A stretch of 64,000 nt of DNA. It comes from Candidatus Berkelbacteria bacterium (GTDB lineage: Bacteria; Patescibacteriota; UBA1384; 2-12-FULL-50-11). The DNA is taken from NCBI GenBank assembly GCA_016432625.1, contig CP066697.1:215363-279362 (forward strand), read 5' to 3'. The translations under genes and the position numbers were made by a program. Under the pieces are notes generated by a model, which worked only from the letters and a program-made list of their open reading frames with translations, made no database searches and was not told the origin of the DNA. Position 1 is the stretch's first letter, and every line of letters begins with the position of its first letter. This document shows, piece by piece, positions 1 to 64,000 of the stretch.

Positions 1-722
1 AAGGATACGGTAACCAACTAAGGGCCTTGCGCAACCAGCCGCAATTTATTATCGGTACGCCAGGACGCCTTAAGGACCACTTCCAGAGTCGAGCCATGCG
101 TTTGGACAACGTTGCCAACTTAGTACTCGACGAAGCTGATCGAATGGTTGAGATGGGTTTCATTAAAGACGTTAGAACACTAATTGCGGCTCTTCCAAAA
201 GCTCGTCAATCACTTTTCTTTTCCGCCACAATAACTTCAGAAGTTCAGCGGCTTATTCAGGAGTTCACTAATAACCCGGAGTCAGTTTCGGTTAAGAAGC
301 GAGAAACCAGCCAAAACGTTGACCAGGACATAATTCACTTTACCGACCCGCTGCATCGTATGACGTTACTACACGATTTACTAACAAAAGAGGAATGCAC
401 GAAAGTACTGGTCTTTGGTCGTACTAAGCACGGTGTGGAGAAATTGAGTCAAGCGTTAGTTGAGCGCGGTTTCAGCGCTGTTTCAATTCACGGCAACAAG
501 AACCAAGCTCAACGACAACGAGCTCTTGATGAATTCAAGGGCAATAAGTTTCAAGTCCTTGTGGCAACTGACGTCGCTGCCCGTGGATTAGATATTCCAG
601 ATGTCTCGCATGTAATAAATTTTGATGCGCCTGAAAGCTACTCCGACTATATCCACCGCATCGGCCGAACCGGCCGAGCTGATAAGACGGGCAAGGCGTT
701 TACTTTCGTCGGACTAGTCTAA
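1..722 (+). CDS. DEAD-box ATP-dependent RNA helicase, C-terminal part (gene starts upstream of window)
   Basis: Reading frame is open from nt 3. Motifs VLDEADRM (motif II), SAT (motif III) and HRIGRTGR (motif VI) are present. The listed ORF 27..722 begins at an internal TTG. Confidence 0.85.
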   Translation, partial: GYGNQLRALRNQPQFIIGTPGRLKDHFQSRAMRLDNVANLVLDEADRMVEMGFIKDVRTLIAALPKARQSLFFSATITSEVQRLIQEFTNNPESVSVKKRETSQNVDQDIIHFTDPLHRMTLLHDLLTKEECTKVLVFGRTKHGVEKLSQALVERGFSAVSIHGNKNQAQRQRALDEFKGNKFQVLVATDVAARGLDIPDVSHVINFDAPESYSDYIHRIGRTGRADKTGKAFTFVGLV

Positions 723-2539
723 TGAGCATCCGTAACGTCGCTATTATCGCTCACGTTGACCACGGCAAAACCACTCTTGTGGACGGCTTGCTTAAGCAGT
801 CTAAAGTTTTTCGCGACAACGAGGCGGTGATGCAGGAACACCTGATCATGGACTCCAACGATCAGGAGCGTGAACGCGGGATTACGATTATGGCTAAAAA
901 CACGGCTGTTACTTATAACGGCGTAAAGATTAATATAATCGACACTCCAGGACACGCCGATTTCGGCGGTGAAGTTGAGCGTACGCTCAACATGACCGAT
1001 AGCGCGCTGCTTATTATTGATGCTAAAGAAGGGCCAATGCCGCAGACTAAGTTCGTTTTGAAAAAAGCCTTAGAACTTGGCCTACGGCCGATCGTTATTA
1101 TTAACAAAATAGACAAGCCAGATTCTCAAATTGAGAAAGTAATCCGTGAAACTTCCGATTTATTTTTAGATTTAGCAACTGACGAATCTCAGCTCGAATT
1201 TCCGATTTTTTACGCGATTGGCCGCGAGGGCAAGGCGTGGTCCTACCAGCCTTCCACTAAAGAAGCCAACGAGGATGCCGATTTGACACCGATTTTTGAC
1301 GCCATTATTAATCACGCCCCCGCACCAAAAAAGGCTAACGCCGAGCCATTTCAAATGCTAGTTTCATCGCTCGACTGGGATCGTTTTCATGGTAAATACG
1401 CGATCGGTAAAGTCAGTTGCGGTGTCGCACGGCCTGGGCTAAGCGTAAGCATTGGGGCCGAGGGCGATTGGCGCGAAACCGTTAAAATTGACCAAGTGTT
1501 CGTTAGTCATGGCTTGAAACGACTTAAAGTTGATCAGGCCGAATCTGGCGAAATTGTTGCCCTAACGGGCTTAAATAATTGCCGCATTGGCGATACGATT
1601 GCCGATGCCGCCTCGCCAGTCGCGCTACCAAGTATGACTATCGCCGAACCGACGTTGAAAATGTCAGTTTCCGCCAATACCTCACCATTCGTTGGCAAAG
1701 AAGGCACGCAGCTCACTAGTCAGAAAATCTATGAGCGAATTATCAAAGAGCTCGAGGTCAATGTTTCTCTAAAAATGGAACCAGGTGAGAATAATGAATA
1801 TATTCTATCGGGCCGAGGCGAGCTTCATCTCTCAGTATTCATCGAGACACTTCGTCGCGAAGGCTTTGAATTACAAATCGGCAAGCCGCAAGTTATTACC
1901 AAAATTGTTGATGGGAAGGTTTATGAACCAATCGAAGAGCTAACCGTAGACGTTGCGAGTGAGTACGCTAGCGCCGTCACAGGTGAGGTTGGGCGGCGAA
2001 AGGGAATGCTGCTTAGCCAGAATGAGAATGAAGACCGGACAACCAGACTGATTTTTGAAATTCCAACCCGTGGCTTGCTTGGCTTGCGCAATGTCTTATT
2101 GACGCTCTCACGTGGCACGGCGGTGATGAACTCGCTATTTTTACACTCCGAGCCGATTGGCAGTGCCATTTCTAAAATGCGTAACGGCGTCCTGATCGCT
2201 TCGGAAGCTGGCACGGCGGTTTCTTACGGACTGAATAACGCTCAGCAACGCGGCACCACCTTCATCAATCCACAGACTCCGGTCTATGAGGGAATGATCA
2301 TCGGCCTAAACTCTCGCGAAACCGATCTGGAAATTAACGTCACCAAAGAAAAGAAGCAAACAAACGTTCGCTCAAGCGGCAACGACGACGCCATCACCTT
2401 GACCCCGCCAACGCTAATGAGCCTCGAGCAGTGCATCGACTTTTTAGAAGATGACGAACTCTTGGAAGCAACGCCAAAATCGTTACGATTACGCAAGAAA
2501 ATCTTAAACGGCTCGTTGCGCGCAAAATCGAAGAAGTGA
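722..2539 (+). CDS. typA: Translational GTPase TypA/BipA
   Basis: N-terminal [11 protein letters not shown]1 motif and DTPGHADF, with EF-G-like domains and length (605 aa) typical of BipA. Confidence 0.9.
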
Positions 2540-2571
2540 TTCTCTCTGGGTGGCACCGTCAGAGCTTTGTG

Positions 2572-4803
2572 TTAAATTTTAGCCCGTTTGAGCAACAGCG
2601 AGTTTAAAACTACCGAAATTGAGCTAGCGGCCATAGCCGCGGACGCAAAGATTGGGCTTAGCAAAATTCCCCAAATCGGGAATAAGACGCCGGCCGCAAC
2701 CGGAATAAGCAGGATATTATAGCCGAATGCCCAGACCAGATTCATCCTGATTGTCCCCATAGTCTTGCGGCTTAGGCGAATTGCGGCCGCGATACTACGT
2801 AGGTCCTTATTAATGAGCGTGATGTCGGCCGCTTCAATAGCAACATCGGTCCCTGAGCCCATGGCGATGCCGTTGTCGGCAGCAGCTAGGGCTGGTGCGT
2901 CGTTGATGCCGTCGCCGACCATGGCGACATGCAAGCCTTTTTGTTGTAGTTTGCGTACCTCGAGCTCTTTGTCTTGCGGCAATACTTCCGCTAAAACATT
3001 TTGCGCTTCAACGCCAGCCTCTCGGCCTATTGCCTCAGCAACCCGTCGGTTGTCCCCGGTAATCATGTAAACTTGCAGTCCTAGCTCCCGCAGCTCTTTA
3101 ATGGCGGCTGGTGAGGTTGGTCGAAGAGTATCGGCAACAGCCACAATTCCAGCTGCTTGAGAGTCGATGCCAACTAACATAGCGGTTTTGCCTTCATTCT
3201 CGAGTTGTTCCAAGGCCGTTTCTTGATCATTAGTCAGAGCTACTTTTTCTTGCGCGAAAAGTTTACGGTTGCCGACAACTACGGTCTTTTTCCCAACTTT
3301 GCCGCGAACGCCATGGCCAGAGATTGCCTCAAAATCGCTCACCTTTTCCAATAAAAGGTTTTTATCTTTAGCCGCTTTGACGATGGCCGTTGCTAAAGAG
3401 TGTTCAGACAACGCTTCAACGGCAGCTGTGAGAGCAAGCAGCTCATTCTCCTCACGATTCCACGCCACCACCTCCGTCAGGATTGGTTCACCATTGGTGA
3501 GTGTCCCGGTCTTATCAAAAACGATAGCGGTGACTTTATGGGCGGTCTCCAACGCCTCGGCGTTTTTAATAAGAATGCCGCGCTCGGCACCCCGACCAGT
3601 ACCGACCATGATAGCCGTCGGCGTTGCTAGCCCCATGGCGCACGGACAGGCGATAATTAACACCGTAACCATGCTGAGTAAGGCGTAAGTCATTGCCGGG
3701 TCGGGACCAACAACATACCAAACCACAAAAGTTGCGATCGCTACCATAATTACTATCGGCACGAAGTAGGAGGAGATGGTATCAACCAACCGCTGGATCG
3801 GTGCCTTTGAGCCCTGAGCTTCTTCAACAAGTTTGATGATCTGTGCCAGCATTGTTTCGCTCCCAACTTTCTCGGCTACGAAAGTAAAGCTGCCAGTTTT
3901 ATTGATTGTGGCGCCAATCACAGTGTCTCCGGCTTTTTTTGTCGCTGGTATGGATTCCCCGGTTACCATCGATTCGTCGATGCTTGAGGTGCCTTCTATT
4001 ATTTTTCCGTCAACGGGCACCTTTTCGCCAGGGCGAACGATAATTTTGTCACCATGGACAACCTGGTCGATCGGTAGGTCGATTCCCTTGCCGTCGCGAA
4101 TCACCCGGGCAGTTTTAGCTTGCAGGTTCATTAGTTTTTTTATCGCCTGGCTAGTTCGTTTCTTGGCGACAGCTTCTAGATAGCGTCCAAGCAAGATGAG
4201 CGTAATAACGATGACCGAGACGTCGAAATACGGCGCGATTTCCACCCCCAGCAACGACAAAGCGCCCGGGAAGAAAGTGATAAACGCAGAATAAATATAG
4301 GCGACAGTGGTTCCAAGCGCGATCAAAGTATCCATGTTGGCGCTACGGTGGACTAAGGCGGTTATAGTGCTCTTATAAAACTGCCATCCGGCCCAAAACT
4401 GAATTGGGGTAGCTAGTAATAGTTGAAAGTAAAAGTTTTTAACAATCTCCGGAGCAGTTTCCATCACCCCGGGTACGCTTCCCCACATAACGACTAATCC
4501 AACTAAAAATCCGGCAATGATTTTTGGCTTCAAAATTTTAAGTTCACGCTCCCGCATCATTTCCTGGTGGTCGTGCTGCTCGCTGCCGGCAGGGACTGCC
4601 TTATAGCCGACCCTATTTACCGCAGCTTCTAAGTCGTGACGCGTTGCATGTTTGTGATCGTAAGCAACGGTTGCTTTCCCCGTCACTAAGTTAACATTAG
4701 CTTCGTGGACGCCCGGAACCTTAGTGAGGGAGCGCTCGATTGTCCGGACGCAGCTAGCGCAGTGCATTCCCTCGATGTTGATGGTTTCTTTTTGATGGTT
4801 CAT
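2572..4803 (-). CDS. copA: Copper-translocating P1B-type ATPase CopA with N-terminal HMA domain
   Basis: GMHCASCV metal-binding motif, CPC ([10 protein letters not shown]) in the TM helix, DKTGTLT phosphorylation motif and [10 protein letters not shown] hinge. Confidence 0.9.
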
Positions 4804-4916
4804 CAGTGGTGATGCTCCTCATTTTTACTGCGATCGGCTTTGCCTAAGAAAAACCAATAAGTCAGGATTATTAGGATAATTCCGGCTACGATGACGATAA
4901 GTTTGTCGCTAGTCAT
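4803..4916 (-). CDS. Unannotated 37-aa single-TM peptide ending in HHH ([37 protein letters not shown]), translationally coupled between copZ and copA
   Basis: ATG at 4916 lies 4 nt inside the copZ stop, and its TGA overlaps the copA ATG (TGATG). Hydrophobic core followed by a basic/His3 tail. Below the 60-aa ORF-track cutoff. Confidence 0.45.
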
Positions 4917-5148
4917 GACTTACCTCGGCTTTGTAACCGCTCGTTTCTTCTATCGCTTTGATTACGTCTTCGACGCCCAATTTATTCTCGTCGAATACAA
5001 TTTCGGCGGACTTTTTACCTAAGTTAACCTCAACGCTGTTAATTGCGTCGTAATCCTCCTCCAAAGTTTCTAGCAGCATAACGCAGCTGGCACAGTGGAC
5101 ATCTGGTATATAGAATCTTTGTTTTGTCATCGTTGCCTCCTCATTCAA
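4909..5148 (-). CDS. copZ: Copper chaperone CopZ (HMA domain)
   Basis: HCASCV metal-binding motif in a ~70-aa ferredoxin-like HMA fold. The true start is probably M7 (MTKQRF). Confidence 0.8.
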   Translation of the reverse strand: MNEEATMTKQRFYIPDVHCASCVMLLETLEEDYDAINSVEVNLGKKSAEIVFDENKLGVEDVIKAIEETSGYKAEVSHD

Positions 5149-6298
5149 ACAATATTTGTCCGGTGTACATACCCATTGAGCAGCTGAAACGCAGCCGACC
5201 CTTATCTTGGGCGGGGATATTTATTGTCTCACGGCCAGTTTCCGGTAGAACCTTTTGGATCTTCAAGCTTGGAATTACAAAGGCCCTGCTACAACTGAAG
5301 GTGTCTTTGGTCACTAACGTCAGCCTTGTCGGTACGCCTGCTTTGGCTTTCAAGATGTTTGGCTCGTAACCATCTTCCTGAACGCTAATTGTTAACTTCT
5401 GTTCACTCTGGGCTGCGTCATTCACTTGCTCATTAGCTTTAGTTTGTTGGGCAATTTCGGTTGAGCCAATTGTATCGACCGGCGTATCGAGCCACTGTTT
5501 ATAGGCGGCATACGAGACTGGTGAGCCAACGAGATTAAGACCACTTTCAAGCGAATAGAGGCTGAAGATCAACACCAACACCGCTACTATTCTTACGAAG
5601 TATTTATTCAGGCTTTCGCCAAGACGAGTCGTGAAATAGGCAAGGATAAAGAACAGGGGAGAAGCGCCGAGCGTAAACGAGAATAGTATCAACGCTCCTG
5701 CAACGGGGCTACCCGTACCGAGCGCTAAGGCCATCATCGCCTGAGTAATACCGCACGGGATTAGTACCGTCAGAGCACCTAAAAAGATTGGTGTAGCGTA
5801 ATCTTCTTTGGCATTTTTACTAAAACGGCGGATAAAGCGGCGAATAAACTTTGGTGGTTGAATCTGGAAATAATTAAAGAACGGATGAACATTTAACAGC
5901 CGCAAGGCTGTTCCAAGCATAAAAATAGTAATAGCGAGCATTAGAACTCCGCGCATAACGGGCGTCAGTTGAAGCATTGTGCCGAGCCACCCTAAGCCAA
6001 GCCCTAATAATGTATAAGCAACAATTTTAGCGGCTAAGAATAGAACGATCGATAGAGTGATATCGCTGCGAAAACTTCTTGGCGCTCGCGGCTGTTCCTG
6101 ATGATGCTCGTAGAAGTTAATTAAGTCGTGTTTTGACATATGGGCCGGGTCAACTCGGTTCTCTTTAGGCTTATTTGGCTTAAACTCATCTTCGGCTTGT
6201 TTAGCGATCACATTAGCCAATAGCCCACCTTGAACGGCTAAACAACTAAGGCCGCCTGTAGTAAGGCCAGTCAAAAATATCACCCACAAATTTGGCAT
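5141..6298 (-). CDS. Polytopic membrane permease fused to a C-terminal cupredoxin-like domain (probable copper-handling protein)
   Basis: About 8 predicted TM helices with conserved Cys (GGLSCLA, LIPCGIT). The C-terminal ~90 aa resemble the cupredoxin_1-type fold, with two FSCS motifs and MGMY. Sits between arsR and copZ. Confidence 0.55.
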   Translation of the reverse strand: MPNLWVIFLTGLTTGGLSCLAVQGGLLANVIAKQAEDEFKPNKPKENRVDPAHMSKHDLINFYEHHQEQPRAPRSFRSDITLSIVLFLAAKIVAYTLLGLGLGWLGTMLQLTPVMRGVLMLAITIFMLGTALRLLNVHPFFNYFQIQPPKFIRRFIRRFSKNAKEDYATPIFLGALTVLIPCGITQAMMALALGTGSPVAGALILFSFTLGASPLFFILAYFTTRLGESLNKYFVRIVAVLVLIFSLYSLESGLNLVGSPVSYAAYKQWLDTPVDTIGSTEIAQQTKANEQVNDAAQSEQKLTISVQEDGYEPNILKAKAGVPTRLTLVTKDTFSCSRAFVIPSLKIQKVLPETGRETINIPAQDKGRLRFSCSMGMYTGQILFE

Positions 6299-6624
6299 TA
6301 TTTACTCACCCCTAATTCGTTCAGGAGGCTCTTGGTGAACTCGTTACTTTGCATGGTGTAGTAAACAGTTTGAGCATCCTTACTGGAACTTAGAATGTCT
6401 GCTTTCTTTAGCTTCTTTAACTGCCGGGATGCGGCTGAAATAGAAATACTGACGAGCTCTGCAATTTGGCCGACGGACAATTCCGGATAGTGTCGAAAGA
6501 GATAGCAAATCTTCATAGCCGTGGGGTCGCCAATAGTCCCGTGACGCCGCGCACACGCCTTAACGGCTTCACTGTCGGTAATCTCCCTCTTGATGTTGGC
6601 CAAGTTCTTACTGGCACGCATCAT
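6298..6624 (-). CDS. ArsR/SmtB-family metalloregulatory transcriptional repressor
   Basis: Winged HTH (LSVGQIAELVSISISAASRQLKKL) typical of ArsR/SmtB. First gene of the copper operon. Confidence 0.8.
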   Translation of the reverse strand: MMRASKNLANIKREITDSEAVKACARRHGTIGDPTAMKICYLFRHYPELSVGQIAELVSISISAASRQLKKLKKADILSSSKDAQTVYYTMQSNEFTKSLLNELGVSK

Positions 6625-6652
6625 GAATTGATTCTAATTAATGAGTAAGCAT

Positions 6653-6702
6653 GTATTTGCATGTATACGCAAATACTAACCTTGCCTGTAATTGCGTGTC
6701 AA
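6653..6702 (-). promoter_or_regulatory. Candidate arsR-copA operon promoter: -35 TTGACA (6702-6697), -10 TAGTAT (6678-6673), overlapped by the 8-8-8 inverted repeat GTATTTGC-ATGTATAC-GCAAATAC (6653-6676)
   Basis: Near-consensus sigma70-like hexamers are read on the minus strand. A perfect 8-bp inverted repeat overlapping -10/+1 fits ArsR/SmtB operator architecture. Confidence 0.4.
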
Positions 6703-6769
6703 GGAAACTACGTTACTGCCAGGAATTGACTTTGACTATGGTTCTTGATTAAATACGCCAATCGGAGGT

Positions 6770-7297
6770 GTGCGCTTGCAGCACTTTAAGAACATCGGGG
6801 CAGGACTGCTGATTTTAGCCGTCTTCTTCGCCCTTATCGTCGTCATGAAGCCGGCGGCGCGGGCAAAACGTCCGAACAACTCCTCGGGAGAGCCGGAGCT
6901 ACTCGTTCTCGACACCAAGGAAACGCCGGAGGTGAGCTACCTACCAACGGGCACGATCGAAGTTCGTTTCGACAAGCCGTTGACGATCAGTTCGGATTTC
7001 CTGGTGGGAATTGGCCAAACGAAGTCAGTTCGGGACATGGAGCTTAACAAGTCGACCGTAACGGTTCACGCCGAAGGGTCGAGTGTGAAGCTCAAGCAAA
7101 AGGGTGCCTACTTCGTTATGATCTTCACTCGCAACCTTGAAGGCAAACCCGACACCGGGACTGCTGTCCGTGTAATGATCATCATCGGCCCTTGGCCTCA
7201 CCCGGTTAACCGCAAGTTACTTCGCCCTGTTCCTGATTGGATCCGTCTCAGCAAAGCCCCACATCGGGGCTTTTCTTTTGGAGGTGGTTTGTTCTGA
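6770..7297 (+). CDS. Membrane-anchored secreted hypothetical protein (possible beta-sandwich, CopC-like; unproven)
   Basis: N-terminal TM/signal anchor; no recognisable catalytic motifs; transcribed divergently from the copper operon. Confidence 0.35.
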   Translation: MRLQHFKNIGAGLLILAVFFALIVVMKPAARAKRPNNSSGEPELLVLDTKETPEVSYLPTGTIEVRFDKPLTISSDFLVGIGQTKSVRDMELNKSTVTVHAEGSSVKLKQKGAYFVMIFTRNLEGKPDTGTAVRVMIIIGPWPHPVNRKLLRPVPDWIRLSKAPHRGFSFGGGLF

Positions 7298-7318
7298 GCT
7301 TGTCGAAGAGCGGCGAAC

Positions 7319-7882
7319 TTACTTCCAGACTAATATCGCTCTCCCTGTATAGCAGTCGTTGAACTTATCGTACGGGACTAAACCAGCTTTCCAATTCTGC
7401 TCAGCAACTTTAGAAGTGTGGTTAACGTAAAATCCTTCATCGTCGTATCCAACCACTACTGCTAAATGGCCACCGAACCTTTTCCAGAAAAGTATTTTTT
7501 CTATTAACAACTTGTTGTTCTTGAACGCCCACTTGATTGAAACGATTGGAAGCTTCTTTTCTTCAAGCGCTTTTTGCAATTCTTTAGTTGAAAGTGTTTT
7601 TCGCTCAGCGTGGAGACCCAATTTTTCAACCAGGCGAACTAAGCCCTCATGTTTCCATCCGTACTCCTCTGAGTAGCCGCCGAGTTCTTGGCCTTGTTTT
7701 ATTAGGCTCGACGTAGAATATTTTGTTTCGTTAAGAAACGAAGCAATCTCATTTACACAAAGGATCCCGCAGCACGAACGCTCCCAGTATTCCGCATCAT
7801 CTCGCGAACTAAATCCTAGCTTTTTCCATTCGTCCAAATTCCAATTTTGTGAATAAAGCGGAATTTCGTACAGAACTTTCAT
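7319..7882 (-). CDS. Stand-alone C39-like (papain-fold) cysteine peptidase domain protein
   Basis: Cys-rich SCCGILC motif and downstream GGHLAVVVGYDD, consistent with a Peptidase_C39_2-type catalytic Cys/His. Confidence 0.45.
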   Translation of the reverse strand: MKVLYEIPLYSQNWNLDEWKKLGFSSRDDAEYWERSCCGILCVNEIASFLNETKYSTSSLIKQGQELGGYSEEYGWKHEGLVRLVEKLGLHAERKTLSTKELQKALEEKKLPIVSIKWAFKNNKLLIEKILFWKRFGGHLAVVVGYDDEGFYVNHTSKVAEQNWKAGLVPYDKFNDCYTGRAILVWK

Positions 7883-7889
7883 TTTTTTG

Positions 7890-7961
7890 GGTGGCTAACG
7901 GGAATTGAACCCATATCAAGGGGACCACAACCCCACGTGTTACCATTACACCATAGCCACC
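7890..7961 (-). tRNA. tRNA-His (GTG) with encoded G-1
   Basis: Cloverleaf with acceptor GTGGCTA/TAGCCAC, G-1 pairing with discriminator C, and anticodon loop TTGTGGT. Confidence 0.85.
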
Positions 7962-7974
7962 ATGCTTTTAAGCT

Positions 7975-8005
7975 GGTGGTTATGCCCGAACGGGATATAG
8001 CCACC
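7975..8005. repeat. tRNA-His acceptor-stem-like minihelix hairpin (TGGTGGTTAT...ATAGCCACCA)
   Basis: Shares GGTGGCTAT/ATAGCCACC with the adjacent tRNA-His acceptor stem. Could be a tRNA remnant or a terminator. Confidence 0.4.
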
Positions 8006-8029
8006 ATGCTGCGTTATTATATAACGCCG

Positions 8030-8102
8030 CGCGCCCGGAGGGATTCGAACCCCCGACCCTCTGGTCCGAAGCCAGATACTCTATCCACTGAGCTACGGGC
8101 GC
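8030..8102 (-). tRNA. tRNA-Arg (TCG)
   Basis: Acceptor GCGCCCG/CGGGCGC, D-arm TAGCTCAGTGGATAGAG, anticodon loop CTTCGGA. Confidence 0.85.
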
Positions 8103-8161
8103 AAATCAACGAGCACAAACAAATGTACAGCGGCCGGAGCTAAGTGGAACGACACTCGGAG

Positions 8162-8182
8162 TATCCACTGAGCTACGGGCGC
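8162..8182. repeat. 21-bp exact duplicate of the tRNA-Arg(TCG) 5' end (TATCCACTGAGCTACGGGCGC), 80 bp from the gene
   Basis: Identical to 8082-8102; partial tRNA copy. Confidence 0.6.
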
Positions 8183-8282
8183 TTGTCGTCCAATTTTCCC
8201 ATAAATTGCCCTACTAATCTAGGAGATTAGGCCAAGTATCTAGATTTCGACTGCGAGCGATTGCGAGAAGTGAATTTCGTTT

Positions 8283-8705
8283 TTAGAATTCAATTTTTTG
8301 TTTTTTCCAGCCGAATAGCGGCTCGTAGATGATGTCGATGAATTTCGGTGAAAGTTTGTACCATTTGTGATTATCATCAATGTGATCGTCAGGTAAGTGG
8401 TATTTTGCTAGATAATTCTTAGCTAGTTGTTCGTCTTGATTGACTACCGTGACTGTCCCGGCAATCTGTAAGCCAGCTGCTTTGTGATCGGGCGTATCAA
8501 CCATGATTGCCGCTGCCGCTTGCGGCGCTAGGTCAACGGCCCTCGAGTGTCGTACTACCGGCATTGAGAGCCAATAGATATTCATCGCCTCGTCATGAAT
8601 GTAAATGAGCGGGCTGACCCAAACGCCACCGTCGTCGTTTGTGCCGAGATGGATCAAGCGGCCTTGTTCTAATAATTGCTGAGCTAGCTTCTTTAAATCT
8701 TCCAT
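8283..8705 (-). CDS. Pyridoxamine 5'-phosphate oxidase-like FMN-binding split-barrel protein
   Basis: Size (140 aa) and sequence pattern typical of the PNPOx-like family; weak call. Confidence 0.5.
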   Translation of the reverse strand: MEDLKKLAQQLLEQGRLIHLGTNDDGGVWVSPLIYIHDEAMNIYWLSMPVVRHSRAVDLAPQAAAAIMVDTPDHKAAGLQIAGTVTVVNQDEQLAKNYLAKYHLPDDHIDDNHKWYKLSPKFIDIIYEPLFGWKKQKIEF

Positions 8706-8766
8706 AGATTCAATAATACTCCCACGCCTGGAGGGCGGGAAGTATCCAGAGTAGAATTACGTCGTT

Positions 8767-8843
8767 GCCCTCGTAGCTCAGTGGATTAGAGCGTTGGTTT
8801 CCGGTACCAAAGGCCACAGGTTCAAGTCCTGTCGAGGGCGCCA
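8767..8843 (+). tRNA. tRNA-Arg (CCG), CCA encoded
   Basis: Acceptor GCCCTCG/CGAGGGC, anticodon loop TTCCGGT, 3' GCCA. Confidence 0.85.
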
Positions 8844-8880
8844 GTAGGGGGCGATACCACTTTAATTTTTCGCACAGCTA

Positions 8881-9582
8881 CTAGTGATTATGGTGTGGGC
8901 AGAATTTAGCGTGATCGCCGATCGCTTCGTTAGTTAGTTTACCGTCCTCGATTGTTACTACCCTGGTGGCGATATCCCGAAGGCGTTGGTCGTGGCTGAC
9001 GATCACGACCGACTTATGTTCCTGACAGGCTATTTCACACAGTAATAACATAACTGAATGGCCATTTTTCGAGTCGAGGTTAGCGGTCGGCTCATCGGCA
9101 AGAATGATTGGCGGATTGTTTATTAGCGATCGAGCGACGGCGACTCGTTGGCGTTCGCCACCCGAGAGTTCTTTAGGCTTGGCGTGAAGACGATTTTGCA
9201 AGCCCAGCCTGTTCAATAACTCTAAGGCGCGCTTGGTGTTGCGGTTTTTGCCAAACCCGGCAATGACGACGTTTTCAAAGGCGGTTAGATTGTCGAGTAA
9301 GTTAAAAGACTGAAAAATAAAGCCGATCTTTCCTCTGCGCAACATCGTCAGTTGTCCTTGGCTTAACTTTGAGATTGGTTGATCGGCAATAAATATCTCA
9401 CCGGCTGAGGGACTAAGTAGCCCGCCCAACATCGTCAGCAGCGTTGTCTTACCGCTGCCTGACGGCCCGATAATCAAGACAATTTCACCCGGTTCGATAC
9501 TAATACTAACGCTCTCGACGGCTTTCACCTCGGTGTGTTGCCGGGGATTAAACGTTTTAGATAATTCGGTGGCTTTGATCAT
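8881..9582 (-). CDS. ABC transporter ATP-binding protein (MacB/LolD-type)
   Basis: Walker A GPSGSGKTT, Q-loop, ABC signature LSGGERQRVAVAR, Walker B ILADEPT. Confidence 0.85.
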   Translation of the reverse strand: MIKATELSKTFNPRQHTEVKAVESVSISIEPGEIVLIIGPSGSGKTTLLTMLGGLLSPSAGEIFIADQPISKLSQGQLTMLRRGKIGFIFQSFNLLDNLTAFENVVIAGFGKNRNTKRALELLNRLGLQNRLHAKPKELSGGERQRVAVARSLINNPPIILADEPTANLDSKNGHSVMLLLCEIACQEHKSVVIVSHDQRLRDIATRVVTIEDGKLTNEAIGDHAKFCPHHNH

Positions 9583-9584
9583 CG

Positions 9585-10682
9585 TTAGGCTTTAAAGACT
9601 GAGGCGGGGTTAATCACCAGTAACCGCTTCAGTGGCATAAACGAGGCGATAATAGCCATCCCGACCACGGCGGCAAATACTAAAATGACCTGTCCGCCAC
9701 TAACTTCGTACAAAAATCCGCTAGCAATATTAGTGGCGGCGATCGCAAAAAGTGGCGCTAGTATCGCTCCCACAACAAAACCAATCGCTCCGGCTGTAAC
9801 TGATTGAATCAGTCCGATGCCGTATATTTGGGCGCCAGTGTAGCCGAGGGCTTTTAGGACCCCATACTCCCGACTTTTCTCGATGGTAGCGGTAAAGATA
9901 GTTAAGCCGATGACTGCTATGCCAATTAGAACAGCGATAATTAGCAGAACCTTAATGATGGGTAGGAATGTTTCAGTGAGAATAGATTTGTTGTTTTCCA
10001 GAAACTCAGTCTTCGTCATAACTTTGTAGTCGGGAAATTGCTTGGCGATATCAATCGTGGCCTGGTCGGGATCGGGTGTCTGTACGAGGTAGTAATTTAC
10101 TAGCCCATCTAGATCAAGGATGTTTTTAACGTCCGCCCGGTTAACCAGAGCGAAGGTGTAGGCGAGAATGTTACCGCCGCTAATAATCCCCGATACTTTG
10201 ACTGTGGTTTTGGCCACTTCAAAAGTGTCACCGATTTTAAGTCCGGTTTGACGGGCTAATACTTGATCGATAGCGATCTCGCCTAGTGCCGGGTCGTCTG
10301 TGCCTTCGACAAGCTCGTAACTCTTTATGAAGCGATCCTCGTCAACACCAACAACGAAAATATGAACGTCTTGGCCGTCAATTGTTGTCCCAACCTGGCG
10401 GCCGACAAATGTTGATACCCGAGTAACAGACCCTAGCTTAGAAACGTCTTCCGATCGGACCGCTTGGATAATTGAGATGCTATGGCTGAGATCACCACTG
10501 CCGGCCTGACCGACCCAGAGGTCGGCGGGGATATTGCCCGTGAACCTTGTCATTTGTTTTTCCCAACCGCTATATAACCCGAGTAGTATCAAGATCAGAA
10601 TCACCGAGAAGGTGACGCCACCTATAGTGATCAACAGCCGGCCTCTTTCGCCGAAAAGGTTCCTTAGCGCGATGAGAAACAT
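9585..10682 (-). CDS. ABC transporter permease, FtsX/MacB family
   Basis: N-terminal TM, large periplasmic MacB-like domain and C-terminal FtsX 3-TM bundle; 4-nt gap to the ATPase gene. Confidence 0.8.
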   Translation of the reverse strand: MFLIALRNLFGERGRLLITIGGVTFSVILILILLGLYSGWEKQMTRFTGNIPADLWVGQAGSGDLSHSISIIQAVRSEDVSKLGSVTRVSTFVGRQVGTTIDGQDVHIFVVGVDEDRFIKSYELVEGTDDPALGEIAIDQVLARQTGLKIGDTFEVAKTTVKVSGIISGGNILAYTFALVNRADVKNILDLDGLVNYYLVQTPDPDQATIDIAKQFPDYKVMTKTEFLENNKSILTETFLPIIKVLLIIAVLIGIAVIGLTIFTATIEKSREYGVLKALGYTGAQIYGIGLIQSVTAGAIGFVVGAILAPLFAIAATNIASGFLYEVSGGQVILVFAAVVGMAIIASFMPLKRLLVINPASVFKA

Positions 10683-10710
10683 ATGTTTACAGTAGTCCCC
10701 GAATAGTTAT

Positions 10711-10739
10711 TTGACAATCCCCCCAGGGGGGACTAGACT
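10711..10739 (+). promoter_or_regulatory. Promoter with embedded CsoR-like box: TTGACA - ATCCCCCCAGGGGGGAC (17 nt) - TAGACT
   Basis: Consensus -35 hexamer. The 17-nt spacer is a perfect C6-A-G6 inverted repeat. Oriented toward the DsbD-like gene at 10872. Confidence 0.45.
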
Positions 10740-10871
10740 CGGGTTGATGGAAATTTGCGACTGCCCAACAGTTTCGCAGGTTAGGACATACAGAGTCCTT
10801 GTTGGGCTGGCTATAATAGGATCCCTTCTGTCGTACCTCGGTAGTCAGGTCGCCGTATTATTGCTGGCGCA

Positions 10872-11747
10872 ATGACCCTGACTTTGTTTATCTTTTCGCT
10901 AACGAGTGCGTTTCTAAGTGGCTTATTGGCATTATTTGCCCCTTGCTGTATCACGTTTCTATTACCTTCCTACTTTGCTTCCGTTTTCCAGAGAAAGAGC
11001 AATATCATCTTTATGACCTTAATATTTTTCTTAGGGTTAACGACAATCCTTCTGCCGATTAGCCTAGGTGCAGCTTGGCTTTCTGGTCTATTCACTGGTT
11101 ATCACACTGCCATTTTTATCGTAGGTGGGTTACTTTTGATCGCCTATGGAATAATGTCCTTCTTCGGTAAGACGGTAATGATTCCACTTCATTACACTCC
11201 AGATTTGAAGCGATCCAGAGGTGTTTTCGGAACGTATCTTCTGGGTATATTCTCGGGCATAGCCAGCTCCTGCTGCGCGCCAGTTTTGGCTGGTTTGCTT
11301 ACCCTGTCGGCCTTATCGGCCACGCTACCGGTCGCTACACTAATCGGCCTCACTTACGTCTTAGGAATGACATTGCCGTTATTTATCCTGTCGCTCGTTT
11401 GGGATGCGAAAAAGATTGGGCAATCGAAATTTTTCAGGGGACGTCCAATCCGCTTCCAGCTTGGCGGTTGGCGGCATGTTGTTCATTCAACCCACCTATT
11501 GGTTAGCATTCTTTTTATCGCTATTGGCGGCTTCATTCTCTACAGCGCAGCAAACGGCGAATCGGCGGTTGCTGCGCCCTGGCAGATAAGACTTAATGCT
11601 AACTTCCAGGGGGCAATTCAAGACTTTGCCAACTTTGCCGCACGTTACCCGCTCCTTAGCTTGACGGCCTTTATATTGCTTATTACCGGCTGGGTGTTGT
11701 TAGTGCGAAAAGCCACAACGGCGTCAAAGGAGAAAAATGAAGCATAG
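10872..11747 (+). CDS. DsbD/CcdA-family thiol-disulfide transporter-like membrane protein (Cys doublets APCC and SSCC)
   Basis: Polytopic TM protein with Cys in TM1 and a mid-protein TM, as in CcdA/DsbD beta-domain proteins; overlaps the downstream TlpA-like gene. Confidence 0.5.
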   Translation: MTLTLFIFSLTSAFLSGLLALFAPCCITFLLPSYFASVFQRKSNIIFMTLIFFLGLTTILLPISLGAAWLSGLFTGYHTAIFIVGGLLLIAYGIMSFFGKTVMIPLHYTPDLKRSRGVFGTYLLGIFSGIASSCCAPVLAGLLTLSALSATLPVATLIGLTYVLGMTLPLFILSLVWDAKKIGQSKFFRGRPIRFQLGGWRHVVHSTHLLVSILFIAIGGFILYSAANGESAVAAPWQIRLNANFQGAIQDFANFAARYPLLSLTAFILLITGWVLLVRKATTASKEKNEA

Positions 11748-12330
11748 CGGAAAGAGTAGCGATCTCTTGTTTACTATTGGTGTAATCGTGGCGGTGGGCA
11801 TCGTCTTGACGGGGATCGTTATCTTTTCTAACGGCAGACCTTCTACCCCCCTTGCGAAGACTGGTTCGCTTAAGATAGGCGATTCGGCTCCAAGCTTTGA
11901 ACTTGCTTCGGCAACGGGTGGAAAGGTCACCTTGAATCAGTATGACGGCAAACCGGTGCTGTTGTACTTTAACGAAGGTGTTGGATGCCAGCCGTGCTGG
12001 AAACAGATTATCGACCTTGAAAACAATGAGAGCTTTAGCTCCCTCAAGATTCCAATGGTGGCAATTGCACCTAACGACCCGAGCGATTGGAGTCCGGTAG
12101 TCTCAAATAACCCTATGCAAACGCCGATCTTGGCCGACATTGAGAATGCCGTTTCAAAGTCCTATGGCATGTTGACCATGAAGTCGTCTATGCACAAGGG
12201 CGTCAACCCAGGCCACACCTTTATCCTGCTTGATGCAGAGCATAAGGTAACCTGGATCGGCGACTACCCGGGAATGAACATGACCGCTTCTGAAATAGTA
12301 ACTGTCATTAAGGACAAGATACGAGGTTGA
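11737..12330 (+). CDS. Membrane-anchored TlpA/ResA-like thioredoxin-fold oxidoreductase (CxxC = CQPC)
   Basis: N-terminal TM anchor, then redoxin domain with VGCQPCWKQ active site. Confidence 0.7.
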   Translation: MKHSGKSSDLLFTIGVIVAVGIVLTGIVIFSNGRPSTPLAKTGSLKIGDSAPSFELASATGGKVTLNQYDGKPVLLYFNEGVGCQPCWKQIIDLENNESFSSLKIPMVAIAPNDPSDWSPVVSNNPMQTPILADIENAVSKSYGMLTMKSSMHKGVNPGHTFILLDAEHKVTWIGDYPGMNMTASEIVTVIKDKIRG

Positions 12331-12404
12331 CGGTTTGGGGGCGACGGCTAATTTTAGTCAATGAATTAGTGTGACTCTGTTTAGGAGGAGGTAGCGCACT
12401 TCCA

Positions 12405-13577
12405 CTACGGGTAAATATATGTTGGAGTGCCGTAAAGCAACGCGTTAACATTGCGCCTTTCGCCATATCCACGTGGTACTAGCCAGTTGTATTCCGAAAC
12501 GTTAATTGTTCCGTCGCTATTAACTTTCTCTACCCAGGCTGTATGGCCGTAAGGGCGGTTCTCGCCAATTGGCCAGGAAACCACTGCCCCAACCCTGGGC
12601 GTTGAAGATGTTTTATAACCTTGGTCACGAGCGAGCGCTGGCCAGTTCCAACCACTGCCGGACCCAGGTCGCGTGTTCATAAACGGCTGACCGTAGGTAA
12701 CAAGCCACTTCCAGGCAGTATATGAAACGCATTGCCTTTTAATGAATAGCCACGGGTCAGCCGCCGCAGGGTTTGGTTCATCCGCGTACGGATAGGCGCT
12801 CGTCGCGCCCTGATTTATATTTTCCGAACCAGCCTGTCGTCGCCGAGCTTCATAAATGGACTGGCTTAGCGTTTCGTGTTCAGTGGCTAATTTTTTCAAT
12901 GAGTCTTCGTAGCGGTCTTGCTGCTCTTGGTTCAGGTTCAGCAGCAAACTTTGCTGTTGTTGCTGACTCGCTAATACGGCTTTATCATTTGATAATAGGC
13001 TCTCGACTTCTTCCAGCTGTTGTTGAAGAGCTACCTGCGAAGCTTTTTTGGCTAGTAGTTCCTGTTTAAGAGCACTTAACTTTTGTCCATCCTGCATTAA
13101 TTGCTGCTGTATAGATTCTAGATAGTTTATGCGCGTCGTGTATTCACCTATGCTTTCAGACGTCAACATAATCACTTTCGAGGTCGTCAGGGTCTCGTAA
13201 AGTAATATGTAAAGACGCCGAGTAGAGCCGTCGAGTTTGGCAATATCTTTCTCGGTTTTCTCGACCTCTCCGTCGATCCTTTCTATCTCTAATTTGGCAA
13301 TATTAAGTGTTCTCCTAGTCGTATCGAGTCGTCCTTGAGTGGAGGCGATGTCCTGCGTGAGCGCGTTTAGCGTCTGCTGCAACGTAAGTTCGACCTTCCG
13401 GCTCTGGTTAAGCCTTTGTTGGTTCTGCTGCTGTTGTTTCTCTACTTCTCTTTGTCGTTTCAAGAGCTCGTTTAATGAAACAGCTTGGGCAGATAGTGGA
13501 GCAGATAGTAAGGTGATTACTAACGCCAGAAAACCAACCGACTTAACAAATATTCGCTTCCCCCTCCTTGGAGGCAT
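12405..13577 (-). CDS. Secreted coiled-coil protein with C-terminal CHAP peptidoglycan-hydrolase domain (PcsB-like architecture)
   Basis: Signal peptide; ~230 aa of Q/E/L-rich heptads; C-terminal CHAP with catalytic Cys (CVSYTAWKW) and His (YGHTAWVE). Confidence 0.7.
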   Translation of the reverse strand: MPPRRGKRIFVKSVGFLALVITLLSAPLSAQAVSLNELLKRQREVEKQQQQNQQRLNQSRKVELTLQQTLNALTQDIASTQGRLDTTRRTLNIAKLEIERIDGEVEKTEKDIAKLDGSTRRLYILLYETLTTSKVIMLTSESIGEYTTRINYLESIQQQLMQDGQKLSALKQELLAKKASQVALQQQLEEVESLLSNDKAVLASQQQQQSLLLNLNQEQQDRYEDSLKKLATEHETLSQSIYEARRRQAGSENINQGATSAYPYADEPNPAAADPWLFIKRQCVSYTAWKWLVTYGQPFMNTRPGSGSGWNWPALARDQGYKTSSTPRVGAVVSWPIGENRPYGHTAWVEKVNSDGTINVSEYNWLVPRGYGERRNVNALLYGTPTYIYP

Positions 13578-13837
13578 TAGTTTTGAGAAAGGTGGTAGAG
13601 GTGTGATAGCTCATTAATAGCCTTGCTGTCCTCACCACTGACAAACTGATCTTTCACGCAGGTAGCCAGATGTTTCTTAAGCAACTCCTGGTTCAAGCTT
13701 TTAAGACTCTTCTGGATCGCTAGGCTTTGTGTCATAAGTTCGATGCAGTACCGGTCTTCCGCTACCATCTTCTGCAGTTTCAGGATATGCCCCTGAATAA
13801 TTTTTATTCGATGTCTAATTCGTTCGTCTTGTGTCAT
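13577..13837 (-). CDS. csoR: CsoR-family Cu(I)-sensing transcriptional repressor (Cys-His-Cys site)
   Basis: DUF156 helical-bundle family. The ligand pattern RYC ... H-x3-C (HLATC) matches Cu-sensing CsoR rather than RcnR. Start taken at M13 (MTQDER); the stop overlaps the CHAP gene ATG. Confidence 0.75.
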   Translation of the reverse strand: MTQDERIRHRIKIIQGHILKLQKMVAEDRYCIELMTQSLAIQKSLKSLNQELLKKHLATCVKDQFVSGEDSKAINELSHLYHLSQN

Positions 13838-13841
13838 GAGT

Positions 13842-13872
13842 ATATTTATAATCCCCCTATAGGGGATAGTCA
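13842..13872 (-). promoter_or_regulatory. csoR promoter with CsoR-like box: TTGACT (13872-13867) - ATCCCCTATAGGGGGAT (13867..13851; plus strand ATCCCCCTATAGGGGAT) - TATAAAT, ATG 6 nt later (near-leaderless)
   Basis: C-tract/G-tract pseudopalindrome forming the 17-nt spacer; same architecture as the 10711 promoter. Confidence 0.5.
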
Positions 13873-13919
13873 ATTCCTTTTTGTTGTGAGACTATGAGTT
13901 CAATAAGAAAGGGGCTTAG

Positions 13920-14060
13920 ATGATGGGAATGAACGCGGATATGATGAGCGGCGGGCTGGGGGGCGGCATGATGGTATTTGGGTGGCTTCTTTACCTACTG
14001 TTCGTTGTGGCTCTTGTTTTGTCGGCAATTGCGCTAGGCAAGTACATCGGCAAGAATTAG
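13920..14060 (+). CDS. Unannotated 46-aa Met/Gly-rich membrane peptide (MMGMNADMMSGGLGGGMMVFGWLLYLLFVVALVLSAIALGKYIGKN)
   Basis: RBS AAGAAAGGGG 6 nt upstream of ATG. N-terminal MxxM/MM motifs followed by one TM helix. Divergent from csoR, 53 nt from the CsoR-like box. Confidence 0.4.
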   Translation: MMGMNADMMSGGLGGGMMVFGWLLYLLFVVALVLSAIALGKYIGKN

Positions 14061-14122
14061 GGCAGCAAGGGGCCGTGGTTTCCCGGTAGGGGCAAGAGAG
14101 CCTCGCGTGTTAAAGTGAGTAT

Positions 14123-14671
14123 ATGCATCATCGGTGGAGATATCCGAACATCACCCTACTATTTATCAGCTTGGCCGTGACGGTTTTTCTGCTCAATAAC
14201 GGCTGGTTGGGGCATCTGAAAGATGGTTTTGAATCTATAGGCTATCTCGGCGTTTTTGTTGCTGGGTTCTTATTTGTCTCTACATTCACAATCGCGCCAG
14301 CGGCCGCTATTCTCTTTGAATTTGCGCAAAACCTCGAGCCAATATTCGTGGCTCTTATTGGTGGCGTTGGCGCGGCGATAGGCGATTACCTCGCCTACAG
14401 ATTCATTAGAGACCGACTGTTTGCCGAGCTTAACCCTCTTCTCAAAGCCCTTCATTTATATCGGCGGATCGACATCCTTCATACGAAGTATTTTGCTTGG
14501 TTGGCGCCGGTAATCGGCGCAGCGATAGTCGCCTCACCGTTACCTGACGAGATTGGTCTTAGCTTGCTTGGTTTGAAAAAGATCGCTTTCAGCCGCTTTA
14601 TCGCCTTGGCCTTCCTGCTCAACGCTTTAGGGATATATGTCATTGCGATTGCTGCTAATTCAGCCCCCTGA
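14123..14671 (+). CDS. Polytopic membrane protein, unknown function
   Basis: Four to five predicted TM helices; no confident family assignment. Confidence 0.35.
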   Translation: MHHRWRYPNITLLFISLAVTVFLLNNGWLGHLKDGFESIGYLGVFVAGFLFVSTFTIAPAAAILFEFAQNLEPIFVALIGGVGAAIGDYLAYRFIRDRLFAELNPLLKALHLYRRIDILHTKYFAWLAPVIGAAIVASPLPDEIGLSLLGLKKIAFSRFIALAFLLNALGIYVIAIAANSAP

Positions 14672-14692
14672 ACTTCGTGGTAGGATGTAACC

Positions 14693-15169
14693 ATGAAAAT
14701 ACTTGGGCAGGTCATTGTTGTCTTGTTGGTTGTCGGGGGAATAGTTATTTACAGCAATCGCTCTGGTGATAGCGGAGCTTCTCCAGGTCCGCAAACACAG
14801 TCCGAATCTTCGACGGCAGATCCGTCGCTCGGCGGGTCAACTGACCCTTCTGTAGCTAAAACTCCCGGCGCGTACGTCGATTACTCGGACTCGGTCATCG
14901 CAAGCACCAGTGGAACCAAGATACTTTTCTTTCATGCTCCTTGGTGTCCGCAATGCCGGACACTAGACGCTGATATTAGAAAGAGTAACGTTCCGGCGGG
15001 AGTGACAATAATTAAAACGGACTACGATACTAACCAGGCGCTTCGGCAAAAATACGGCGTGACGATCCAAACGACCTTAGTTAGGGTTGACGACGCCGGT
15101 AACCTGGTCAAGAAATATGTCGCTTACGATGAACCCACCTTTGCCGCCGTCAGTAGTAACCTGCTTTAG
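14693..15169 (+). CDS. Membrane-anchored thioredoxin-family protein (WCPQC)
   Basis: N-terminal TM, Ser/Thr/Pro linker, thioredoxin fold with the canonical WCPQC motif. Confidence 0.7.
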   Translation: MKILGQVIVVLLVVGGIVIYSNRSGDSGASPGPQTQSESSTADPSLGGSTDPSVAKTPGAYVDYSDSVIASTSGTKILFFHAPWCPQCRTLDADIRKSNVPAGVTIIKTDYDTNQALRQKYGVTIQTTLVRVDDAGNLVKKYVAYDEPTFAAVSSNLL

Positions 15170-15171
15170 AA

Positions 15172-15894
15172 ATGGTGTTACTTTATGCCTCGTTTGTCGC
15201 TGGTTTCCTTACCGTCTTGGCGCCGTGCATCTTGCCGGTTTTGCCGGTGGTTTTAGCCGGATCGGTAACAGAAAGCCGACGCACGAAACGTATTGTAACG
15301 ATTATTTTTGGCTTGACGATTTCAGTTGTTGTTTTCTCGTTACTCTTGAAAGCGACAACTAGCCTGCTCGGAATTCCACAAATTGTTTGGCAGCTAATTT
15401 CTGGCGGGATACTAATTCTCTTCGGAGTGGTCAGTCTCTATCCAGGGCTTTGGGAAAAAGTCTCGGCACCGCTCGGCGCTAAGGCGGGTGAGTCGTTGCA
15501 GACCAGTAGAACCAAATCTGGTCTTTGGGGGGATTTATTCCTTGGAGCAGCGCTGGGGCCGGTCTTCAACAGCTGTAGCCCGACATACGCCTTAATAGTC
15601 GCGGCGATTTTGCCTGTTTCGTTCGGGCGTGGACTTACTTATTTGGTATCTTACGCGATCGGTCTGGCCGTGGCGCTACTTTTAATCGCCTTCCTTGGCC
15701 GGGCACTAGTTAGCAAACTTGGCTGGGCTGCCAACCCAACAGGCTGGTTTCATAAAGTAATTGGCGTGTTACTAATAGTGATTGGGCTGGCTGTCATCTT
15801 TGGCGCCGACAAGAAGTTTCAAACCTATGTGCTTGATCGGGGCTACTATCAACCGATAATAAACTTAGAAGAACAACTTCGTTTACCGAAGTAA
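15172..15894 (+). CDS. ccdA: Cytochrome c-type biogenesis / thiol-disulfide transporter CcdA
   Basis: Six TM helices with conserved Cys in TM1 (APCILP) and TM4 (NSCSP); starts 3 nt after the thioredoxin gene. Confidence 0.75.
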   Translation: MVLLYASFVAGFLTVLAPCILPVLPVVLAGSVTESRRTKRIVTIIFGLTISVVVFSLLLKATTSLLGIPQIVWQLISGGILILFGVVSLYPGLWEKVSAPLGAKAGESLQTSRTKSGLWGDLFLGAALGPVFNSCSPTYALIVAAILPVSFGRGLTYLVSYAIGLAVALLLIAFLGRALVSKLGWAANPTGWFHKVIGVLLIVIGLAVIFGADKKFQTYVLDRGYYQPIINLEEQLRLPK

Positions 15895-16058
15895 TTCATT
15901 CTCTAAACTACCCCATCAAGCTTGGTCGTCTGAACGCTTACCTCAGTTATTTAAGATAACTATGTGTGCCCGAAATAAAGCACACTTAGGGCGATACTTG
16001 AAAAGTTAGTAGATCTAACGCACTCTGGGGCTACGGTTTTGTACCGAAGGAGGCTCAC

Positions 16059-16712
16059 GTGTATGTGAATCAAAGCGAGCGACGCATCATGATGCTTTGC
16101 GAGCAGCATGACATCATTTCGCGTGGCCACTTCAAGATTAAGGGGTTCCACAGCGACATTTTCATTGATCTTGAACGAGCGTTGTCACTTGCGCCCGTTC
16201 GCGACGAGTTCTGCGAAGCGATCACCCAAAACTGCTTGGATCGCAGCACCGACAACAGCGGTAGGCACGATACCAGTATCGATATCGTCATTGGTATCGG
16301 CAGGCGTGGGCTGACTATCGCCGATGCTGTCGCCAACCAGCTTAGGGCGTTGACGCATCGCCAGGTAATATCGCTTGAGGCGATAAAAGAAGACGGGATG
16401 GTTGCGTTGCCGATTAGCGGACGACGACTGATTCGTGGTCGGAACGTGTTGACAGTGATGGATATCGTCCGAACGGGGAGCACTGCTGCGAAGGCGGCCG
16501 ATTTGATTACGTCGAACGGTGGCAATAACTGTGGTTTGTCAGCCTTTTTCCGCCGAGGGGAATTGGCGGATTACGACGGCCACGGACGGCGGCCGTTCGT
16601 CATTTGCAACCCGAGCTTCGAGCTCTGGACGACCGCATGTCCCAAGTGTCAACAAGGAATTCCTTTGGACCCAATACCTAGATCTCGTGAGCAACTTGCT
16701 CTCGAGTTCTGA
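16059..16712 (+). CDS. Phosphoribosyltransferase-domain protein (orotate PRTase-like)
   Basis: PRPP-binding motif VLTVMDIVRTGSTA; GTG start 5 nt after SD AAGGAGG. Confidence 0.55.
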   Translation: MYVNQSERRIMMLCEQHDIISRGHFKIKGFHSDIFIDLERALSLAPVRDEFCEAITQNCLDRSTDNSGRHDTSIDIVIGIGRRGLTIADAVANQLRALTHRQVISLEAIKEDGMVALPISGRRLIRGRNVLTVMDIVRTGSTAAKAADLITSNGGNNCGLSAFFRRGELADYDGHGRRPFVICNPSFELWTTACPKCQQGIPLDPIPRSREQLALEF

Positions 16713-16716
16713 AACT

Positions 16717-16742
16717 GGCCCGCGCGCAAAAACGCGCGGGCC
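16717..16742 (+). terminator. Perfect GC-rich hairpin GGCCCGCGCG-caaaaa-CGCGCGGGCC downstream of the PRTase gene
   Basis: 10-bp stem with 6-nt loop directly after the stop codon; no U-tract. Confidence 0.4.
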
Positions 16743-16786
16743 AAATCTTATAAACACAGACAATGCCCTTCTGGTACTATTAAGTT

Positions 16787-17041
16787 ATGGCGCTCGACAA
16801 AACCGAAAAAGAGGGAATGGAGAATCTAGACCGGTTGGTTCGAGCGATCGATAAAGCCTATCACCACCCTGGCCCGCTCGTCTGGCGGGGTTTTATGATT
16901 GGTCTTGCGTCGGGATTAGGCGCGACAATCGGCGTTGCCGTGGTGCTAGCGATACTAGGTTTCTTGGTTAGAGAACTCGGCGGCCTGCCTTTTATCGGTG
17001 AGTGGATTCAAGGCGTTGGTAACACTATTAATCGTTACTAA
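16787..17041 (+). CDS. Small membrane protein, unknown function
   Basis: 84 aa, C-terminal TM hairpin. Confidence 0.35.
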   Translation: MALDKTEKEGMENLDRLVRAIDKAYHHPGPLVWRGFMIGLASGLGATIGVAVVLAILGFLVRELGGLPFIGEWIQGVGNTINRY

Positions 17042-17646
17042 CGTTTCTGGTGAGCTCTCAAGAGAGAAAGAGCGCCTGGTAGTACTGAAAGTAAGATAAC
17101 GATAATTATGAACGGCAGAATATATTTGTCGACGTTTGGTATAAGTCCGCCAATGTAATACGCCGACAAACCTAGGCCGAAAACCCAGAGCAACGCACCG
17201 ATAATATTGTAGGAGAAAAATGTTGTGTAGTTCATGTTACCGACACCGGCGAGAATTGGGGCAACGGTTCGTACCATCGGCACGAATCTGGCAAGCACGA
17301 TTGTCATCGGTCCGTATCGCGCATAGAATTTCTCGCTGCGTTCGATGTGTTTTCGGTCAAAGAGGAGAGACTTCTCTTTGTTAAATAATTGACGACCGTA
17401 GCGGCTACCAAGATAGTAGCCAAGATTATTACCGATAACAGCGGCTAGAAACATCAGTAACAAGAGAACCCAGATATTAAAAATACCTTGAGATGCAAGC
17501 AGGGCGGCAGCGATAATAAAACTATCGCCGGGAAGAAAGAATATTATGCTCGATTCAGCAAAAATGATTCCGAAAGCCAATAAGTACGCGACAACTGTCC
17601 CGGTGGTCGTAAATAGTGCCTTGACGTCGAAACCTAAAATATCCAT
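17038..17646 (-). CDS. DedA/SNARE-associated family membrane protein
   Basis: DedA-type core (FLPGDSF ... G..LG.YLG..G). The listed ORF's first 11 codons run into tRNA-Lys, so start is set at M12. Confidence 0.7.
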   Translation of the reverse strand: MDILGFDVKALFTTTGTVVAYLLAFGIIFAESSIIFFLPGDSFIIAAALLASQGIFNIWVLLLLMFLAAVIGNNLGYYLGSRYGRQLFNKEKSLLFDRKHIERSEKFYARYGPMTIVLARFVPMVRTVAPILAGVGNMNYTTFFSYNIIGALLWVFGLGLSAYYIGGLIPNVDKYILPFIIIVILLSVLPGALSLLRAHQKR

Positions 17647-17647
17647 G

Positions 17648-17719
17648 TGGGCCATGCTGGAATCGAACCAGCGACACACGGATTAAGAGTCCGTTGTTCT
17701 ACCGCTGAACTAATGGCCC
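17648..17719 (-). tRNA. tRNA-Lys (CTT)
   Basis: Acceptor GGGCCAT/ATGGCCC, anticodon stem ACGGA/TCCGT, loop CTCTTAA. Confidence 0.85.
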
Positions 17720-17813
17720 GGTGAGCTAAATTATATCTTATAACCGAGAAGCAAAATAGATTCCGGGTGGATGTTCTTTACCTTGAGAAGAAGCCCGGGG
17801 AGCTTCTTAAAGC

Positions 17814-18488
17814 CTAAATCTGTTTGTATTCGCCCGGCTTTAAGTCGCCCAGTTCGTACTGTCCGACCCTAATTCTGGTTAAATTGACCACTTCGATTCC
17901 GACGGCTGCACAAATTCGGCGCACCAGGTGATTACGGCCTTCGTGGATTGTAACCAAAAAACTTAAAGTATCCTTCTTCATCTTAATTAACTTCAGCTCA
18001 TCGAGGGTGACCGGGCCGTCCTTGAGGATAATCTTGTCTTGCTCGAGCTCGGTCAGTGCCGCTTTTGGTGTTTTAGTCGTGCCCTCAACGATATACTCCT
18101 TCTGGTGTTCAAACTTTGGGTGAGTCAGCTGGTAGCACAAATTGCCATCGTTTGTCAGGATAACGAGCCCCATAGTATCGTAGTCCAGCCGTCCGCATGG
18201 GAAGACCCGCGGGGTGTTTGGAACAAAATCCAAGACGGTTTTACGTCCTTCTGGGTCGTCGGCAGTTGTTACTACGCCCTTAGGTTTATTAAAAAGGTAG
18301 ATGACTTTCTTTGCAGAGGATTCAAGTCTCTGACCGTCGAGCGTAACCTTGTCTTTGTCTGGGTCTACCTTGGTGCCAAGCTCGCGAACTGTCTTGCCGT
18401 TGATCTGCACTTTACCGGCGGTTATGAGCTCATCTGCACCCCTTCGAGAACTGACGCCGCAGGAAGCTAGGAATTTATTTAATCTCAT
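17814..18488 (-). CDS. Pseudouridine synthase, RsuA/RluB family, with N-terminal S4 domain
   Basis: S4 RNA-binding motif (MRLNKFLA..GV.SRR) and PseudoU_synth_2 core with catalytic Asp (GRLD). Confidence 0.8.
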   Translation of the reverse strand: MRLNKFLASCGVSSRRGADELITAGKVQINGKTVRELGTKVDPDKDKVTLDGQRLESSAKKVIYLFNKPKGVVTTADDPEGRKTVLDFVPNTPRVFPCGRLDYDTMGLVILTNDGNLCYQLTHPKFEHQKEYIVEGTTKTPKAALTELEQDKIILKDGPVTLDELKLIKMKKDTLSFLVTIHEGRNHLVRRICAAVGIEVVNLTRIRVGQYELGDLKPGEYKQI

Positions 18489-18635
18489 TTGTGTGATCGA
18501 TTTATTTTTATTAAATGACACCAGCTAGAATCTGTTTGGAAAGCCGGTGGCTTATTGAGTCGCATGCGTGACAAAAGGATACCTTAAAAACCCACCAAGT
18601 GGTAAGATGCTTCCTAGCTTAAACCTTACCTAGAA

Positions 18636-19418
18636 TTGAGTCAGTTGATGCTACTTTCTGCTAAAGACTTAGTTACTGAAACTACTTCCCAACTTGTTAG
18701 GGATCGTCAAAAAATCAAAACCAGGCCTGGGCTGGCTTTAGTTTGGGTGGGAAATGACCCACAGACCAAAACCTTCATCCGCGTTAAACAACAAAAAGCC
18801 AAACAACTGGACTGCGATTTTTACCTTCACCACTTAGAACACGCAAAATTCGACCAACTCTCGGCGTTAATGCGCGGCCTGAATCGTAAGAAAGAAATCC
18901 ACGGTATTGTCTTACAACTACCACTGCCCCGCAAAGAAGAGACCCAAGCGTTGATTGATTTGATGGAACCGAAAAAAGACATCGACCACCTTCGTCCCGA
19001 CAGCCCGTTCGATGCCCCAACCCCCAGCGGAATCCTGGCGATTTTACGCCATCATAATATTGATCCAAAAGATGAGAAGACAGTGATTTTGGGTGCCGGA
19101 CGGCTTGTTGGTGCCCCGCTTGCTGAAACCTACAAGAGAAATAAGTGGGATTTTGTGCAGATTCCACGCAAAGCCCGTGAACACCTCGAAGAAATCCGTC
19201 AGTCTAGCCTGCTTATAAGCGGTACTGGCGTACGTCAATTAGTAACGCCGGAGTTTGTTCGTGGCAAAATGGTCGTTGTTGATGGCTCGGGTATAGATGT
19301 TGACGTACCGGCGGTCGAAAAAGTCGCAAAAGCGGTGACACCTTCCAAAGGTGCCGTTGGCCCGATGACCGTTTGCTACTTGTTTAAGAATTTACTTCTT
19401 GCCGCGAAGCAGGCTTAA
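18636..19418 (+). CDS. folD: Bifunctional methylenetetrahydrofolate dehydrogenase/cyclohydrolase FolD
   Basis: FolD N-terminal catalytic and C-terminal NAD(P)-binding domain pattern, 260 aa. Confidence 0.8.
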   Translation: MSQLMLLSAKDLVTETTSQLVRDRQKIKTRPGLALVWVGNDPQTKTFIRVKQQKAKQLDCDFYLHHLEHAKFDQLSALMRGLNRKKEIHGIVLQLPLPRKEETQALIDLMEPKKDIDHLRPDSPFDAPTPSGILAILRHHNIDPKDEKTVILGAGRLVGAPLAETYKRNKWDFVQIPRKAREHLEEIRQSSLLISGTGVRQLVTPEFVRGKMVVVDGSGIDVDVPAVEKVAKAVTPSKGAVGPMTVCYLFKNLLLAAKQA

Positions 19419-21131
19419 GAATTGTTCTACAGAAACGGTTGATTGCTCCGGCGTGTGACGCTCGCGGACGGCAACGGTTTTAGCGGTTTGTTCTTTTTCG
19501 CCAACCACTAGGATAAACGGTATTTTCTGGCCCTCGGCTTGGCGGATACGCTTACCGAGCGATTCATTAGAATCATCCGTCTCAACTCTAACGCCGCTCT
19601 GGTGCAATTCGTCGGACACTTTATCGGCATAGGTGACGAACTTTTCACTTAACGGCAAAACGACTACTTGTACTGGCGCAAGCCAAACTGGAAACTCACC
19701 GCCGAAGTGTTCGATCAGGATCGAGACGAAGCGCTCAATGGAACCCATGATTGCGGCGTGAATCATGACAACGTCCTCGTCTTTACCTGCAGGATTGACA
19801 AAAGTCAGCTCAAAGCGTTTCGGCAGGTTCATGTCTAACTGAATTGTCGCTACTTGCCACTGACGCTCCAGTGAGTCGTAGGCCATAAAGTCAATTTTTG
19901 GTCCGTAAAAGTTGGCCTCGCCAGGTGCGACCAAATATTTCGCCCCACGTTTCTTAGCGGTTTTTTCTAATTCAGCCTCAGAATTTTTCCAAATCTTCGG
20001 ATCACCAAGATATTTCTCGGGAGTCTTAGGGTCGTGAAAAGATAATCTCACTTCAAGTCGGAAACCGAACCGGCTATAAAACTCCTCGACGATATCCCAA
20101 ATAGCGTCTAGTTCCTCGCTGACTTGGTCTGGCCGGCAAAAAACATGGGCATCGTCCTGAGTGATACTAATAACCCGACTTAAACCGGCCAGCTCACCTG
20201 ATTGTTCGTCACGATAGACCATTGTGGTATTGGCGTAACGTTGAGGCATCTCGCGGTAACTCCACTTTTTCCGCGCAAAAATCTGAGTGTGGTGCGGGCA
20301 ATTCATCGGCTTGACGGCAAATTGCTTGCCCTCACGGGTTTCAATTACGAACAGGTCGTCTTTGAATTTATCCCAGTGGCCGCTTTTCTCATACAAGTCT
20401 TTCTTCGCTAGGTGTGGGATTTCGACTTTCTCGTAACCTTTTTTGCGTCGCAGCTCCCAGACGAAATCGTCGAGTAACTCGCGGATGACGGTACCTTTTG
20501 GCGTCCAGAGCGGCAGGCCGGGGCCCACCAGTGGCGAGAAAACAAATAGGTCGAGTGCCACCCCGAGCTTTTTGTGGTCACGTTTCTTGGCTTCCTCCAA
20601 CATCTTAAGATGTTCGTCAAGCTCTTTCTTGGATTCGAAGGCCGTGCCGTAAATACGCGTTAGCATCGGATTGTTCTCGCTACCGCGCCAGTAAGCACCA
20701 GCAATACCGAGCAGTTTGACAGCTTTAACCTCCCCGGTCGAAGCAACGTGCGGGCCCTTGCACAAATCCCAAAAGTCGCCGATGACGTAGTGGCTGAGCT
20801 CTTTGTCGGGCAAATCGTTAATCAGCTCTTCTTTGTAGGGCTGGTGTTCTTTTTTTGCCCTGCCTAACGCCTCACTACGGGTCAAAGTTTTATGCTCAAC
20901 GGGCAAGTTCTTAGCGATTAACTGGCCGATCGTTTTCTCCAGGTTTCGTAGGACCTCATCGTTGATCGGTTTCGTAAACTCAAAATCGTAATAGAAGCCG
21001 TGCTCGATTGGCGGGCCGATTGCAAGTTTAGCCTTGGGGTCGTACTCGAGTACTGCCATAGCCAAAAGATGGGCGGCTGTGTGCCTGATACGGTAGAGCC
21101 GTGAGTCTTCGTAGGGTTTTTGGCTTTTCAT
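19392..21131 (-). CDS. thrS: Threonyl-tRNA synthetase (short form lacking N-terminal TGS domain)
   Basis: Second additional domain, class II catalytic core motifs and C-terminal anticodon-binding domain; starts at the editing/SAD region. Confidence 0.9.
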   Translation of the reverse strand: MKSQKPYEDSRLYRIRHTAAHLLAMAVLEYDPKAKLAIGPPIEHGFYYDFEFTKPINDEVLRNLEKTIGQLIAKNLPVEHKTLTRSEALGRAKKEHQPYKEELINDLPDKELSHYVIGDFWDLCKGPHVASTGEVKAVKLLGIAGAYWRGSENNPMLTRIYGTAFESKKELDEHLKMLEEAKKRDHKKLGVALDLFVFSPLVGPGLPLWTPKGTVIRELLDDFVWELRRKKGYEKVEIPHLAKKDLYEKSGHWDKFKDDLFVIETREGKQFAVKPMNCPHHTQIFARKKWSYREMPQRYANTTMVYRDEQSGELAGLSRVISITQDDAHVFCRPDQVSEELDAIWDIVEEFYSRFGFRLEVRLSFHDPKTPEKYLGDPKIWKNSEAELEKTAKKRGAKYLVAPGEANFYGPKIDFMAYDSLERQWQVATIQLDMNLPKRFELTFVNPAGKDEDVVMIHAAIMGSIERFVSILIEHFGGEFPVWLAPVQVVVLPLSEKFVTYADKVSDELHQSGVRVETDDSNESLGKRIRQAEGQKIPFILVVGEKEQTAKTVAVRERHTPEQSTVSVEQFLSLLRGKK

Positions 21132-21186
21132 CTGTCACATCAGATTGTAACGGAACTTCTTAGGGTTTGAAACGCAACCGGTTGCC

Positions 21187-24100
21187 TTGCTGGCAATATC
21201 TTGCGATTATATTTTCGGAGGGAATATTTTTCGATCTAGCATTCCTAATAGAACAAAACACGCTCTGGCCAATTACCCATTGACCTTTTACTTTGGCCTA
21301 CTTGCTTTAGGCCTAGCCGCATTACTTGGTTGGCTGAAGTGGGCTTATAAGTGGGATATCGACTTCCAGCAGTTCTACTTATGGGCTAGCCGTAACGCGG
21401 AGATTTTACTGATCGGGGTAACTTTTTTGCTGAGCTTAACGCTGATTGCGAGCGCGATTGCATACAGGCAGACGTGCAAGATGAGCCAGGAAGATTACTA
21501 CCTGTGGCTTCAACAGCGGGCGACCAGAACACTCTTCCCGTTTTTTACGCCAATTCACGATTGGCTTAGACTACATGTCAGGCTCTATCGTTGGTGGCAC
21601 ACGCAGGTCTACTCAACGACATTACACGTGCTACTCTTTCTCTTTTTCCTTGTTTTGAGCGCCTCCTCCGTTAGAACGATTTATTCGCCGGCGCCGGGAG
21701 ACCCGGGTTGTACAGGCGACGAACCGCCAATCACGATTTCTAGCAACACAACCTGGTCGGGCAACAACTGTTACGACACCATAACAATTAATAATAACGC
21801 TACCCTAACTCTAAACGGGGGAGCTTCTGTTCAGGCTAACTCCCTCACTCTAGGGACGGGCGCCATACCGCCGGTGAATGGTCACATCACCTTCAAATAC
21901 GACACTCTTAATAACCTCGGTGTTTCGATCAAAATTTTGGGCGGCGTAACTGTGAATAGTGGTAGTACCATAAAGGGCAATGGCCAAGGCTACGCTGGTG
22001 GTACAGCCGGCTCAGTTAACGGCGCTGGAACCGGCGGTGGTCTTGGTAACGTTGGCGGCAACTCTGGCGGTGGTGGTTACGGCGGAGCCGGAGGAACGGT
22101 AGGTTCAGCGACAGGGGGTGCTACTTACGGCTCCGATACGGCGCCCGACGTCGCTGGTTCAGGCGGCGGGTACGTTTCTGTTAGTGGTGCGGCCAGTAAC
22201 GGCGGGGCTGGTGGTGCGGCGTTAAAAATTGAATCAACCGGTACTTTTACGTTTAATGGCAGTATTAATGCCGATGGTACTGTTAGTGTGCCAGCTTCGG
22301 GAATAGGCAGCGGTAAGGGGGGCGGGGGCTCTGGCGGTAGTGTTTGGATGATTGCTGACACTTTCACTGGTACCGGAACTGTTACGGCCAATGGTGCCAA
22401 CGGCGGGAGTAACGGTGGTGGTGGCGGTGGCGGTCGGATAGTTCGACGCTATACCTCAGCAATCGGTACGGGACTTACATTGAGCGCGACTAAAGGATCC
22501 GGAGGCACTGGCGGAGCCGATGGGACGATTAAAAATATCGGCCCGGTCACAACCTACGATGTTGCTGTTCCAGTCGGAGGCTCGACGACTAAAACAGCTG
22601 GGACGTCATTTTCTCTTGTGATTACGGCGAAGGATTCTCTTGGAGCAACGTACCCAACGTATAACGGTACGGTCACGTTTACTTCTAATGATACGCAAGC
22701 AATAATGCCTTCGAATTACACATTCGTCGCCGGTGATAATGGTATCAAAACCGTTAGTGGCTTCACGCTTAAGACGGCCGGCACCAAAACAATTACAGTA
22801 ACCGAGGTTGGTAATAGTACAGTTATCGGCACGATCAACTTAACGGTTATCGCCGGTACCGCCACCAACTTAACGGTGACGGGCATTACTTCAACGGTTA
22901 GCGCCGGTAATGCCGTATCTCCGACGGTGACGATCTTTGACCAGTACGGAAACGTCGCGACCACTTTTACGGGGGTGGTAAGTTTCTCGTCGAATGATGC
23001 TCAGGCGACGTTGCCGGCAAATTATACTTTCGGGAATCCAGACCAAGGAGTGAAAGTTTTCACCAACCAGTTTGTTGTCAAAACGGCCGGCACGAGAACG
23101 CTCACGGCGACAGCCACGTCGTCCAGTTCCCCGGGCCTTTCCTCGACCTTCCAGGGGTCCCACAGTAATTTCACTGTCGTACCAAATACAGCGACGCAGA
23201 TAATTCTGACCAACATTAATGACTCGGTCTTAGCTGGCGAAAAGCTGACCCCAATCGTAACGATGAAAGACGCCTACGGTAACGTTGCCACTGGCTACAC
23301 AGGAACAGTTCGCTTCACAGCGACAGATACTAGCGCCGTTTTGCCGGGCGATTACACCTATGTCGCGAACGATGCTGGGATTAAGACGTTCACAAACCTA
23401 CTAGAATTTAGAACCCTAGGTTCAATTACATTGACTATTGCCGAAATCGGGGGGTCGAGCGGAGGAATCATTTCAAGCGAACGGAGTCTATCCACTAAGC
23501 TGACTTTAACGGTTAACCCTGGTGCTCATTCTACGTACAGTCTAACTACCACCTCACCGCAAAAAGTTGGTGTTGGCTGGCAGGAAACGGTAACGCCGAA
23601 GGACGCTTTTGGTAATACCGTAACAATCTCGGAGAAAACCGTCATAACTCCTACCGCTTCGGGTTCGGTAAAGTTCTACACTAGCAATACTTACCTGACG
23701 GAAACAAGCGAGTATGTGATGGCGACTCAGTCGTTAACTATCTATCTCAAGGCAACCGCTGCTGGGACAACTACAATCACCGTTAATGACGGCACTCGTC
23801 AGGCCACTTCGGGAAGCATCAAGATCAATCCGGCGGATACCGCCACGGAAACACCGCCCGTGACTGGTACTACCGAAGAGACGCCGCCCACAACAGCTCC
23901 GCCAGTAACCACGCCGACTGTCTCTACACCACAGGCCACGTCCCAACCGTCAACTGGCATAACGCGAGTGTTCGAGACGATACAGGAAACTGTCGAGAAT
24001 AACCAAGCGTTGGTGAACGCTGCTAACACCGCTGCGGTGGCCGTCTCGCCCGTTGCTACGGTCGTTGCCCTGGGGCCACTTAGCACCGCGTTAGTAACGG

Positions 24101-24906
24101 CGATAATTGACACCTTTGTTAAGGGTGCCTCATTCCTTGGTGGGTTCTTCGGAGTTACGCCAACACGCTTACGCGGTAGGCGTTGGGGCATTGTTCGTAA
24201 CCGACGAAGCGGCATGCCAATTGGCGGCGTGTTTATCGAGTTATTGGACGCTACTGGAGAGGCGATCGACCGGGTCTTGACCGACCGAACCGGACATTAT
24301 GCCTTCCTTGTGGATAAGCCCGGACGTTACTGGATCCAAGTGAGAAATCCGCTCTATGAACGATTTTTGAGCCGTCCGCTAACTGTCAATAATCCTGCCG
24401 ACGATTTAATCAATGAAGACATAACGCTTGAGTTGATTGAGGAGAAATTGAAGAGTCGCATGATGATGGTTGGCTGGCTCTTTGGTCTCATGAGGGTACT
24501 TAACTTCATCCACTGGCCGCTCTTAATCTTCGGTAGCGTGTTAGCCGTTTATATCTACTCGATCGATCAGACTTTGCTTAAAGCGCTCGTGGTATCGCTC
24601 TATGTCCTGTTGTGGGGAACAAAGGTACTTGAACTTGATTACAAGCGACCGTTCGGAGTGGTAGTGGATGCGCAAACCGGTAAGCCCCAGCCTTCATCCG
24701 TGGTTCAGATTGTTCAGCGCTCCAAAAACGAAGGCCCGGCGAGTGTCCGTTCAACTATCACAGACCATGCGGGACGTTTCCTATTTGTCATCAAGCCTGG
24801 GCGATATCACCTAATTGCCGGGAAAGAAGGGTACGAACCAGTTGAGATGGAAATTCAGGGCGACACCGTTAACCTAACGATCAAGTTGAAGCAGGATAAG
24901 CGCTAG
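21187..24906 (+). CDS. Giant (1239 aa) multi-domain surface protein: N-terminal TM helices, Gly-rich beta-helix-like region, four Ig-like (Big) repeats, Thr/Pro linker, C-terminal TMs with two carboxypeptidase-regulatory-like domains
   Basis: About 100-aa repeats (TYDVAVPVGG..., TATNLTVTG..., SHSNFTVVPN..., TYSLTTTSPQ...); GGxGG-rich tract; PT-rich linker TETPPVTGTTEETPPTTAPPVTTPT. Exact start uncertain. Confidence 0.6.
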   Translation: MLAISCDYIFGGNIFRSSIPNRTKHALANYPLTFYFGLLALGLAALLGWLKWAYKWDIDFQQFYLWASRNAEILLIGVTFLLSLTLIASAIAYRQTCKMSQEDYYLWLQQRATRTLFPFFTPIHDWLRLHVRLYRWWHTQVYSTTLHVLLFLFFLVLSASSVRTIYSPAPGDPGCTGDEPPITISSNTTWSGNNCYDTITINNNATLTLNGGASVQANSLTLGTGAIPPVNGHITFKYDTLNNLGVSIKILGGVTVNSGSTIKGNGQGYAGGTAGSVNGAGTGGGLGNVGGNSGGGGYGGAGGTVGSATGGATYGSDTAPDVAGSGGGYVSVSGAASNGGAGGAALKIESTGTFTFNGSINADGTVSVPASGIGSGKGGGGSGGSVWMIADTFTGTGTVTANGANGGSNGGGGGGGRIVRRYTSAIGTGLTLSATKGSGGTGGADGTIKNIGPVTTYDVAVPVGGSTTKTAGTSFSLVITAKDSLGATYPTYNGTVTFTSNDTQAIMPSNYTFVAGDNGIKTVSGFTLKTAGTKTITVTEVGNSTVIGTINLTVIAGTATNLTVTGITSTVSAGNAVSPTVTIFDQYGNVATTFTGVVSFSSNDAQATLPANYTFGNPDQGVKVFTNQFVVKTAGTRTLTATATSSSSPGLSSTFQGSHSNFTVVPNTATQIILTNINDSVLAGEKLTPIVTMKDAYGNVATGYTGTVRFTATDTSAVLPGDYTYVANDAGIKTFTNLLEFRTLGSITLTIAEIGGSSGGIISSERSLSTKLTLTVNPGAHSTYSLTTTSPQKVGVGWQETVTPKDAFGNTVTISEKTVITPTASGSVKFYTSNTYLTETSEYVMATQSLTIYLKATAAGTTTITVNDGTRQATSGSIKINPADTATETPPVTGTTEETPPTTAPPVTTPTVSTPQATSQPSTGITRVFETIQETVENNQALVNAANTAAVAVSPVATVVALGPLSTALVTAIIDTFVKGASFLGGFFGVTPTRLRGRRWGIVRNRRSGMPIGGVFIELLDATGEAIDRVLTDRTGHYAFLVDKPGRYWIQVRNPLYERFLSRPLTVNNPADDLINEDITLELIEEKLKSRMMMVGWLFGLMRVLNFIHWPLLIFGSVLAVYIYSIDQTLLKALVVSLYVLLWGTKVLELDYKRPFGVVVDAQTGKPQPSSVVQIVQRSKNEGPASVRSTITDHAGRFLFVIKPGRYHLIAGKEGYEPVEMEIQGDTVNLTIKLKQDKR

Positions 24907-26042
24907 CGCTTAAGTATCGAGGCGATTTTTTTGGCAAGTGACGGCATGTCTTTCGTTGTCATGCCCTTGGTGGTAATTGCCGGTGTACCAAGCCTAATAC
25001 CGTTGGGGTTCATCGGTGAAGCGTCGTCGTAAGGGATAGTATTTTTGTTAACGACTATCTTTTCTTTTTCCAGGCGACTCTGGGCCTCAGTGCCGTCGAT
25101 TCCAAGTGGGCGTAAGTCTATAAGCATTAAGTGGTTGTCGGTGCCGTCGGTTAAGATCGTGATTCCTTCTTTTTGCAGGGATTGTGATAACTCGCGCGCG
25201 TTATCCAGTACGGCCTGGCAGTACTCAACGTATTTTGGGGATGATGCTTCTTCTAGCGCGACGCCAATTGAGGCAATGGCATTTTCATGCGGACCACCCT
25301 GGATGCCAGGGAAAACCGCTTTATCGATTTGTTTTGCTAGATCTTCCCTGCAAAAAATTAACGCTCCTCGCGGTCCACGTAGCAGTTTATGGGTTGTTGT
25401 TGTCACAATATCGGCGTTACCAAATGGCGTTGGATGAAGGCCGGTTGCCACCAGTCCAGAGATGTGGGAAATGTCCGCCAAATGATAGGCTCCAACACTT
25501 TTAGCGATAGCACTAAGGCGTGCAAAGTCGATTGTGCGTGGGTAGGCCGAGGCGCCAGAGATAATCAGTTTTGGTTTTGAAGCCTTAGCGGCCTTAGCGA
25601 TTTCGCCATAGTCGAGCCGGTAACCTTTCTGGCTTACAACGTATGAAGTCCGGTTGTAAGTTTTGCCAGAAATCGTAATAGGATGGCCGTGCGTTAAGTG
25701 ACCACCGTGGCTAAGCTCGAGTCCCATAATTGGGTCCCCCGGCTGGAGGAGTGCGAAGTACACCGCTAAGTTCGCAATTGAACCCGAATAGGCTTGGGTA
25801 TTGACGTGATAATCGGTTTTAAAAACTTTCTGCGCCAAGCCAATCACTAGGTTCTCCATCTCGTCGACTACTTCATTACCGGCGTAATAACGCTTACCGG
25901 GGTAGCCTTCGGCGTATTTGTTAGTGAAATCAGATGCAAGGGCTGCTTTAACCGCATCGGAGGCGTAGTTTTCAGAAGCAATTAGATCAATACATTCGGC
26001 TTGTCGTGCCGTCTCCCGCTTCACTAAATCGACGATCTTCAT
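24903..26042 (-). CDS. glyA: Serine hydroxymethyltransferase
   Basis: PLP-binding Lys region (TTTTHKLLRGPRGA), N-terminal ASENY motif, overall SHMT pattern. Confidence 0.9.
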   Translation of the reverse strand: MKIVDLVKRETARQAECIDLIASENYASDAVKAALASDFTNKYAEGYPGKRYYAGNEVVDEMENLVIGLAQKVFKTDYHVNTQAYSGSIANLAVYFALLQPGDPIMGLELSHGGHLTHGHPITISGKTYNRTSYVVSQKGYRLDYGEIAKAAKASKPKLIISGASAYPRTIDFARLSAIAKSVGAYHLADISHISGLVATGLHPTPFGNADIVTTTTHKLLRGPRGALIFCREDLAKQIDKAVFPGIQGGPHENAIASIGVALEEASSPKYVEYCQAVLDNARELSQSLQKEGITILTDGTDNHLMLIDLRPLGIDGTEAQSRLEKEKIVVNKNTIPYDDASPMNPNGIRLGTPAITTKGMTTKDMPSLAKKIASILKR

Positions 26043-26124
26043 GAGAGCATGTTAGCAGTAAGATGATTTGGTTCCAAGCGACGCGCCATCGGGGTAGCGG
26101 CATAATCCAAGCGGCTCGTTTTAC

Positions 26125-26153
26125 ATGACAAATTCAGACTCAGACCCTACAAT
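26125..26153 (+). promoter_or_regulatory. Candidate promoter for the smpB unit: -35 ATGACA / 17 nt / -10 TACAAT, 11 nt before the first ATG
   Basis: Hexamer match and spacing. Confidence 0.35.
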
Positions 26154-26164
26154 ACGGAAGAACG

Positions 26165-26310
26165 ATGACTGTTATTGCCCGAAATACCCAAGCTTTGCTT
26201 TCGTTGCTCACAATGCGGATTATTGGTGGTGGCAAATGACAATCATAGCTCGCAATACTCAAGCTTCGCTTTCATTGCTCGCTTTGCCGATTATTATAAT
26301 TAGCCAATGA
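26165..26310 (+). repeat. Two tandem 71-nt paralogous copies of the smpB 5' end, each a 24-codon uORF (MTVIARNTQALLSLLTMRIIGGGK; MTIIARNTQASLSLLALPIIIISQ) joined by ATGA overlaps to the real smpB ATG at 26307
   Basis: Units at 26165-26239 and 26236-26310. Unit 2 and smpB share 21/22 nt at the start; unit 1 vs unit 2 about 73% identical. Confidence 0.6.
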
Positions 26311-26756
26311 CAACCATAGCTCGCAATAAAAAGGCCTTCTTTGACTATGAAATCGAGGACAGCGTAGAGGCTGGTCTCGTATTACTTGGAGCAGAAATTA
26401 AAGCCATCCGCGCTAAAGACGTTAATATCACCGGTAGTTACATTAAGCCGTTTGCTGATAAATCAGGACGGGTTGAGCTATGGTGGGTTGGCAGCCATTT
26501 TGGCGTCGCTGAGGGTGATCAGACAAGGACGAAAAAGTTGCTGCTTAACCGTCGGGAGATTGATCATATCACTGGCCGACAGAGCGCCAAGGGTCAGACA
26601 ATTTTGCCCTTGGAGCTCTTTATCAACCGTGGTCGTGCCAAGCTAAAAATAGGTTTAGGTACTCACAAGAAGCCTCATGACCGTCGAGAAGAGCTGCGCG
26701 AGCGTGCTGTTCAGCGCGATGCTGAACGTGACTGGCGCGAACGTTCGAAGCGCTAG
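26307..26756 (+). CDS. smpB: SsrA-binding protein SmpB
   Basis: IARNKKAFFDYEIED...G.EIKAIR N-terminal signature and basic C-terminal tail. Confidence 0.9.
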   Translation: MTTIARNKKAFFDYEIEDSVEAGLVLLGAEIKAIRAKDVNITGSYIKPFADKSGRVELWWVGSHFGVAEGDQTRTKKLLLNRREIDHITGRQSAKGQTILPLELFINRGRAKLKIGLGTHKKPHDRREELRERAVQRDAERDWRERSKR

Positions 26757-27629
26757 TTACCTACTAGTTGGCGTGGAACTCTCGTCCTCAGACGAAGTTA
26801 ATTCCTTGAGTTTGTCGATCTCGTCTCGGGCGGCGCTCAGGCTTGTTTTTGCTTCTTTAAGCTTGGCCTTCGCTGCTGCCAGGTCAGTTTTATAACTGGA
26901 CGCACCCGGGTCGTTAGCAATTTTCTTGTAGGCGTCGTATGCAGCCTGCGCGCTAGTTTTTGCCTGGGCCAGCAAGCCCTCCAACGTCGTAGTATCGAGG
27001 CCGTCGGCCTTTAGACGATCAACTAAAGTTTTTAGCTTACCGTCAATCAGTCCGATTATTCTGTCTGAAGCGCACATGCCGCGCACTGCTGGTAGCAGGG
27101 CGACGTAAACGTGATTCTTGCCGATGATGCCGTTCTTTATCTGTGAACGAACTTGGTCGACGGTTGTATTACTCGGCACAGCTGCGAGATCTTGTTCCAA
27201 TCGGGCAATTACAGCGTTAATCGCGGTCGTTGCTTCAGCCTTAGCCGCAGCGCGACATTTTTTGGTATATTCGCCATCGCGCAACTTCTTTAAGAGTTCC
27301 AAGCGTTCCTCGGTCAATTTCTCAGCTAGCTCTTTTGAGGATTCTAACTTTTTATCTTCTCGGGCATTTTTCGCTGTCTCGAGTGCGGCCTTGCGCGCTT
27401 CTCGCTCTTTCTTTACTTGCTCACGCAAGTTCTCGGCGGTTGTCTTCTTCAATTCAGCTTCTTTCTTCTGGGCCTCAGTTTGCTCAGTAGTACTGGATGA
27501 TTCAGTGTCCTCGGCAAGGACTCTCACTGTAGTCGGGTAGGCTAGTAGGCCGAAGGCTAGAACTAACCCCAGGCTCACGCTTCCAACGGTCTTAAAAATC
27601 GATCGTGTCATCGTCGCTCCCTTCATCAC
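26757..27629 (-). CDS. Secreted coiled-coil protein, unknown function
   Basis: Signal peptide; K/E/A-rich heptad repeats. Confidence 0.4.
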   Translation of the reverse strand: MMKGATMTRSIFKTVGSVSLGLVLAFGLLAYPTTVRVLAEDTESSSTTEQTEAQKKEAELKKTTAENLREQVKKEREARKAALETAKNAREDKKLESSKELAEKLTEERLELLKKLRDGEYTKKCRAAAKAEATTAINAVIARLEQDLAAVPSNTTVDQVRSQIKNGIIGKNHVYVALLPAVRGMCASDRIIGLIDGKLKTLVDRLKADGLDTTTLEGLLAQAKTSAQAAYDAYKKIANDPGASSYKTDLAAAKAKLKEAKTSLSAARDEIDKLKELTSSEDESSTPTSR

Positions 27630-27870
27630 TTGCGATTTGTGTTAGCTCTGTATCAACTTCATCCAAGGTCGAGGAAATTTCAGTTTTCGCCTCTGCTTTT
27701 GGATCGGTTGCAGTTGGCGTTTCGGTCGTTGTCGTCGTCGCTGTCGTGTCGGCGGTTTTTGAGGCACCGGTCAGATAGAACCACGCCGAAGCGCCGATTA
27801 TCAGCGCCACAAAAACTACTGCCAAAATTACGTAAATTACTTTTGAGCCCCCAGTACTTTCTTCACCCAT
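27592..27870 (-). CDS. Small N-terminally anchored Thr-rich acidic protein, unknown function
   Basis: One TM followed by TTATTTTTETPTATDP and an acidic tail. Confidence 0.3.
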   Translation of the reverse strand: MGEESTGGSKVIYVILAVVFVALIIGASAWFYLTGASKTADTTATTTTTETPTATDPKAEAKTEISSTLDEVDTELTQIASDEGSDDDTIDF

Positions 27871-27933
27871 GATTATATAACCCCCTTATTACAATACGCT
27901 CTCAAAGAGAGAGCCAAGAGTCAAGGACAATTT

Positions 27934-28419
27934 TTACTGAGCGTTTTCGTATTTCCAGGTTAGGACGTCGGTAGCTTTAGTTATATAAGTACTTGCGCCC
28001 ACTTCAGCAGGAGCACCGTTAATGTAGAACACCCAGAACTGATTTTCTGTCGAGGCTTTACCGTTGATAGCGATCACTAATTCACCGAGCCCTTCGTAAG
28101 TCTTGGTCTCTATCACAGCTCGTTCTCTGAGTAGCTCCACAGCGTTTTTACCCTCAACGCCTTGATAACTAATTTCGTTCTCAGTCTGCGTTACGGCCGT
28201 TGCGGCACCATCGGTCGTCTGTGGTTTATGGATAATTAGGTAAAGTCCGAAAGCTAGAATAAGTGCCATAAGCACGAGTACTAGACCTGTCCAGCGGGCT
28301 AGCGTTGTATGTGCTGTTTGGACTGTAACTGTCGAGCGGCTCTGATCTTCGGACTTGCGAGTAGAACGGGTTACGGTTGCAGACTTGCGGGGAGTTCGTT
28401 TGATTCTTCGTGTTGCCAT
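27934..28419 (-). CDS. Membrane-anchored DUF4430-like (transcobalamin-like fold) protein
   Basis: Basic N-terminus, one TM, C-terminal domain with YQGVEGKNA...FWVFYINGAPA...DVLTWKYE. Confidence 0.4.
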   Translation of the reverse strand: MATRRIKRTPRKSATVTRSTRKSEDQSRSTVTVQTAHTTLARWTGLVLVLMALILAFGLYLIIHKPQTTDGAATAVTQTENEISYQGVEGKNAVELLRERAVIETKTYEGLGELVIAINGKASTENQFWVFYINGAPAEVGASTYITKATDVLTWKYENAQ

Positions 28420-28494
28420 TGTTGTTCACTTGTACGGTAAAACAAATCCGGCGTCAAGTGTAGCTTTGGAAGTTGTTACAGATATAATACCGAT

Positions 28495-29556
28495 ATGGAG
28501 ATTGGAATCGTTGGTTTGCCGAACGTTGGTAAATCATCATTATTTAATGCGCTCACAAAAGCCGGCGCCGAGGCGCAGAACTTTCCGTTCACTACTATCG
28601 AACCAAATGTCGGCATCGTCGAGGTGCCCGACGAGCGGCTGAGCTTTTTAACAGAAAAATTTAAGGCAGCAAAAACCGTCCCGGCAACAATTAAGTTTGT
28701 TGATATCGCGGGACTTGTTAAAGGCGCGTCGCAGGGTGAGGGACTGGGCAATAAGTTCCTGAGCCATATTCGCTCCGTTGATGCGATTGCGGAGGTGGTG
28801 CGGGTTTTCGACGATCCGCAAGTAACGCATGTTCATGGCGGCGTCGACCCTGGTAATGATATCTCAACGATTAACACTGAACTCTTGCTAGCTGACTTAG
28901 AACAAGCTGACCGAGCGTTAACGGCCAACCAAGACAAAATCAAACGCGGCGAGAAGGAAGCTGTTAGGCTGGGCACTTTACTTGAGCAAGCCGTCGCCTT
29001 ATTCAACGACAACAAACCGCTTCGAACTAACCCCGAACTCGCAAAGTCGCTACGCGATTTTCAATTCCTCAGCGCTAAGCCGCTATTATACGTCGCAAAC
29101 ACTGACGAAAAATCAGCTGACGTTAGCGCCGTCGAAACACACGCCCAAAACGAGCAGGCAAAAGTCGTGGCGATTAATGTTAAAGCCGAGCAAGAAATAG
29201 TTGAACTTCCTAGTGGAGAGCAGCTCGAATATCGTGAGGGGCTAGGTCTGAAGTCTGGGTTAGAAGAGGTAATTAAAGCCGGCTACGAGCTACTAGGATT
29301 AATTACTTTCTTTACCGCTGGACCAGACGAATCTCGTGCTTGGACGATCGCGAAAGGTACTAAGGCACCGCAGGCCGCCGGCAAAATTCACACCGATTTT
29401 GAGCATGGCTTTATACGCGCCCAAGTTTATACCTTTGAAGACATAAAAAAATTCGGCAGTGAGAAGGCGATTCGCGACGCCGGCAAACTACGTAGTGAGG
29501 GCAAGGAATATGTGATGCGCGACGGTGATGTAGTGGAGTTCCTGTTTAACGTGTAG
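28495..29556 (+). CDS. ychF: Ribosome-binding ATPase YchF (Obg-family)
   Basis: GLPNVGKSSLFNAL G1 motif, TGS domain at the C-terminus, 353 aa. Confidence 0.9.
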   Translation: MEIGIVGLPNVGKSSLFNALTKAGAEAQNFPFTTIEPNVGIVEVPDERLSFLTEKFKAAKTVPATIKFVDIAGLVKGASQGEGLGNKFLSHIRSVDAIAEVVRVFDDPQVTHVHGGVDPGNDISTINTELLLADLEQADRALTANQDKIKRGEKEAVRLGTLLEQAVALFNDNKPLRTNPELAKSLRDFQFLSAKPLLYVANTDEKSADVSAVETHAQNEQAKVVAINVKAEQEIVELPSGEQLEYREGLGLKSGLEEVIKAGYELLGLITFFTAGPDESRAWTIAKGTKAPQAAGKIHTDFEHGFIRAQVYTFEDIKKFGSEKAIRDAGKLRSEGKEYVMRDGDVVEFLFNV

Positions 29557-29565
29557 ATTTAGGTT

Positions 29566-30237
29566 ATGGTTATCGCAAGAGTTAGCCGTTTCTGTGAAGC
29601 GGTTCGCGATGTTGGCATCGCCCAACCTGTAAACTCTTGGACTTCGATTATTTTCTTTTGGGCGGTGGCGATTTTCCTTTGGCAGCACGCTGCGCGCAAT
29701 CAGCAATTTATTAATGGCAGTAAGCTCGTTAGCGTCTTATTTATTACGGTGGTTTTCCTGATCGGGGCAAGCTCGTTCTGGGGACACGCGACATTGAGTT
29801 TTTGGGGCGGAGTGGCGGATTTTTCTAGTATGTACCTGCTCGTGACATTGGCGGCGTTGCTTGGAATAAGCTGGTTCAAGCCGTGGCGAAATTCAACGTT
29901 AATTACCTGGTGGATTATCGTCAATATTCCGCTTTTTTACGTCGCTGGGCTCTCAGATGGGATAACCGACTATACATTTATGGCTTTAGTTTTTGTGGTT
30001 GTGATCTTGGAAGTTGTGGCGCTAAGCCGATTAAAGAAAATCGGCAGCCCTTATTTCTGGCTATCATTGACATCACTCGCCGTTGGCTACGGGGTCTGGC
30101 AACTGGATAGGCGAGGTATTTGGTGCAACCCGGAGAGCCTTTGGCAGGGTCACGGCCTCTGGCATCTTCTAACGGCTCTTGCTGCGGGCTTCCTTTATCT
30201 GTATTTGGCTGGAAAACCTGCAAATGAGTCGCGGTAA
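29566..30237 (+). CDS. Polytopic membrane protein (possible ceramidase/PAQR-like hydrolase fold; weak)
   Basis: Seven predicted TM helices with conserved His/Ser/Asp in helices. Confidence 0.3.
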   Translation: MVIARVSRFCEAVRDVGIAQPVNSWTSIIFFWAVAIFLWQHAARNQQFINGSKLVSVLFITVVFLIGASSFWGHATLSFWGGVADFSSMYLLVTLAALLGISWFKPWRNSTLITWWIIVNIPLFYVAGLSDGITDYTFMALVFVVVILEVVALSRLKKIGSPYFWLSLTSLAVGYGVWQLDRRGIWCNPESLWQGHGLWHLLTALAAGFLYLYLAGKPANESR

Positions 30238-30937
30238 ATTTTGGGTTAGTGTTGCCGTTCTCGTTCTAGTTAACCTAATACCTCTCGCTGGAGTGAAGTA
30301 TTATGACTGGGATCTTGCGACGTTAATGTTTGGTTATTGGTTGGAGACGTTGGTGCTTTGCTTTTTCTCTGTAATAAAAATCCTTTGTTCTAAATCGCAG
30401 GACAGGAGGCCGGAGATCAAGGTCGAGGTTAATCCTCGCACTCTCCACTTCCGCTTGCGACCGATCGGGCGCTTCGAACACGCCGTGACGTTTCTTGCCT
30501 GGTCGGCGATATTCTTGCTAGTTCATCTGACGTTGATTTTCACCCTACTTTCTAACCAAACAGCGGGGCAATTTGGCTTCATTGAGGTGCGCACAATTGC
30601 GGAGTTCTTCTACCGAACTGACGCAAAATTCTTTCTGCTGGCCGTGTTCTTAAGCCATTTATTCTCTTTTGGAGTGAACTACATCGGCAAACAAGAAAAT
30701 TTGATCTTTTCTCCGAAAGAGCTAATGGTCCAGCCAATTCGACGAGTTATGGCACTGCATTTAGCGATATTAGGCGGCGCACTTATTCTGGCTCGTCTTG
30801 ATACATTGACGGGATTTCTGTGGATCCTGGTTATTCTCAAAATAATCCTAGACATTATCGCCCATCTCGAAGAGCACCGAATTGTGCCGCGCAGCACAGG
30901 CGACGATTTGGTGACAGATATCGGTCGCAATATGTAA
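30224..30937 (+). CDS. Polytopic membrane protein, unknown function
   Basis: Start set at MSRGKFWVSV; the listed ORF start overlaps the upstream gene. Confidence 0.35.
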   Translation: MSRGKFWVSVAVLVLVNLIPLAGVKYYDWDLATLMFGYWLETLVLCFFSVIKILCSKSQDRRPEIKVEVNPRTLHFRLRPIGRFEHAVTFLAWSAIFLLVHLTLIFTLLSNQTAGQFGFIEVRTIAEFFYRTDAKFFLLAVFLSHLFSFGVNYIGKQENLIFSPKELMVQPIRRVMALHLAILGGALILARLDTLTGFLWILVILKIILDIIAHLEEHRIVPRSTGDDLVTDIGRNM

Positions 30938-30950
30938 GCTCGCCGCGCTG

Positions 30951-31631
30951 TTAGAAATGAAGGAGGTTGTGGTGTTTTTTGAGCCACCGCTCTGAGGCTT
31001 TGTAGTTTTTGTCGTAGCTCTCGACTAACGCCCAAAACCGCTCTGAGTGATTCATATGGGTTAAGTGTGATAGCTCGTGGTAGATAACGTAGTCGCTGAC
31101 GCTGTCCGGTGCCATAATCAGTCGCCAGTTGAGCGATAACGTGTTGCGACTTGAGCACGAGCCCCATCGTGTTCGTTGGTCACGGATCGTGACTTTAACT
31201 ACGTCTCGACCAACTAAATCTGCTAGCAGCGGTACGCGTTCACGAAACCGTTTTTCCGCCTCACGACGGTAAAATTTTTCTAAAATTTTCCGGACGGTAT
31301 CATGATCCTCAGCTAGACTTGAAACGATGAAAGATCGCCCGTCTATTTTTACCCCGGATTTAACGTCGTTCGAAACGTTGAGGCGAAAATCATATTCCTG
31401 ACCACGAAAGAAAAGTTTCTCTTGCTCGGCGGTTAGTTTATTTAACCTAGTCGTGGCCTCAGACAATTTTTCTTCAATCCAGTTTTCGTGCTCTAAAATG
31501 AAGTCTTCAATCAACTTTTGAGGCGCCCTTAAGGGTGCGGTCACTACTACTGAGCCGTCGTGAAAAACCTTTAGGCGTAAGTGACGGGACCGGCGTAGGC
31601 GTTTAACTTTAATCCGGTCTGGCATCTTCAT
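30951..31631 (-). CDS. DUF45/YgjP-type zinc metallopeptidase (HExxH = HELSH)
   Basis: YVIYHELSHLTHMNHS motif in a ~220-aa soluble protein. Confidence 0.65.
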   Translation of the reverse strand: MKMPDRIKVKRLRRSRHLRLKVFHDGSVVVTAPLRAPQKLIEDFILEHENWIEEKLSEATTRLNKLTAEQEKLFFRGQEYDFRLNVSNDVKSGVKIDGRSFIVSSLAEDHDTVRKILEKFYRREAEKRFRERVPLLADLVGRDVVKVTIRDQRTRWGSCSSRNTLSLNWRLIMAPDSVSDYVIYHELSHLTHMNHSERFWALVESYDKNYKASERWLKKHHNLLHF

Positions 31632-32928
31632 TTTGTAGTTTTAGCGCATTCGCTTGTCGACGCCAAAATAAAATCCGCTGAATAACAATCGCTAAGCCCA
31701 TCATTCCCACGCCGAATAACGACAAGAGGAGGTAAGCAACTGTTTCTTTTTGTTCGCCCAGCATCACAAAAGCCGGCAGGTTTAGGATTTGCTCAATCTT
31801 ACTCTCGGTCTTTTCGCCGTTACTGTTCGTGGTGCGTGATGAGACTGGGTTACTGGCGTACTCTGGTTGGTTTTTAGGGCTATCGGTCGTTGGCGAGGTG
31901 GTTGCTGAACTGCTATTAGCGTTCTCGCTGGTCTTAGTAGTAGTTTCGGTGGAGCCTGAGCTACTCTGCCCGCCACCGTTGCTCCCAGAGTTACTGTTCG
32001 CGCCCTTTACAGAAGAAGCGAACTGATCTTGTGAGGCAGGGCTAGAATTAATTCTCATATCAAACTGCGGATAAGCGACGCTCCACCAAGTTAAGCCCTT
32101 TATTTTAGGAAACCCTGTTTCTAGATCGTCAAACATTTCTTTTATCCACTGCGCCTTACTTCCCCCTTGTTCAACCGAGCCAATTTCCATAATCAACATG
32201 TCTTTGTTGGTGACAGCAAGCATCTCATTGTAGGAACTCTCAAAAAGCTGACGGAAACTGAGCCAAGGGGCGCCATTGGTGCTACTAAAGTTGTAACCAT
32301 CAAAGCCGGTGAAATCGACGTAATCGTCGCCCGGGTACATTGAAGCATAGGTTGCGGCGCCGCCAAACGGACGAATATTGGGCGACCAGACCCATTTAAC
32401 ATTATTTGTCCCAGCCTCACGGAACTTGTTGATGACGTATCGCCAGAAAGTCTTGTGGTTCTCGGTGTTATTGCCAACTTTGCCGATTCCCCACGGATTC
32501 CAATCACCGTTCATCTCTGCGGCAAGCGAGATGCGAACTTCGAAACCTAACGACTTAATGACTTGGGCGTAAGAATTGATGTAGTTGTCGTACTGACCGC
32601 TTGTGACGTCGTCGTACGAGACACCAACGTAATCAGAGCCGACTTTATACATGGGTTGCCAACTGAGTTCTGGCAGGTAACCGTTGCTGTGGTAATTTCT
32701 GGCGATATTTTGGTTAAGTTCCTGGTCCCAGTTTTGATACCACTTTAATGAGTAGAACTTAATTCCCATTTGTGCCTCGAAACTTGTCACCGGAGTAATG
32801 TCTGGGGCGCCATGCATCCAAAGGTTGACCTCAACCCTAGTTGGCTGGTGACTCGCGAGCACCCTTTTAGGGTTGGGCGACCAACACAATATTGCGAGGA
32901 GACATAAGAATACTGCGATTACTCTCAT
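31609..32928 (-). CDS. Secreted glycoside hydrolase-like protein (TIM-barrel cellulase superfamily, GH26-like) with Ser/Thr-rich linker and C-terminal TM anchor
   Basis: Signal peptide; LAAEMNGDWNPWG and DYVDFTGFDGYNF motifs; S/T-rich tract; C-terminal hydrophobic helix. Listed ORF's first 36 codons cross tRNA-Asp, so start set at M37. Confidence 0.5.
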   Translation of the reverse strand: MRVIAVFLCLLAILCWSPNPKRVLASHQPTRVEVNLWMHGAPDITPVTSFEAQMGIKFYSLKWYQNWDQELNQNIARNYHSNGYLPELSWQPMYKVGSDYVGVSYDDVTSGQYDNYINSYAQVIKSLGFEVRISLAAEMNGDWNPWGIGKVGNNTENHKTFWRYVINKFREAGTNNVKWVWSPNIRPFGGAATYASMYPGDDYVDFTGFDGYNFSSTNGAPWLSFRQLFESSYNEMLAVTNKDMLIMEIGSVEQGGSKAQWIKEMFDDLETGFPKIKGLTWWSVAYPQFDMRINSSPASQDQFASSVKGANSNSGSNGGGQSSSGSTETTTKTSENANSSSATTSPTTDSPKNQPEYASNPVSSRTTNSNGEKTESKIEQILNLPAFVMLGEQKETVAYLLLSLFGVGMMGLAIVIQRILFWRRQANALKLQNEDARPD

Positions 32929-32965
32929 CCTCTGATGATAGCTGCTTTTGAGATTGGCTGCGCTG

Positions 32966-33039
32966 CGCAGTGGACGGGACTTGAACCCGCGACCCCCGCC
33001 GTGACAGGGCGGTGCTCTAACCAACTGAGCTACCACTGC
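32966..33039 (-). tRNA. tRNA-Asp (GTC)
   Basis: Acceptor GCAGTGG/CCACTGC, anticodon stem CCGCC/GGCGG, loop CTGTCAC, discriminator G. Confidence 0.85.
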
Positions 33040-33085
33040 AAGCTTTGTTATTTTCCCAAAATTTACTTACAAAATCCAGGAGAGA

Positions 33086-34108
33086 TCAGGTTTTGACGTA
33101 GCGCTTAAGGCGGTATTTGCTGAGCTGTTGCTTGTACCATTCTTCGTACGTTTGCAGGTTATCGCCGGACCTTTCCGTGACTTGAAGAATGTGAAAGCCA
33201 AAAGGCGATTGGATGAGCCCAGAAATTTGGTTGACCTGTTGGGCAAAAGCGGCTTCCTCAAATCCGGGCGAGATCTGAGCCGATAGCTCGCCCTTGCGCC
33301 AGTACCCTAGGTCCCCGCCAGAGTCTTTCGACTTGGCGTCCTGGCTGAACTCTTTGGCAACTTCGGCAAAATCACGTCCGGTGTCGAGCTGTTTCTTAGC
33401 TTCGTTGGCAACAGGTTGGGTAGAGATTAGGATGTGTCGCACTCGAACTTTGGTAAGCACGGCGTTCTTTACTTTTTCTTTAAGAAGTTGCTCGGCAATT
33501 ATTTCTTTAAAGTCGGCCAGATTCATGCCGTATAGCTCATCAATCTTCTTAGCGACATCTTCCGCCTTGCCCTGTTTCTCGAGCGCTTTAGTCAGCTCCT
33601 CCTCGGTCACCCGCAGCCCTCGTTGTTTTGCCTCCAGGACGATAACGCGGTCTTCAATCAGCCCTTCTAGCACCCGAGTTCGAAGCTCGGCGTCGGTCGG
33701 GGGCTTGAGGGCGGTGTCCTTTGGCACCTGATGGTTAAAGGTATTTAAAAAGCGCAGGCGTTCGAGAAACTTATGGCTCCAGATGAAGGAATTATTTACT
33801 TTTGCTGCTGGCAGAGGATAGAGGATAGCTAGTGTTTCCGTGAACGAGGTTTCGGATTTCTTCGGATAAATCAGAATGTAACCCAACAGGCCAAAAGCGG
33901 TATAAAGCACCAAAACAGCAATCGCGATGTCAACGAATAGGGTCGAGGGGTTGTTAGTATGCCGGCGTACAAGTGCCTTGACGAATGGGAGGCGAACTTT
34001 CGCCCAACCCCAAACGATCACGTAAATGCGCTTCAGGAAGTCCCAAAAGAGCGCCAAGACGGCCTTGACTCTCTCTAGAAAAATCTGAACTGAGGAAAAT
34101 TTACCCAC
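33086..34108 (-). CDS. PpiC-type (parvulin) peptidyl-prolyl isomerase, PrsA/SurA-like, membrane-anchored
   Basis: N-terminal TM; parvulin domain with VRVRHILIS ... GGDLGYW ... GFHIL. Confidence 0.7.
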   Translation of the reverse strand: MGKFSSVQIFLERVKAVLALFWDFLKRIYVIVWGWAKVRLPFVKALVRRHTNNPSTLFVDIAIAVLVLYTAFGLLGYILIYPKKSETSFTETLAILYPLPAAKVNNSFIWSHKFLERLRFLNTFNHQVPKDTALKPPTDAELRTRVLEGLIEDRVIVLEAKQRGLRVTEEELTKALEKQGKAEDVAKKIDELYGMNLADFKEIIAEQLLKEKVKNAVLTKVRVRHILISTQPVANEAKKQLDTGRDFAEVAKEFSQDAKSKDSGGDLGYWRKGELSAQISPGFEEAAFAQQVNQISGLIQSPFGFHILQVTERSGDNLQTYEEWYKQQLSKYRLKRYVKT

Positions 34109-34662
34109 AGTACTGCCCCCAGCACTACGATAACAGTGACCAGGGTGAAAACAAAGTGAGCGATCAGCGATCGCCGCTCACTTGTGGAAAAAAGCTGAAT
34201 CAACTGCCAAAAAGTATAGTAAATAATGAAACTTATCAGGCTATTTTCGAAGTAGGAGAACGGCCAATAGAGCAGCAAGCTATTTACCTGAGCAGTCAGG
34301 AACGCCAATACCAGCCAGTGGACAACATTGTCGCGCTCGATGGGCATTCGGTTTAGCCGCCGCAGAACCAGTCCCGAAGTGGTGATAAGGATAAAGACAA
34401 CCAAGGTTACGATTAATGGATGTAATAGCACGTAGGCTTGCCAGTAGTTTGCCAAAAGCAAAATGAAGAACGGGGTACCGATTAGCGGGTAGCTAGTTTG
34501 TCTGACGGCAGCGCTAAGAGCAATCACAGCTGCAGCAATGGATAGAGCGAACCGAGTTGAAGTTTGCGGTATAGTGTCCCAAACAACGGCGAGCGTTATA
34601 AAAGGCACGAGCCAGAAAAAAAGCGAGGCGTAGGGCGGATGAGCGGCTCTCATGTGAGACAC
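34075..34662 (-). CDS. Polytopic membrane protein, unknown function
   Basis: Five to six predicted TM helices. Confidence 0.3.
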   Translation of the reverse strand: MSHMRAAHPPYASLFFWLVPFITLAVVWDTIPQTSTRFALSIAAAVIALSAAVRQTSYPLIGTPFFILLLANYWQAYVLLHPLIVTLVVFILITTSGLVLRRLNRMPIERDNVVHWLVLAFLTAQVNSLLLYWPFSYFENSLISFIIYYTFWQLIQLFSTSERRSLIAHFVFTLVTVIVVLGAVLWVNFPQFRFF

Positions 34663-34692
34663 ATTACAGTAATTTACTGGTTGGTAGTAGAA

Positions 34693-36099
34693 CTATTTTG
34701 CTTTGTAGTTTGAGCCGACGGTTATAACAACCTTGGCCTGGCCGGGTCGCTCATCGGCCTTTCCTTTGGTCGGATTAATGCCGAACCGTTTTTTAAGCAA
34801 CGCAGTAGCGTATGGCGCGTCCTCGAAGTATTTAATAGTTGTCGTAAGCGAGACACTGCTTGCAACCTGGGTACTAGTGACGTTGTAGCCTAAGCTCTTA
34901 AGCTTAGTGGCGACGGCTTGTCCGGTACCAGTTTTGCCACTGGCGTCGATAATAACGACGCTGGCGTTTTCCTTAACGAGGTAAGGTTCAGGCAGGTAAG
35001 AATTAACGAATTCGATTACCTCAGTCCAGTCATTGTCGCCCTTCTTCGGCACCAGCACATAAGCGCCGCCTATTGTGGTACTTCGCAACACTCCGTCATT
35101 ACCATTTTCTAGAACAGCGGATTTAATTCTATCGCTTTTAGTATCTTTGATTAGTTTGTAGAGCTGGGATATCTGGTCGACAGTTAGATCGGTTCGCAAC
35201 CCCTTGCCAACGGCGGTGATGATTGAAGTAATTTTCTGCGGGTTTATAAATAGATTGGAGCTAACTATCTTATCTCTTAAAGCAATTACGACCTGCTGTT
35301 GTCGACGTGCCCGGCCAAAATCGCCACCGCAATTTCCACCGCGGCACCGAGCGTACTTGAGCGCGGTCTCGCCGTTTAAAGTCTTCATTCCCGCGCCGAT
35401 ACTAAACGGATCGTAGCCAGAATATGATCTATTCGGGAAATTGGGGTCACTGAGCGGCTTTTCGACGTAGACTTGGATGCCGCCGACCGTGTCGACGATT
35501 CGCTTCAAGCCGTCAAAGTCAATTTTGACAAAGTAACTCGTTTTAACGCCGACTAAGTCCTCGATCAGCTCGCTCAGACTCTCGGCGCCGTAGTCGATCT
35601 CCGGATCGCAAGTGGAAGTTTTACGCGGGCAATTTTTTGACGAATCTCGGTAGACTTCGTTAATGCGCGTTTTACGGTTCTTTGCTGGATTTGTGACATA
35701 TAAATCACGTGGGATGGAGAGCATGGCGATAGAATTATTGATTGGGTCGATAGAGGCGATTTGAATTGAGTCCGTCAAGCCGGCGGCGCTATCGACTCCG
35801 AGTAGTAGAATGTTAATGCGGCTCTCGCCTTCAGCTAGTACCTTGTCCGGGTCGATGTTACTGCCAAACTTAAAGAATGATGGTGTCTCGTCAGTGTTTT
35901 TGGCGGTAATGTTCTTGAGCGCTAATGCCCCAGTTACTCCAACCCACCCAGCGATGCCAATAATAATAATAACGACTCCCCAAAAAAATCGTTTCCAAAC
36001 TTTGCGCCGCCTGTTAGCGGGCTCGTCAACAGGGTTGATTACACGTCTGATTAACATGATGCTGCCTCCTACTGTAACACAGCCTGCGCCTAAGAGCAC
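34693..36099 (-). CDS. LytR-CpsA-Psr (LCP) family cell-envelope phosphotransferase with C-terminal LytR_C domain
   Basis: N-terminal TM; LLLGVDS...IASIDP...LSIPRDLYV LCP core motifs. Confidence 0.75.
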   Translation of the reverse strand: MLLGAGCVTVGGSIMLIRRVINPVDEPANRRRKVWKRFFWGVVIIIIGIAGWVGVTGALALKNITAKNTDETPSFFKFGSNIDPDKVLAEGESRINILLLGVDSAAGLTDSIQIASIDPINNSIAMLSIPRDLYVTNPAKNRKTRINEVYRDSSKNCPRKTSTCDPEIDYGAESLSELIEDLVGVKTSYFVKIDFDGLKRIVDTVGGIQVYVEKPLSDPNFPNRSYSGYDPFSIGAGMKTLNGETALKYARCRGGNCGGDFGRARRQQQVVIALRDKIVSSNLFINPQKITSIITAVGKGLRTDLTVDQISQLYKLIKDTKSDRIKSAVLENGNDGVLRSTTIGGAYVLVPKKGDNDWTEVIEFVNSYLPEPYLVKENASVVIIDASGKTGTGQAVATKLKSLGYNVTSTQVASSVSLTTTIKYFEDAPYATALLKKRFGINPTKGKADERPGQAKVVITVGSNYKAK

Positions 36100-36104
36100 T
36101 CCTG

Positions 36105-36491
36105 TTAATCGCGAGGCGAGAAGTAGGTTGTGACGTCAAATTCTTCGCCCGACATTAGCCGTTCGGCGGCCTCGGAAATATCGGTTCCGGGTATGACGAT
36201 GACCGGCATGCGATAAAGCCAGTGCAGGGTATTTCCCGTCGTGGCGCCGATTCTAATTCCCGTGTACGAACCTGGCCCCTCAAGAACGGCGACGGCTTTT
36301 ATTTCGCCAATCTCAATATGGTTGTTATCAATTAGTTCTTCGACGATCGACTGTAACTCTTGGGCGCGGCGAGATTTTTCGCTAATTTTTACGGAACCAT
36401 TTTTTATCAACGCCACCGACGTTTTATCCTTTTCGGTAGTATTAAAAACCAAAATTGTTGGAAAATGTGATACGTCGTGTTTTATCATCAA
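36105..36491 (-). CDS. tsaB: tRNA t6A protein TsaB (YeaZ), N-terminal domain only (128 aa)
   Basis: GPGSYTGIRIG motif; overlaps tsaE by 50 nt; lacks the usual C-terminal half. Confidence 0.65.
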   Translation of the reverse strand: MMIKHDVSHFPTILVFNTTEKDKTSVALIKNGSVKISEKSRRAQELQSIVEELIDNNHIEIGEIKAVAVLEGPGSYTGIRIGATTGNTLHWLYRMPVIVIPGTDISEAAERLMSGEEFDVTTYFSPRD

Positions 36492-36867
36492 TTATTTCTA
36501 GCGATATAGTCTTAGCTTTTTTCGGAAGGTGTGCGGCGGCTATTTCTGGCCATTCAATAAAGGCGATCGTTCCTCGGTCGCCGATATGGTCCTGCCAGTC
36601 GAAGCTCTCTATTTCCTCTGCTGTCAGTCGGTAAAAATCGAGATGCAATACTTCCTTCACGCCTTGCCATTCGACGGGGTAGCGGCGCTCCAGCACGAAA
36701 GTTGGGCTACTAACCCTACCCGCGTAACCCATCGCTGCGACGAGGTGCTTAACTAAGCTTGTTTTCCCAGAAGCAAGTGGGCCCGAAAGAGCGATAACGT
36801 CGCCATCGTGCAGTGACCCAACTACCTTTTTTGCCACCGTCAAAAGGCCTTCCTCGTTAATTTCCAT
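36442..36867 (-). CDS. tsaE: tRNA t6A ATPase TsaE (YjeE)
   Basis: Walker A GPLASGKTSL, 141 aa. Confidence 0.8.
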   Translation of the reverse strand: MEINEEGLLTVAKKVVGSLHDGDVIALSGPLASGKTSLVKHLVAAMGYAGRVSSPTFVLERRYPVEWQGVKEVLHLDFYRLTAEEIESFDWQDHIGDRGTIAFIEWPEIAAAHLPKKAKTISLEIIDDKTRRITFSNNFGF

Positions 36868-36919
36868 AGCCGTATTTTACTTTAGGGCTATCGTCTTACC
36901 AAATTAACCAAATTCAAGC

Positions 36920-37324
36920 TTGACCTATACTGCTAAAATCAACCAGATGGCGAATAAGGTTACTTTGCACGACTCTTTTATAGAACTAGTTTTTATAGGA
37001 GATCAGACAGAGAAGACTGTCCGTTCGATTTCAGAAAAAGCACGTCGATTGAGCGAGAAGCAGTGGAAAGGCGATCCGACACTTGTCCTTGTGAATTTAT
37101 ACAAAATGGGCAAATCTAGTTTCACTTCCCGCAGCGCGGCTTTGGAGGCGTTAAATGCCGCTCCATTTATTCGTATGGCAGTCTACGCAAACAGTGTTTT
37201 CTTACGACACGTCGCCGAGCTGATCATCCGAGCTGCACGCATGGGCGAAAAGATAAGAATCTTTACTGCCCGTGAGGAAGCAGTTCGTTGGTTAACTGGA
37301 GGCAACCATTTCAAAACAGAGTGA
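36920..37324 (+). CDS. Hypothetical protein (possible STAS/SpoIIAA-like fold), first gene of a signalling cluster
   Basis: 134 aa; alpha/beta pattern; context with the PAS histidine kinase. Confidence 0.3.
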   Translation: MTYTAKINQMANKVTLHDSFIELVFIGDQTEKTVRSISEKARRLSEKQWKGDPTLVLVNLYKMGKSSFTSRSAALEALNAAPFIRMAVYANSVFLRHVAELIIRAARMGEKIRIFTAREEAVRWLTGGNHFKTE

Positions 37325-37388
37325 CCGACAATCTAACGGTAAGTTAAAGGCTAAGTCTGATGCGCTGAAGCTTGAAAAGTATCGAGCG

Positions 37389-38732
37389 ATGACTCGCCGT
37401 CGCCTCGACGAGCTCACTGATGTGTTAGCTCAAATTTCTGTCGGTGACCTATCGGCCAACGTGCGAATTCCTAAAAAGGAAGATGAGTTTACTGATTTAT
37501 ACGTCGGCGTTCAGCTTATTCTCGAAGTTTTTCGCGAGAACATTAAGTATTTTGAAGCAGCCAACGAGGACCTTGCCAGGAATATCGAAAAAGTGGAGGC
37601 GTCTAGTTTAGTTATCGAGCAGGAAAAGGTAATCGACGAAGCGATTTTAGAAAGTATTGGTGAAGGATTAGTGGTGACCGATATCTCTGGCAAGATAATG
37701 GTAGTTAATCGACAAGCAGAGGAGATGTTCGGCATACCTTCGCGGGAGATGATCGGCAAGAAGTGGTCGAAGACCGTAAAGGCACGTTACCCGGATGGGG
37801 CGGAGCTAACCGATGAACAACGTCCGAGCCTACTGTCGATAACTAGACACCGCAAAGTAAACCATCCCCACCTTATTTTTTCGACTCGTCGTGTTAAAGA
37901 GCTCGCAGTGGCTATTACCTCGACGCCGATACTGATAGGTAAGACAGTCATCGGATCGGTCTCGGTTTTCCGCGATATCAAAGAAGAGCGCGAGATTGAT
38001 CTGGCTAAAACCGAGGTTATCTCATTTACTTCGCACCAGCTGCGCACCCCGCTCTCGGTTATCAACTGGTATAGCGAGGTGTTGCTGAAGGGTAATCGTG
38101 GCAAACTGACTCGTCCACAACACGAGTATCTAAAAGTTATTCATTTTACGACACGTAGAATGATTGAGCTGGTGAATACTTTCCTTAGTATTTCGCGGAT
38201 TCAGCTTGGGAAATTAGTTGTAGAGTATGCGCCAGTTGACGTACGAAAGGTTGTCACCGAAGTTTACAAGGAATTAATCCCTCAAGTGACGCAGCGTGAC
38301 CTTAAATTTACTACGCAGTTTGACGAAAAACTGCCAAAAATCATCTCCGACGCCAAGTTGTTACGGATTGTTTTCCAGAACCTATTTGGTAACGCGGTCA
38401 AGTACACTCCGGACAAGGGAAGCATTAGTGTCGAAGTTTCCGTGATTAGGCCGAAGGATAATTTGCCAATTAGTGAGGGAGTTTTGGTGGTTATCAGAGA
38501 CACTGGGTACGGCATTCCGAGAAAACAGCAAGACAAAGTATTTACTAAACTTTTCCGCGCCGAGAACGCCAAAATTATTGACACAGAAGGTGCGGGGCTA
38601 GGACTCTATATGGTCAAATCAATCCTAAATCATACGGGCGGCGATATTTGGTTACGCTCGCGGATTAATCGGGGGACGGTTTTCTTTGTGGTGTTGCCTC
38701 ATCAACCAAAAATTGAGGAGAAATCCCGTTGA
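37389..38732 (+). CDS. Cytoplasmic PAS-domain sensor histidine kinase
   Basis: PAS (EAILESIGEGLVVTD), HisKA H-box (SHQLRTPLSVI), HATPase_c G-boxes (DTGYGIP, GLGLYMV); no TM. Confidence 0.8.
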   Translation: MTRRRLDELTDVLAQISVGDLSANVRIPKKEDEFTDLYVGVQLILEVFRENIKYFEAANEDLARNIEKVEASSLVIEQEKVIDEAILESIGEGLVVTDISGKIMVVNRQAEEMFGIPSREMIGKKWSKTVKARYPDGAELTDEQRPSLLSITRHRKVNHPHLIFSTRRVKELAVAITSTPILIGKTVIGSVSVFRDIKEEREIDLAKTEVISFTSHQLRTPLSVINWYSEVLLKGNRGKLTRPQHEYLKVIHFTTRRMIELVNTFLSISRIQLGKLVVEYAPVDVRKVVTEVYKELIPQVTQRDLKFTTQFDEKLPKIISDAKLLRIVFQNLFGNAVKYTPDKGSISVEVSVIRPKDNLPISEGVLVVIRDTGYGIPRKQQDKVFTKLFRAENAKIIDTEGAGLGLYMVKSILNHTGGDIWLRSRINRGTVFFVVLPHQPKIEEKSR

Positions 38733-38763
38733 CAGGCCACAAGCTGAACGGTTGAATATCCAC

Positions 38764-39150
38764 ATGAACCAATCAAAGAAGCAAATCTTAATTATTGAGG
38801 ACGACAGTCTGCTGCGCGGCGTTCTTCGTGACGAGCTTGAACGAGACGGCTTCGGTGTTTCCGAGGCCAAGGACGGCAAAGTTGGCTTAGAAATGGTCTC
38901 AGAGACGTGTTACGACCTCATTTTGCTTGACATTGTCATGCCTAACCGCGATGGCCTATCTGTTTTGCGTCAAATGCGCAAATTCGATAAATGCGCCAAG
39001 GTACCGGTTATTTTACTTTCAAATCTCAACGACCCAGAAAAAGTCGCCGAAGCGATGATGGATGATTATGTTCACGACTACCTAGTCAAATCCGACTGGT
39101 CGCTCGCAGACGTATCGAAGAAAGTTAAAAACCTCCTAGGGGTTCTTTAA
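38764..39150 (+). CDS. Single-domain (CheY-like) response regulator
   Basis: ILIIEDD, phospho-acceptor D in LILLDIVMP, conserved K; no output domain. Confidence 0.75.
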   Translation: MNQSKKQILIIEDDSLLRGVLRDELERDGFGVSEAKDGKVGLEMVSETCYDLILLDIVMPNRDGLSVLRQMRKFDKCAKVPVILLSNLNDPEKVAEAMMDDYVHDYLVKSDWSLADVSKKVKNLLGVL

Positions 39151-39881
39151 CGAAATAGATCTTCCCGGGTCCGGGAGCAGAAAAGCTGACCGGCGCTTGA
39201 GCGGTAGAACCGACCTTTTGAATCGAGTTGTCTGTATGAATTAAGCTCTTCGCTAGTATTGCTGAGCCAAGCGTAGTTTTCGTTGAAAACAGTCGTTGGA
39301 CAACGTCCCGCCAAATAAAAACCATCGCTTATTAGCGATTTGATAATAAATAACGCCGAGATAGCAATTATCGTCAAAGCGCCAGCAGTAAGCGTTATCT
39401 TTGCCCGACCGAAGACGAGGATAATTATCCCTCCAGCAAAAAACGCGTAGTCGGCCACTGTGCGCCACGGGGAGATTTGCAGTTCAGCTAGTGCCTCTTG
39501 GGCTGTAAATACTCCGAATAAGAAGAGTAAGGGGAAAATTGACGGCGCAACCATCCACAAAAAGAAGATAAGACCGGGAATTTGCCAATTAGTCTCGCCC
39601 GGTTGGGAAAAACTTAGCGTCAGTATCCCGATAAATAAACTCGTCAAAATTCCGCCCGCTATCGCCAAGAATTCAACGTTAGTCGAAAACGGTGGAGTTA
39701 CCGAGTGTAGCCATAGGTAAAAGATTACCGTAAAGAAAAAGCCGCCAAATATTAGCCAAAAAAATAACCACGTTGAGAGTGCGGCACGAAAACTGTTCCG
39801 TGGCCTAATCTTCGCTAGTCGCCGTACTAGGCGCCGCTCAAGCGCGTAGAGGATTTCGTATTCTCGAGTTATGGTTAGCAT
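39147..39881 (-). CDS. Polytopic membrane protein, unknown function
   Basis: Five to six predicted TM helices. Confidence 0.3.
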   Translation of the reverse strand: MLTITREYEILYALERRLVRRLAKIRPRNSFRAALSTWLFFWLIFGGFFFTVIFYLWLHSVTPPFSTNVEFLAIAGGILTSLFIGILTLSFSQPGETNWQIPGLIFFLWMVAPSIFPLLFLFGVFTAQEALAELQISPWRTVADYAFFAGGIIILVFGRAKITLTAGALTIIAISALFIIKSLISDGFYLAGRCPTTVFNENYAWLSNTSEELNSYRQLDSKGRFYRSSAGQLFCSRTREDLFR

Positions 39882-39963
39882 GACAAGAGGTTACCACGAT
39901 TTTGTCAGATTCGGACTAGGCGTATTATTCTGAGGAAGAAGGACTACTCGTAAGCTTCGCTTG

Positions 39964-40010
39964 CTCCCGGGCTTGGAACCCGAGCTCGCAAGCTCGCTCA
40001 ATCCAAGCCC
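39964..40010. repeat. 15-nt duplicate of the tRNA-Gln 3' end (GCTCCCGGGCTTGGA) embedded in a 9-bp-arm hairpin (GGGCTTGGA...TCCAAGCCC)
   Basis: Exact match to 40034-40048, 70 bp downstream of the tRNA 3' end. Confidence 0.5.
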
Positions 40011-40035
40011 TCTAGCTCGTCGCTGACGCTTCTCG

Positions 40036-40106
40036 CTCCCGGGCTTGGATTCGAACCAAGATAGTCGCCTCCAAAGGGCGGTGTCCTACCATTAGACGAC
40101 CCGGGA
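40036..40106 (-). tRNA. tRNA-Gln (TTG)
   Basis: Self-complementary acceptor TCCCGGG/CCCGGGA, D-stem GTCT/GGAC, anticodon loop CTTTGGA (stem with one mismatch). Confidence 0.7.
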
Positions 40107-40181
40107 TTACCGCTATATTTTACCTTAAAACATCTTGATTTGCAGGTAGCGAGCAGGCGGCCATAAGGCCGCCTGGGTCGG

Positions 40182-40493
40182 TTAAACTGTTTCCTTATCT
40201 TCGATCCACTCTGTTTCGACTTTAAGCGGCCAGAAATGACCCTCATTGTTAATAACAAAAGCGATCTCGAAGCTGCGGTAACAGACAGTAGCGAAGCGTT
40301 TTTTGACCGGTCGACGCTCTGAAAGGTCAACGCGACCGATAACGAGGCGGCTCGTGCCGTTTGGCACGAAGACTTCGATGATACCGCTACCGCAGTTCTT
40401 GATCGAGGTGGCATGGTCGGGAAACACCAACCGAGCTGCCTCTTTCAATAGCCACTCGTTCGACGCGGTATAGGGACGTTTAAGGTGCTTCAT
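40182..40493 (-). CDS. Hypothetical 103-aa protein; GC hairpin (40154-40175) just downstream
   Basis: ORF with no recognisable motifs; hairpin CAGGCGGCC-ataa-GGCCGCCTG after the stop. Confidence 0.3.
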   Translation of the reverse strand: MKHLKRPYTASNEWLLKEAARLVFPDHATSIKNCGSGIIEVFVPNGTSRLVIGRVDLSERRPVKKRFATVCYRSFEIAFVINNEGHFWPLKVETEWIEDKETV

Positions 40494-40544
40494 GACACAC
40501 TCCTAACGGCGCCAATATACTCTTAAGCTCGGCAGTAACGCAAA

Positions 40545-41258
40545 AGCGCCTCCTTGCGGAAGCGCTTTTAGCGGAAACCTAATAAGCCGGGTTCTGTAAC
40601 TACCTTGCGGCAGCTCGCGAACATTAATCTAATGCGTTGAGACCAACTATTCTGTCTCGAGACCGAGACGGAGCTCGTTGTTCCTTTTGGGAACGATGAA
40701 CTTAATGAATAGCGGCCCGCTCAACTTGCACCACGCTGGGTTTAGCCACTCGCCTTATTACTAAGGACGATTGTGAGCTCTTACCTCACTCTTTTCACCT
40801 TTGCCTTTTCCGATTCAGTTAGGAAGGGGCGAACAAGTCGCCCAGATTAAGGGGACGGGTCGAATGAACTAGGTCTAGTTACAGGTCACGCTGACGATTG
40901 TTGCCTTGACTACACCAGCCTCGGCGTACATTCCTTGGCAACTGTTTTCGGCCCATCGTCTTGCTTTGCGATCGGCTTCTTGGCGGTTTTCGGCATCGAT
41001 CGACTTTTCCAAAGTTTTGATATAAGAACCATTCTCATTGATTGGTTCGAACACACCTGCCTTGGCTTTGCACGTGACTCGAATTTTAGCGGTTGCATTA
41101 AAGTACATGAATATCACCTCCTAACTGAACCGGACATTGGCTGTTTTGTTTCTGTGCCACTTTCCCTTGCCTTACGACAGCCAGCCGTTAGCTGGAGCGC
41201 GTCTCTATGGTGCCCGGACTTTCCTCACATTTTAAAATGCGCGATCGCGTTGATTTCA
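40545..41258 (-). ncRNA. rnpB: RNase P RNA (bacterial type A), interrupted by a ~290-nt insertion (40828-41116)
   Basis: P4 5' strand GAGGAAAGUCCGGGCACCAUAG (41235-41214); GGGAAAGUGGCACAGAAA; AAGGUGAAAAGAGUGAGGUAAGAGCUCAC (J11/12-P12); GGCUAAACCCA; P4 3' strand ACAGAACCCGGCUUAUU (40597-40581). Promoter TGGACT/17/TATAAT upstream and hairpin plus UUUUG terminator downstream. Confidence 0.75.
40875..41108 (-). CDS. 77-codon ORF embedded in the rnpB insertion (MYFNATAKIRVTCKAKAG...SVTCN), preceded by SD AGGAGG
   Basis: AGGAGGUG, then 8 nt, then AUG; basic soluble peptide with 3 Cys; the SD forms part of the helix closing the insertion. Confidence 0.4.
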   Translation of the reverse strand: MYFNATAKIRVTCKAKAGVFEPINENGSYIKTLEKSIDAENRQEADRKARRWAENSCQGMYAEAGVVKATIVSVTCN

Positions 41259-41326
41259 CGGAAATTATAGCCCAAATTATCGTGAAAGTCCACCGCTAGA
41301 GTGGCGATTTTCTCTTATTGTAAAGC

Positions 41327-41938
41327 TTAGAGAAACGATTGCCGGTGCAGCGTGCACGGTCCGATTTCACTGATTTTCTGGCGATGAAAAGCGGTGCCGT
41401 AGCCGGCGTTCTGGTGCCAGACGTATTCGGGGAAAAAGCGGTCGTAAACTTTCATCAGCTGATCGCGATAGACTTTTGCCACTATAGAAGCGGCCGCAAC
41501 GGGGTAGAACAAGGAATCACCGTGGGTGGCTCTAATGTATCGGCATTTGGTCGGCGGGTCGTAATGGTCCGTTAAGACCAGGTCGGCTTCAAATTCACTA
41601 AGAGCTCTTTGGTAGGCTAGTCGTAGGGCCTGGCTCAACCCGAGGCTATCAATTTCTAAGTGGCTAGCGTAGCCGAAACGGATTCTCACAACGGATCTAT
41701 GTATAATCTGAGCAACCTCTGCCCTGAAACGACGTTCCAGAAGTTTGGAATCGTTAACACCGGGAATCTCGGTTGCTATTTCAACTGCGGCAACAATCAC
41801 CGGCCCGGCTAATGCCCCGCGGCCAACCTCATCGACGCCGACGATTTCTTGATAACCTAAATCTTGAAGCTGTTTTAAAAGATGAAAATCAGGTGTGGAC
41901 GGGCTGAGCGGTCTTGGTCTTAGCTTTTTTGGGAGCAT
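41327..41938 (-). CDS. rnhB: Ribonuclease HII
   Basis: VGVDEVGRGALAGPV active-site motif (DEDD family), 203 aa. Confidence 0.85.
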   Translation of the reverse strand: MLPKKLRPRPLSPSTPDFHLLKQLQDLGYQEIVGVDEVGRGALAGPVIVAAVEIATEIPGVNDSKLLERRFRAEVAQIIHRSVVRIRFGYASHLEIDSLGLSQALRLAYQRALSEFEADLVLTDHYDPPTKCRYIRATHGDSLFYPVAAASIVAKVYRDQLMKVYDRFFPEYVWHQNAGYGTAFHRQKISEIGPCTLHRQSFL

Positions 41939-44759
41939 CTGCCTTTGACGATACCAGGAATTTGCCGGTTATCGACTGCGGGTTCTTGATAATTTCATCC
42001 GGCGTCCCAGTAGCCACGATGTTACCACCCTTTGTACCGCCATCCGGGCCAAGGTCAACAATCCAATCGGCACAGCGAATTACGTCGGTGTTATGTTCGA
42101 TGATGATCACCGTATTACCTCTATCGACGAGCTGATAGAGCACTGTTAGCAATTTCTGAATGTCCTCAAAATGTAGGCCGGTTGTAGGTTCATCCAAAAT
42201 ATAAAGCGTTTTGCCGGTCTCGCGTTTTGCGAGCTCAGTAGCGAGTTTAATGCGTTGTGCTTCACCGCCAGATAACGTCGTGGCTGGCTGTCCGAGTCGC
42301 ATATACTCTAGGCCGACTGACTGTAGGACGGAGAGTTTTTCCGTAACCTCAATTTCGCCATCGAAAAAGTTCAACGCTTCTTCAACCGACATTTCTAGGA
42401 CGTCGCTAATATCTTTGCCCTTGTACTTTATCTCAAGTGTCTCGGCGTTGTAGCGACGGCTGCGGCATTCAGGGCACTGGACGTAAACATCAGGCAGGAA
42501 ATTCATCTCAATTTTAATTTGGCCATCACCGCGACAGTGCTCGCAGCGACCACCGCGTAAATTGAAACTGAAACGAGATGGGTCGTAGCCGCGATTCATC
42601 GCTTCACTAGTGTTAGCAAAAAGTTCCCGAATTGGGCCTAGGGCACCGGTGTAAGTGGCGGGGTTACTGCGAGGTGTGCGGCCGATTGGTGACTGGTCGA
42701 TGTTGATAATGTTGTCTATCTCCTCCGTACCCTCGATACGTTCGTGCGGTGCTGGGTCGTCGCCTGATCCATGGAACTGATTTTCTAGAGCCCGGGCCAG
42801 AGTATCTTCTACGAGCGTTGATTTACCGCTGCCAGAGACGCCGGTGACGCAAATCAGGCGGTTGAGCGGGAACGAAGCAGTGACGTTTTTGAGGTTATTG
42901 CCTGTGGCGCCAACGACAGTTAGATAGCTCTCGGCATGTTCGTGACGGTGCTCGGGTAGTGAGATGGATTTTTTGCCTGACAAATAGGCACCCGTAACTG
43001 AATTTGGGTCGTTAAGGATCTCTTTCAAAGTTCCTTGGGAAATAATTTTTCCACCGTGCTCTCCTGCACCTGGTCCCATGTCGATAATCTCATCGGCACG
43101 CAGCATCGTTTCTTTATCGTGCTCGACGACAATTACCGTGTTACCGCGTTCTTTTAGCTCCTCGATAGTTTGCAGCAACTTGTCGTGATCGCGGGGGTGC
43201 AAACCAATTGACGGCTCATCAAGAATATAGATAACGCCAGTTAGCCCTGCCCCAAGTTGGGTGGCTAGGCGAACCCGCTGCGCTTCGCCGCCAGCTAACG
43301 TTGAAGTCGTTCGGTCGAGCGTGACATAGCTAAGGCCAACCTCAAGTAGATAGCTCAAGCGGGAGCGGATTTCTTTCAAAATAGGTACGGCGATAACCTG
43401 CTGTGAGGCGTGAACCGAAGCAGATAGTTCGGCGAAGAAATTATTCGCGTCCTCAATCGACATGGATGTGGCGTCAATAATGTTCTTATCTTTAATTCGG
43501 ACGCTGAGAACCTCTACTCTAAGTCGCTGGCCGTTACATGACTGACAGGTTTTCTCGACCATATATTTTTCAATCTCGTTTTTAAGATAATCGGAATCCG
43601 TTTCGCGGTAACGCCGTTCCAAGTTTGGAAGAATGCCTTCGAAAGCTTCCTCGTCGGAGTCGTTAGTGGTCTTTTCACCGTGGAGCAGGATATCTAAAGT
43701 TGCCTCTGGCAACTCTCCGACAGGGGTGTCGAGGCTGAAGCGGTATTTAGCACTTAAGTCGTTTAAGACCTTTTGATACCAATTGGCGTGGCTTGTCGTC
43801 CGACTCCAAGGGCGAACAGCACCTTCAGCGAGAGTTAGTCTAGGGTTAGGGATAACTAGGTCGCGATCAGCGACCATTTGCACGCCTAAGCCCTGGCAAA
43901 TCTGGCAAGCACCCTCGGGGTTATTAAACGAGAAGAGCCTCGGTTCAATATCAGGAAATTGCCAGCCACATTTGGTGCAGGCGAACTTCTGTGAGTAAAA
44001 TTCTTCTTTGTCGCCGTGGGAGGCGATTAATAGTCCGTTCCCTAACTTCAAGGCTCGGTCGACAAGTTTAAGTAGGTCTATTTGCGCCAATTGCTCTGAT
44101 TGGTCGTTACTAACGGGAAAATCGATAGAGCCAACTAGGAATTCGATGGTGTGTCGCTTGTTTTTATCAACCTCTAGACCGATTGCCTCGTTGATATCCA
44201 TTTCGACGCCATCAACACGTACACGTAAAATGCCCGACTTCTTGCCCTGCTTTAAGTGAAATTTGTGTTCTCCCTTACGAGCCTGGACGATCAGGGCATA
44301 CAAAGTAACTTTTAGAGTTTCTTCCAAACGGAAATGCTTTAGGATTGCTCGAGCGATTGATTCTGGTGACTGTTGGGTGATTGGGATATCGCACTTCGGG
44401 CAAAATGGCGTACCCACACGTGAAAATAGTAGACGCAAGAAGTCATAAATCTCGGTCGCTGTAGCAACCGTTGAACGTGGGTTACGGGCGGCAGTCTTTT
44501 GGTCAATAGCAATTGCCGGCGCTAAACCCTCGATGTAATCAAAGTCTGGTTTCTCAATTTCGCTTAAGAATTGACGGACAAATGAGCTCAGCGATTCGAT
44601 ATAGCGCCGTTGTCCTTCGGCGAAAATAGTATCAAAAGCAAGCGAAGATTTACCGGAGCCAGAGAGACCGGTCACTACCGTGATCTTGTTTTTGGGAATC
44701 TCTACCGTCAGATTCTTCAGGTTATGGGTTCTGGCGCCGACGACGCGAATGCTTTCCAT
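41889..44759 (-). CDS. uvrA: Excinuclease ABC subunit A
   Basis: Two ABC modules ([25 protein letters not shown]) and zinc-finger Cys clusters. Start set at M41 ([16 protein letters not shown]), the canonical UvrA N-terminus. Confidence 0.9.
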
Positions 44760-44879
44760 GTATGAACTGCCTGCAAGTCTAGCAAAAAAATATTGACACT
44801 TCAACCCCCTAGGGACTTGCAAATAGCCGTCTTTGGGATACAAAAGAAACAGTAATAAAAGGTAAGCACGAGGAGGCAT

Positions 44880-45344
44880 ATGCTAAAAGGCTCGAACATA
44901 ACAGGTGAAACTGACGGTCCGGGCACAACCGTCGGTGTCAACGTCGCCTTGTCCGGTACATTGCGAGACCAGAATGATATTCATATCTTCGGTCTGATTG
45001 ATGGTGAAGTGATTAGCGAGAAAACCGTCACAGTTGGCAAAACGGCCCAAGTAAAAGGACCTGTCCGTGGACAGATAGTATCAATCGCCGGTACAGTCCG
45101 CGGCTCGATTGATGCGTCAGATAAATTAGAGCTCCTAGATACAGCGAAAGTTTTCGGCAGTATTTCAACGAAGGATTTGGTTATCCATTCGGGTGCCGCC
45201 TTTGTTGGCAAATGCACTATGCCTTCCGAGGGTGCAGAAGAAGAGGCAGAAGAAGCGGCGAGCGAAGAGGCAAGCGAGCCAGAGGCCGAAGAGACTGAAG
45301 AACCAGCAGACGTAGAAGCGGAACTAACTCCGGAAGAGGAGTAA
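44880..45344 (+). CDS. Bactofilin-family cytoskeletal protein with acidic C-terminal tail
   Basis: DUF583 beta-helix repeats (G.V.G.V.G) and an E/A-rich tail. Confidence 0.75.
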   Translation: MLKGSNITGETDGPGTTVGVNVALSGTLRDQNDIHIFGLIDGEVISEKTVTVGKTAQVKGPVRGQIVSIAGTVRGSIDASDKLELLDTAKVFGSISTKDLVIHSGAAFVGKCTMPSEGAEEEAEEAASEEASEPEAEETEEPADVEAELTPEEE

Positions 45345-45378
45345 TGACACCGGGCGTTCTTCGCCCGCGCCTTAAGTA

Positions 45379-46104
45379 ATGTACTACTATATCCTCGAGG
45401 CACCGGCAAATCGTTCAGTGCGTCAAACCTACCAGCGTCTGCGGGATATTTTGACGAACCTTGGTATTGCCGGCGAGATGGTAGCGGCAAGTCCAGCCCG
45501 AACTCCCGAGGAACTTGCCGGAATGGGGATCGAGAAGGGATATTCAACCATTGTGGCAGTTGGAGGCGATCATCATATCAATCAAGTCGCCACGAACGTT
45601 ATGAACCGCGCCGTATTAGGGATTGTGCCGATCAACGCTTCCAACCAAGTTACGGATCTAGTCGGCGTCAACGACATCCGTGCTGCGGCTGAAACGCTTA
45701 AATTTAGACGCCTGACTATGGTCAGCACTGTTTTAATTGAACCTGACCTACCGTTATTTTTAGATGCCGAGATTCTTCCCGAACGCTTAGCGAAAGTCAG
45801 TCTGGTAATTGATAATCGAGTACGTGCGTTCGCTTACTTCAACCGAGCAGTAATTAATCGTTCTTTGGAAATTCATCTAGAGAGCACTCATGTCACCGAA
45901 CCAAAAAAAGTATTAGGTATTTTCTCTGTCGGCGGCAATATCGTAAAGTCTGAGAGCCTGCTTCACGGTCGATCGGTACGATTAGTTACCGATCCTGACC
46001 TGCCGTTACTGGTGGCGGGGCGGCCGGTCGCGACGTCGCCGTTGCAGCTTCGATTGCTCCCCGAATCCTTGAAAGTCATCACCAGGCGTGGTACAGTTTC
46101 CTAG
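45379..46104 (+). CDS. Diacylglycerol-kinase catalytic-domain family lipid kinase (YegS/DgkB-like)
   Basis: DAGK_cat pattern ending IVAVGGDHH (GGDG-motif variant). Confidence 0.55.
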   Translation: MYYYILEAPANRSVRQTYQRLRDILTNLGIAGEMVAASPARTPEELAGMGIEKGYSTIVAVGGDHHINQVATNVMNRAVLGIVPINASNQVTDLVGVNDIRAAAETLKFRRLTMVSTVLIEPDLPLFLDAEILPERLAKVSLVIDNRVRAFAYFNRAVINRSLEIHLESTHVTEPKKVLGIFSVGGNIVKSESLLHGRSVRLVTDPDLPLLVAGRPVATSPLQLRLLPESLKVITRRGTVS

Positions 46105-46188
46105 ATAACTCATGGGTCACAAACAGGCTCAGTTAGGGAATGTACATTAACCGAATTCAGTTCGGCATACTTTGCGTGGGAGACAACA

Positions 46189-46695
46189 ATTAACGACCGC
46201 GAACACCGCATCAATCACGAAATTCGTGTTCCCCAGGTTCATTTAGTTCTAAATGACGGGGAATCGCGCGGTATTGTCTCTACACAAGAAGCTCTGCGTT
46301 TAGCTCGCGAAAGCGGACTCGACTTGGTTGAGATTGCTCCAAAGGCAATGCCGCCGGTTGCCAAGATTCTTGATTACAATAAGTTCCGCTACGAACAAGA
46401 AAAGAAAGCTCGCGCTTCTGCCAAGTCAGCCAAGAACCCCCAGCTAAAAGAGGTTAGGTTGAGTTTTGGCATCGGGGCACATGATATCGAAACTAAAGCC
46501 AAACGGGCCAAGGAATTCTTGGACGAAGGACACTTCATCCGTGTTTTTATCACCTTGCGTGGCCGCGAAAATGTCTTTCCCGGCAAAGCTAAGCAGACCC
46601 TGGAAACTTTCCGAGATGCAACTGAATCAGCGGTTGAACAGCCTATCACCCAAGTTGGTAATAAGATCCAAGTTATACTAAAACCAAAAAAGTAA
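46189..46695 (+). CDS. infC: Translation initiation factor IF-3, initiating at AUU
   Basis: ATT at 46189 preceded by GGGAGA (5-nt spacing). N-terminal ...RINHEIRVPQVHLVLNDGESRGIVS... aligns with the IF-3 N-domain. The listed ORF 46324..46695 starts inside the gene. Confidence 0.85.
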   Translation: MNDREHRINHEIRVPQVHLVLNDGESRGIVSTQEALRLARESGLDLVEIAPKAMPPVAKILDYNKFRYEQEKKARASAKSAKNPQLKEVRLSFGIGAHDIETKAKRAKEFLDEGHFIRVFITLRGRENVFPGKAKQTLETFRDATESAVEQPITQVGNKIQVILKPKK

Positions 46696-46889
46696 TGCCA
46701 AAGATTAAGACAAGAAAAACTATCAAGAAACGTGTCATCGGTGTCACCGCCGACGGCTTGCTGCGTCTGCGCAAACAGTCAAACCAGCATCGAGCTCGCT
46801 TTAAATCTACTCGCAGCATGGCGAACGCCGCTAAGTCGCAAAAAGTAACCAGAACTCTATCTAAGAAAATCCGAAAGGTAACCAAGTAA
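46695..46889 (+). CDS. rpmI: 50S ribosomal protein L35
   Basis: [13 protein letters not shown]... signature, 64 aa, immediately after infC. Confidence 0.9.
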
Positions 46890-46890
46890 A

Positions 46891-47253
46891 ATGGCACGAG
46901 TTAAGCGCGGTTTACAGGCTCATAAGCGTCACAAAAAAATCCTCCAAGCGGCGAAGGGCTACAAGCTTGGTCGGAAGAATATTTTCCGTCTCGCTAAACA
47001 AGCTGTCTTGAAAGCCGGGCAGTACAGCTATCGTGATCGTCGCAATAAAAAGCGCGATTTCCGCAAGCTTTGGATTGTTCAGTTAAATGCTGCGGCACGA
47101 GCTCACGAGATGAGCTATAGCCAGTTTATTTACGGGCTCAATAAGGCAGAACTAAATATCAACCGCAAGGTCTTGGCCGAGATGTCAGTAAAAGCTCCGG
47201 ACAAGTTCGCATCAATCGCCGTCAGAGTTAAAGCAGCCCTTGCTAAAGACTAA
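46891..47253 (+). CDS. rplT: 50S ribosomal protein L20
   Basis: [15 protein letters not shown] signature; infC-rpmI-rplT order. Confidence 0.9.
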
Positions 47254-47254
47254 T

Positions 47255-48016
47255 TTACCGGCGCCTAAGCAGAATATTCTTGAAATTAGAGACAGCTCCT
47301 GAAGAGCTGACTTTTGGACCGTGCAAGAACCAGAAGATGGCGTACACGGCGACGATAAGCGTTAAATATGAAATTGCTTCGAATTGCGCGATTCCCTCGC
47401 CAAAATCAGCCTTGAGTGTTTTGATTAGAAACTCTGAGAGTAAGAAGCCCTCTATGGCCAGGAAGAAAATAACTCCCTCTCGTAATTTAGACTGAGCCCA
47501 AATAACGCTTAGCGCTGTTGCCAGTCCCATCGCGAGTAGGCTGCCGTATAAATCGACTGGATATGTACCGTTTAGTGCCAGGAAGTTGCCCGCTCGTCCA
47601 ACCGTACAGCTAGATAAGTGACAACCGAATTTACCGACGCCCCAACCATAAAGCAGGGATAAAAGCCCGATGTCTAACATGACCCAGTTTGAGAGTTTAT
47701 CTCGACGTAAGAAATAAAGATAAGCTGCGAAACCGGCGAGCAAACCTGTCAGCGAGACCAGTCCGCCCTGCCAAAAATAAAAAACTTGCCAGAAACTTTG
47801 GAACTGATCGTGATAGAGTGCGTAATAACCGATTCTAGCCCCTATTAGACCGGCAAGCAGGCTGTAAAGTACTATATCGAAAAGCTGTTGAGTGGGTAGT
47901 TTCTTATGTCTGGCGGCACGGTAAAGAAATACCCCAGCCACAATTGCCCCAAGGGCAATGAAGGAGCCGAAAGAATACAGCTTAAACTTTCCGATCGAAA
48001 AAAGTACCGGATACAT
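47255..48016 (-). CDS. lgt: Prolipoprotein diacylglyceryl transferase
   Basis: Lgt signature region GLLAGFAAYLYF...GKFGCH and 7-TM topology. Confidence 0.85.
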   Translation of the reverse strand: MYPVLFSIGKFKLYSFGSFIALGAIVAGVFLYRAARHKKLPTQQLFDIVLYSLLAGLIGARIGYYALYHDQFQSFWQVFYFWQGGLVSLTGLLAGFAAYLYFLRRDKLSNWVMLDIGLLSLLYGWGVGKFGCHLSSCTVGRAGNFLALNGTYPVDLYGSLLAMGLATALSVIWAQSKLREGVIFFLAIEGFLLSEFLIKTLKADFGEGIAQFEAISYLTLIVAVYAIFWFLHGPKVSSSGAVSNFKNILLRRR

Positions 48017-48141
48017 CTCGAATCGGCTTCAACTATCGCATTTCTGTCCTGATTGGTCAATCTAACCTGGTGACTTACGTGGGGTTGAAGGGTAAAATGA
48101 AGCAGTCCGTAATTTGGCGGGTGGTTCGGGTACGAAGTACC

Positions 48142-48255
48142 AAGAACGGCCGCAAGATGCGGGTGATTCTGAACACAAAGTGCGAGGAACGACCGTCGTA
48201 GACGGGTGATTCTGAACATGAAATGTAAAGAACGGCCGCAAGATGCGGGTGATTA
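48142..48255. repeat. Tandem partial duplications of the tRNA-Val 5' end and leader: a 27-nt exact repeat AAGAACGGCCGCAAGATGCGGGTGATT (48142-48168 and 48229-48255) and a third GGGTGATTCTGAACA copy (48204-48218)
   Basis: Direct sequence identity; period about 43-44 nt. Confidence 0.55.
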
Positions 48256-48318
48256 GCTCAGCGGTAGAGCATCGCGTTCACATCGCGAGGGTCGCTGGTT
48301 CAAGTCCAGCATCACCCA
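48247..48318 (+). tRNA. tRNA-Val (CAC)
   Basis: Acceptor GGGTGAT/ATCACCC, anticodon stem TCGCG/CGCGA, loop TTCACAT. Confidence 0.85.
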
Positions 48319-48372
48319 CTTCGTAAGAATAAATATTTCCAAGATCCAACCAATTGATTACAATAATGACCA

Positions 48373-48921
48373 ATGAGGAGATTCTCTAGTTTAGTTGAAG
48401 TTGTCAAAGTTGTAGCGATAGTTTTCTTGTCGGCGATTGTAATTCGCACCTTTGTTTTTCAACCCTTCGTTGTTGAGGGCTCGAGTATGGAAGGCAACTT
48501 TCACAACGGCGAATATCTGTTTATTGAAAAAATTTCTTATAAACTAAAAGTCCCCAAAAGGGGTGACGTTATAGTTTTTCGCTACCCACGCGACGTTCGA
48601 TACAACTATATCAAGCGTGTTATCGGTTTGCCTGGGGAGACCATTCAGATCAAAAATGGCCACGTTTATGTCGCCGGCGAACTGCTCAAGGAAGACTATC
48701 TGAAGAATGATGAGGGCACTTTCGTTGATAACAATCGCGACCTGGATTACGAAGTCACGTTGGAAAAAGGACAGTATTTTGTGATGGGGGATAATCGAGG
48801 ACACTCCTCGGATTCGAGAGAATGGGGGCCGCTTGATGAGCGATTTGTTATCGGTCGCTCGGCGCTAGTACTCTATCCGCACGCGAGTTTTCGGGCGATT
48901 GCCTCGCCTACTTACCGCTAG
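48373..48921 (+). CDS. lepB: Signal peptidase I
   Basis: Catalytic Ser (EGSSMEG) and Lys (YIKRVIGLPGE) boxes, GDNR box (MGDNRGHSSDSR). Confidence 0.85.
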   Translation: MRRFSSLVEVVKVVAIVFLSAIVIRTFVFQPFVVEGSSMEGNFHNGEYLFIEKISYKLKVPKRGDVIVFRYPRDVRYNYIKRVIGLPGETIQIKNGHVYVAGELLKEDYLKNDEGTFVDNNRDLDYEVTLEKGQYFVMGDNRGHSSDSREWGPLDERFVIGRSALVLYPHASFRAIASPTYR

Positions 48922-49948
48922 CGACGTTTTCTTTTAGCCAGGTTAGTACCTTGTCGGTATTCTCGCCCTTTAAGGCTGATACAGGGATATTCGGGAATTT
49001 ATGAAGATATCTATGAAAAGGCATACGGCCGGTTTCAATAAGATCCATTTTATTTATAACGATAAGTAAAGGTTTGCCGAGATCATGGGCGAAATAAATT
49101 AGGTGCAGATCACCTCTAGTTGTCCCTTCGCTGGCATCGATTACTACTAACACCGCGTCAGAACGAGAAATGGTTGTTAGGGCTCGTTTAACACTGAAAT
49201 CTTCGGTGCCTCGAGCGATTCTGCCACGCCGACGCACGCCCGCCGTATCGGCTAGCAAGAAGTCAGTGCCGTCAATAATTATTTTTTCAGTGACGATATC
49301 GCGTGTCGTCCCCGCCAGCGGACTCACTACCGCCCGATTAGATTTAGTTAAGCTATTTAGTAGGGTAGATTTACCAACATTTGGTCTGCCAACGATAGTT
49401 ATAACTGGCGCAGATGGATCGTTAATTTTTACCTTTGGCAGATCGTTACTGGCGGCTTCTAGCAAATCTCCGACGCCGTTTCCCTTGATGGCCGAAACGG
49501 CGAAAGTCTTTAGTCCGAGATAGTCATAGGTTGATAGCTCGGCCCGACGTTTCGGCGAATCCATTTTATTGGCTACCAGCCAGACGTTTTTCGTTTGACG
49601 CAGAGTTTTAATAAATTGCAGATTACTTGGAGTGAGGCCTGAGGTTGCATCGAATACAAACAGAACCAAGTCGGCTTCAGTCACCGCCTGCAGTGTTTGC
49701 GATTTTATTTTCTGGTACAGTTCCGACTCGTCTTCAGCCAGGCCACCGGTATCAACCAGATTAAAGCGCCAGCTTTGCCATTCAACTTCACCATAAATAC
49801 GGTCGCGCGTGGTGGACTCTTCACGGGCCGTTATTGCCTGCCACGAACCTGTCATACGATTAAATAACGTCGACTTACCCGCGTTGGTCGGACCAACGAG
49901 GGCAATAAGTGGCAAGTTGTCCTCAGATTTTTTGCGCATTGTATGCAT
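48908..49948 (-). CDS. der: Ribosome-biogenesis GTPase Der (EngA), two tandem G domains
   Basis: GPTNAGKSTL and GRPNVGKSTL Walker A motifs plus KH-like C-terminus. Start probably at M23/M26, so the gene does not overlap priA. Confidence 0.85.
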   Translation of the reverse strand: MHTMRKKSEDNLPLIALVGPTNAGKSTLFNRMTGSWQAITAREESTTRDRIYGEVEWQSWRFNLVDTGGLAEDESELYQKIKSQTLQAVTEADLVLFVFDATSGLTPSNLQFIKTLRQTKNVWLVANKMDSPKRRAELSTYDYLGLKTFAVSAIKGNGVGDLLEAASNDLPKVKINDPSAPVITIVGRPNVGKSTLLNSLTKSNRAVVSPLAGTTRDIVTEKIIIDGTDFLLADTAGVRRRGRIARGTEDFSVKRALTTISRSDAVLVVIDASEGTTRGDLHLIYFAHDLGKPLLIVINKMDLIETGRMPFHRYLHKFPNIPVSALKGENTDKVLTWLKENVASGK

Positions 49949-49969
49949 GACTGTTAGTTTGGTTTCGAG

Positions 49970-51700
49970 ATGCTTTACGCCCAAGTAGTCGTTAAACAGC
50001 GCACTAGCGCCCATGAGCTGACATACGAGATTCCTGCCTCAATGTTACCTTATATTAAGGTTGGCAGTCTAGTCACCGCCCCACTCCGGCGAAGGCAAGT
50101 GACGGGAATTGTTGTCGAACTTCAGCAACGCCTTGAGCATAAACTGCGTGGCAAGGTGCGCCCGATCGCTAAACTGGAACGAGACCAGCAGTTAAGTGAG
50201 CGGCAAATTGAGGTAATTAAAAAACTGGCGGCGCATTATGGTGCGAGTAACGCTGAAGTCGCCTTTCACGCCTTGAAATATTCGTTTATCCCCAAAGTTC
50301 AAACCGTCCGCTCAACCGAGAAGCCCACTTTTATCCAAGCAAAAACATCACGACGTTACGAGGAATATCTCAAGATCATTACTCGGGACGACGGAACGAC
50401 TTTCCTTGTATTGTTCGCCCAGAAGAATTTTGCTCAGGAATTTGCGAGAATAGCGGCGAAAGTAGTCGGCGAAGTTGTGCTTGATAACGACAAGTCCCAG
50501 GCGCGACGAATTATGCAAGACAGACTTGGTTCGGGTAAGCGAATAGTGCTTGTTGGTACTATTCAACAAGCCTTTTTCCCCTTGGATTCCGGCGACTGCA
50601 TCATCGTCGACCAACCAAGTCATATCGGCGCTAAACAGCAGCAGCGTCCCTTCATGCGCCTCGGACGCATCGCTGAAATTCGCGCTACAACGGAATCTTT
50701 GCGGCTAATTACTGGCGACATACTTCCCGAAGTCGGAATTCTGCCTAAATTCTTACGACATGAATGGCAGTTGCAGAGCCATCCGCCTACTGCCCAGCCA
50801 TTACTAATTTTTAGTCGTCAGGGTACACGTTCGTTCCTTGTACCAGGGGTGGAGGACGAGCTTAGGACTCGAGCTAGCGTGAAAGGCAAGGTGCTAATTA
50901 TTGTGCTTTCACGAGGCGTGGCGCCTGCTCTAGTATGTGCTGATTGCGCTCAGATTATCGATTGCGCTAATTGCGGCAGAACTATTTCGGTAACTCGCTC
51001 AAAACTGAAGTGTCGTTATTGTAGTCATGAACAAGCGATTCCCTCAAAATGTCCGAACTGCAACCGGAATAATTTGCGCCCGGTGGGTGAGGGGGTCGAG
51101 AGCGCTATGAGTTACGTTAGGCAGCTTGTGCCGAATGTCGAAGTCGAAGTTTTCAGTAGCGATCAACCTGTTTTTCCGCATCGAGCAAAAATAGTTATAT
51201 CCACTGAAAAGATCTTCAACGTGCCCCGAGCGGAATTCGACTCGGTTTTCTTTCTTAGCGTCGATCGTCTATTATCCGGCACGGAAATAGAAAGTGCCTG
51301 GGAATTGATGAACTACATATTGACGCTGCCGGGGGAGAAAATTATCCAGACATACCTTCCCGAGCATCGTCTGTGGGGTTATGCCGGCACGGGGAACATA
51401 AAAAAATTTTTCACTGAAGAGTTGACGCTTCGACGTCGTTATCGTTTACCACCGTACAGCGTTTTCTTTGCCGTTGTCGGTCAGTCAAGCGCCTTAGAGT
51501 CGTTACAGCGGCAAGCAAAAATAATTACCGACAACTTGGCAGAAATCCTTCCTGCGGCCGAAATAGGGCTAGCGGAGTATGAATTACTCACCGAGCATCA
51601 CGGTAAGATCGGTATCTTAACCTCGCGTCTGACAAATAGACAAAAAGAGACGATCCGCGAAACCTTGCCACCTAACTGGCACCTTGATATTGAGCCATAA
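49970..51700 (+). CDS. PriA-like primosomal protein N' homolog with degenerate helicase motifs
   Basis: PriA-type N-terminal 3'-DNA-binding domain (YAQVVV...VTAPLRRRQVTGIVV) and Cys4-type zinc cluster (CADCAQIIDCANCG...CRYCSH...CPNCN). Walker A absent; Walker B DEEH replaced by DQPSH. Confidence 0.65.
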   Translation: MLYAQVVVKQRTSAHELTYEIPASMLPYIKVGSLVTAPLRRRQVTGIVVELQQRLEHKLRGKVRPIAKLERDQQLSERQIEVIKKLAAHYGASNAEVAFHALKYSFIPKVQTVRSTEKPTFIQAKTSRRYEEYLKIITRDDGTTFLVLFAQKNFAQEFARIAAKVVGEVVLDNDKSQARRIMQDRLGSGKRIVLVGTIQQAFFPLDSGDCIIVDQPSHIGAKQQQRPFMRLGRIAEIRATTESLRLITGDILPEVGILPKFLRHEWQLQSHPPTAQPLLIFSRQGTRSFLVPGVEDELRTRASVKGKVLIIVLSRGVAPALVCADCAQIIDCANCGRTISVTRSKLKCRYCSHEQAIPSKCPNCNRNNLRPVGEGVESAMSYVRQLVPNVEVEVFSSDQPVFPHRAKIVISTEKIFNVPRAEFDSVFFLSVDRLLSGTEIESAWELMNYILTLPGEKIIQTYLPEHRLWGYAGTGNIKKFFTEELTLRRRYRLPPYSVFFAVVGQSSALESLQRQAKIITDNLAEILPAAEIGLAEYELLTEHHGKIGILTSRLTNRQKETIRETLPPNWHLDIEP

Positions 51701-51755
51701 ATACTGACGCATCGCCGGATGACAAATTAAACCTGTTAGAGTACAATTACCAAGC

Positions 51756-53135
51756 ATGAAATCGCCAAAGGCCGGCAAATTAGAACTCAAGGTGATTTAT
51801 CACCCCGCTTTGCGACGTCAAGCTCGCCCTGTCGTGGACTTCGGCCCAGATTTAAAGAACGAAGCCGAACAAATGATAAGAGTGATGAAGGAACATCACG
51901 GTCTCGGTTTGGCAGCGCCACAGGTTGACCTTGATAAGCGGCTAATCGTTTACGGCTACGAGCCAAAAAACAAAGATGATAAATTGCCGGCGATCCCTTT
52001 CACGGCCCTAATGAACCCAAAAGTAGTTAAGTTCAGTCAAGAAAAAGAGACCATGACTGAGGGATGCTTATCGCTACCCGGGCTAGAGCTTCCTGTGACC
52101 CGTAGTGCCGGGGTGACGGTCAACGCTCAGAACCTTGATGGGCAACCGGTAGTGATTAGAGCTAAGGGTCTGGCGGCACGAGTTTTGCAGCACGAGATTG
52201 ACCATCTTGACGGTATCTTATTCACTGATCGAGCCGATAATTTCCGCGATCTTGCCGATTACAGGTTTGCGAAAATTGTTTTCTTTGGTAGTGATGATTT
52301 TTCCTTACCGGTCTTGCGAGCACTCGTCGCCGCTAAATTAAGCATTATCGCGGCAATAACCGAGACGGATAAACCAGCTGGTCGGGGCGGGAAGTTACTG
52401 CCGACGCCAATAAAAACTGAGGCCGATAAGTTGGGTATCGCCATAATTCAGCCCGAGTCTAAGGAAGAAATCACCGCAGTTATCCGACAGCTCAAGCCGG
52501 ATCTAGTCGTTTTGGCGTCCTACGGCAAAATTTTGTTACCGGAAACACTGAGTACGCCGACCTTCGGGGCGCTCAACGTTCACCCTTCACTCCTACCGAA
52601 GTACCGCGGCGCCACGCCAATTCAAAGCGCTATTTTAAGCGGGGAGGACAAGACTGGCGTGACGATAATGACGATGGCACCAGAGGTGGACGCCGGCTTG
52701 ATGATCGCTCAGGAAACTCACCGCATCGAGTCAAGTGACACTGCCGCAACACTACGCCATAAACTCGCCCAACTAGGCGCGACGCTTCTTGTTAACGCTA
52801 TACCGCCGTACTTAGCCGGACAGGCAAAGTTGGCTCACCAGATGGAAAATCAGGTTACAAAAACGCAGAAACTGAGTAAGGAAATGGGCCAGATCGACTG
52901 GTCGAAGCCGTTACAACAAATTGACCGGGAAATTCGGGCGTTCTACCCATGGCCAGGGGCGTACACCGACCTTGCCGGGAAACGGCTTAAGTTTCTTGGT
53001 AGCCGGTTTGAAGCTGGTAGGTTGATACTGGAGACAGTTCAGCTTGAAGGGAAAAAGCCGGCTGCTTGGAGTGACTTTGAGCGGGGCTATCTTCAGGTAT
53101 TGAAGAAAACTGACTGGTACGGTAAGATTTCCTAG
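51756..53135 (+). CDS. def-fmt: Fusion protein: peptide deformylase (N-terminal) + methionyl-tRNA formyltransferase (C-terminal)
   Basis: PDF motifs GLGLAAPQ, EGCLS, QHEIDH in aa 1-165. Fmt domains from IVFFGSDDFSLPVL with NVHPSLLPKYRG through the C-terminal domain. Single uninterrupted 459-codon frame. Confidence 0.8.
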   Translation: MKSPKAGKLELKVIYHPALRRQARPVVDFGPDLKNEAEQMIRVMKEHHGLGLAAPQVDLDKRLIVYGYEPKNKDDKLPAIPFTALMNPKVVKFSQEKETMTEGCLSLPGLELPVTRSAGVTVNAQNLDGQPVVIRAKGLAARVLQHEIDHLDGILFTDRADNFRDLADYRFAKIVFFGSDDFSLPVLRALVAAKLSIIAAITETDKPAGRGGKLLPTPIKTEADKLGIAIIQPESKEEITAVIRQLKPDLVVLASYGKILLPETLSTPTFGALNVHPSLLPKYRGATPIQSAILSGEDKTGVTIMTMAPEVDAGLMIAQETHRIESSDTAATLRHKLAQLGATLLVNAIPPYLAGQAKLAHQMENQVTKTQKLSKEMGQIDWSKPLQQIDREIRAFYPWPGAYTDLAGKRLKFLGSRFEAGRLILETVQLEGKKPAAWSDFERGYLQVLKKTDWYGKIS

Positions 53136-53582
53136 ATGTTAGTTATACGACTCCGCCGAATTGGTAAGAAAAATAAACCGACGTATCGCGTCGTTGTTGC
53201 TGAGCATTCCTACCCGATTGACGGCAAGTTTACGGCTGATTTAGGGTTCTATAACCCTCACACGAAAAAAGTTGGCCTCGAACTCAAAGAGGTCTCCCTA
53301 TGGCTCGACAAGGGTGCTAAGCCTTCGAATACCGTCGCCAAAATCCTGCAGCATGAAAAACTCAAGCATAAATCTGTAGTTATCCACACCCGTAACCGCA
53401 AGCCGAAAGCGGAGCTTAAACCAGCTAAGGAGAGCTCTAAGCCTGCTGCCGCTCCGACAGAAGAAGCCCAAACCCCGGCTGCAAATGATACAGAGAACTC
53501 CGCCGAAACACCGTCTGCTGAAGTCGAAGAGTCAGTTGTTGAAGAAAGTACACCAGAAGAAGAGCCTGTTGCCCAAGCGTAA
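53136..53582 (+). CDS. rpsP: 30S ribosomal protein S16 with acidic/Ala-rich C-terminal extension
   Basis: MLVIRLRRIGKKNKPTYRVVV signature. Confidence 0.9.
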   Translation: MLVIRLRRIGKKNKPTYRVVVAEHSYPIDGKFTADLGFYNPHTKKVGLELKEVSLWLDKGAKPSNTVAKILQHEKLKHKSVVIHTRNRKPKAELKPAKESSKPAAAPTEEAQTPAANDTENSAETPSAEVEESVVEESTPEEEPVAQA

Positions 53583-53642
53583 GGTCGCTTGAGGGCTAAC
53601 CGAGCCTTTTAGGCTAAGCTCGGGTATTATGTTTGAGGAGGG

Positions 53643-54017
53643 ATGGTTTTAACTGGATTTTTTGTTTGGTGGTACGGCGAGGGGCTTACTCAGAGCTTCC
53701 AGATTATTCTTGCAACCGCCGAAAAAATTATTGATTTTTTCTCGCTGGAGATTCTTTTTAAGACCTGGGTATCGCCCTGGAAAAACGACGTCCTTTCCGC
53801 AGAGAACATTTCCCTATCAGATCAAATCCATCTCTGGCAGATGAACTTAGTCAGTCGTTTCGTTGGCTTTGTCGTTCGAACGATGATAATTATCGTCGCG
53901 ATAATTTGCCTCGGAGTTAGCGGCGTACTTGGCGGTCTGGCCTTAGCGTTCTGGATCGCGCTGCCTCTTGCAGCGGTGTTGTTTCCGATCCTTGGAGTGA
54001 GGATGTTGTTCACATGA
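53643..54017 (+). CDS. Small membrane protein, unknown function
   Basis: Two to three TM helices; its end overlaps the start of the AAA+ gene. Confidence 0.3.
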   Translation: MVLTGFFVWWYGEGLTQSFQIILATAEKIIDFFSLEILFKTWVSPWKNDVLSAENISLSDQIHLWQMNLVSRFVGFVVRTMIIIVAIICLGVSGVLGGLALAFWIALPLAAVLFPILGVRMLFT

Positions 54018-56428
54018 AAACGCGAGTCTTGCAAACCGAACGGGCGAATTTTCTGCAGCTCTACCAGTCGCTGCCTATTACCGTATTCCGCGCAACAGTA
54101 TTAGGAATTGGGGTTCTAGCAATCTTTGGTAGCGTCCTGCCACTCATTAACATTGAGTCGCCAAATATTACCGGGATTTCACTTATCTTATTGGGGCCGT
54201 GTTTAGCGGTTTGGGCTTTTCATTTTTACATAATTTACTTACGCGATAATCCAGAATTTTTAATTGGTGAAAGGGAGCGCAAGGAGCTATTAAATAACTT
54301 TGATTACGTCGGCGCCCAGGCTTTGTCTTCACTTGAAAGTAGAAAAAGCTACCAACCGTTATGGCAGGCGTTATTTACTAAACCAGCGATTGAATCAATC
54401 TTTTTCCGTTTAGGCCTTAGTAAAGAATTATTAATCGAAGGTTTCGCCTCCGCCCCGTCGGGTGACGCTGAGCGTTTGGCCAAAACCGCCCAATCCCTAG
54501 CTGCCGGCAAAACGGCTGACTGTTTCGATTTGGCTCGCACCCTCTTACGGGAACCAGGGTTGCAAGCGTTCCTAAAGCAGCAGAAATTGCCTCCCGATAC
54601 CGTTGAGGACTTAGTCAGTTTTTATCAGGCACGTTACAAGCTCTCGCAGCATGATCATTTTTGGCTACCGGAAGGCTCGAGTCGCGACGGCGGCGTTGCT
54701 CGTTCCTGGTCTATCAGCTACACCAATTTACTTGATCAGTTCACGGAGAAAATACCGCCGCAAATTTCGCGCCGTGTTAAGTATTTCCCCTTTTACGGGC
54801 GTGAGAAGCTCGTCGAACAGGTAGTAACGAGTCTTAACAAAATTGAGGGCCAAAATATCTTACTTGTCGGAGAGCCAGGAATTGGCAAGAAAGAGCTGTT
54901 CTACTCCATCGCTTCTCGAGTGACGAACTACCAGACGAAAACTGGAATAGATGGTTATGAGGTGCGAATTCTCGACCTTCAGTCAATGCTGGCCGCGGCA
55001 CCAACTGTTGAACAGCTTGGCCCACTTTTTCAGGGCCTCTTTCGCGACTTAACCAGTGCCGGCAACGTAATCCTACTCGTACCAGGTATTGATTTGCTTC
55101 TAGCTACAGAGGGTGCTGGCTCGGCTGACGTTGGTAATTTGCTAACCGAATACCTCTCGCACGATAAAATCCATATCATCGGCACGATTACGCCGGCTCA
55201 TTACGTAACCATGGTTCAGTCAAAATCGATCTTAGCCTCAAAGTTTGTGGCGATTGAGGTTGGCGCTCCGAAGGGCAGGGATTTGGAGAAAATTCTCCTT
55301 AACAGCTTGCCACCAATTGAGAGCCGGTACGGCGTATTTTTCCAGCTTCAGTCATTACTAACCACCGTTCAGCTGTCGGATAGGTACATCAAAGATAAAG
55401 TCTCGCCTAAGCGCGAGATTGACCTTCTAGAGGAAATTGCCGCTTCAGCCCACGCCAAGAACACTGTCTTCGTGCTCCCGGAGGACGTAATGTTGGTTGT
55501 TGAGCAGCGGACCAAGGTGCCGCTACAGGTTAACGAAAAGGAACAGAAGACCTTACTGAATCTAGAAGAAGCCCTTCACCAGAGGATTATCGGGCAAAAT
55601 CGCGCCATCAAGCTTGTGAGTGACGCGCTACTTAGAGCTAGAGCCGGCTTAAGTACCGGCAAGAAGCCAATCGGTTCGTTTCTGTTCTTAGGGCCAACGG
55701 GCGTTGGTAAAACCGAAACCGCCAAGGCCTTAGCGCAAATATATTTTGGGAGCGAAGAAAAGATTATCCGCCTGGATATGACCGAGTACGCTGACGAAAA
55801 TGCGCTATCCAAATTACTCGGAACTGACGAGCTAAGGCATCCGGGCAGCTTGACTGTCGCGATCATGCAGAGCCCCTCAACCGTTCTACTACTGGACGAA
55901 ATCGAGAAAGCTTCTGATACAGTGAAAAATGTTCTGCTCCAATTACTCGACGAAGGTCGTCTAACCACTAATTTCGGCAAAGTCCTAGATTTCACCAACA
56001 CGATTGTCATCGCCACAAGTAACGCCGGATCAAGTTTTATAAAGAGTCAGGTCGAGCGCGGTGCCGAGGCGGCGACTACGGAGAAACAGCTACTTGATCA
56101 GCTCATAAGCGAGAGAACCTACCTTCCCGAGTTCCTTAATCGTTTCGATGGCGTTGTGGTCTTTTTACCGCTAACTAAAGCTGAAGTGAAACAAGTGGTG
56201 CTCTTGCAGCTTGAGCAGCTGAAAGCCCTAGTCAAACAGGAAAAAGGACTCGAGCTGGAGATCGCGCCAAGCGTAATAGAAACTCTGGCGGCCAAGGGCT
56301 ATGACCCAGTGTTTGGGGCGCGAGCATTGCAGCGAGTCATGAAGCAAGAGCTGGAGACGGCGATCGCGCGTGAGATTATCGCCCAGAACCCAGACCCCGG
56401 GACGAAGCTAGTTATCTCTTCCCTGTAG
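54014..56428 (+). CDS. Membrane-anchored ClpB/ClpC-like AAA+ ATPase with degenerate first nucleotide-binding domain
   Basis: N-terminal TM helices; D1 Walker A GEPGIGKK (K replaces T/S) with no DE Walker B; D2 intact (GPTGVGKTE, LLLDEIEKA, sensor-2 region). Confidence 0.7.
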   Translation: MKTRVLQTERANFLQLYQSLPITVFRATVLGIGVLAIFGSVLPLINIESPNITGISLILLGPCLAVWAFHFYIIYLRDNPEFLIGERERKELLNNFDYVGAQALSSLESRKSYQPLWQALFTKPAIESIFFRLGLSKELLIEGFASAPSGDAERLAKTAQSLAAGKTADCFDLARTLLREPGLQAFLKQQKLPPDTVEDLVSFYQARYKLSQHDHFWLPEGSSRDGGVARSWSISYTNLLDQFTEKIPPQISRRVKYFPFYGREKLVEQVVTSLNKIEGQNILLVGEPGIGKKELFYSIASRVTNYQTKTGIDGYEVRILDLQSMLAAAPTVEQLGPLFQGLFRDLTSAGNVILLVPGIDLLLATEGAGSADVGNLLTEYLSHDKIHIIGTITPAHYVTMVQSKSILASKFVAIEVGAPKGRDLEKILLNSLPPIESRYGVFFQLQSLLTTVQLSDRYIKDKVSPKREIDLLEEIAASAHAKNTVFVLPEDVMLVVEQRTKVPLQVNEKEQKTLLNLEEALHQRIIGQNRAIKLVSDALLRARAGLSTGKKPIGSFLFLGPTGVGKTETAKALAQIYFGSEEKIIRLDMTEYADENALSKLLGTDELRHPGSLTVAIMQSPSTVLLLDEIEKASDTVKNVLLQLLDEGRLTTNFGKVLDFTNTIVIATSNAGSSFIKSQVERGAEAATTEKQLLDQLISERTYLPEFLNRFDGVVVFLPLTKAEVKQVVLLQLEQLKALVKQEKGLELEIAPSVIETLAAKGYDPVFGARALQRVMKQELETAIAREIIAQNPDPGTKLVISSL

Positions 56429-56519
56429 AGCTTTACAAGCGTAAACCGCTCTGTTACAACTTGTTAAATCGCAGTGGTGTAGGTCGAGGCTGCGTTACTC
56501 GCGTAAGACAAAGGACAGC

Positions 56520-56867
56520 ATGGCAGAAATTACAGATCAAGAATACGTCGAAAGTATCGTAAAGCCTCTGGTAGAAAATCCCGAGGAAGTTGTCACTAGC
56601 CGAACCGTCGATGAGATGGGTGTTTTAATCCAGCTCACTTTGAACCGCTCTGATATGGGTAAGGTTATCGGTCGTGACGGACGAACCGCTAAAGCGATCC
56701 GCTCGCTTTTGCGCGTCTTCGGTTCAAAATCGAATGCCCGCATTAATCTGAAGATCGTTGAGCCTGAAGGTGGCGAACCGGCTCCGGAAAAAGTAAAGAA
56801 GGAAGAAACTGAATCAATTCCGGAAGAGAAGCCAACCTCAGAAGAAAAAGCTACTAGCGTTATCTAG
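56520..56867 (+). CDS. KH-domain RNA-binding protein (YlqC/UPF0109-like) with charged C-terminal tail
   Basis: GKVIGRDGRTAKAIR KH GxxG loop; position between rpsP and trmD as in many bacteria. Confidence 0.75.
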   Translation: MAEITDQEYVESIVKPLVENPEEVVTSRTVDEMGVLIQLTLNRSDMGKVIGRDGRTAKAIRSLLRVFGSKSNARINLKIVEPEGGEPAPEKVKKEETESIPEEKPTSEEKATSVI

Positions 56868-56944
56868 ATAAAACAGAATTGTTAGAATTGTGGCCGCGCC
56901 CGAGTGGGCGCGGCCACTACGTTGTCTTGAGGTACAATTGAAAG

Positions 56945-57583
56945 ATGAAGGTTGATGTTCTAACGCTATTTCCGGATCTAATTGAGCAGGTTTTGACTCA
57001 CTCTATACCTGGTAGAGCTCAACGTAGCGGAGTTGTTGACCTCAACGCGCATCAGTTACGCACTTGGGCGATAGATAAACGAGGTACTGTCGACGATTCG
57101 CCGTACGGCGGCGGCCCGGGAATGGTTCTGCGCGTTGACGTGGCACACGCAGCGCTCGAAGGAGTCGATCACGGACATAGAGCACATCGCATTATGCTCT
57201 CGCCGGACGGCGAACAGTTTACGCAAGAAATTGCCGAAAAATTAAGCCATGAAAAAAGGTTGGTGCTACTTTGTGGGCGTTACGAGGGTTTCGACGCCCG
57301 GATTGAAAAATACGTCGACCAGAAACTCTCGATCGGACCGTACGTTATCAGCGGTGGCGAGCTAGCCGCGGCGGTTGTGATCGACGCTGTCACTCGCCTT
57401 CTATCAGGAGTTCTAGGAAATGCCGCTTCTCTAGAATCCGAAACCTTCGTCGAGGGGCAAACTGATTTTCCGCAATATACTCGACCAGAGGTTTACAAAG
57501 GAAAGAAAGTCCCCGAGGTACTACTTGGCGGGCACCACGCCGAGATCCAGAAATGGCGCGACACCCAACGTCGGCAGGTTTGA
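56945..57583 (+). CDS. trmD: tRNA (guanine37-N1)-methyltransferase
   Basis: SPOUT fold motifs (LLCGRYEGFD, ISIGPYVISGGELAA). Confidence 0.9.
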   Translation: MKVDVLTLFPDLIEQVLTHSIPGRAQRSGVVDLNAHQLRTWAIDKRGTVDDSPYGGGPGMVLRVDVAHAALEGVDHGHRAHRIMLSPDGEQFTQEIAEKLSHEKRLVLLCGRYEGFDARIEKYVDQKLSIGPYVISGGELAAAVVIDAVTRLLSGVLGNAASLESETFVEGQTDFPQYTRPEVYKGKKVPEVLLGGHHAEIQKWRDTQRRQV

Positions 57584-57632
57584 CGTTCTTGGTTGACGAG
57601 TTGCCGATTTATCAGGTATCATCTAGGTAGAA

Positions 57633-57917
57633 ATGCGTTCCCTACAGGACGAAATTGCCGAAATGCAGCGCGAGCTTTCCTGCCCGGTCTGTAACCGGAC
57701 TTTTTCGCTACGAGATATTCAACTTAAAGCGTTTAACGACGAGCATAACGTTGAGCTCTCCGTTATCTGTAACCGGGGCCATTTTCCGGTCATCTTGCTA
57801 GTGCCAGTCAACCTGAAAGAGGTTGCCAAGGCCGGCCTGATTACCAAAACCGAGCTGCAACGCACCGTAAAGGCGCTTGACAGTTTCGAAGGCAGTTTCG
57901 AAAACATCTTGAAATAA
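57633..57917 (+). CDS. Small hypothetical protein with CPVC...C motif
   Basis: 94 aa; possible zinc-ribbon-like N-terminus. Confidence 0.3.
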   Translation: MRSLQDEIAEMQRELSCPVCNRTFSLRDIQLKAFNDEHNVELSVICNRGHFPVILLVPVNLKEVAKAGLITKTELQRTVKALDSFEGSFENILK

Positions 57918-58639
57918 TGGTCAACAAAACGATTGCTCTACACGCCGAAGGGCGTGAAATTACTGGGAAAAAAGTAAAAAAGCTGCGCCAACGCGCGGTG
58001 ATGCCTGCTGTAGTTTATGGTCGCGACCTTGAACCAAGTCCTATCTCAATTGACCTCAAGGAGTTCAAGAAAGTTTTTGCTGAGGCTGGAACGAGCGCTT
58101 TGGTGGACTTAACTATTAATGACGCTAAGCCGATCAAAGTGCTTCTTCACGAACCGCAAACCCATTATCTTAACGGTGAGCCGATTCACGTCGATTTTTA
58201 TGCCGTTAAAATGACCGAAAAAATTGAGACAGCCATTCCGATTACTTTCGTTGGCGTTTCGCCAGCCGTGGAAGAAATGGAAGGCAACTTTATCTCTAAC
58301 AAAGACGAACTTAATATCCGTTGTCTGCCGGGCGATCTCATTCCAGGAGTTGAGGTTGATTTAACCGTACTCAAGACATTTGACGATCAAGTACGCGTTA
58401 AAGATATCCAGGTGCCGGAAACAGTTGAGGTTACCGACGATCCTGAAGACGTGGTTTGCCTCGTCGCCGCGCCAATCAGTGAAGAGGAGCTCGAAGCTGA
58501 GCTAACTGAAGACACCGCTGCTGAAGAAGCTGCCGTTGCTGAGCTCGGTGCTGAAGAAGCTGCCGAAGGTGAAGAAAAAGCCGAAGGCGAAACCGCTGAA
58601 GCCGAAGCCTCACCAGAGCCAGAAACAAAAGACGCCTAA
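57917..58639 (+). CDS. rplY: 50S ribosomal protein L25 / general stress protein Ctc, with acidic C-terminal extension
   Basis: L25 beta-barrel N-terminus (RQRAVMPAVVYG) plus Ctc-type C-domain and E/A-rich tail. Confidence 0.85.
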   Translation: MVNKTIALHAEGREITGKKVKKLRQRAVMPAVVYGRDLEPSPISIDLKEFKKVFAEAGTSALVDLTINDAKPIKVLLHEPQTHYLNGEPIHVDFYAVKMTEKIETAIPITFVGVSPAVEEMEGNFISNKDELNIRCLPGDLIPGVEVDLTVLKTFDDQVRVKDIQVPETVEVTDDPEDVVCLVAAPISEEELEAELTEDTAAEEAAVAELGAEEAAEGEEKAEGETAEAEASPEPETKDA

Positions 58640-58652
58640 GGTGATCAATCTG

Positions 58653-58724
58653 AGCCACCTCGGGGATTTGAACCCCGGACCCACGGTTTACGATACCGTT
58701 GCTCTACCACTGAGCTAAGGTGGC
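58653..58724 (-). tRNA. tRNA-Thr (CGT)
   Basis: Acceptor GCCACCT/AGGTGGC, anticodon stem ACGGT/ACCGT, loop ATCGTAA. Confidence 0.85.
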
Positions 58725-58765
58725 GACTGAAGTATTCTACCCTAAAATTAACCTTGAATTAAGGC

Positions 58766-59533
58766 TTACTTTATTGCCTTGCGGAACGACATGACGGTTA
58801 ACGTCACGAGGACGATGAACATCCCGGCGGCGGCATAAAAACCGTAGGCAATATCCGGATTACCCCAACCGTCAAGGACGAGGGCGCGGATCCCCTCAAT
58901 AATGTAGGTGACAGGGTTGTAATCAGTAATTTGGGCGAAAGTCGATGGCAGAAGCTCACGCGGTGATTGTGACGTTGTTAGGTAAAGCAGCGGGAAGACC
59001 AGGATAAACAACGACTGAACTAGGCGAGCATTCTGAGTTCTAAGGGCGGAGATCATGCCGATACAGCTCCATGCCATCGCGAATAGAATCAGCATCCCAA
59101 ACATCGCCAATACCCCGAAGAAACCGGTTTTAATAGTCACGCCCCAAACCAAAAGTAAAATCAGCATAACCACGCCCTGTAAAATGGACTGAACGGCGAT
59201 CTCAGTGAGTTTTGCTAAGACGATGCTCAGGCGGTTAATCGGCATTATGACCAATTTCTTGAAATAACCACTTTGAATATCTTGGACTAACTCAATACCG
59301 GCGTTACCAGCCGAGAAGAAGATCGCCGTAAAAATTGCCACAGGGGCGATGAAGTCTTTATAAGAAACGTCAGGGAAACCAGGGACTTTAGCGAACGACG
59401 ACAATGAGAGCGAGTTTACCGCAAAGAAAAAGATCGGCATAAAAAACGGTGGCAATAGCGCCATGAGCGGTCGCCAAATCAGTTTAATGTTACGGATCGA
59501 CAGATAATACCAATCAGAAAAGAAAGTCGTCAT
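58766..59533 (-). CDS. ABC-2 type transporter permease
   Basis: Six TM helices with ABC-2 pattern; starts 2 nt after the ATPase gene. Confidence 0.7.
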   Translation of the reverse strand: MTTFFSDWYYLSIRNIKLIWRPLMALLPPFFMPIFFFAVNSLSLSSFAKVPGFPDVSYKDFIAPVAIFTAIFFSAGNAGIELVQDIQSGYFKKLVIMPINRLSIVLAKLTEIAVQSILQGVVMLILLLVWGVTIKTGFFGVLAMFGMLILFAMAWSCIGMISALRTQNARLVQSLFILVFPLLYLTTSQSPRELLPSTFAQITDYNPVTYIIEGIRALVLDGWGNPDIAYGFYAAAGMFIVLVTLTVMSFRKAIK

Positions 59534-59534
59534 G

Positions 59535-60341
59535 CTAGCTCCTCATCCTCACGAATGGGTCAGCGGCGTTCTTATTAACATCCTCCTCGCCGATATTGTG
59601 TCCGGTGGTTTTAAGGAAAACTTCTTCGATATTTTTGGCGTTATGTTTCTTGATTAATTCTTGCGGTGAACCCATTTCAACGATCTGGCCTTTGTCCATA
59701 ATCGCTAAACGTTCACAAAGCTCCTCGGCCTCTTCCATAAAGTGAGTAGTCAGGAAAATCGTCATACCCTCTTTATTGAGCTTGCGCAGGTGACTCCAGA
59801 TCAGTTGCCTGGCATGTGGATCGAGGCCTTGGGTCGGTTCATCAAGGAACAAGACCTTTGGCTCGTGCATCAAGGACAGGGCTAAGTCGAAGCGACGACG
59901 CATGCCGCCAGAGTACGTTGAAGTAAATTTGTCGGCAACTTTCTCAAGCTCAACTAGTTTGAGGAGCATGCTGACTCGCTGCTGGATTTTTTCGTTATCC
60001 ATGTGATAAAGCTTGCCGTGCAATTGCAGCATTTCTCGAGCTGTCGCCACCTCATCAAGGCCAACTTCTTGCATGGCAAAGCCGACACGCTTATATATTT
60101 CGTCTAGGTTATCTTCGAGCCTCAGGCCGTCAATCTTAATTTCGCCCGAAGTTTTCTTGACCAAATTGACGAGCATATTGATGGTAGTTGTTTTACCAGC
60201 CCCATTGGGCCCTAAAAAGCCAAAGAATTCGCCCTGACGCACGTCGAAACTAACCCCCCGCACCGCCTCGGTACCGCCCGGATAGGTTTTCCTGATATCT
60301 TTGACGCTGATGATATTTTTTGACACGACAGTAGAACTCAT
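59535..60341 (-). CDS. ABC transporter ATP-binding protein
   Basis: Walker A GPNGAGKTT, signature YSGGMRRRFDLALSL, Walker B LFLDEPT. Confidence 0.85.
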   Translation of the reverse strand: MSSTVVSKNIISVKDIRKTYPGGTEAVRGVSFDVRQGEFFGFLGPNGAGKTTTINMLVNLVKKTSGEIKIDGLRLEDNLDEIYKRVGFAMQEVGLDEVATAREMLQLHGKLYHMDNEKIQQRVSMLLKLVELEKVADKFTSTYSGGMRRRFDLALSLMHEPKVLFLDEPTQGLDPHARQLIWSHLRKLNKEGMTIFLTTHFMEEAEELCERLAIMDKGQIVEMGSPQELIKKHNAKNIEEVFLKTTGHNIGEEDVNKNAADPFVRMRS

Positions 60342-60650
60342 GAGTCAACAGTATGCCAAACGAAAAGTTGCCTGTAAAGTATGCCAACAGCAGATCATCC
60401 AAAACATTTTCCACGGCCAGCGTTACCTTAATTCAAAGACTAGAGAAACTACTAAAGCTCTTTTGGCCAAGTGTGACTAGGGTAAGTACATGCAACGACT
60501 CGTGTTGGTGAGAACCGATTACGAGAAGCATCGCGACGACCACCCGGTTTGAGGCGATGGCGTTGTGACAATTAGTCCACCTCGACTCTAGCAAACTTCC
60601 CGGCCCCCTCCGGGATTTTTGCTATTTTGTTGAGGCAATTTCCTTGTTCG

Positions 60651-60721
60651 AGCGGGTGAGGGGAATTGAACCCCCTTCTCAACCTTGGGAAGGTTACGTC
60701 ATGCCGTTAGACCACACCCGC
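60651..60721 (-). tRNA. tRNA-Gly (CCC)
   Basis: Acceptor GCGGGTG/CACCCGC, anticodon loop TTCCCAA. Confidence 0.8.
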
Positions 60722-60769
60722 GTTTTTAACAGGGTTAGCTTACCTGATGCGGTGTGGTACAGTAAAGGT

Positions 60770-61777
60770 ATGGAGGGGAAGCGTGTAGTCTTTTTTGAGG
60801 TAGAAAAATGGGAAGAAGAGTTCTTTCGTGAGCGATTACACGGCACGGAACTTGTCTTTTATCCGCATCGTTTGACGCCGCATAACGTCCCCGAGGCCGA
60901 GGGGGCGGATTTCCTGGTCTGTTTTGTTTACTCTGACCTGAAGGCTCATGTCCTCGATCAGTTGCGCGACATCAGGGGGATTGCCACGATGTCAGTGGGT
61001 ACTAATCATATTGATATGAAACTAGCCCACGAGCGTAATATCACGGTTTGCAACGTCCCGGCGTACGGCCCAAACACCGTCGCGGAACACGCGATCGCTC
61101 TCTTACTGGCACTGTCTCGTAATATCGTCCCCTCTGTCGAGCGAACCCGCGACGGTGACTTTGACTATCGCGGTCTGACAGGTTGGGACTTGATGGGCAA
61201 AACGCTCGGCGTTGTCGGCACTGGCAAAATTGGTGCTCACGTTGCCCGGATCGCAAGCGGCTTGGGTATGCGCCTTATGGCCTTCGATCCCAAACCAAAT
61301 GACGAACTAGTAGAGAAATACGGTGTTGAATTTGTTTCATTGCCGCAACTGCTCCACGCCAGCGATGTTATTACCCTCCATTGTCCGTTACTTGCTAACA
61401 ACACCCACGTCGTCGGGCGCGACGAGTTCAAACAAATGAAAAGAGGAGTGGTATTAATTAACACCGCACGTGGCGGCTTAGTCGACACGAGAGCCTTGCT
61501 CGAGGCGATCGATGATGGGATCGTCTCCCAAGCGGCTGTCGATGTGTTGGAGGACGAGGAGCTTCTACAAGAAGAAAAAGAGTTTTTCTCACCGTATTTC
61601 CAGCTTAAAGACTACCAAACAGCGCTCGCCGATCACGCCCTAATGCGTCACCCGAAAGTTTTAGTCACGCCGCACAACGCGTTCAATAGTCGAGAAGCGC
61701 TCGACAATATTTTAGAAACTACCGCTAAGAATATCGAAGGAATGCTGACGAGCGATCTAGTTAATGTAGTGAGCTGA
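60770..61777 (+). CDS. D-isomer-specific 2-hydroxyacid dehydrogenase (D-lactate dehydrogenase-like)
   Basis: NAD-binding GxGxxG (VVGTGKIGAHVA), catalytic R/E/H arrangement. Listed ORF's first 42 codons cross tRNA-Gly, so start set at MEGKRVVFF. Confidence 0.8.
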   Translation: MEGKRVVFFEVEKWEEEFFRERLHGTELVFYPHRLTPHNVPEAEGADFLVCFVYSDLKAHVLDQLRDIRGIATMSVGTNHIDMKLAHERNITVCNVPAYGPNTVAEHAIALLLALSRNIVPSVERTRDGDFDYRGLTGWDLMGKTLGVVGTGKIGAHVARIASGLGMRLMAFDPKPNDELVEKYGVEFVSLPQLLHASDVITLHCPLLANNTHVVGRDEFKQMKRGVVLINTARGGLVDTRALLEAIDDGIVSQAAVDVLEDEELLQEEKEFFSPYFQLKDYQTALADHALMRHPKVLVTPHNAFNSREALDNILETTAKNIEGMLTSDLVNVVS

Positions 61778-61779
61778 CG

Positions 61780-62208
61780 ATGCTCTACCTTGCCGCCGAC
61801 CATGCGGGGTTTGAGCAGAAAGAATTTGTGGCCCATAAGTTGGCAATCGATGGCGTCGCTTTTGAAGATCTAGGGACGTTTTCCAAGGAGATGGATGACT
61901 ATCCCGTACACGCCAGGCGTGTTGCTAAGGAAGTCATAAAGCACGGCGGCACTGGGTTGCTTTTCTGCGGCACCGGCGTAGGAATGTCGATTGTGGCCAA
62001 TAGAACCAAAGGTATCCGGGCGGCGGTGGTTTGGAACGAAGAGGTCGCTCAACGTTCACGCGATGAGGACGATGCCAATATCGCCTGCTTGCCGGCCCGA
62101 CTTGTAAGTAACGAAACGGCTTGGGAGATAGTTCGGATGTTTCTGGCTACGACATTTGGCCATGAAGAGAGATATAAACGCCGAGTCAAGGAGATCGATC
62201 GAATATGA
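61780..62208 (+). CDS. rpiB: Ribose-5-phosphate isomerase B
   Basis: RpiB/LacAB fold motifs (LLFCGTGVGMSIVANR), 142 aa. Confidence 0.85.
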   Translation: MLYLAADHAGFEQKEFVAHKLAIDGVAFEDLGTFSKEMDDYPVHARRVAKEVIKHGGTGLLFCGTGVGMSIVANRTKGIRAAVVWNEEVAQRSRDEDDANIACLPARLVSNETAWEIVRMFLATTFGHEERYKRRVKEIDRI

Positions 62209-62852
62209 AGGCTAAGGGACCGATCTTGCCTGGAAACTTAACGAATACTGCAGAAGATTTCCTGCGCCATTTAGAGTTCGCTCGTGAGAATGCTAACGCC
62301 ATTCATATCGACGTCGCCGACGGTGAGTTTGTCCCTCCAACTACGCTCCCAATCAAAAAATGGCCGACGCTGGCGATTGACTACGCCGAAGCACATTTGA
62401 TGGTGAAAAACCCGATACCTTATTTGGACGATCTTAAAAAAGCTGGAGTGACGCGCAGTATTGTTCATATTGAGTCGTTTTTCGACCCGGATGAATTGGT
62501 CTCGTACGCCAGGGAAATCGATATGTTGCTCGGTTTTGCTGTTAGCCCAGAAACTGACCTGGAGTATCTCAGACCCTTTTTAGAACTGAGTAACTACGTT
62601 CAAGTAATGGGTATTGAACCAGGCAAGACGGGGCAGACCATGTTGCCTCAGACGCCAACGGCCGTAAGTTACCTTCATCGATTACCCAACCGCCGACTGG
62701 TGATAAGTGTCGATGGCGGTGTACACGAGAACACTATCCTACAGCTACGTAAAAATGGGGCGAGTTATTTTGTCGCCTCTTCGGCAATTTTCGATAGCAC
62801 CGATTGGCAAGCTAGCTACTCGCGACTTTTAGAACTAGCGGAGATGTCATGA
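62205..62852 (+). CDS. rpe: Ribulose-phosphate 3-epimerase
   Basis: TIM-barrel with HIDVADG and MGIEPGKTGQ / VDGGV motifs. Confidence 0.8.
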   Translation: MKAKGPILPGNLTNTAEDFLRHLEFARENANAIHIDVADGEFVPPTTLPIKKWPTLAIDYAEAHLMVKNPIPYLDDLKKAGVTRSIVHIESFFDPDELVSYAREIDMLLGFAVSPETDLEYLRPFLELSNYVQVMGIEPGKTGQTMLPQTPTAVSYLHRLPNRRLVISVDGGVHENTILQLRKNGASYFVASSAIFDSTDWQASYSRLLELAEMS

Positions 62853-63691
62853 ACAGCAAGCAGCTTGCACTTAAAGCCAACGAAATTCGTCAAGAAATAA
62901 TCGCTATGTTACTTGAGGCTGGTTCAGGTCATTCGGCGGGGCCGCTTGGTATGGCCGACGTCTTCACGGCGCTATATTTTGAAATTCTTAAAATTAAAAA
63001 CGAAGATCCCGATTGGTCAGAGCGCGACCGTTTAGTTCTGTCTTGTGGCCACATTTGTCCAGTGCTTTACGCGACGCTGGCGTTGCGCGGCTTTTTCCCA
63101 CGAGCCGAGTTAAAGACGTTGCGACAAATTGGTAGTCGCCTGCAAGGACACCCGCATAATCTATCACTCCCAGGCGTAGAGACGTCCTCAGGACCGCTAG
63201 GCCAGGGCGTTAGCCAAGCTATTGGCATGGCCTTAGCGGCTAAATTAAAGGACGAGGATTGGCGGACCTACCTTGTGATGAGTGACGGCGAGCACAACGA
63301 AGGGCAGAGTTGGGAAGGAATTATGTATGCGGGTGCAAGGCGCCTTCATAATCTAACGGCAATTGTTGACCGCAATAATATCCAGATCGACGGCCATACC
63401 GAAGACGTTTTGCCGCTAGAGCCACTACTCGAAAAATACCAAGCTTTTAACTGGCACGTGATCGAGGCTGACGGCCACAATTTTGACGACATTATTAGCT
63501 CTTTCCGTCACGCCCGAGCAGTTTTTGAAAAGCCGACCGCGATAATTTTTCATACTATCCCCGGTAAGGGCGTTGACTTCATGGAACAAGATTATAAATG
63601 GCACGGTACGCCACCCGATAAAGAGCAAGCTCACCAGGCATTAAATGAGCTCCGGACACTGCGCGGAAAAATTCAGGGAGAACACGAGTGA
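62849..63691 (+). CDS. Transketolase, N-terminal (TPP-binding) subunit
   Basis: GHSAGPLGMADV and GDGE.NEGQSWE TPP-binding motifs in a 280-aa protein; the stop overlaps the next ATG. Confidence 0.9.
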   Translation: MNSKQLALKANEIRQEIIAMLLEAGSGHSAGPLGMADVFTALYFEILKIKNEDPDWSERDRLVLSCGHICPVLYATLALRGFFPRAELKTLRQIGSRLQGHPHNLSLPGVETSSGPLGQGVSQAIGMALAAKLKDEDWRTYLVMSDGEHNEGQSWEGIMYAGARRLHNLTAIVDRNNIQIDGHTEDVLPLEPLLEKYQAFNWHVIEADGHNFDDIISSFRHARAVFEKPTAIIFHTIPGKGVDFMEQDYKWHGTPPDKEQAHQALNELRTLRGKIQGEHE

Positions 63692-64000
63692 TGCAACTCT
63701 TGAACGGCGTTGGCGTAGGTGAGTTGGAACAAGCGGCGATTCGTGACGGCTTTGGTGAAGCGCTTCTTCAGCTTGGTAAGCACAACGAGAGTATTGTCGC
63801 CCTAACGGCCGACTTGACAGAGAGCACTAGGGTTCAGCAATTTGCCAAGAGTTTTCCGGAGCGGTTTTTTGAAATTGGCGTCGCGGAACAAAATTTAATT
63901 GGTATCGCTGCCGGACTTTCTCATGAAGGCTTTATTCCGTTCGCCGCGTCTTACGCCGTCTTCTCGCCAGGACGAACTTGGGATCAAATCAGAGTCTCAG
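63691..64000 (+). CDS. Transketolase, C-terminal (pyrimidine-binding) subunit, truncated by window end
   Basis: FGEALLQLGKHNESIVALTADL...FFEIGVAEQNLIGIAAGLS pattern. Confidence 0.85.
   Translation, partial: MQLLNGVGVGELEQAAIRDGFGEALLQLGKHNESIVALTADLTESTRVQQFAKSFPERFFEIGVAEQNLIGIAAGLSHEGFIPFAASYAVFSPGRTWDQIRVS

Follow-up and report, generated by a model that had tools for sequence, protein, structure and literature searches.

A Met-rich membrane micropeptide family of Patescibacteria as a candidate Cu(I)-handling accessory of copper export

A short gene in a copper/thiol-redox island

Here, we followed up a short open reading frame (ORF) in the window, i.e., the whole 64,000-nt stretch of Candidatus Berkelbacteria DNA that was analysed. 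The ORF starts with the ATG at 13920, ends with the stop codon at 14058-14060 on the plus strand and comprises 46 codons, with the product MMGMNADMMSGGLGGGMMVFGWLLYLLFVVALVLSAIALGKYIGKN. It is present exactly as an earlier note on this DNA had described it. That note had also called the gene unannotated, which is wrong for the public record: GenBank already lists it under HZB70_01640, as a hypothetical protein from a Candidatus Berkelbacteria MAG, and the gene is missing only from an ORF track with a 60-aa cut-off. The gene and its surroundings comprise the following features:

2572-4803, minus strand: CopA P1B-1 ATPase (CPC, YN and MxxSS; TIGR01511, 624 bits against a cut-off of 397)
4909-5148, minus strand: copZ-like HMA protein
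5141-6298, minus strand: DsbD_2-cupredoxin fusion
6298-6624, minus strand: arsR
7319-7882: C39-like peptidase, between the copper genes and the MacB-type ABC transporter
8881..10682, minus strand: MacB-type ABC transporter (permease 9585-10682, MacB_PCD and FtsX; ATPase 8881-9582)
10718..10732, no strand assigned: second CsoR-like box, TCCCCCCAGGGGGGA, between the MacB operon (minus strand) and the dsbD-like/redoxin operon (plus strand)
10872..12330, plus strand: DsbD_TM-like membrane protein (10872-11747) and AhpC/TSA redoxin (11737-12330), by domain match
13577..13837, minus strand: CsoR-family repressor, 86 aa from its ATG, divergent from the peptide gene (PF02583, E 3.4e-20)
13851..13867, no strand assigned: CsoR-type G-tract pseudopalindrome ATCCCCCTATAGGGGAT, in the 82-nt divergent csoR-peptide intergenic region
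13905..13914, plus strand: Shine-Dalgarno-like AAGAAAGGGG, 5 nt before the peptide ATG
13920..14060, plus strand: Met/Gly-rich single-pass membrane peptide, 46 aa
14123..14671, plus strand: polytopic membrane protein of 182 aa, starting 62 nt after the peptide stop
14693..15169, plus strand: membrane-anchored thioredoxin-fold protein with WCPQC (PF00085, E 5e-8)
15172..15894, plus strand: DsbD_2/CcdA-type thiol-disulfide electron transporter (PF13386, E 1.5e-7)

The translation bears out the claim of seven Met in the N-terminal 18 residues, at positions 1, 2, 4, 8, 9, 17 and 18. A single transmembrane (TM) helix after the Met-rich segment is likewise supported, both by 19-residue Kyte-Doolittle windows that reach 2.6 and by an AlphaFold2 model built on a 68-sequence alignment, in which residues 14-44 form a helix with pLDDT above 90; the N-terminal tail is modelled less confidently (pLDDT about 62) and is flexible. 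The ribosome-binding site was rightly judged good, with an anti-Shine-Dalgarno duplex energy of -7.3 kcal/mol for AAGAAAGGGG, whereas its spacing is 5 nt rather than the 6 nt given before. No paralogue of the peptide was found within the 64-kb window. The length of 46 codons is, by itself, no evidence of coding, because 84 ORFs of at least 30 aa overlap the 9-kb stretch in which it lies.

The divergent neighbour is a CsoR, as the earlier note had it. Its residues C31, H56 and C60 align with the complete Cu(I) ligand triad, C36/H61/C65, of Mycobacterium tuberculosis CsoR (2hh7), and in the alignment with PDB entries 4m1p, 2hh7 and 4adz the best PDB matches are copper CsoRs; the best NCBIfam match is RicR, below the cut-off. 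The CsoR-like box also stands, although the distance from its flank (13867) to the peptide ATG is 52 nt rather than 53. Its palindromic 12-nt core, CCCCTATAGGGG (13854-13865), occurs once in the window. The box resembles the type 2 CsoR operator consensus of Streptomyces, ATATACCCCTNAGGGGTATAT (PMC3902906), and is not identical to it, having a TATA centre and AT flanks in place of the TAC/GTA flanks of the known operator.

Promoter hexamers were read by eye, the promoter scan having called none in the csoR-peptide intergenic region. Read on the minus strand, the 17-nt spacer of TTGACT(13873-13868)-N17-TATAAA(13850-13845), the likely csoR promoter, is taken up exactly by the box. The -10 hexamer of this promoter stops 7 nt short of the csoR ATG, an arrangement that would point to autoregulation of a nearly leaderless csoR. 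In the plus-strand direction, the box directly adjoins TATAAT (13847-13852). Similarly, TCCCCCCAGGGGGGA fills the 17-nt spacer of TTGACA(10711-10716)-N17-TAGACT(10734-10739), again with hexamers read by eye. The pattern C4-N(2-6)-G4 has 7 matches in the window against 2.2 expected, a number reached in 1 of 100 shuffles, with the caveat that the 7 matches fall at four places, overlapping hits at the two boxes being counted separately. Comparable boxes precede a DUF5676-peptide gene pair and a dsbD-like gene in two other genomic loci (L026 and L059, respectively). From csoR and the operator-like boxes, control of the peptide operon by CsoR is a reasonable inference.

The same-strand run described downstream of the peptide, a membrane protein (182 aa), a thioredoxin and a DsbD_2/CcdA protein, is indeed there. 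No terminator-like structure was found in the 62-nt gap between the peptide gene and that of the 182-aa protein, and we infer that the peptide is co-transcribed with the genes that follow. The 182-aa protein has no Pfam or NCBIfam match. Synteny via this protein was discarded as a route to the peptide family, given that its homologues elsewhere lack the peptide and CsoR: the one in locus L001 (64% identical) has neither upstream, and at L002 the sequence ends 138 nt upstream of the homologue.

Copper and thiol genes are confined to the region between 2.5 and 16 kb, so that the peptide lies in a copper/thiol-redox island of about 14 kb; with the exception of generic ABC ATPases, the island families are absent from the other 48 kb of the window. 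The island also holds a gene for a CHAP peptidoglycan hydrolase, which follows the AhpC/TSA redoxin gene and precedes csoR. The window CopA is 9 kb from the peptide, on the opposite strand, and the copZ-copA genes appear to be under ArsR-type rather than CsoR control.

A conserved family of small membrane peptides

A single-sequence word search returned the peptide itself as the sole match, and the family surfaced only in an exhaustive phmmer/HMMER scan of a library of 1.84 billion protein cluster representatives. Phmmer yielded 23 proteins with E below 1e-3, i.e., 22 besides the peptide (E 2.7e-11 to 5e-4), of which the nearest representative (E 2.7e-11) is 67% identical to it. Nearly all of these are 38-48 aa long, full-length collinear and of the same architecture, and the phmmer output as a whole consists of collinear peptides of 38-68 aa plus one repetitive 566-aa protein, with no recognisable added domain. 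A profile made from 21 members retrieved at least 682 clusters at 90% identity (8000 candidates scored) and gave the window ORF an E value of 5e-24. Among the profile matches listed, all are hypothetical proteins without Pfam domains, and the named organisms are Berkelbacteria, Saccharimonadales, Paceibacterota and Peregrinibacteria, all within Patescibacteria/CPR. Family members have no family match in Pfam or NCBIfam, only weak matches at the level of the TM segment; no chain among the PDB sequences resembles them, Rfam gave no meaningful match, and our literature search found no description of the peptide family or of DUF5676. Judged by its sequence, which shares the full-length collinearity, the size range (42-48 aa), the one TM helix and the basic C-terminus of the other members, the window peptide belongs to a large, so far unnamed Patescibacteria family of membrane peptides of about 44 aa.

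For this family we gathered 89 loci, 9 obtained by exact look-up and 80 from metagenomes, which encode 63 distinct peptides. Loss of the frame or the accumulation of stops in relatives, named by the earlier note as counter-evidence, is clearly not what is seen: the ORF is intact and stop-free in 89/89 loci, with the Met pattern preserved, five Met columns being conserved at 79-97%. In the codon alignment, the median pS is 0.79, i.e., saturated, against a pN of 0.23; over the 115 unsaturated pairs, dN/dS is 0.21, and the entropies at codon positions 1, 2 and 3 are 0.77, 0.49 and 1.32 bits, respectively. The translation signal recurs as well, given that anti-Shine-Dalgarno pairing at -6 kcal/mol or better precedes the peptide ATG in 60% of the family loci compared with 17% of control ATGs, and a perfect AAGGAGGTGA lies upstream of many family ATGs. 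Thus, homology and purifying selection raise the ORF above chance expectation, and it is almost certainly a genuine protein-coding gene, that of a small membrane protein with its own translation signal, as had been proposed.

The family consensus is MM-[DN]-Y-N-x-M-x-G-x2-G-x2-MM-F-F-x-W ... L-G-I-A-A-L-W-K-Y-I-N-K-K. Among the 63 distinct members, M1 is present in 95% and M2 in 97%; a D/N-Y-N segment then leads to a central Met (94%), with an extra flanking Met in about a third, and is followed by G-x-x-G-[GS]-[GS] and an MM pair (79% and 90%). The helix opens with F-F-[ASG]-W and contains conserved Y, L, L-L and L-G-I, and an invariant A precedes the terminal L-W-K-Y-I-N-K-K, in which K and Y are invariant too; W, L and G of the TM/C-terminal part reach 87% or more. 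Conservation around MM-F-x-W is inflated, in that one of the two patterns used to collect metagenome members spans it, but the unbiased phmmer matches agree. The Mets-like pattern noticed in the window thus holds across the family, with M1, M2, the central M and the MM pair each kept in 79-97% of the members and the clusters MxM, MM and MxxxM conserved among relatives with the spacing of Mets motifs. The window peptide falls in a subgroup that starts with MMGMN and has G where W usually precedes K-Y; the Berkelbacteria locus L008 shares both traits, whereas L012 has the same start and keeps W, and P0012, like L008, has the G. The peptides of L080, L087 and L088 lack the central Met.

Excluding the initiator, Met makes up 28% of the tail, compared with 2% of the neighbouring proteins. 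The tail is devoid of basic residues and carries a net charge of -0.8, whereas the last seven residues carry +2.7, a distribution that, by the positive-inside rule, predicts an N-out/C-in topology, with the Met-rich tail outside the cytoplasm and the short basic C-terminus within it. In the 63 distinct members, the TM and C-terminal residues are conserved above most positions of the tail, which suggests that the helix packs specifically with a partner, rather than that metal chelation alone is under selection, and that the tail Mets could be secondary.

Genomic neighbours and known systems

To define the genomic context, we clustered the neighbouring ORFs de novo and named the clusters with Pfam. 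The link to copper proposed for the window extends well beyond it, with P1B ATPases, CsoR and cupredoxin fusions being the commonest neighbours of family members. P-type ATPases predominate: their gene lies directly upstream on the same strand, with a gap of 19-109 nt, in 15 of the 55 lineages for which 300 nt or more of upstream DNA is available, and within 600 nt on either side in 20/63 lineages. Genomes of this kind have fewer than a thousand genes, of which one or two encode such pumps, so that chance adjacency should be well under 1%. All but two of the 15 directly upstream pumps (13/15) are of the copper-type P1B class, with HMA or HMBD domains and the signatures CPC...YN...MxxSS (P1B-1) or CPH...YN (P1B-3), which we take, by established motif knowledge, to denote copper types; those of L080 and L051 are non-copper P2-type pumps with Cation_ATPase_N/C domains.

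Other recurrent neighbours include a gene for a two-TM DUF5676 protein, which touches the peptide gene in 11 lineages (phmmer); CsoR, found near the peptide in 9 lineages, in 6 of which the distance is no more than 600 nt, with some pairs lying on one strand 18-63 nt apart; and HMA-DsbD-cupredoxin fusions, near the peptide in 11 lineages. A weaker DUF5676-like match occurs upstream in L086 and L079. MacB-type ABC transporters (permease/ATPase pairs) are found near the peptide in 8-9/63 lineages, directly adjoining it in L008, L012, L019 and L059. Pairs of DsbD-like and AhpC/TSA genes (L059, L056 and L047), DUF1573 and cupredoxins also recur, and the L012 cluster includes a DUF2933 gene. Of the 28 loci with flanks of 6 kb or more, 19 have a copper marker within that distance, i.e., a gene for a P-type ATPase, CsoR or DsbD-cupredoxin; the other 9 well-sampled loci have none, and the neighbours there include a Na/Ca exchanger, ribosomal S12, Bax1-I, Lgt and BlaI/M56. 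One apparent CopY, at L014, was reassigned: this Penicillinase_R protein has no Cys motif at its C-terminus, and the next gene encodes an M56 protease, so that it is of the BlaI/BlaR type. The 182-aa protein (1/63 lineages), the thioredoxin (1/63) and CcdA (2/63) encoded after the peptide in the window are not conserved partners of the family.

Two kinds of known systems invite comparison. Mets-motif Cu(I) sites occur in the Ctr1 N-terminus, CusF/CusB, PcoC/CopC, PcoE/SilE and the Met-rich domain of CueO. With these, the peptide shares Met clusters (MM, MxM, MxxxM) in a flexible, non-basic segment that is extracytoplasmic (in the peptide, by prediction) and a link to copper-export genes. There is no sequence homology, however: the known proteins are soluble domains or polytopic transporters, whereas the peptide is a putative copper-binding, 44-46-aa single-pass protein without His. 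Met-rich domains have been described as Cu(I) recruiters (PMC11494321).

The second kind comprises small partners of transporters. CcoS/FixS (about 52 aa), an N-out/C-in protein encoded after the Cu ATPase CcoI in ccoGHIS (PMC12648545), resembles the peptide in having a single TM helix, the topology predicted for the peptide and a gene directly downstream of a copper P1B ATPase. However, CcoS functions through its cytosolic C-terminal part (D33) in cbb3 oxidase assembly, whereas the C-terminus of the peptide is 5-6 residues long and its outside tail is the distinctive part. The CcoS/FixS models (PF03597, TIGR00847) match 1/21 members, weakly (E 0.13-0.26), and cbb3 oxidase genes are absent from all loci examined; membership in CcoS/FixS was rejected on these grounds. 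KdpF, sarcolipin/phospholamban and MgtS/MgtR are similar to the peptide in size, in the single TM helix and in their operonic position beside a P-type ATPase, but are not homologous to it and lack a tail rich in metal ligands. For the peptide, the pump-operon position is seen in 15/55 lineages; the window gene is separated from CopA by 9 kb and lies on the other strand. The bacterial small membrane proteins covered by a 2025 review include KdpF, MgtS/MgtR and CcoS, and no copper-pump micropeptide is among them (PMC12648545).

Two further resemblances are looser. The CsoR regulons of Bacillus, Streptomyces and Mycobacterium (copZA) have, like the window, a divergent csoR with the C-H-C set and a G-tract pseudopalindrome in the promoter, but the genes at stake in the window are those for a micropeptide, the 182-aa membrane protein and thiol-redox proteins, not copZA. 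DUF2933 and SHOCT-domain proteins, the latter with Met/Gly-rich N-termini, are likewise small, membrane-located and encoded in metal islands, and have segments rich in Met and Gly; the peptide has no Pfam match to either. Overall, the peptide would work like a combination of two known kinds, the Met-rich Cu(I) site and the micropeptide partner of a transporter, while belonging by sequence to neither.

A candidate accessory of copper export

A role of the peptide in copper or metal homeostasis is probable. More specifically, we propose, with a slight preference over the other readings taken together, that it is a Met-rich accessory of copper export that handles Cu(I) on the extracytoplasmic side. 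The two components of this proposal differ in strength: the composition and conservation of the tail leave direct Cu(I) binding evenly poised, and the neighbourhoods make a physical partnership with a P-type ATPase plausible, if somewhat short of an even chance.

Under this proposal, the peptide would be a small type-III (N-out/C-in) single-pass protein with about 20 acidic or neutral, Met/Gly-rich residues outside the cell, a basic KYINKK-type tail kept in the cytoplasm and one tightly conserved TM helix between them. The helix would pack against another membrane protein, in most cases a P1B Cu(I) ATPase. The thioether-rich tail would bind Cu(I), or Ag(I), on the outer side of the membrane, where it would accept or buffer the ions that leave the pump and keep them clear of exposed thiols. 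In this genome, the peptide gene would be repressed by the divergent Cu(I)-sensing CsoR, de-repressed by copper and induced together with the extracytoplasmic thiol-repair set (thioredoxin and CcdA), whose products would deal with copper-catalysed disulfide damage.

The main rival sees in the peptide a micropeptide that serves P-type ATPases in general as a subunit or regulator, independently of metal and in the manner of KdpF, sarcolipin/phospholamban or MgtS: its helix would dock on the pump and stabilise or tune it, with the Met tail being incidental or serving insertion or packing. It draws on the pumps directly upstream on the same strand in 15/55 lineages, two of them P2-type, on the TM and C-terminal residues being the most conserved part of the peptide and on the precedents of KdpF and MgtS/MgtR (PMC12648545). 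Against it, 13/15 of the adjoining pumps are copper-type; CsoR, cupredoxin fusions and HMA proteins recur even without an adjacent pump; the five Met columns are conserved at 79-97%; and the window gene, 9 kb from the pump, nevertheless adjoins a copper sensor. We consider this alternative improbable, if the most serious of those weighed here.

A still less probable alternative casts the peptide as an envelope redox or stress peptide, with the exposed Mets acting as a sacrificial sink for oxidants, or for oxidation catalysed by copper, that is serviced by thioredoxin and CcdA, such that copper handling would be indirect. In the window, the gene does head a run with a membrane-anchored thioredoxin and CcdA, and DsbD-type and AhpC/TSA genes recur near family members. 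However, only 1-2/63 lineages have this thioredoxin and CcdA beside the peptide, no methionine sulfoxide reductase was seen near the peptide, and adjacency to pumps is far more frequent.

Very unlikely, too, is a reading in which the peptide serves the MacB-type ABC transporter as partner or substrate, e.g., as an exported or bacteriocin-like peptide cut at Gly-Gly by the C39-like peptidase. The GG runs of the peptide, the C39-like peptidase gene at 7319-7882 and the MacB pairs near the peptide in 8-9 lineages, four of them adjoining (L008, L012, L019 and L059), would fit such a role; yet the peptide lacks the double-glycine leader consensus, its hydrophobic helix and basic C-terminus make a membrane anchor rather than a secreted core, no bacteriocin family model in Pfam or NCBIfam matches, and the linkage is weaker than that to ATPases, so that both may just mark the same metal island. 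A double-glycine bacteriocin precursor was rejected on the same grounds, i.e., the lack of a model match and a sequence that reads as a membrane anchor with a basic end.

Finally, the absence of a functional protein altogether, i.e., a Met-codon-rich leader or regulatory uORF, a hydrophobic peptide resembling type I toxins or an ORF that arose by chance, might be entertained for a short, hydrophobic product at the head of an operon, with seven Met codons in 18 that recall attenuator leaders, but is largely refuted by the 89 intact loci and dN/dS of about 0.2, with purifying selection acting over the whole length, TM and C-terminus included, and by the frequent position behind a pump (directly, 15/55 lineages) rather than upstream of regulated genes, the lack of a terminator/antiterminator structure after the peptide and of an Rfam match, and the single copy in the window, so that its probability is next to negligible.

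The Cu(I)-handling accessory could be taken further, to a reading that we regard as unlikely yet worth stating: the peptide would be the first recognised micropeptide partner of bacterial copper P1B ATPases, a tethered Cu(I) acceptor found throughout Patescibacteria that docks on the pump and takes the ion at the exit site, functionally like periplasmic CusF but pared down to about 20 Met-rich residues on one helix, in cells without a periplasm, and that, together with DUF5676, would form a three-gene export module.

How Cu(I) departs from the exit site of P1B ATPases in single-membrane cells, and what receives it there, is an open point in copper homeostasis, for which a Met-rich peptide encoded behind the pumps offers a testable receiver candidate of only 44 residues. 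If CsoR indeed controls the operon in the window, the content of CsoR regulons would extend beyond copZA to envelope thiol-repair genes. Furthermore, the small proteins of Patescibacteria, organisms whose reduced genomes keep few dispensable genes, are poorly charted, and their known repertoire grows by a family of at least 682 clusters (at 90% identity).

Genes adjacent to the peptide gene

In 11 lineages, only 2–19 nt separate the peptide gene from that of a DUF5676 two-TM protein of ~84 aa (loci L023, L026, L030, L031, L035, L046, L053, L061, L064, L078 and L090; e.g., L035 2966–3220), with an additional weak match at L086 5572–5949. Given this spacing, and because the order P1B-type (copper) pump, peptide, DUF5676 is frequent among the 11 lineages, the gene arrangement points to a three-gene module. 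The DUF5676 protein had no match in NCBIfam, and a literature search on DUF5676 found no publications. In two lineages, the pump encoded directly upstream of the peptide is not of the copper type but belongs to the P2-type cation ATPases, with Cation_ATPase_N/C domains (L080 375–2888 and L051 3345–5938); the L080 peptide lacks the conserved central Met (MMSYGNFGWGGGMM...), and the L051 pump ORF is broken into two pieces, reflecting either a frameshift or an assembly error. One 45-aa family member, P0133, carries the JGI label ‘uncharacterized membrane protein YqiK’; for a peptide with one helix, this name seems to be an artefact of annotation.

In the window, the peptide gene is followed by that of a 182-aa membrane protein, which matched no model in Pfam or NCBIfam. 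Homologous proteins occur in a second Patescibacteria MAG (64%) and in a Verrucomicrobiia MAG (42%), with a partial one in Woeseiaceae.

14123–14671: 182-aa membrane protein (homologues at L001 3992–4540 and L002 139–675)

At its start, the L002 contig carries the tail of a hydrophobic ORF, reading ...LMIALVFVKA stop; some 100 nt lie between it and the downstream homologue of the 182-aa protein, and the rest of this ORF is off the contig.

Recurrent and unusual neighbours

Peptidoglycan hydrolase genes repeatedly adjoin the peptide, both in the window and at the Berkelbacteria-type loci (L008–L013), where a Peptidase_M23 protein gene is directly upstream.

12405–13577, minus strand: CHAP-domain protein that includes a long coiled coil; its gene lies tail to tail with csoR

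A gene for the BipA/TypA GTPase is found a few kb from the peptide in the window (722–2539) and on a Peregrinibacteria contig (L016 187–1983), a proximity that may be coincidental or mark a common insertion neighbourhood of the island. In a Paceibacterota lineage (L014/L015 5270–6704), the genes after that of the peptide encode a BlaI-type repressor, in which the CopY Cys motif is absent, and an M56 BlaR1-like protease; thioredoxin-like and DUF1573-cupredoxin proteins are encoded 3–4 kb further on. This layout may represent an alternative means of sensing.

Promoters and the putative CsoR regulon

13838–13873, minus strand: likely csoR promoter, TTGACT-N17-TATAAA
10711–10739: second CsoR-like G-tract palindrome, TCCCCCCAGGGGGGA, with promoter, between the MacB operon (minus strand) and the dsbD-like/AhpC-TSA operon (plus strand)
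2572–6624, minus strand: operon of arsR, a DsbD_2-cupredoxin fusion, copZ-like and copA

The csoR ATG lies 7 nt past the end of the putative −10 hexamer, and no SD is visible before it, so that csoR may be translated from an mRNA with little or no leader. The longer csoR ORF proposed by the ORF finder begins at a TTG (13873) within the −35 hexamer; this start is probably not used.

The regulator in front of the genome's copper pump appears to be of the ArsR type and not CsoR. Fusions of the HMA-DsbD-cupredoxin kind, of up to 653 aa, are again encoded upstream of pumps at L019, L021 and L024. A box resembling TCCCCCCAGGGGGGA precedes a dsbD-like gene at L059 (7867–7886). In the window, the near-consensus promoter TTGACA-N17-TAGACT has a 17-nt spacer that coincides exactly with TCCCCCCAGGGGGGA, and the position of this palindrome, between the MacB and dsbD-like operons, suggests a CsoR regulon spanning two divergent promoter regions.

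Follow-up and report, generated by a model that had tools for sequence, protein, structure and literature searches.

Why does the gene of the trans-translation factor SmpB begin three times over in this Candidatus Berkelbacteria genome, and does this unusual layout control the synthesis of the protein, or is it the trace of a past accident? Within the window (the whole 64,000-nt stretch of DNA analyzed here), smpB (26307..26756, + strand) encodes a 149-aa protein of the PF01668 family, 100% identical to QQG50256.1 and QQG51977.1 from a Candidatus Berkelbacteria MAG. As pointed out in an earlier note on this DNA, three tandem units of 71 nt, each headed by an ATG, start at positions 26165, 26236 and 26307. 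The sequence itself, a pattern search with shuffles and TRF all bear this out: the head pattern ATGACNNYNATNGCNCGNAATA has three matches in the whole 64-kb window, only at these positions (0 expected from 100 shuffles), and TRF reports a 71-nt array at 26183-26328 with 2.1 copies, 80% matches and a score of 187. The head consensus given in the note has nevertheless to be amended, as its fixed T at position 8 is a C in copy 3. Copy 1 (26165-26235, + strand) forms uORF1, running with its stop codon from 26165 to 26239 and sitting at the position of the smpB start in the relatives, and copy 2 (26236-26306, + strand) forms uORF2, running likewise from 26236 to 26310; both consist of 24 codons followed by TGA, while the third repeat head is provided by the first 22 nt of smpB (26307-26328). 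The translations, MTVIARNTQALLSLLTMRIIGGGK for uORF1, MTIIARNTQASLSLLALPIIIISQ for uORF2 and MTTIARNKKA... for SmpB, agree with the products previously read as MTVIARNTQA..., MTIIARNTQA... and the real SmpB, PF01668 identifying the third.

Successive copies lie in different frames, and between the ATG proximal to the upstream promoter (P1, see below) and smpB the two short ORFs leave no gap, uORF1 joining uORF2 and uORF2 joining smpB through ATGA overlaps at 26236-26239 and 26307-26310. The earlier note had named these ATGA overlaps correctly in its title; its text, which made the A of each stop codon the first base of the next ATG, is in error, as the T and G of the stop are bases 2 and 3 of that ATG. 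These junctions follow from a period of 71 nt (2 mod 3) combined with ACN as the second codon and are hence no independent coincidence. The chance of finding both uORFs open is 0.08.

The triplication of the smpB 5' end is real and old. Indeed, the 421 nt from 26000 to 26420 are identical in three assemblies from different runs (the window, Logan SRR12113407 and Logan SRR12113397) and 20 of the 71 positions distinguish copy 1 from copy 2, i.e., a divergence of 28%, so that the array is neither a mis-assembly nor the product of recent slippage, the latter being a possibility that the note had envisaged. Copies 1 and 2 align without indel, with 16/22 identical positions in the head, 35/49 in the tail and 51/71 over the whole unit, whereas copies 2 and 3 share 21/22 positions of the head and only 13/49 of the tail, a random level (34/71 over the unit), and copies 1 and 3 share 15/22, 17/49 and 32/71, respectively. 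The part of the unit traceable to smpB is thus limited to the 22-nt head. With copies following one another head to tail without spacer, the last of which runs on into the intact gene, and with no counterpart in the sister lineage L006, the array reads as a tandem segmental duplication of the smpB 5' end.

The comparison of smpB upstream regions that the earlier note had called for was carried out on 11 related loci from other metagenomes (L017 and L018 being identical sequences from two runs). A single smpB start is found in nine of them (L006, L007, L008, L012, L014, L016, L019, L021 and L026), and a second clade exhibits an independent duplication of the head. The gene order glyA (divergent)-smpB-284-aa gene-92-aa gene-DUF4430 is kept in all relatives examined and, where glyA and smpB are adjacent, the spacer measures 24-90 nt in single-start relatives versus 264 nt in the window. 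In L016, an extra gene of 142 aa without Pfam match (L016:1005-1433) is located between glyA and smpB. The closest relative, L006, whose SmpB shares 75% amino acid identity with that of the window and is its sister in the SmpB tree, has the layout ATGACA-17-TACAAT-11 nt-ATG(smpB), which is precisely the layout found before copy 1 in the window. This layout in L006 and the other relatives implies that copy 1 holds the ancestral position of the smpB start and that the lineage of the window gained 142 nt (2 x 71) between promoter and gene. No relative closer than 75% SmpB identity was found in the protein collection, and SmpB peptide patterns, run against GTDB genomes and JGI metagenomes, matched only distant proteobacterial smpB loci.

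Regarding transcription, the promoter-like sequence noticed earlier just upstream of the array is confirmed. P1 is composed of a -35 hexamer ATGACA (26125..26130, + strand) and a -10 hexamer TACAAT (26148..26153, + strand), the latter 11 nt before ATG 26165, with the same spacing as in L006; ATGACA-17-TACAAT (26125-26153) scores 10/12 and is the sole + strand match in the scanned region 25900-26900. It is also conserved: TACAAT is present in 11/11 relatives, 6-11 nt before the first ATG, and most of them have ATGACA 17 nt upstream, this -35 hexamer being the same in L006, L007, L014, L017, L019, L021 and L026. The 11-nt spacing of P1 to the ATG in the window is longer than the genome mode of 6 nt and outside the strict leaderless range of 6-8 nt after the -10 box, and uORF1 would therefore carry a leader of 4-5 nt. 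No stop codon interrupts the frame of uORF2 upstream as far as ATG 26125, which falls within the -35 hexamer, and a mechanical ORF of 61 aa results. On the opposite strand, the divergent neighbor of smpB, glyA (serine hydroxymethyltransferase; 24903..26042, - strand), is preceded by a -10-like TAACAT (26049..26054, - strand) 6 nt before its ATG, that is, by a leaderless-type start. The GGAAGA formerly proposed as the Shine-Dalgarno (SD) sequence of the first ATG is not credible in this largely leaderless genome, since it lies within the 11 nt separating the -10 box from ATG 26165, at or before the likely transcription start. Its counterpart in L006 is ACAGAAGAATA, and there is no GGAG, GAGG or AGGA upstream of 26165 or of 26307. 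In the tail of copy 1, GGTGGTGG (26225..26232, + strand; 3-10 nt before ATG 26236) contains a GGTG which, by inference from its sequence, may act as a weak SD for uORF2.

A second promoter candidate, which the earlier note had missed, is located within the array itself. The copy 2 tail includes a perfect TATAAT (26295..26300, + strand), separated by 6 nt from the smpB ATG that follows; this hexamer has only 16 occurrences on both strands of the window. Copy 1 has GGTGGTGG where copy 2 has ATAATTAG, and differences between the tails cluster in this stretch. This candidate -10 box, P2, is absent from the list of a strict promoter scan (25900-26900) because its -35 matches at only 3/6 positions; weak -35 elements are typical of the leaderless-type promoters of the window. 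Indeed, TANNNT occurs exactly 6 nt before the first ATG of 13/67 long ORFs of the window versus a background of 2.3% (p=4e-9), and 6-8 nt before it in 20/67 (p=3e-10), SD-like motifs being present at only 13/67 starts, mostly of operon-internal genes. Such leaderless-type starts include ATGs 28495, 56945, 36867, 14123 and 26042, and their -10 box is often preceded by TGn. As transcription from sigma-70 promoters starts about 7 nt after the -10 hexamer, a -10 box at 6 nt leaves no leader, and this Candidatus Berkelbacteria genome hence appears to make heavy use of leaderless mRNAs. With TATAAT followed by 6 nt and without SD, the smpB ATG at 26307 has the attributes of these starts, so that smpB is plausibly transcribed independently of the uORFs and probably has its own leaderless transcript from P2.

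Leaderless starts with a -10 box at 6 nt, documented here from the sequence of a CPR (Berkelbacteria) genome, bear on the annotation of gene starts. Among the relatives, several SmpB proteins are called from ATGs located inside the promoter, either at the -35 ATGACA (P0006, P0010) or at the ATG contained in TACAATG (P0003, P0004), and these starts are annotation artefacts. The misplaced starts at L014:1501, L007:770 and L012:1501, and that of protein P0010, add N-terminal extensions of 3-13 residues, e.g., MTNPKLEPTIGE-MDLFF. The serine hydroxymethyltransferase measures 379-380 aa in the window, L006, L014 and L016 and is called with 424-451 aa in L012, L015, L017-L019, L021 and L026, which is either a real difference or the result of an over-extended start in a leaderless context. 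Another leaderless-type start, TATAAT followed by 6 nt, belongs to ychF (28495-29556, + strand), 1.7 kb downstream of smpB; YchF has been reported to modulate the translation of leaderless mRNAs, according to work cited in PMC12641178.

The reading that we favor, to which we give a probability of about 0.55, is that of an old and lineage-specific duplication of the smpB 5' end, after which smpB is expressed through P2, through a relay of AUGA junctions, or through both. P1, once directly before smpB, would now stand before copy 1, and the 142 extra bases would carry two 24-codon ORFs in different frames. By a first route, the TATAAT in the tail of copy 2 would yield a new leaderless smpB transcript; by a second one, ribosomes would load on the P1 transcript at the 5'-proximal AUG of uORF1 and proceed from uORF1 to uORF2 and then to smpB by termination-reinitiation at the two AUGA junctions, both routes being non-exclusive. 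The uORFs would be a by-product of the duplication, tolerated and perhaps entrenched, and no purpose-built sensor. Where transcription starts at this locus, whether the uORFs are translated and ribosomes reinitiate, and how far P1 and P2 are each used, are inferences from the sequence. The two-step reinitiation proposed in the earlier note keeps its place among these routes, in view of the tiling, of the ATGA geometry and of a constrained analogue in L015 and L017 described below; as the sole route to smpB it is not supported, since TATAAT would provide a direct one.

Should P2 be the only element that counts, P1 and both uORFs would be irrelevant leftovers of a promoter replacement and a leaderless mRNA from P2 would account for all smpB expression. 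The position of TATAAT before the ATG, at the modal spacing of the genome, and the concentration of the differences between the two tails exactly at this place (GGTGGTGG versus ATAATTAG) are what such a replacement would leave, and the tails of the window uORFs are free of codon-periodic constraint, their differences being distributed 6/4/4 over the codon positions, with no sign of selection on the uORF peptides. We nevertheless consider it rather unlikely that nothing else counts, as P1 shares its hexamers with the relatives and as both ATGs, both frames and the exact period of 71 nt have been kept despite 28% divergence. The intactness of P1 is not decisive in this respect because, given the divergence of the copies, we estimate at ~16% the chance that its hexamers would stay unchanged under neutrality. 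A bias toward third positions between copies 1 and 2 (2/1/8 over the first 16 codons, p=0.009) was considered as an indication of selection on the peptides and rejected, being confined to the head, where synonymous drift of smpB and gene conversion explain it.

The equivalent leader of the second clade, which is constrained and has no internal -10 box, also speaks against a complete dispensability of the uORFs. In L015, whose SmpB is 67% identical to that of the window, TACAAT is followed after 6 nt by the ATG of a leaderless 25-codon uORF (L015:1421-1498), MELSFRNKKALCDFESVSLRNEEGD (MELSFRNKKALCDFE...), the first ~15 residues of which copy the SmpB N-terminus MDIFFRNKKAFFDY and the TAA of which is located 2 nt before the smpB ATG. 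In L017/L018, a 62-codon ORF runs from the promoter-proximal ATG to a stop 8 nt into smpB and includes MSNLFFRNKKAFFDFES..., a second SmpB-like head; the corresponding uORF of this clade lies at L017:1056-1208 (same sequence in L018), its SmpB-like part being FRNKKA..DFES. The uORFs of L015 and L017 are homologous to each other, as they have in common a tail absent from smpB. They share 51/72 nt (71%) compared with 21/52 (40%) at the four-fold sites of smpB (Fisher p=9e-4), and 38/48 at codon positions 1 and 2 (p=1e-4), an identity above the level of four-fold sites which points to purifying constraint on this uORF. Since no -10-like hexamer precedes smpB in L015 and L017, the gene must rely in these genomes on coupling or on a weak GAAGG SD, and the end of the uORF within 8 nt of the smpB ATG fits translational coupling. 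Comparisons of the uORF with smpB within L015 (3/5/8) and within L017 (3/3/10) were discarded as evidence of selection, such counts being expected without selection on the uORF, and a homologue search with the 62-aa ORF of L018 matched only itself. In L015, the uORF contains an internal repeat, CTAAGCTTCCGCAAC at 1427-1441 (LSFRN) and GTAAGCTTGAGAAAC at 1469-1483 (VSLRN), identical at 11/15 positions, which suggests a nested duplication.

The uORF is absent from three other members of this clade (L019, L021 and L026), and local alignment reveals no significant similarity between the tails of the window and the leaders of L015 and L017. On the simplest view, the event in the window is therefore independent of the one in L015/L017. 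All four upstream frames (two in the window, one in L015 and one in L017) are open, with a joint chance of ~9e-4 to be read knowing that the frames of L015 and L017 are not fully independent. As to the recurrence of smpB-head duplication, it is suggestive but not significant after allowing for ascertainment (p about 0.15, our estimate).

These observations raise the question of a dedicated translational control, in which the P1 transcript would be the only source of SmpB, reached by two obligatory reinitiation steps, and selection would have favored the chain for setting or modulating how much SmpB is made, for instance according to termination or ribosome-rescue capacity. Such control would make sense of the ATGA junctions and the complete tiling by ORFs, of the conservation of P1, of the constrained uORF of L015 and L017, which always ends next to the smpB ATG, and of two independent origins in one gene family. 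We regard it as doubtful: a perfect -10 box at leaderless spacing before smpB offers a bypass, the ATGA junctions are automatic from the period, the recurrence loses significance with ascertainment, the tails of the window show no codon-periodic constraint and nine of the 12 genomes examined, including the closest relative, have no uORF at all. Moreover, the elements expected of a control system were searched for in vain. There is no terminator or attenuator in 25900-26900 and hence none between P1 and smpB; four folds gave no RNA structure above shuffles (z = +0.72, -0.52, +0.62 and +0.58); and Rfam 15 returned no match at the gathering threshold, only noise with E>=6 at 26416-26474. No run of sensing codons occurs in MTVIARNTQALLSLLTMRIIGGGK or MTIIARNTQASLSLLALPIIIISQ except GGG and IIII, which are not common to both copies, and uORF1 and uORF2 share no C-terminal arrest or stalling motif (GGGK versus IISQ, with six of the last eight residues differing). 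Peptides of 24 residues are, in addition, too short to emerge from the ribosome tunnel. In these features the smpB leader resembles neither an attenuator nor an arrest-peptide system, and the built-in translational control suggested by the earlier note is not upheld, for want of an attenuator or terminator, of significant RNA structure, of an Rfam match and of codon-periodic constraint in the tails. A dedicated regulatory role of the array in trans-translation is possible and unsupported. We would give still less credit to the broader proposal that Berkelbacteria have repeatedly recruited leaderless ORFs copying the SmpB N-terminus as a ribosome relay, the synthesis of SmpB gauging termination and reinitiation, i.e., the status of translation or rescue, with the uORF of L015/L017 and the AUGA chain of the window as two versions; this would be a speculative and improbable scenario.

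The heads themselves could be repeated RNA or DNA sites for a regulator, such as SmpB acting on its own mRNA, or the hydrophobic 24-aa peptides could be functional small proteins. The head is kept in 3/3 copies, and those of copies 2 and 3 are identical at 21/22 positions compared with 71% identity for the tails (p=0.006), an excess for which gene conversion or constraint is needed, the simple duplication model not predicting which; the peptides, moreover, have a hydrophobic core. Both proposals appear very improbable to us, considering that gene conversion from smpB can explain the conservation of the head, that no structure above shuffles and no Rfam match were obtained, that the tails have no coding signature and that the 61-aa ORF has no homologue among 1.84 billion representatives except two repeat-protein matches. 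The origin of the 49-nt tail was also investigated: local alignments against the promoter region and the smpB body gave no significant match (p>=0.13), no match in the rest of the window scored above these comparisons (no p-value was computed there) and a scan of viral contigs with the tail pattern found none. The resemblance of CACAATGCGGA in tail 1 to TACAATACGGA in P1 was rejected as a source of the tail, being non-significant (p=0.13). Finally, an assembly artefact or a very recent slippage polymorphism, for which the tandem layout speaks and nothing more, can be dismissed for practical purposes: the earlier note would have recognized an artefact by single starts in the relatives together with assembly collapse or expansion, and nine relatives do have single starts, yet the same 421 nt are found in three assemblies from different runs and copies differing at 20/71 positions are not the near-identical ones that collapse, expansion or recent slippage would leave.

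The literature searched on smpB uORFs, on leaderless mRNAs in CPR bacteria and on 5' duplications of leaderless genes contains nothing describing this arrangement, and its parts have counterparts in known systems. ATGA overlaps have been experimentally demonstrated to be coupled by termination-reinitiation in 13/14 tested pairs (Huber et al., 2019, PMC6728339). As in these ATGA/TGATG pairs, the ORFs of the window are co-directional with a 4-nt ATGA overlap, the SD of the downstream start is weak or missing, and the terminating ribosome would be expected to reinitiate; in contrast to them, the upstream ORFs repeat the start of the downstream gene out of frame, as two 24-codon copies in series, the first being probably leaderless or nearly so, and coupling is here predicted from the sequence. 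The leaderless first-cistron sORFs of mycobacteria (Shell et al., 2015, PMC4633059; Canestrari et al., bioRxiv 10.1101/834739) similarly place a short ORF at or near the 5' end of the transcript before the main gene in a leaderless-rich genome, while the window has no run of sensing codons and no duplex sequestering a ribosome binding site, and its sORFs derive from duplication of the start of the main gene. The control of arfA by trans-translation (PMC10107115) likewise concerns a ribosome-rescue factor gene with an unusual post-transcriptional arrangement, but arfA requires a non-stop mRNA produced by hairpin cleavage, whereas the uORFs and smpB of the window have stop codons and no predicted hairpin. 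Arrest peptides such as SecM, MifM, the RAPP peptides and CliM (PMC10951233, PMC13183943) are also encoded by a short upstream ORF before a gene of a core machine, unlike the window uORFs in having a conserved C-terminal arrest motif (here GGGK versus IISQ). Tandem promoters, or the capture of a promoter after segmental duplication, offer the likeness of two -10 boxes in series before one gene, the second within duplicated DNA, and differ in that the duplicated unit of the window includes a start codon and coding sequence, which would place translated frames between the promoters. Most likely, the mechanics of the array would be those of known ATGA termination-reinitiation (PMC6728339) downstream of a leaderless short ORF of the mycobacterial kind (PMC4633059; bioRxiv 10.1101/834739), alongside the new P2.

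If the relay operates, the locus would provide a natural leaderless mRNA with two successive AUGA reinitiations before an important gene, and would illustrate how a leaderless gene can survive a duplication of its 5' end, which then becomes entrenched. Were the array no more than a scar equipped with a new promoter, it would be an instructive but ordinary case of genome evolution. The main value of the finding lies in the comparative evidence of head-copy uORFs persisting under constraint: the constraint on a uORF mimicking the SmpB head in two other species suggests that scars of this kind can acquire a function in gene expression.

Several other features of the window deserve mention. The promoter of the gene at 51756 (51715-51755) has the -35 context ATGACAAATT and the TACAAT -10 box in common with smpB P1 (26125-26164). 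A match to the bacterial class A RNase P RNA (40568-41260, - strand) spans 693 nt for a model of 367 positions, implying that this gene carries large insertions. The sole other long-period tandem array of the window (48142-48254, 43 nt x 2.6) is found at the 5' end of another gene, tRNA-Val(CAC) (48247-48319). Its copies A and C have in common AAGAACGGCCGCAAGATGCGGGTGATT, made of 19 nt of upstream sequence and the first 8 nt of the tRNA, while copies A and B have in common a tail, CTGAACA..., which is not tRNA sequence. With about three copies and the topology H-T-H-T-H(gene), as at smpB, this array at the tRNA 5' end argues for a general process at gene starts, mutational or due to survivorship, and not for a translation-specific design.

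Follow-up and report, generated by a model that had tools for sequence, protein, structure and literature searches.

The locus considered here raises the question of how a gene for RNase P RNA (rnpB) can carry a large insertion with coding potential, and of what this insertion is. It lies in a 64-kb stretch of DNA, the whole of which was analysed and is referred to as the window hereafter. As the original prediction had described, one rnpB transcription unit with such an insertion is present: a single match to the covariance model RF00010 spans both halves, which are thus not two separate genes. Our best explanation, to which we assign a probability of roughly 0.7, is that the locus is a functional type-A rnpB carrying a portable, intervening-sequence-like ORF cassette in the apical loop of the P12 helix, and that the translation of this ORF would be gated by the stem of the cassette.

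The RF00010 match is full-length (40568-41260, minus strand; E = 9e-49) and scores 157.2 bits, the gathering score being 100. It covers model positions 1-367 without truncation, and a single loop of the alignment takes up all of the additional sequence. Judged by its sequence, the locus is confirmed as a type-A RNase P RNA gene, the score being far above that of a chance match. The parts of the transcription unit outside the insertion are as follows.

41264-41292, minus strand: sigma-70-like promoter, TGGACT / 17 nt / TATAAT (promoter scan, 10/12 matches)
40568-41260, minus strand: complete type-A rnpB including the insertion (RF00010 alignment)
41144-41260, minus strand: ribozyme 5′ part (RF00010 alignment), with P1, P2, P3, the P4 5′ strand, P5 and P7, then the P8, P9, P10 and P11 5′ strands and J11/12 (ACAGAAAC)
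41226-41205, minus strand: P4 5′ strand GAGGAAAGUCCGGGCACCAUAG (motif match)
40568-40808, minus strand: ribozyme 3′ part (RF00010 alignment), with the 3′ base of P12, J12/13 GGUGAAAAG, P13 and P14, then the P11, P10, P7 and P5 3′ strands, P15-P17 and an extra hairpin, and J18/2 with the P2, P4 and P1 3′ strands
40789-40773, minus strand: P13
40769-40751, minus strand: P14
40597-40581, minus strand: P4 3′ strand ACAGAACCCGGCUUAUU (motif match)
40541-40565, minus strand: terminator-like hairpin GCGCUUCC-GCAA-GGAGGCGC, then UUUUG (motif; directly after P1)

All of the motifs named in the original prediction were found on the minus strand. The promoter, the P4 3′ strand and the terminator-like hairpin occupy exactly the positions given for them, whereas the P4 5′ strand, although present, lies 9 nt away from the position claimed (41235-41214). 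Both strands of the P4 pseudoknot are exact (GAGGAAAGUCCGGGC at 41226-41212 and ACAGAACCCGGCUUA at 40597-40583). The −10 element ends 4 nt upstream of the point at which the RF00010 match starts. The terminator-like hairpin was not listed by a simple scan; an equivalent hairpin with a U-run follows rnpB in five other loci (L005, L084, L086, L089 and L091). In the RF00010 alignment, P18 is missing from the window gene and one mismatch is seen at the base of P12. Among six cassette-bearing genes, eight pairs of P13 and P14 are changed on both sides and none is broken. The predicted host ribozyme is shown to be intact, and its structure to be under selection. The score, the P4 strands and the compensatory changes place the gene among the type-A RNase P RNAs, and it is predicted to be functional.

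The gene order uvrA-rnhB-rnpB is conserved across the genomes compared, and many genomes and samples retain the interrupted rnpB at this syntenic position. The neighbours of the window locus are uvrA, rnhB, small ORFs without assignment and a tRNA. Two independent assemblies obtained from other sequencing runs (L001 and L002) are 100% identical to the region; thus, the insertion is not an assembly artefact. The original prediction had also considered that an uninterrupted rnpB elsewhere in the genome might make this copy a pseudogene; a scan of the 64-kb window with the Rfam covariance models gave no second rnpB. A separate candidate, a cyanobacterial origin suggested by the HIP1 motif GCGATCGC in P2/P3, was rejected: only six copies of the motif occur in the 64 kb, and the window is assigned by its RNase HII neighbours to Candidatus Saccharibacteria (CPR/Patescibacteria).

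The insertion measures approximately 326-333 nt (41138-40806, minus strand) and not the ~290 nt that had been estimated. It had been placed where P9 and P10 normally sit; however, P8, P9, P10 and P11 are intact upstream of it in the RF00010 alignment, and it occupies the apical loop of P12 (between model positions 136 and 137). The string that had been named J11/12-P12 is actually J12/13-P13. Nor is the catalytic core interrupted, as had been supposed, since the helix concerned, P12, lies at the periphery and varies greatly. The parts of the insertion and of its P12 base are as follows.

41135-41143, minus strand: native P12 base, 5′ strand (CAGCC), and AAUG linker (RF00010 alignment; fold)
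41117-41134, minus strand: cassette 5′ arm UCCGGUUCAGUUAGGAGG, pairing with 40826-40809 (covariation)
41122-41117, minus strand: perfect Shine-Dalgarno (SD) sequence AGGAGG, the last six bases of the 5′ arm
40875-41108, minus strand: 77-aa ORF (MYFNATAK...VTCN), stop codon included, with the ATG 8 nt after the SD
40827-40843, minus strand: GC hairpin GGGCGA-CUUGU-UCGCCC, abutting the 3′ arm without a linker
40809-40826, minus strand: cassette 3′ arm CUUCCUAACUGAAUCGGA (duplex fold; covariation)
40826-40821, minus strand: anti-SD CUUCCU, within the 3′ arm

The cassette is therefore read in the order of an arm with a buried SD, a start codon, a small ORF, and a GC hairpin stacked on the other arm. 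The complementary arms UCAGUUAGGAGG and CUUCCUAACUGA lengthen P12 by 18 bp (−30.4 kcal/mol for the duplex) and bury the SD; in the modelled fold, this extension keeps the insert outside the ribozyme. The anti-SD arm follows the SD at a distance of ~290 nt. The predicted probability that the SD is unpaired is 0.01 for the full transcript and rises to 0.24 for the nascent RNA, although much of the SD remains paired in the equilibrium fold of the latter.

The comparison of related rnpB loci, which the original prediction had proposed, revealed the same module, with near-identical arms and different ORFs, in the P12 of eight or more further genome types, most of which carry the label Saccharimonadales. 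Among 11 loci, 15 cassettes were found, each consisting of an SD motif, a spacer of 5-12 nt, a start codon, an ORF of 60-94 aa, a GC hairpin and an anti-SD arm. The arm duplex is 17-21 bp in all loci (−28 to −37 kcal/mol), and the linker between the GC hairpin and the arm is 0 nt. In the pairing of the arms and the hairpin, 98% of the cells are paired and seven pairs change on both sides, a number that was reached by 0 of 500 shuffles, while slid controls gave 0-2; within the GC hairpin, four of the six pairs covary across the loci. An array holds one, two or three ORFs (the three-ORF array of L005 is 850 nt long), and its internal junctions carry the 13-nt SD motif only. The cassette architecture is thus conserved in many genomes, with one to three cassettes at a locus.

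The distribution of the cassette among related genomes is sporadic. It is present in the window and in L005, L083-L087 and L089-L091, and absent from the relatives L003, L004 and L006; L004 and L006 have non-coding P12 expansions of ~90-120 nt. The rnpB flanks are 88-98% identical between genomes, while the inserts are near-random. This contrast was considered as a proof of cassette swapping and was rejected, for a small protein is under much less constraint than rnpB, and the genomes stand far apart (RNase HII, 53-61% identical). Cassette turnover is supported instead by the differing array content, second ORFs being different where first ORFs are 74-78% identical, and by a homologue in 23S rRNA. 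This homologue (P0011) is the sole one detectable for the window ORF. It was found by an exhaustive protein search, a word-indexed search having given self-matches only. It is encoded by the same module, between identical arms, in the helix 45 loop of a 23S rRNA, and helix 45 is a classical intervening-sequence site. The occurrence of the same module with a homologous protein in a second host RNA shows the putative cassette to be portable. That the cassette is portable and common to other genomes and 23S rRNA was not visible from the single stretch on which the original prediction was made.

The encoded proteins were examined in the same set of cassettes. The dN/dS values are 0.11-0.24 for the 87-aa ORF in L005, L089 and L090, and 0.16 for L085 compared with L091; the changes between orthologous ORFs are mostly in the third codon position, and frameshifts are not seen. 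These values, which come from the sister cassettes only, the window ORF having no close orthologue, show purifying selection on the predicted ORFs. The proteins are hydrophilic, 60-94 aa long and predicted to be globular. The AlphaFold2 model of a cassette protein has a beta-beta-alpha-beta topology (pLDDT 83.9); that of the 87-aa ORF-A is of low confidence (pLDDT 60) and was used for the topology only. Structure comparison gave only generic fold resemblance. None of the 11 cassette proteins matched a Pfam or NCBIfam family, the S23p profile (PF05635) included, and no LAGLIDADG, GIY-YIG or HNH endonuclease domain was found in the ORFs with Pfam. PADLOC gave 0 matches and the PDB sequences none; the PHROG search gave one match at chance level (E = 0.002; 1 of 11 proteins). 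The small beta-beta-alpha-beta proteins encoded by these ultra-small symbiotic bacteria would constitute a new family.

The closest likeness is to the intervening sequences (IVSs) of 23S rRNA, found in helix 25 and helix 45 and known, for example, from Salmonella, Leptospira and Coxiella burnetii, the last with the S23p ORF. Like them, the cassette occupies a helix's apical loop in an essential stable RNA, has complementary flanks that pair into a long stem, may carry an ORF, and occurs sporadically among relatives. PMC4990558 describes the Coxiella IVS as a 428-nt, ORF-bearing element in helix 45 that is processed by RNase III. The cassette differs in its host, the P12 of RNase P RNA, in its ORFs, which are unrelated to S23p, in the SD built into its stem, in its covarying GC hairpin, and in the presence of up to three tandem ORFs. 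Its ORFs are also clearly under purifying selection, whereas S23p is suggested not to be made in vivo (PMC4990558). A literature search found no published precedent for such a cassette in RNase P RNA.

The rRNA insertions of the CPR (PMC11270868) share with the cassette the super-phylum, stable RNAs as hosts, and ORFs inside the insertions. They are group I and II introns with LAGLIDADG or GIY-YIG homing endonucleases, although short non-intron insertions of the IVS type at known RNase III sites are also noted there; rRNA insertions are exceptional in Saccharibacteria, and RNase P RNA is not treated in that work (PMC11270868). The cassette, in contrast, has neither an intron structure nor an endonuclease domain. 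Large insertions in peripheral helices, P12 included, are likewise tolerated in the expanded CPR RNase P RNAs (PMC8172020), and 10 of 35 CPR genomes lacked an RNase P RNA at the Rfam thresholds in that study; the rnpB of L005 behaves similarly, scoring below the gathering score in two pieces of 65 and 38 bits. Whereas these expansions are described as non-coding, the cassette looks like a translated gene with its own ribosome-binding site. In cyanobacteria, P12 is reportedly expanded by heptanucleotide repeats, as Vioque is said to have described in 1997. Dual-function bacterial RNAs such as tmRNA, SgrS/SgrT, RNAIII/hld and SR1/SR1P combine an RNA function and an ORF in one transcript. Here, however, the RNA is a universal ribozyme, and the ORF is modular, exchangeable and insulated in a hairpin loop rather than integral. 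Long-range sequestration of an SD is known from the MS2 maturation gene and hok mRNA, and activation by RNase III from lambda N. In each of these and in the cassette, the SD is paired with a distant segment, so that a nascent state or processing would be needed; there is no homology, and the likeness would be confined to the proposed mechanism.

How such a cassette may be expressed can be considered from its structure. We infer that the long stem insulates the folding of the ribozyme from the insert and locks translation. In one route, RNase III would cut the coaxial helix of ~25-30 bp and release a small mRNA, whose 3′ end might be protected by the GC hairpin, and the RNase P RNA would be left in two pieces held by base pairing, like 23S rRNA with an excised IVS. 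Excision of ORF-bearing helix-45 IVSs by RNase III has precedents in PMC11270868 and PMC4990558. In the other route, translation would proceed co-transcriptionally, in the ~290-nt interval before the anti-SD arm is made. Release by RNase III appears slightly favoured; the co-transcriptional route is not clearly favoured, because the nascent RNA, when folded, still has much of its SD paired. The 64-kb window gave no signature of an RNase III gene. The cassette would most likely persist as a mobile or accessory gene, for which a strongly transcribed, essential and insertion-tolerant RNA would be a safe harbour.

The insert may, however, simply be retained as a long P12 arm, the ORF being translated from the ribozyme transcript without processing, mainly co-transcriptionally and with few protein molecules per RNase P RNA. 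As this explanation would expect, full sequestration of the SD is reached only once the transcript is complete (0.01 compared with 0.24), the anti-SD being made ~290 nt later, and the entire unit lies between a single promoter and a single terminator; P12 also tolerates long expansions in L004 and L006, and large helix extensions have been reported for CPR RNase P RNAs (PMC8172020). Against these points stand the identical cassette at helix 45, from which IVSs are classically excised by RNase III, the GC hairpin stacked on the arms, which resembles a 3′ stabiliser of a released RNA, and the bulk that the 850-nt array of L005 would add to the specificity domain. We regard retention as a real possibility, although a doubtful one. 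A step further, the insert could be a non-coding structural expansion with an accidental ORF, since P12 is the most variable helix, L004 and L006 have non-coding expansions there, and the window ORF matches no known family; this explanation, now largely refuted, is very improbable.

Readings that deny the host or the insert its proposed nature are improbable as well. A decaying pseudogene, with the working RNase P encoded elsewhere as an RNA or as a protein-only enzyme, might be suspected from the missing P18 and the mismatch at the P12 base, the inspection covering 64 kb; yet the match is full-length and well above the gathering score, both P4 strands, the promoter and the terminator are intact, the interrupted gene is syntenic in many genomes and samples, and P13 and P14 are compensated with no pair broken, so that decay is highly improbable. 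The abundance of group I and II introns in CPR rRNA genes (PMC11270868) makes a self-splicing intron with a homing-endonuclease-type ORF worth considering. It is, nevertheless, the least credible explanation: no intron family reached its gathering score in the window or E ≤ 1 in the insert, Pfam gave neither a LAGLIDADG or GIY-YIG domain nor any other for the ORF, a 234-nt ORF in ~330 nt leaves no room for an intron core, and a hairpin loop closed by complementary arms is the arrangement of an IVS. An addiction module resembling type I toxins, in which long-range sequestration of the SD blocks the translation of a harmful small protein as in hok mRNA, would agree with the SD locked in the stem and with cassettes that are small, fast-evolving and sporadic. 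However, the proteins are hydrophilic and predicted to be globular rather than membrane peptides, signals of an antisense RNA or promoter are not evident, and neither PADLOC nor the toxin families gave a match; a toxin module is thus improbable, if somewhat less so than an intron or a pseudogene.

Returning to the portable cassette in a functional ribozyme, its movement was also considered. The cassette pattern was absent from the IMG/VR viral contigs scanned for arm spacings of 215-335 nt, and no mobility enzyme lies next to the window locus. The features of integron cassettes are lacking, as no inverted-repeat (attC) site occurs at the array junctions and no integrase is found among the neighbours. 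A broader reading, on which we are tentative and place slightly less than even odds as a whole, is that CPR stable RNA genes (the P12 of RNase P RNA and 23S helix 45 so far) may be integration and expression platforms for mobile, translation-gated cassettes. The RNase P transcript would then double as a mono- to tri-cistronic mRNA precursor, the cassettes would move between host RNAs and genomes via the conserved 13-bp arms, and the mature RNase P RNA might be split in two at P12. If true, it would possibly be the first naturally two-piece (fragmented) bacterial RNase P RNA.

RNase P RNA is treated as a purely non-coding universal ribozyme, and a conserved, selected protein gene nested within it would combine coding and catalytic RNA in a new way, extending the IVS phenomenon from rRNA to another essential RNA. 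Moreover, a shared, sequence-defined module would make two long-standing questions testable, namely by what means IVSs move and whether the ORFs they carry are of any importance. Cassette arrays push rnpB below the Rfam thresholds, which helps to explain the "missing" RNase P RNA of CPR genomes (PMC8172020). Gene callers, for their part, annotate the cassette ORFs as ordinary hypothetical proteins, and the host RNA is overlooked.

A scan of the whole window with Rfam gave a single full-length match to the bacterial RNase P class A model (RF00010) at 40568-41260 on the minus strand (157.2 bits, where the gathering score is 100; E 9e-49; model positions 1-367). This one match spans both halves of the split gene that the original prediction had proposed, and no second rnpB was found in the 64-kb window. 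All the strings quoted there were located on the minus strand between 41400 and 40400; the promoter (41292-41264, also recovered by a consensus scan), the P4 3′ strand (40597-40581) and the terminator hairpin (40565-40541) lie where they had been placed, and the P4 5′ strand is likewise present, at 41226-41205, 9 nt from its proposed position. Because two contigs from other sequencing runs (L001 and L002) are 100% identical to the window over the locus, an assembly artefact was ruled out as the source of the arrangement. The observation of an interrupted rnpB is confirmed and the finding is real; the interpretation was right in substance and wrong about the site. The insertion had been assigned to P9/P10, whereas the apical loop of P12 accommodates all the extra bases, inserted between positions 136 and 137 of the model, and the downstream motif labelled J11/12-P12 was misassigned: J12/13 and P13 stand downstream of the insert. 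In the covariance-model alignment, P1-P3, the P4 5′ strand, P5, P7, P8 (CCAGCUAACGGCUGG), P9, P10/P11 and J11/12 (ACAGAAAC) precede the insert, and J12/13 (GGUGAAAAG), P13 (GUGAGGUAAGAGCUCAC), P14 and all the remaining elements follow it. P12 is a peripheral helix of the specificity domain of RNase P RNA and is variable in length; thus, the catalytic core is uninterrupted.

As far as can be judged from sequence, the locus is an intervening sequence (IVS)-type, ORF-bearing cassette in RNase P RNA, with a stem that would lock the Shine-Dalgarno (SD) sequence, and with tandem arrays. The features concerned are as follows.

41143-41139, minus strand: native base of P12, CAGCC, followed by AAUG and then the 5′ arm
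41134-41117, minus strand: 5′ arm UCCGGUUCAGUUAGGAGG (18 nt), its last six bases a perfect SD sequence
41108-40875, minus strand: ORF of 77 codons, its ATG (41108) eight nt after the SD
40843-40827, minus strand: GC hairpin GGGCGA-CUUGU-UCGCCC, between the ORF and the 3′ arm
40826-40809, minus strand: 3′ arm CUUCCUAACUGAAUCGGA, complementary to the 5′ arm, starting 48 nt past the ORF end
40600-40640, minus strand: stretch lacking P18, between the P15 3′ strand (CAACGC) and J18/2 (UUAGAUUAAUG)
41327-41938: flanking gene for RNase HII, rnhB (PF01351, E 3e-29)
41889-44879: flanking gene uvrA

The two arms form an uninterrupted duplex of 18 bp with two G-U pairs (−30.4 kcal/mol), which dominates the local structure in both the MFE and the centroid predictions (z = −4.7 relative to shuffled sequences), and the GC hairpin directly abuts the 3′ arm with no linker. 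The predicted unpaired probability of the SD is 0.01 in the full transcript versus 0.24 in the nascent RNA without the 3′ arm. It is established, then, that a functional-looking ribozyme gene carries a cassette insulated by an 18-bp stem, with the SD predicted to be sequestered in the complete RNA. An antisense ORF of 111 aa (40935-41270, plus strand) spans the 5′ half of rnpB and the cassette; it was judged spurious, because it lies opposite structured RNA and has nothing in its support.

The RNase HII genes most similar to that of the window (53-61% identity), among the genomes of a species-level collection, come from Candidatus Saccharibacteria, Saccharimonadales or Patescibacteria MAGs; the window thus belongs to the chromosome of a CPR bacterium. 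The gene order uvrA-rnhB-rnpB was found again in relatives. An ORF of 103 aa (40182-40493, minus strand) comes straight after the rnpB terminator and before a tRNA gene (40036-40106); it has no Pfam match and is also called by gene callers on L001 and L002; in the genomes of the L087 type (see below), another ORF, of 117 aa and with no function assigned, occupies its position. The window contains nine tRNA genes in its 64 kb, on both strands, and six copies of GCGATCGC against 1.5 expected, one of them in the 5′ P1/P2-P3 region of rnpB (41241-41248).

Among the four closest genomes used for comparison (L003-L006), L003 has an rnpB of 372 nt with a minimal P12 (CCGCCCUUCGGGGUAAGG), L004 and L006 have an expanded, non-coding P12, and L005 (Saccharimonadales) carries an array of three ORFs. 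The rnpB of L005 (6815-8090) gives two partial matches of 65.3 and 38.6 bits, below the Rfam gathering score, because of the insert of about 850 nt in its P12; annotation would probably record 'no RNase P RNA' there, along with three hypothetical proteins. The same module was found in the P12 of rnpB at five further loci (L083-L087) by a metagenome scan for J11/12 followed by an SD arm, and at L088-L091, which were reached via profile searches with the cassette ORFs. The total is 15 cassettes in 11 loci. Each of the 15 combines the motif CAG(U/C)UAGGAGG and a spacer of 5-12 nt with an ORF of 60-94 aa that starts with ATG, GTG or UUG, and in all complete loci the arm C(U/C)U(U/C)CUAACUGA has a GC hairpin directly on its 5′ side. 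The arrays contain two ORFs in L089, two in L090 and three in L005; at their internal junctions a 13-nt motif, CUCAGUUAGGAGG, is repeated, and the UAG stop of the first ORF lies inside the repeat. The first ORF (87 aa) is orthologous among L005, L089 and L090 (74-78% identity), while the ORFs after it differ (61 and 82 aa, 81 aa, and 94 aa), so that the array content turns over on a short evolutionary scale. The P0008 cassette, that of the L087 type, is unchanged on 24 contigs from many samples, at the syntenic site every time.

An interrupted rnpB might be read as a pseudogene. This reading is opposed by the structural selection on the host ribozyme, seen in P13 and P14, where eight pairs are doubly changed and none is broken among six cassette-bearing genes, and by the promoter-proximal start and the terminator hairpin after P1, both conserved in relatives. 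For the arms and the first six hairpin pairs, a composite alignment of nine distinct loci, whose register was taken from predicted structures and is therefore biased towards structure, gave standard pairs in 98.1% of the cells and seven pairs changed on both sides, a number reached by none of 500 shuffles (slid controls, 0-2). The compensatory substitutions are also evident in the raw sequences, and covariation is seen in four of the six hairpin pairs (GGGCGA/UCGCCC, GGGGAC/GUCCCC, GGGUGU/ACACCC, GGGCAA/UUGCCC).

As for the ORFs, the Nei-Gojobori method gave dN/dS of 0.11-0.24 (dS 0.57-1.24) for the 87-aa trio of L005, L089 and L090, and 0.16 for the L085/L091 pair; in both sets, third codon positions hold about half or more of the differences and no frameshift occurs. 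It is, we infer, negligibly likely that 15 independent inserts would each keep a frame of at least 60 codons a few nt past a perfect SD. The cassette ORFs are thus, on this comparative evidence, genes under protein-level selection. None of their products matched Pfam, NCBIfam, PHROGs, PADLOC or the PDB sequences. The window protein was modelled confidently by AlphaFold2 (pLDDT 83.9, pTM 0.67), with the predicted topology beta(3-14)-beta(28-39)-alpha(42-61)-beta(66-76), and a low-confidence model of the 87-aa protein has the same order of elements; the sole common feature of the cassette proteins is a weak motif at the helix start, h-E-A-x-[SDN]-x-x-[EQD]-A.

One homologue of the window ORF, P0011, came out of an exhaustive search of 1.84 billion representative proteins. 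The four contigs that encode it (L092-L095) are 23S rRNA fragments (RF02541, model 1099-1482, 183 bits), so that the closest relative of the window protein is hosted by 23S rRNA, not by RNase P RNA. The P0011 ORF occupies the loop at the tip of the hairpin that spans model positions 1206-1226; this is helix 45, the classical intervening-sequence site. It is preceded by AUUCAGUUAGGAGG, 7 nt and a GUG start, and followed by the hairpin GGGCAAC-UCCU-GUUGCCC and then CUUCCUAACUGAAU; the arms are lengthened here by additional complementary sequence. The module is thus a portable unit, found in two different stable-RNA genes, and its protein cannot be RNase P-specific, because a homologue resides in 23S rRNA. 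It is likewise established that the ORFs are selected, that the GC hairpin covaries and stacks on the stem, that the number of cassettes varies and that there is a second host RNA. Some 23S cassette contigs share samples with the L087-type rnpB cassette; the cassette pattern was not found in 2.9 million viral contigs. In L092 (700-900), a second insertion of about 158 nt, with short repeats of the AAGUCUAA type, lies downstream of the helix-45 cassette (LSU model ~1403-1408).

The stem may serve two purposes: it would allow P12 to fold irrespective of the insert, and with P12 the specificity domain, and would act as a translation lock. The lock might be opened by RNase III, cutting the helix as it does with the 23S helix-45 intervening sequences. 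For the enzyme, the coaxial stem and hairpin would present a helix of roughly 25-30 bp; the freed mRNA would have its 3′ end capped by the GC hairpin, and the two pieces of the RNase P RNA would stay together by base pairing. Alternatively, ribosomes might bind the transcript while it is still growing, in the ~290 nt that precede synthesis of the anti-SD arm, much as in the maturation gene of MS2, a known case of a kinetic translation window. The present evidence does not discriminate between the two, though the 23S context and the hairpin slightly favour release by RNase III. The cassette is most economically seen as a mobile or accessory gene, for which an essential RNA that tolerates insertions and is transcribed strongly and constitutively would be the safe harbour.

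The closest known kind of element is the rRNA intervening sequence. The cassette resembles it in its place in the apical loop of a stable-RNA helix, its complementary arms and its sporadic distribution, and differs in that its ORFs are not S23p. The insert has no intron family match, so that a group I or group II intron was rejected; a homing-endonuclease element and an integron were also rejected, since the cassette contains no homing endonuclease and lacks integron features. In Coxiella, RNase III processes a 428-nt helix-45 IVS with an ORF (PMC4990558). In CPR bacteria, IVS-type insertions are presumed at the same 23S sites, and the survey of rRNA insertions, whose coverage excludes RNase P RNA, finds Saccharibacteria to be an exception with few of them (PMC11270868). 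The single paper found on CPR RNase P RNAs records helix extensions, missing helices and detection failures, and no coding inserts (PMC8172020). No description of an ORF or IVS in bacterial RNase P RNA was found in the full-text literature searched, which is not proof of novelty. The finding is more interesting than was visible to the original prediction from the sequence alone.

Several other irregularities were seen in these ribozymes. In the window, P18 is wholly missing (model positions ~284-303 deleted); at this site a P18 hairpin is present in L003 and two hairpins in L005. The P16/P17 region of the window (40655-40705, minus strand) contains an extra hairpin of about 32 nt (GUUCAUCGUUCCCAAAAGGAACAACGAGCUC); inserts like it are found at this position in L003, L005, L006 and L084 too. 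The P12 expansion of L006 (5740-5860) is filled with runs of short GCUAG(A/U)AGCUAG-like repeats, which are also seen just upstream of rnpB in L084 and are reminiscent of the short tandem repeats reported in cyanobacterial P12. Finally, the rnpB of L087 carries three copies of a GC-rich mini-hairpin of about 30 nt, absent from the window, with the core CNNCGCNCNAACGNGCNNCGG (e.g., CCGCCUACGCGCUAACGCGCUACGGCGAGG):

L087, 3703-3723, 3932-3952 and 4355-4375, minus strand: mini-hairpins after P4, in P13 and before the P4 3′ strand

Related copies, one per gene, seem to be present in L084 and L006 (in P13) and in L086 (before P4), and the L087 copies look like a second insertion type, non-coding and repeat-like.
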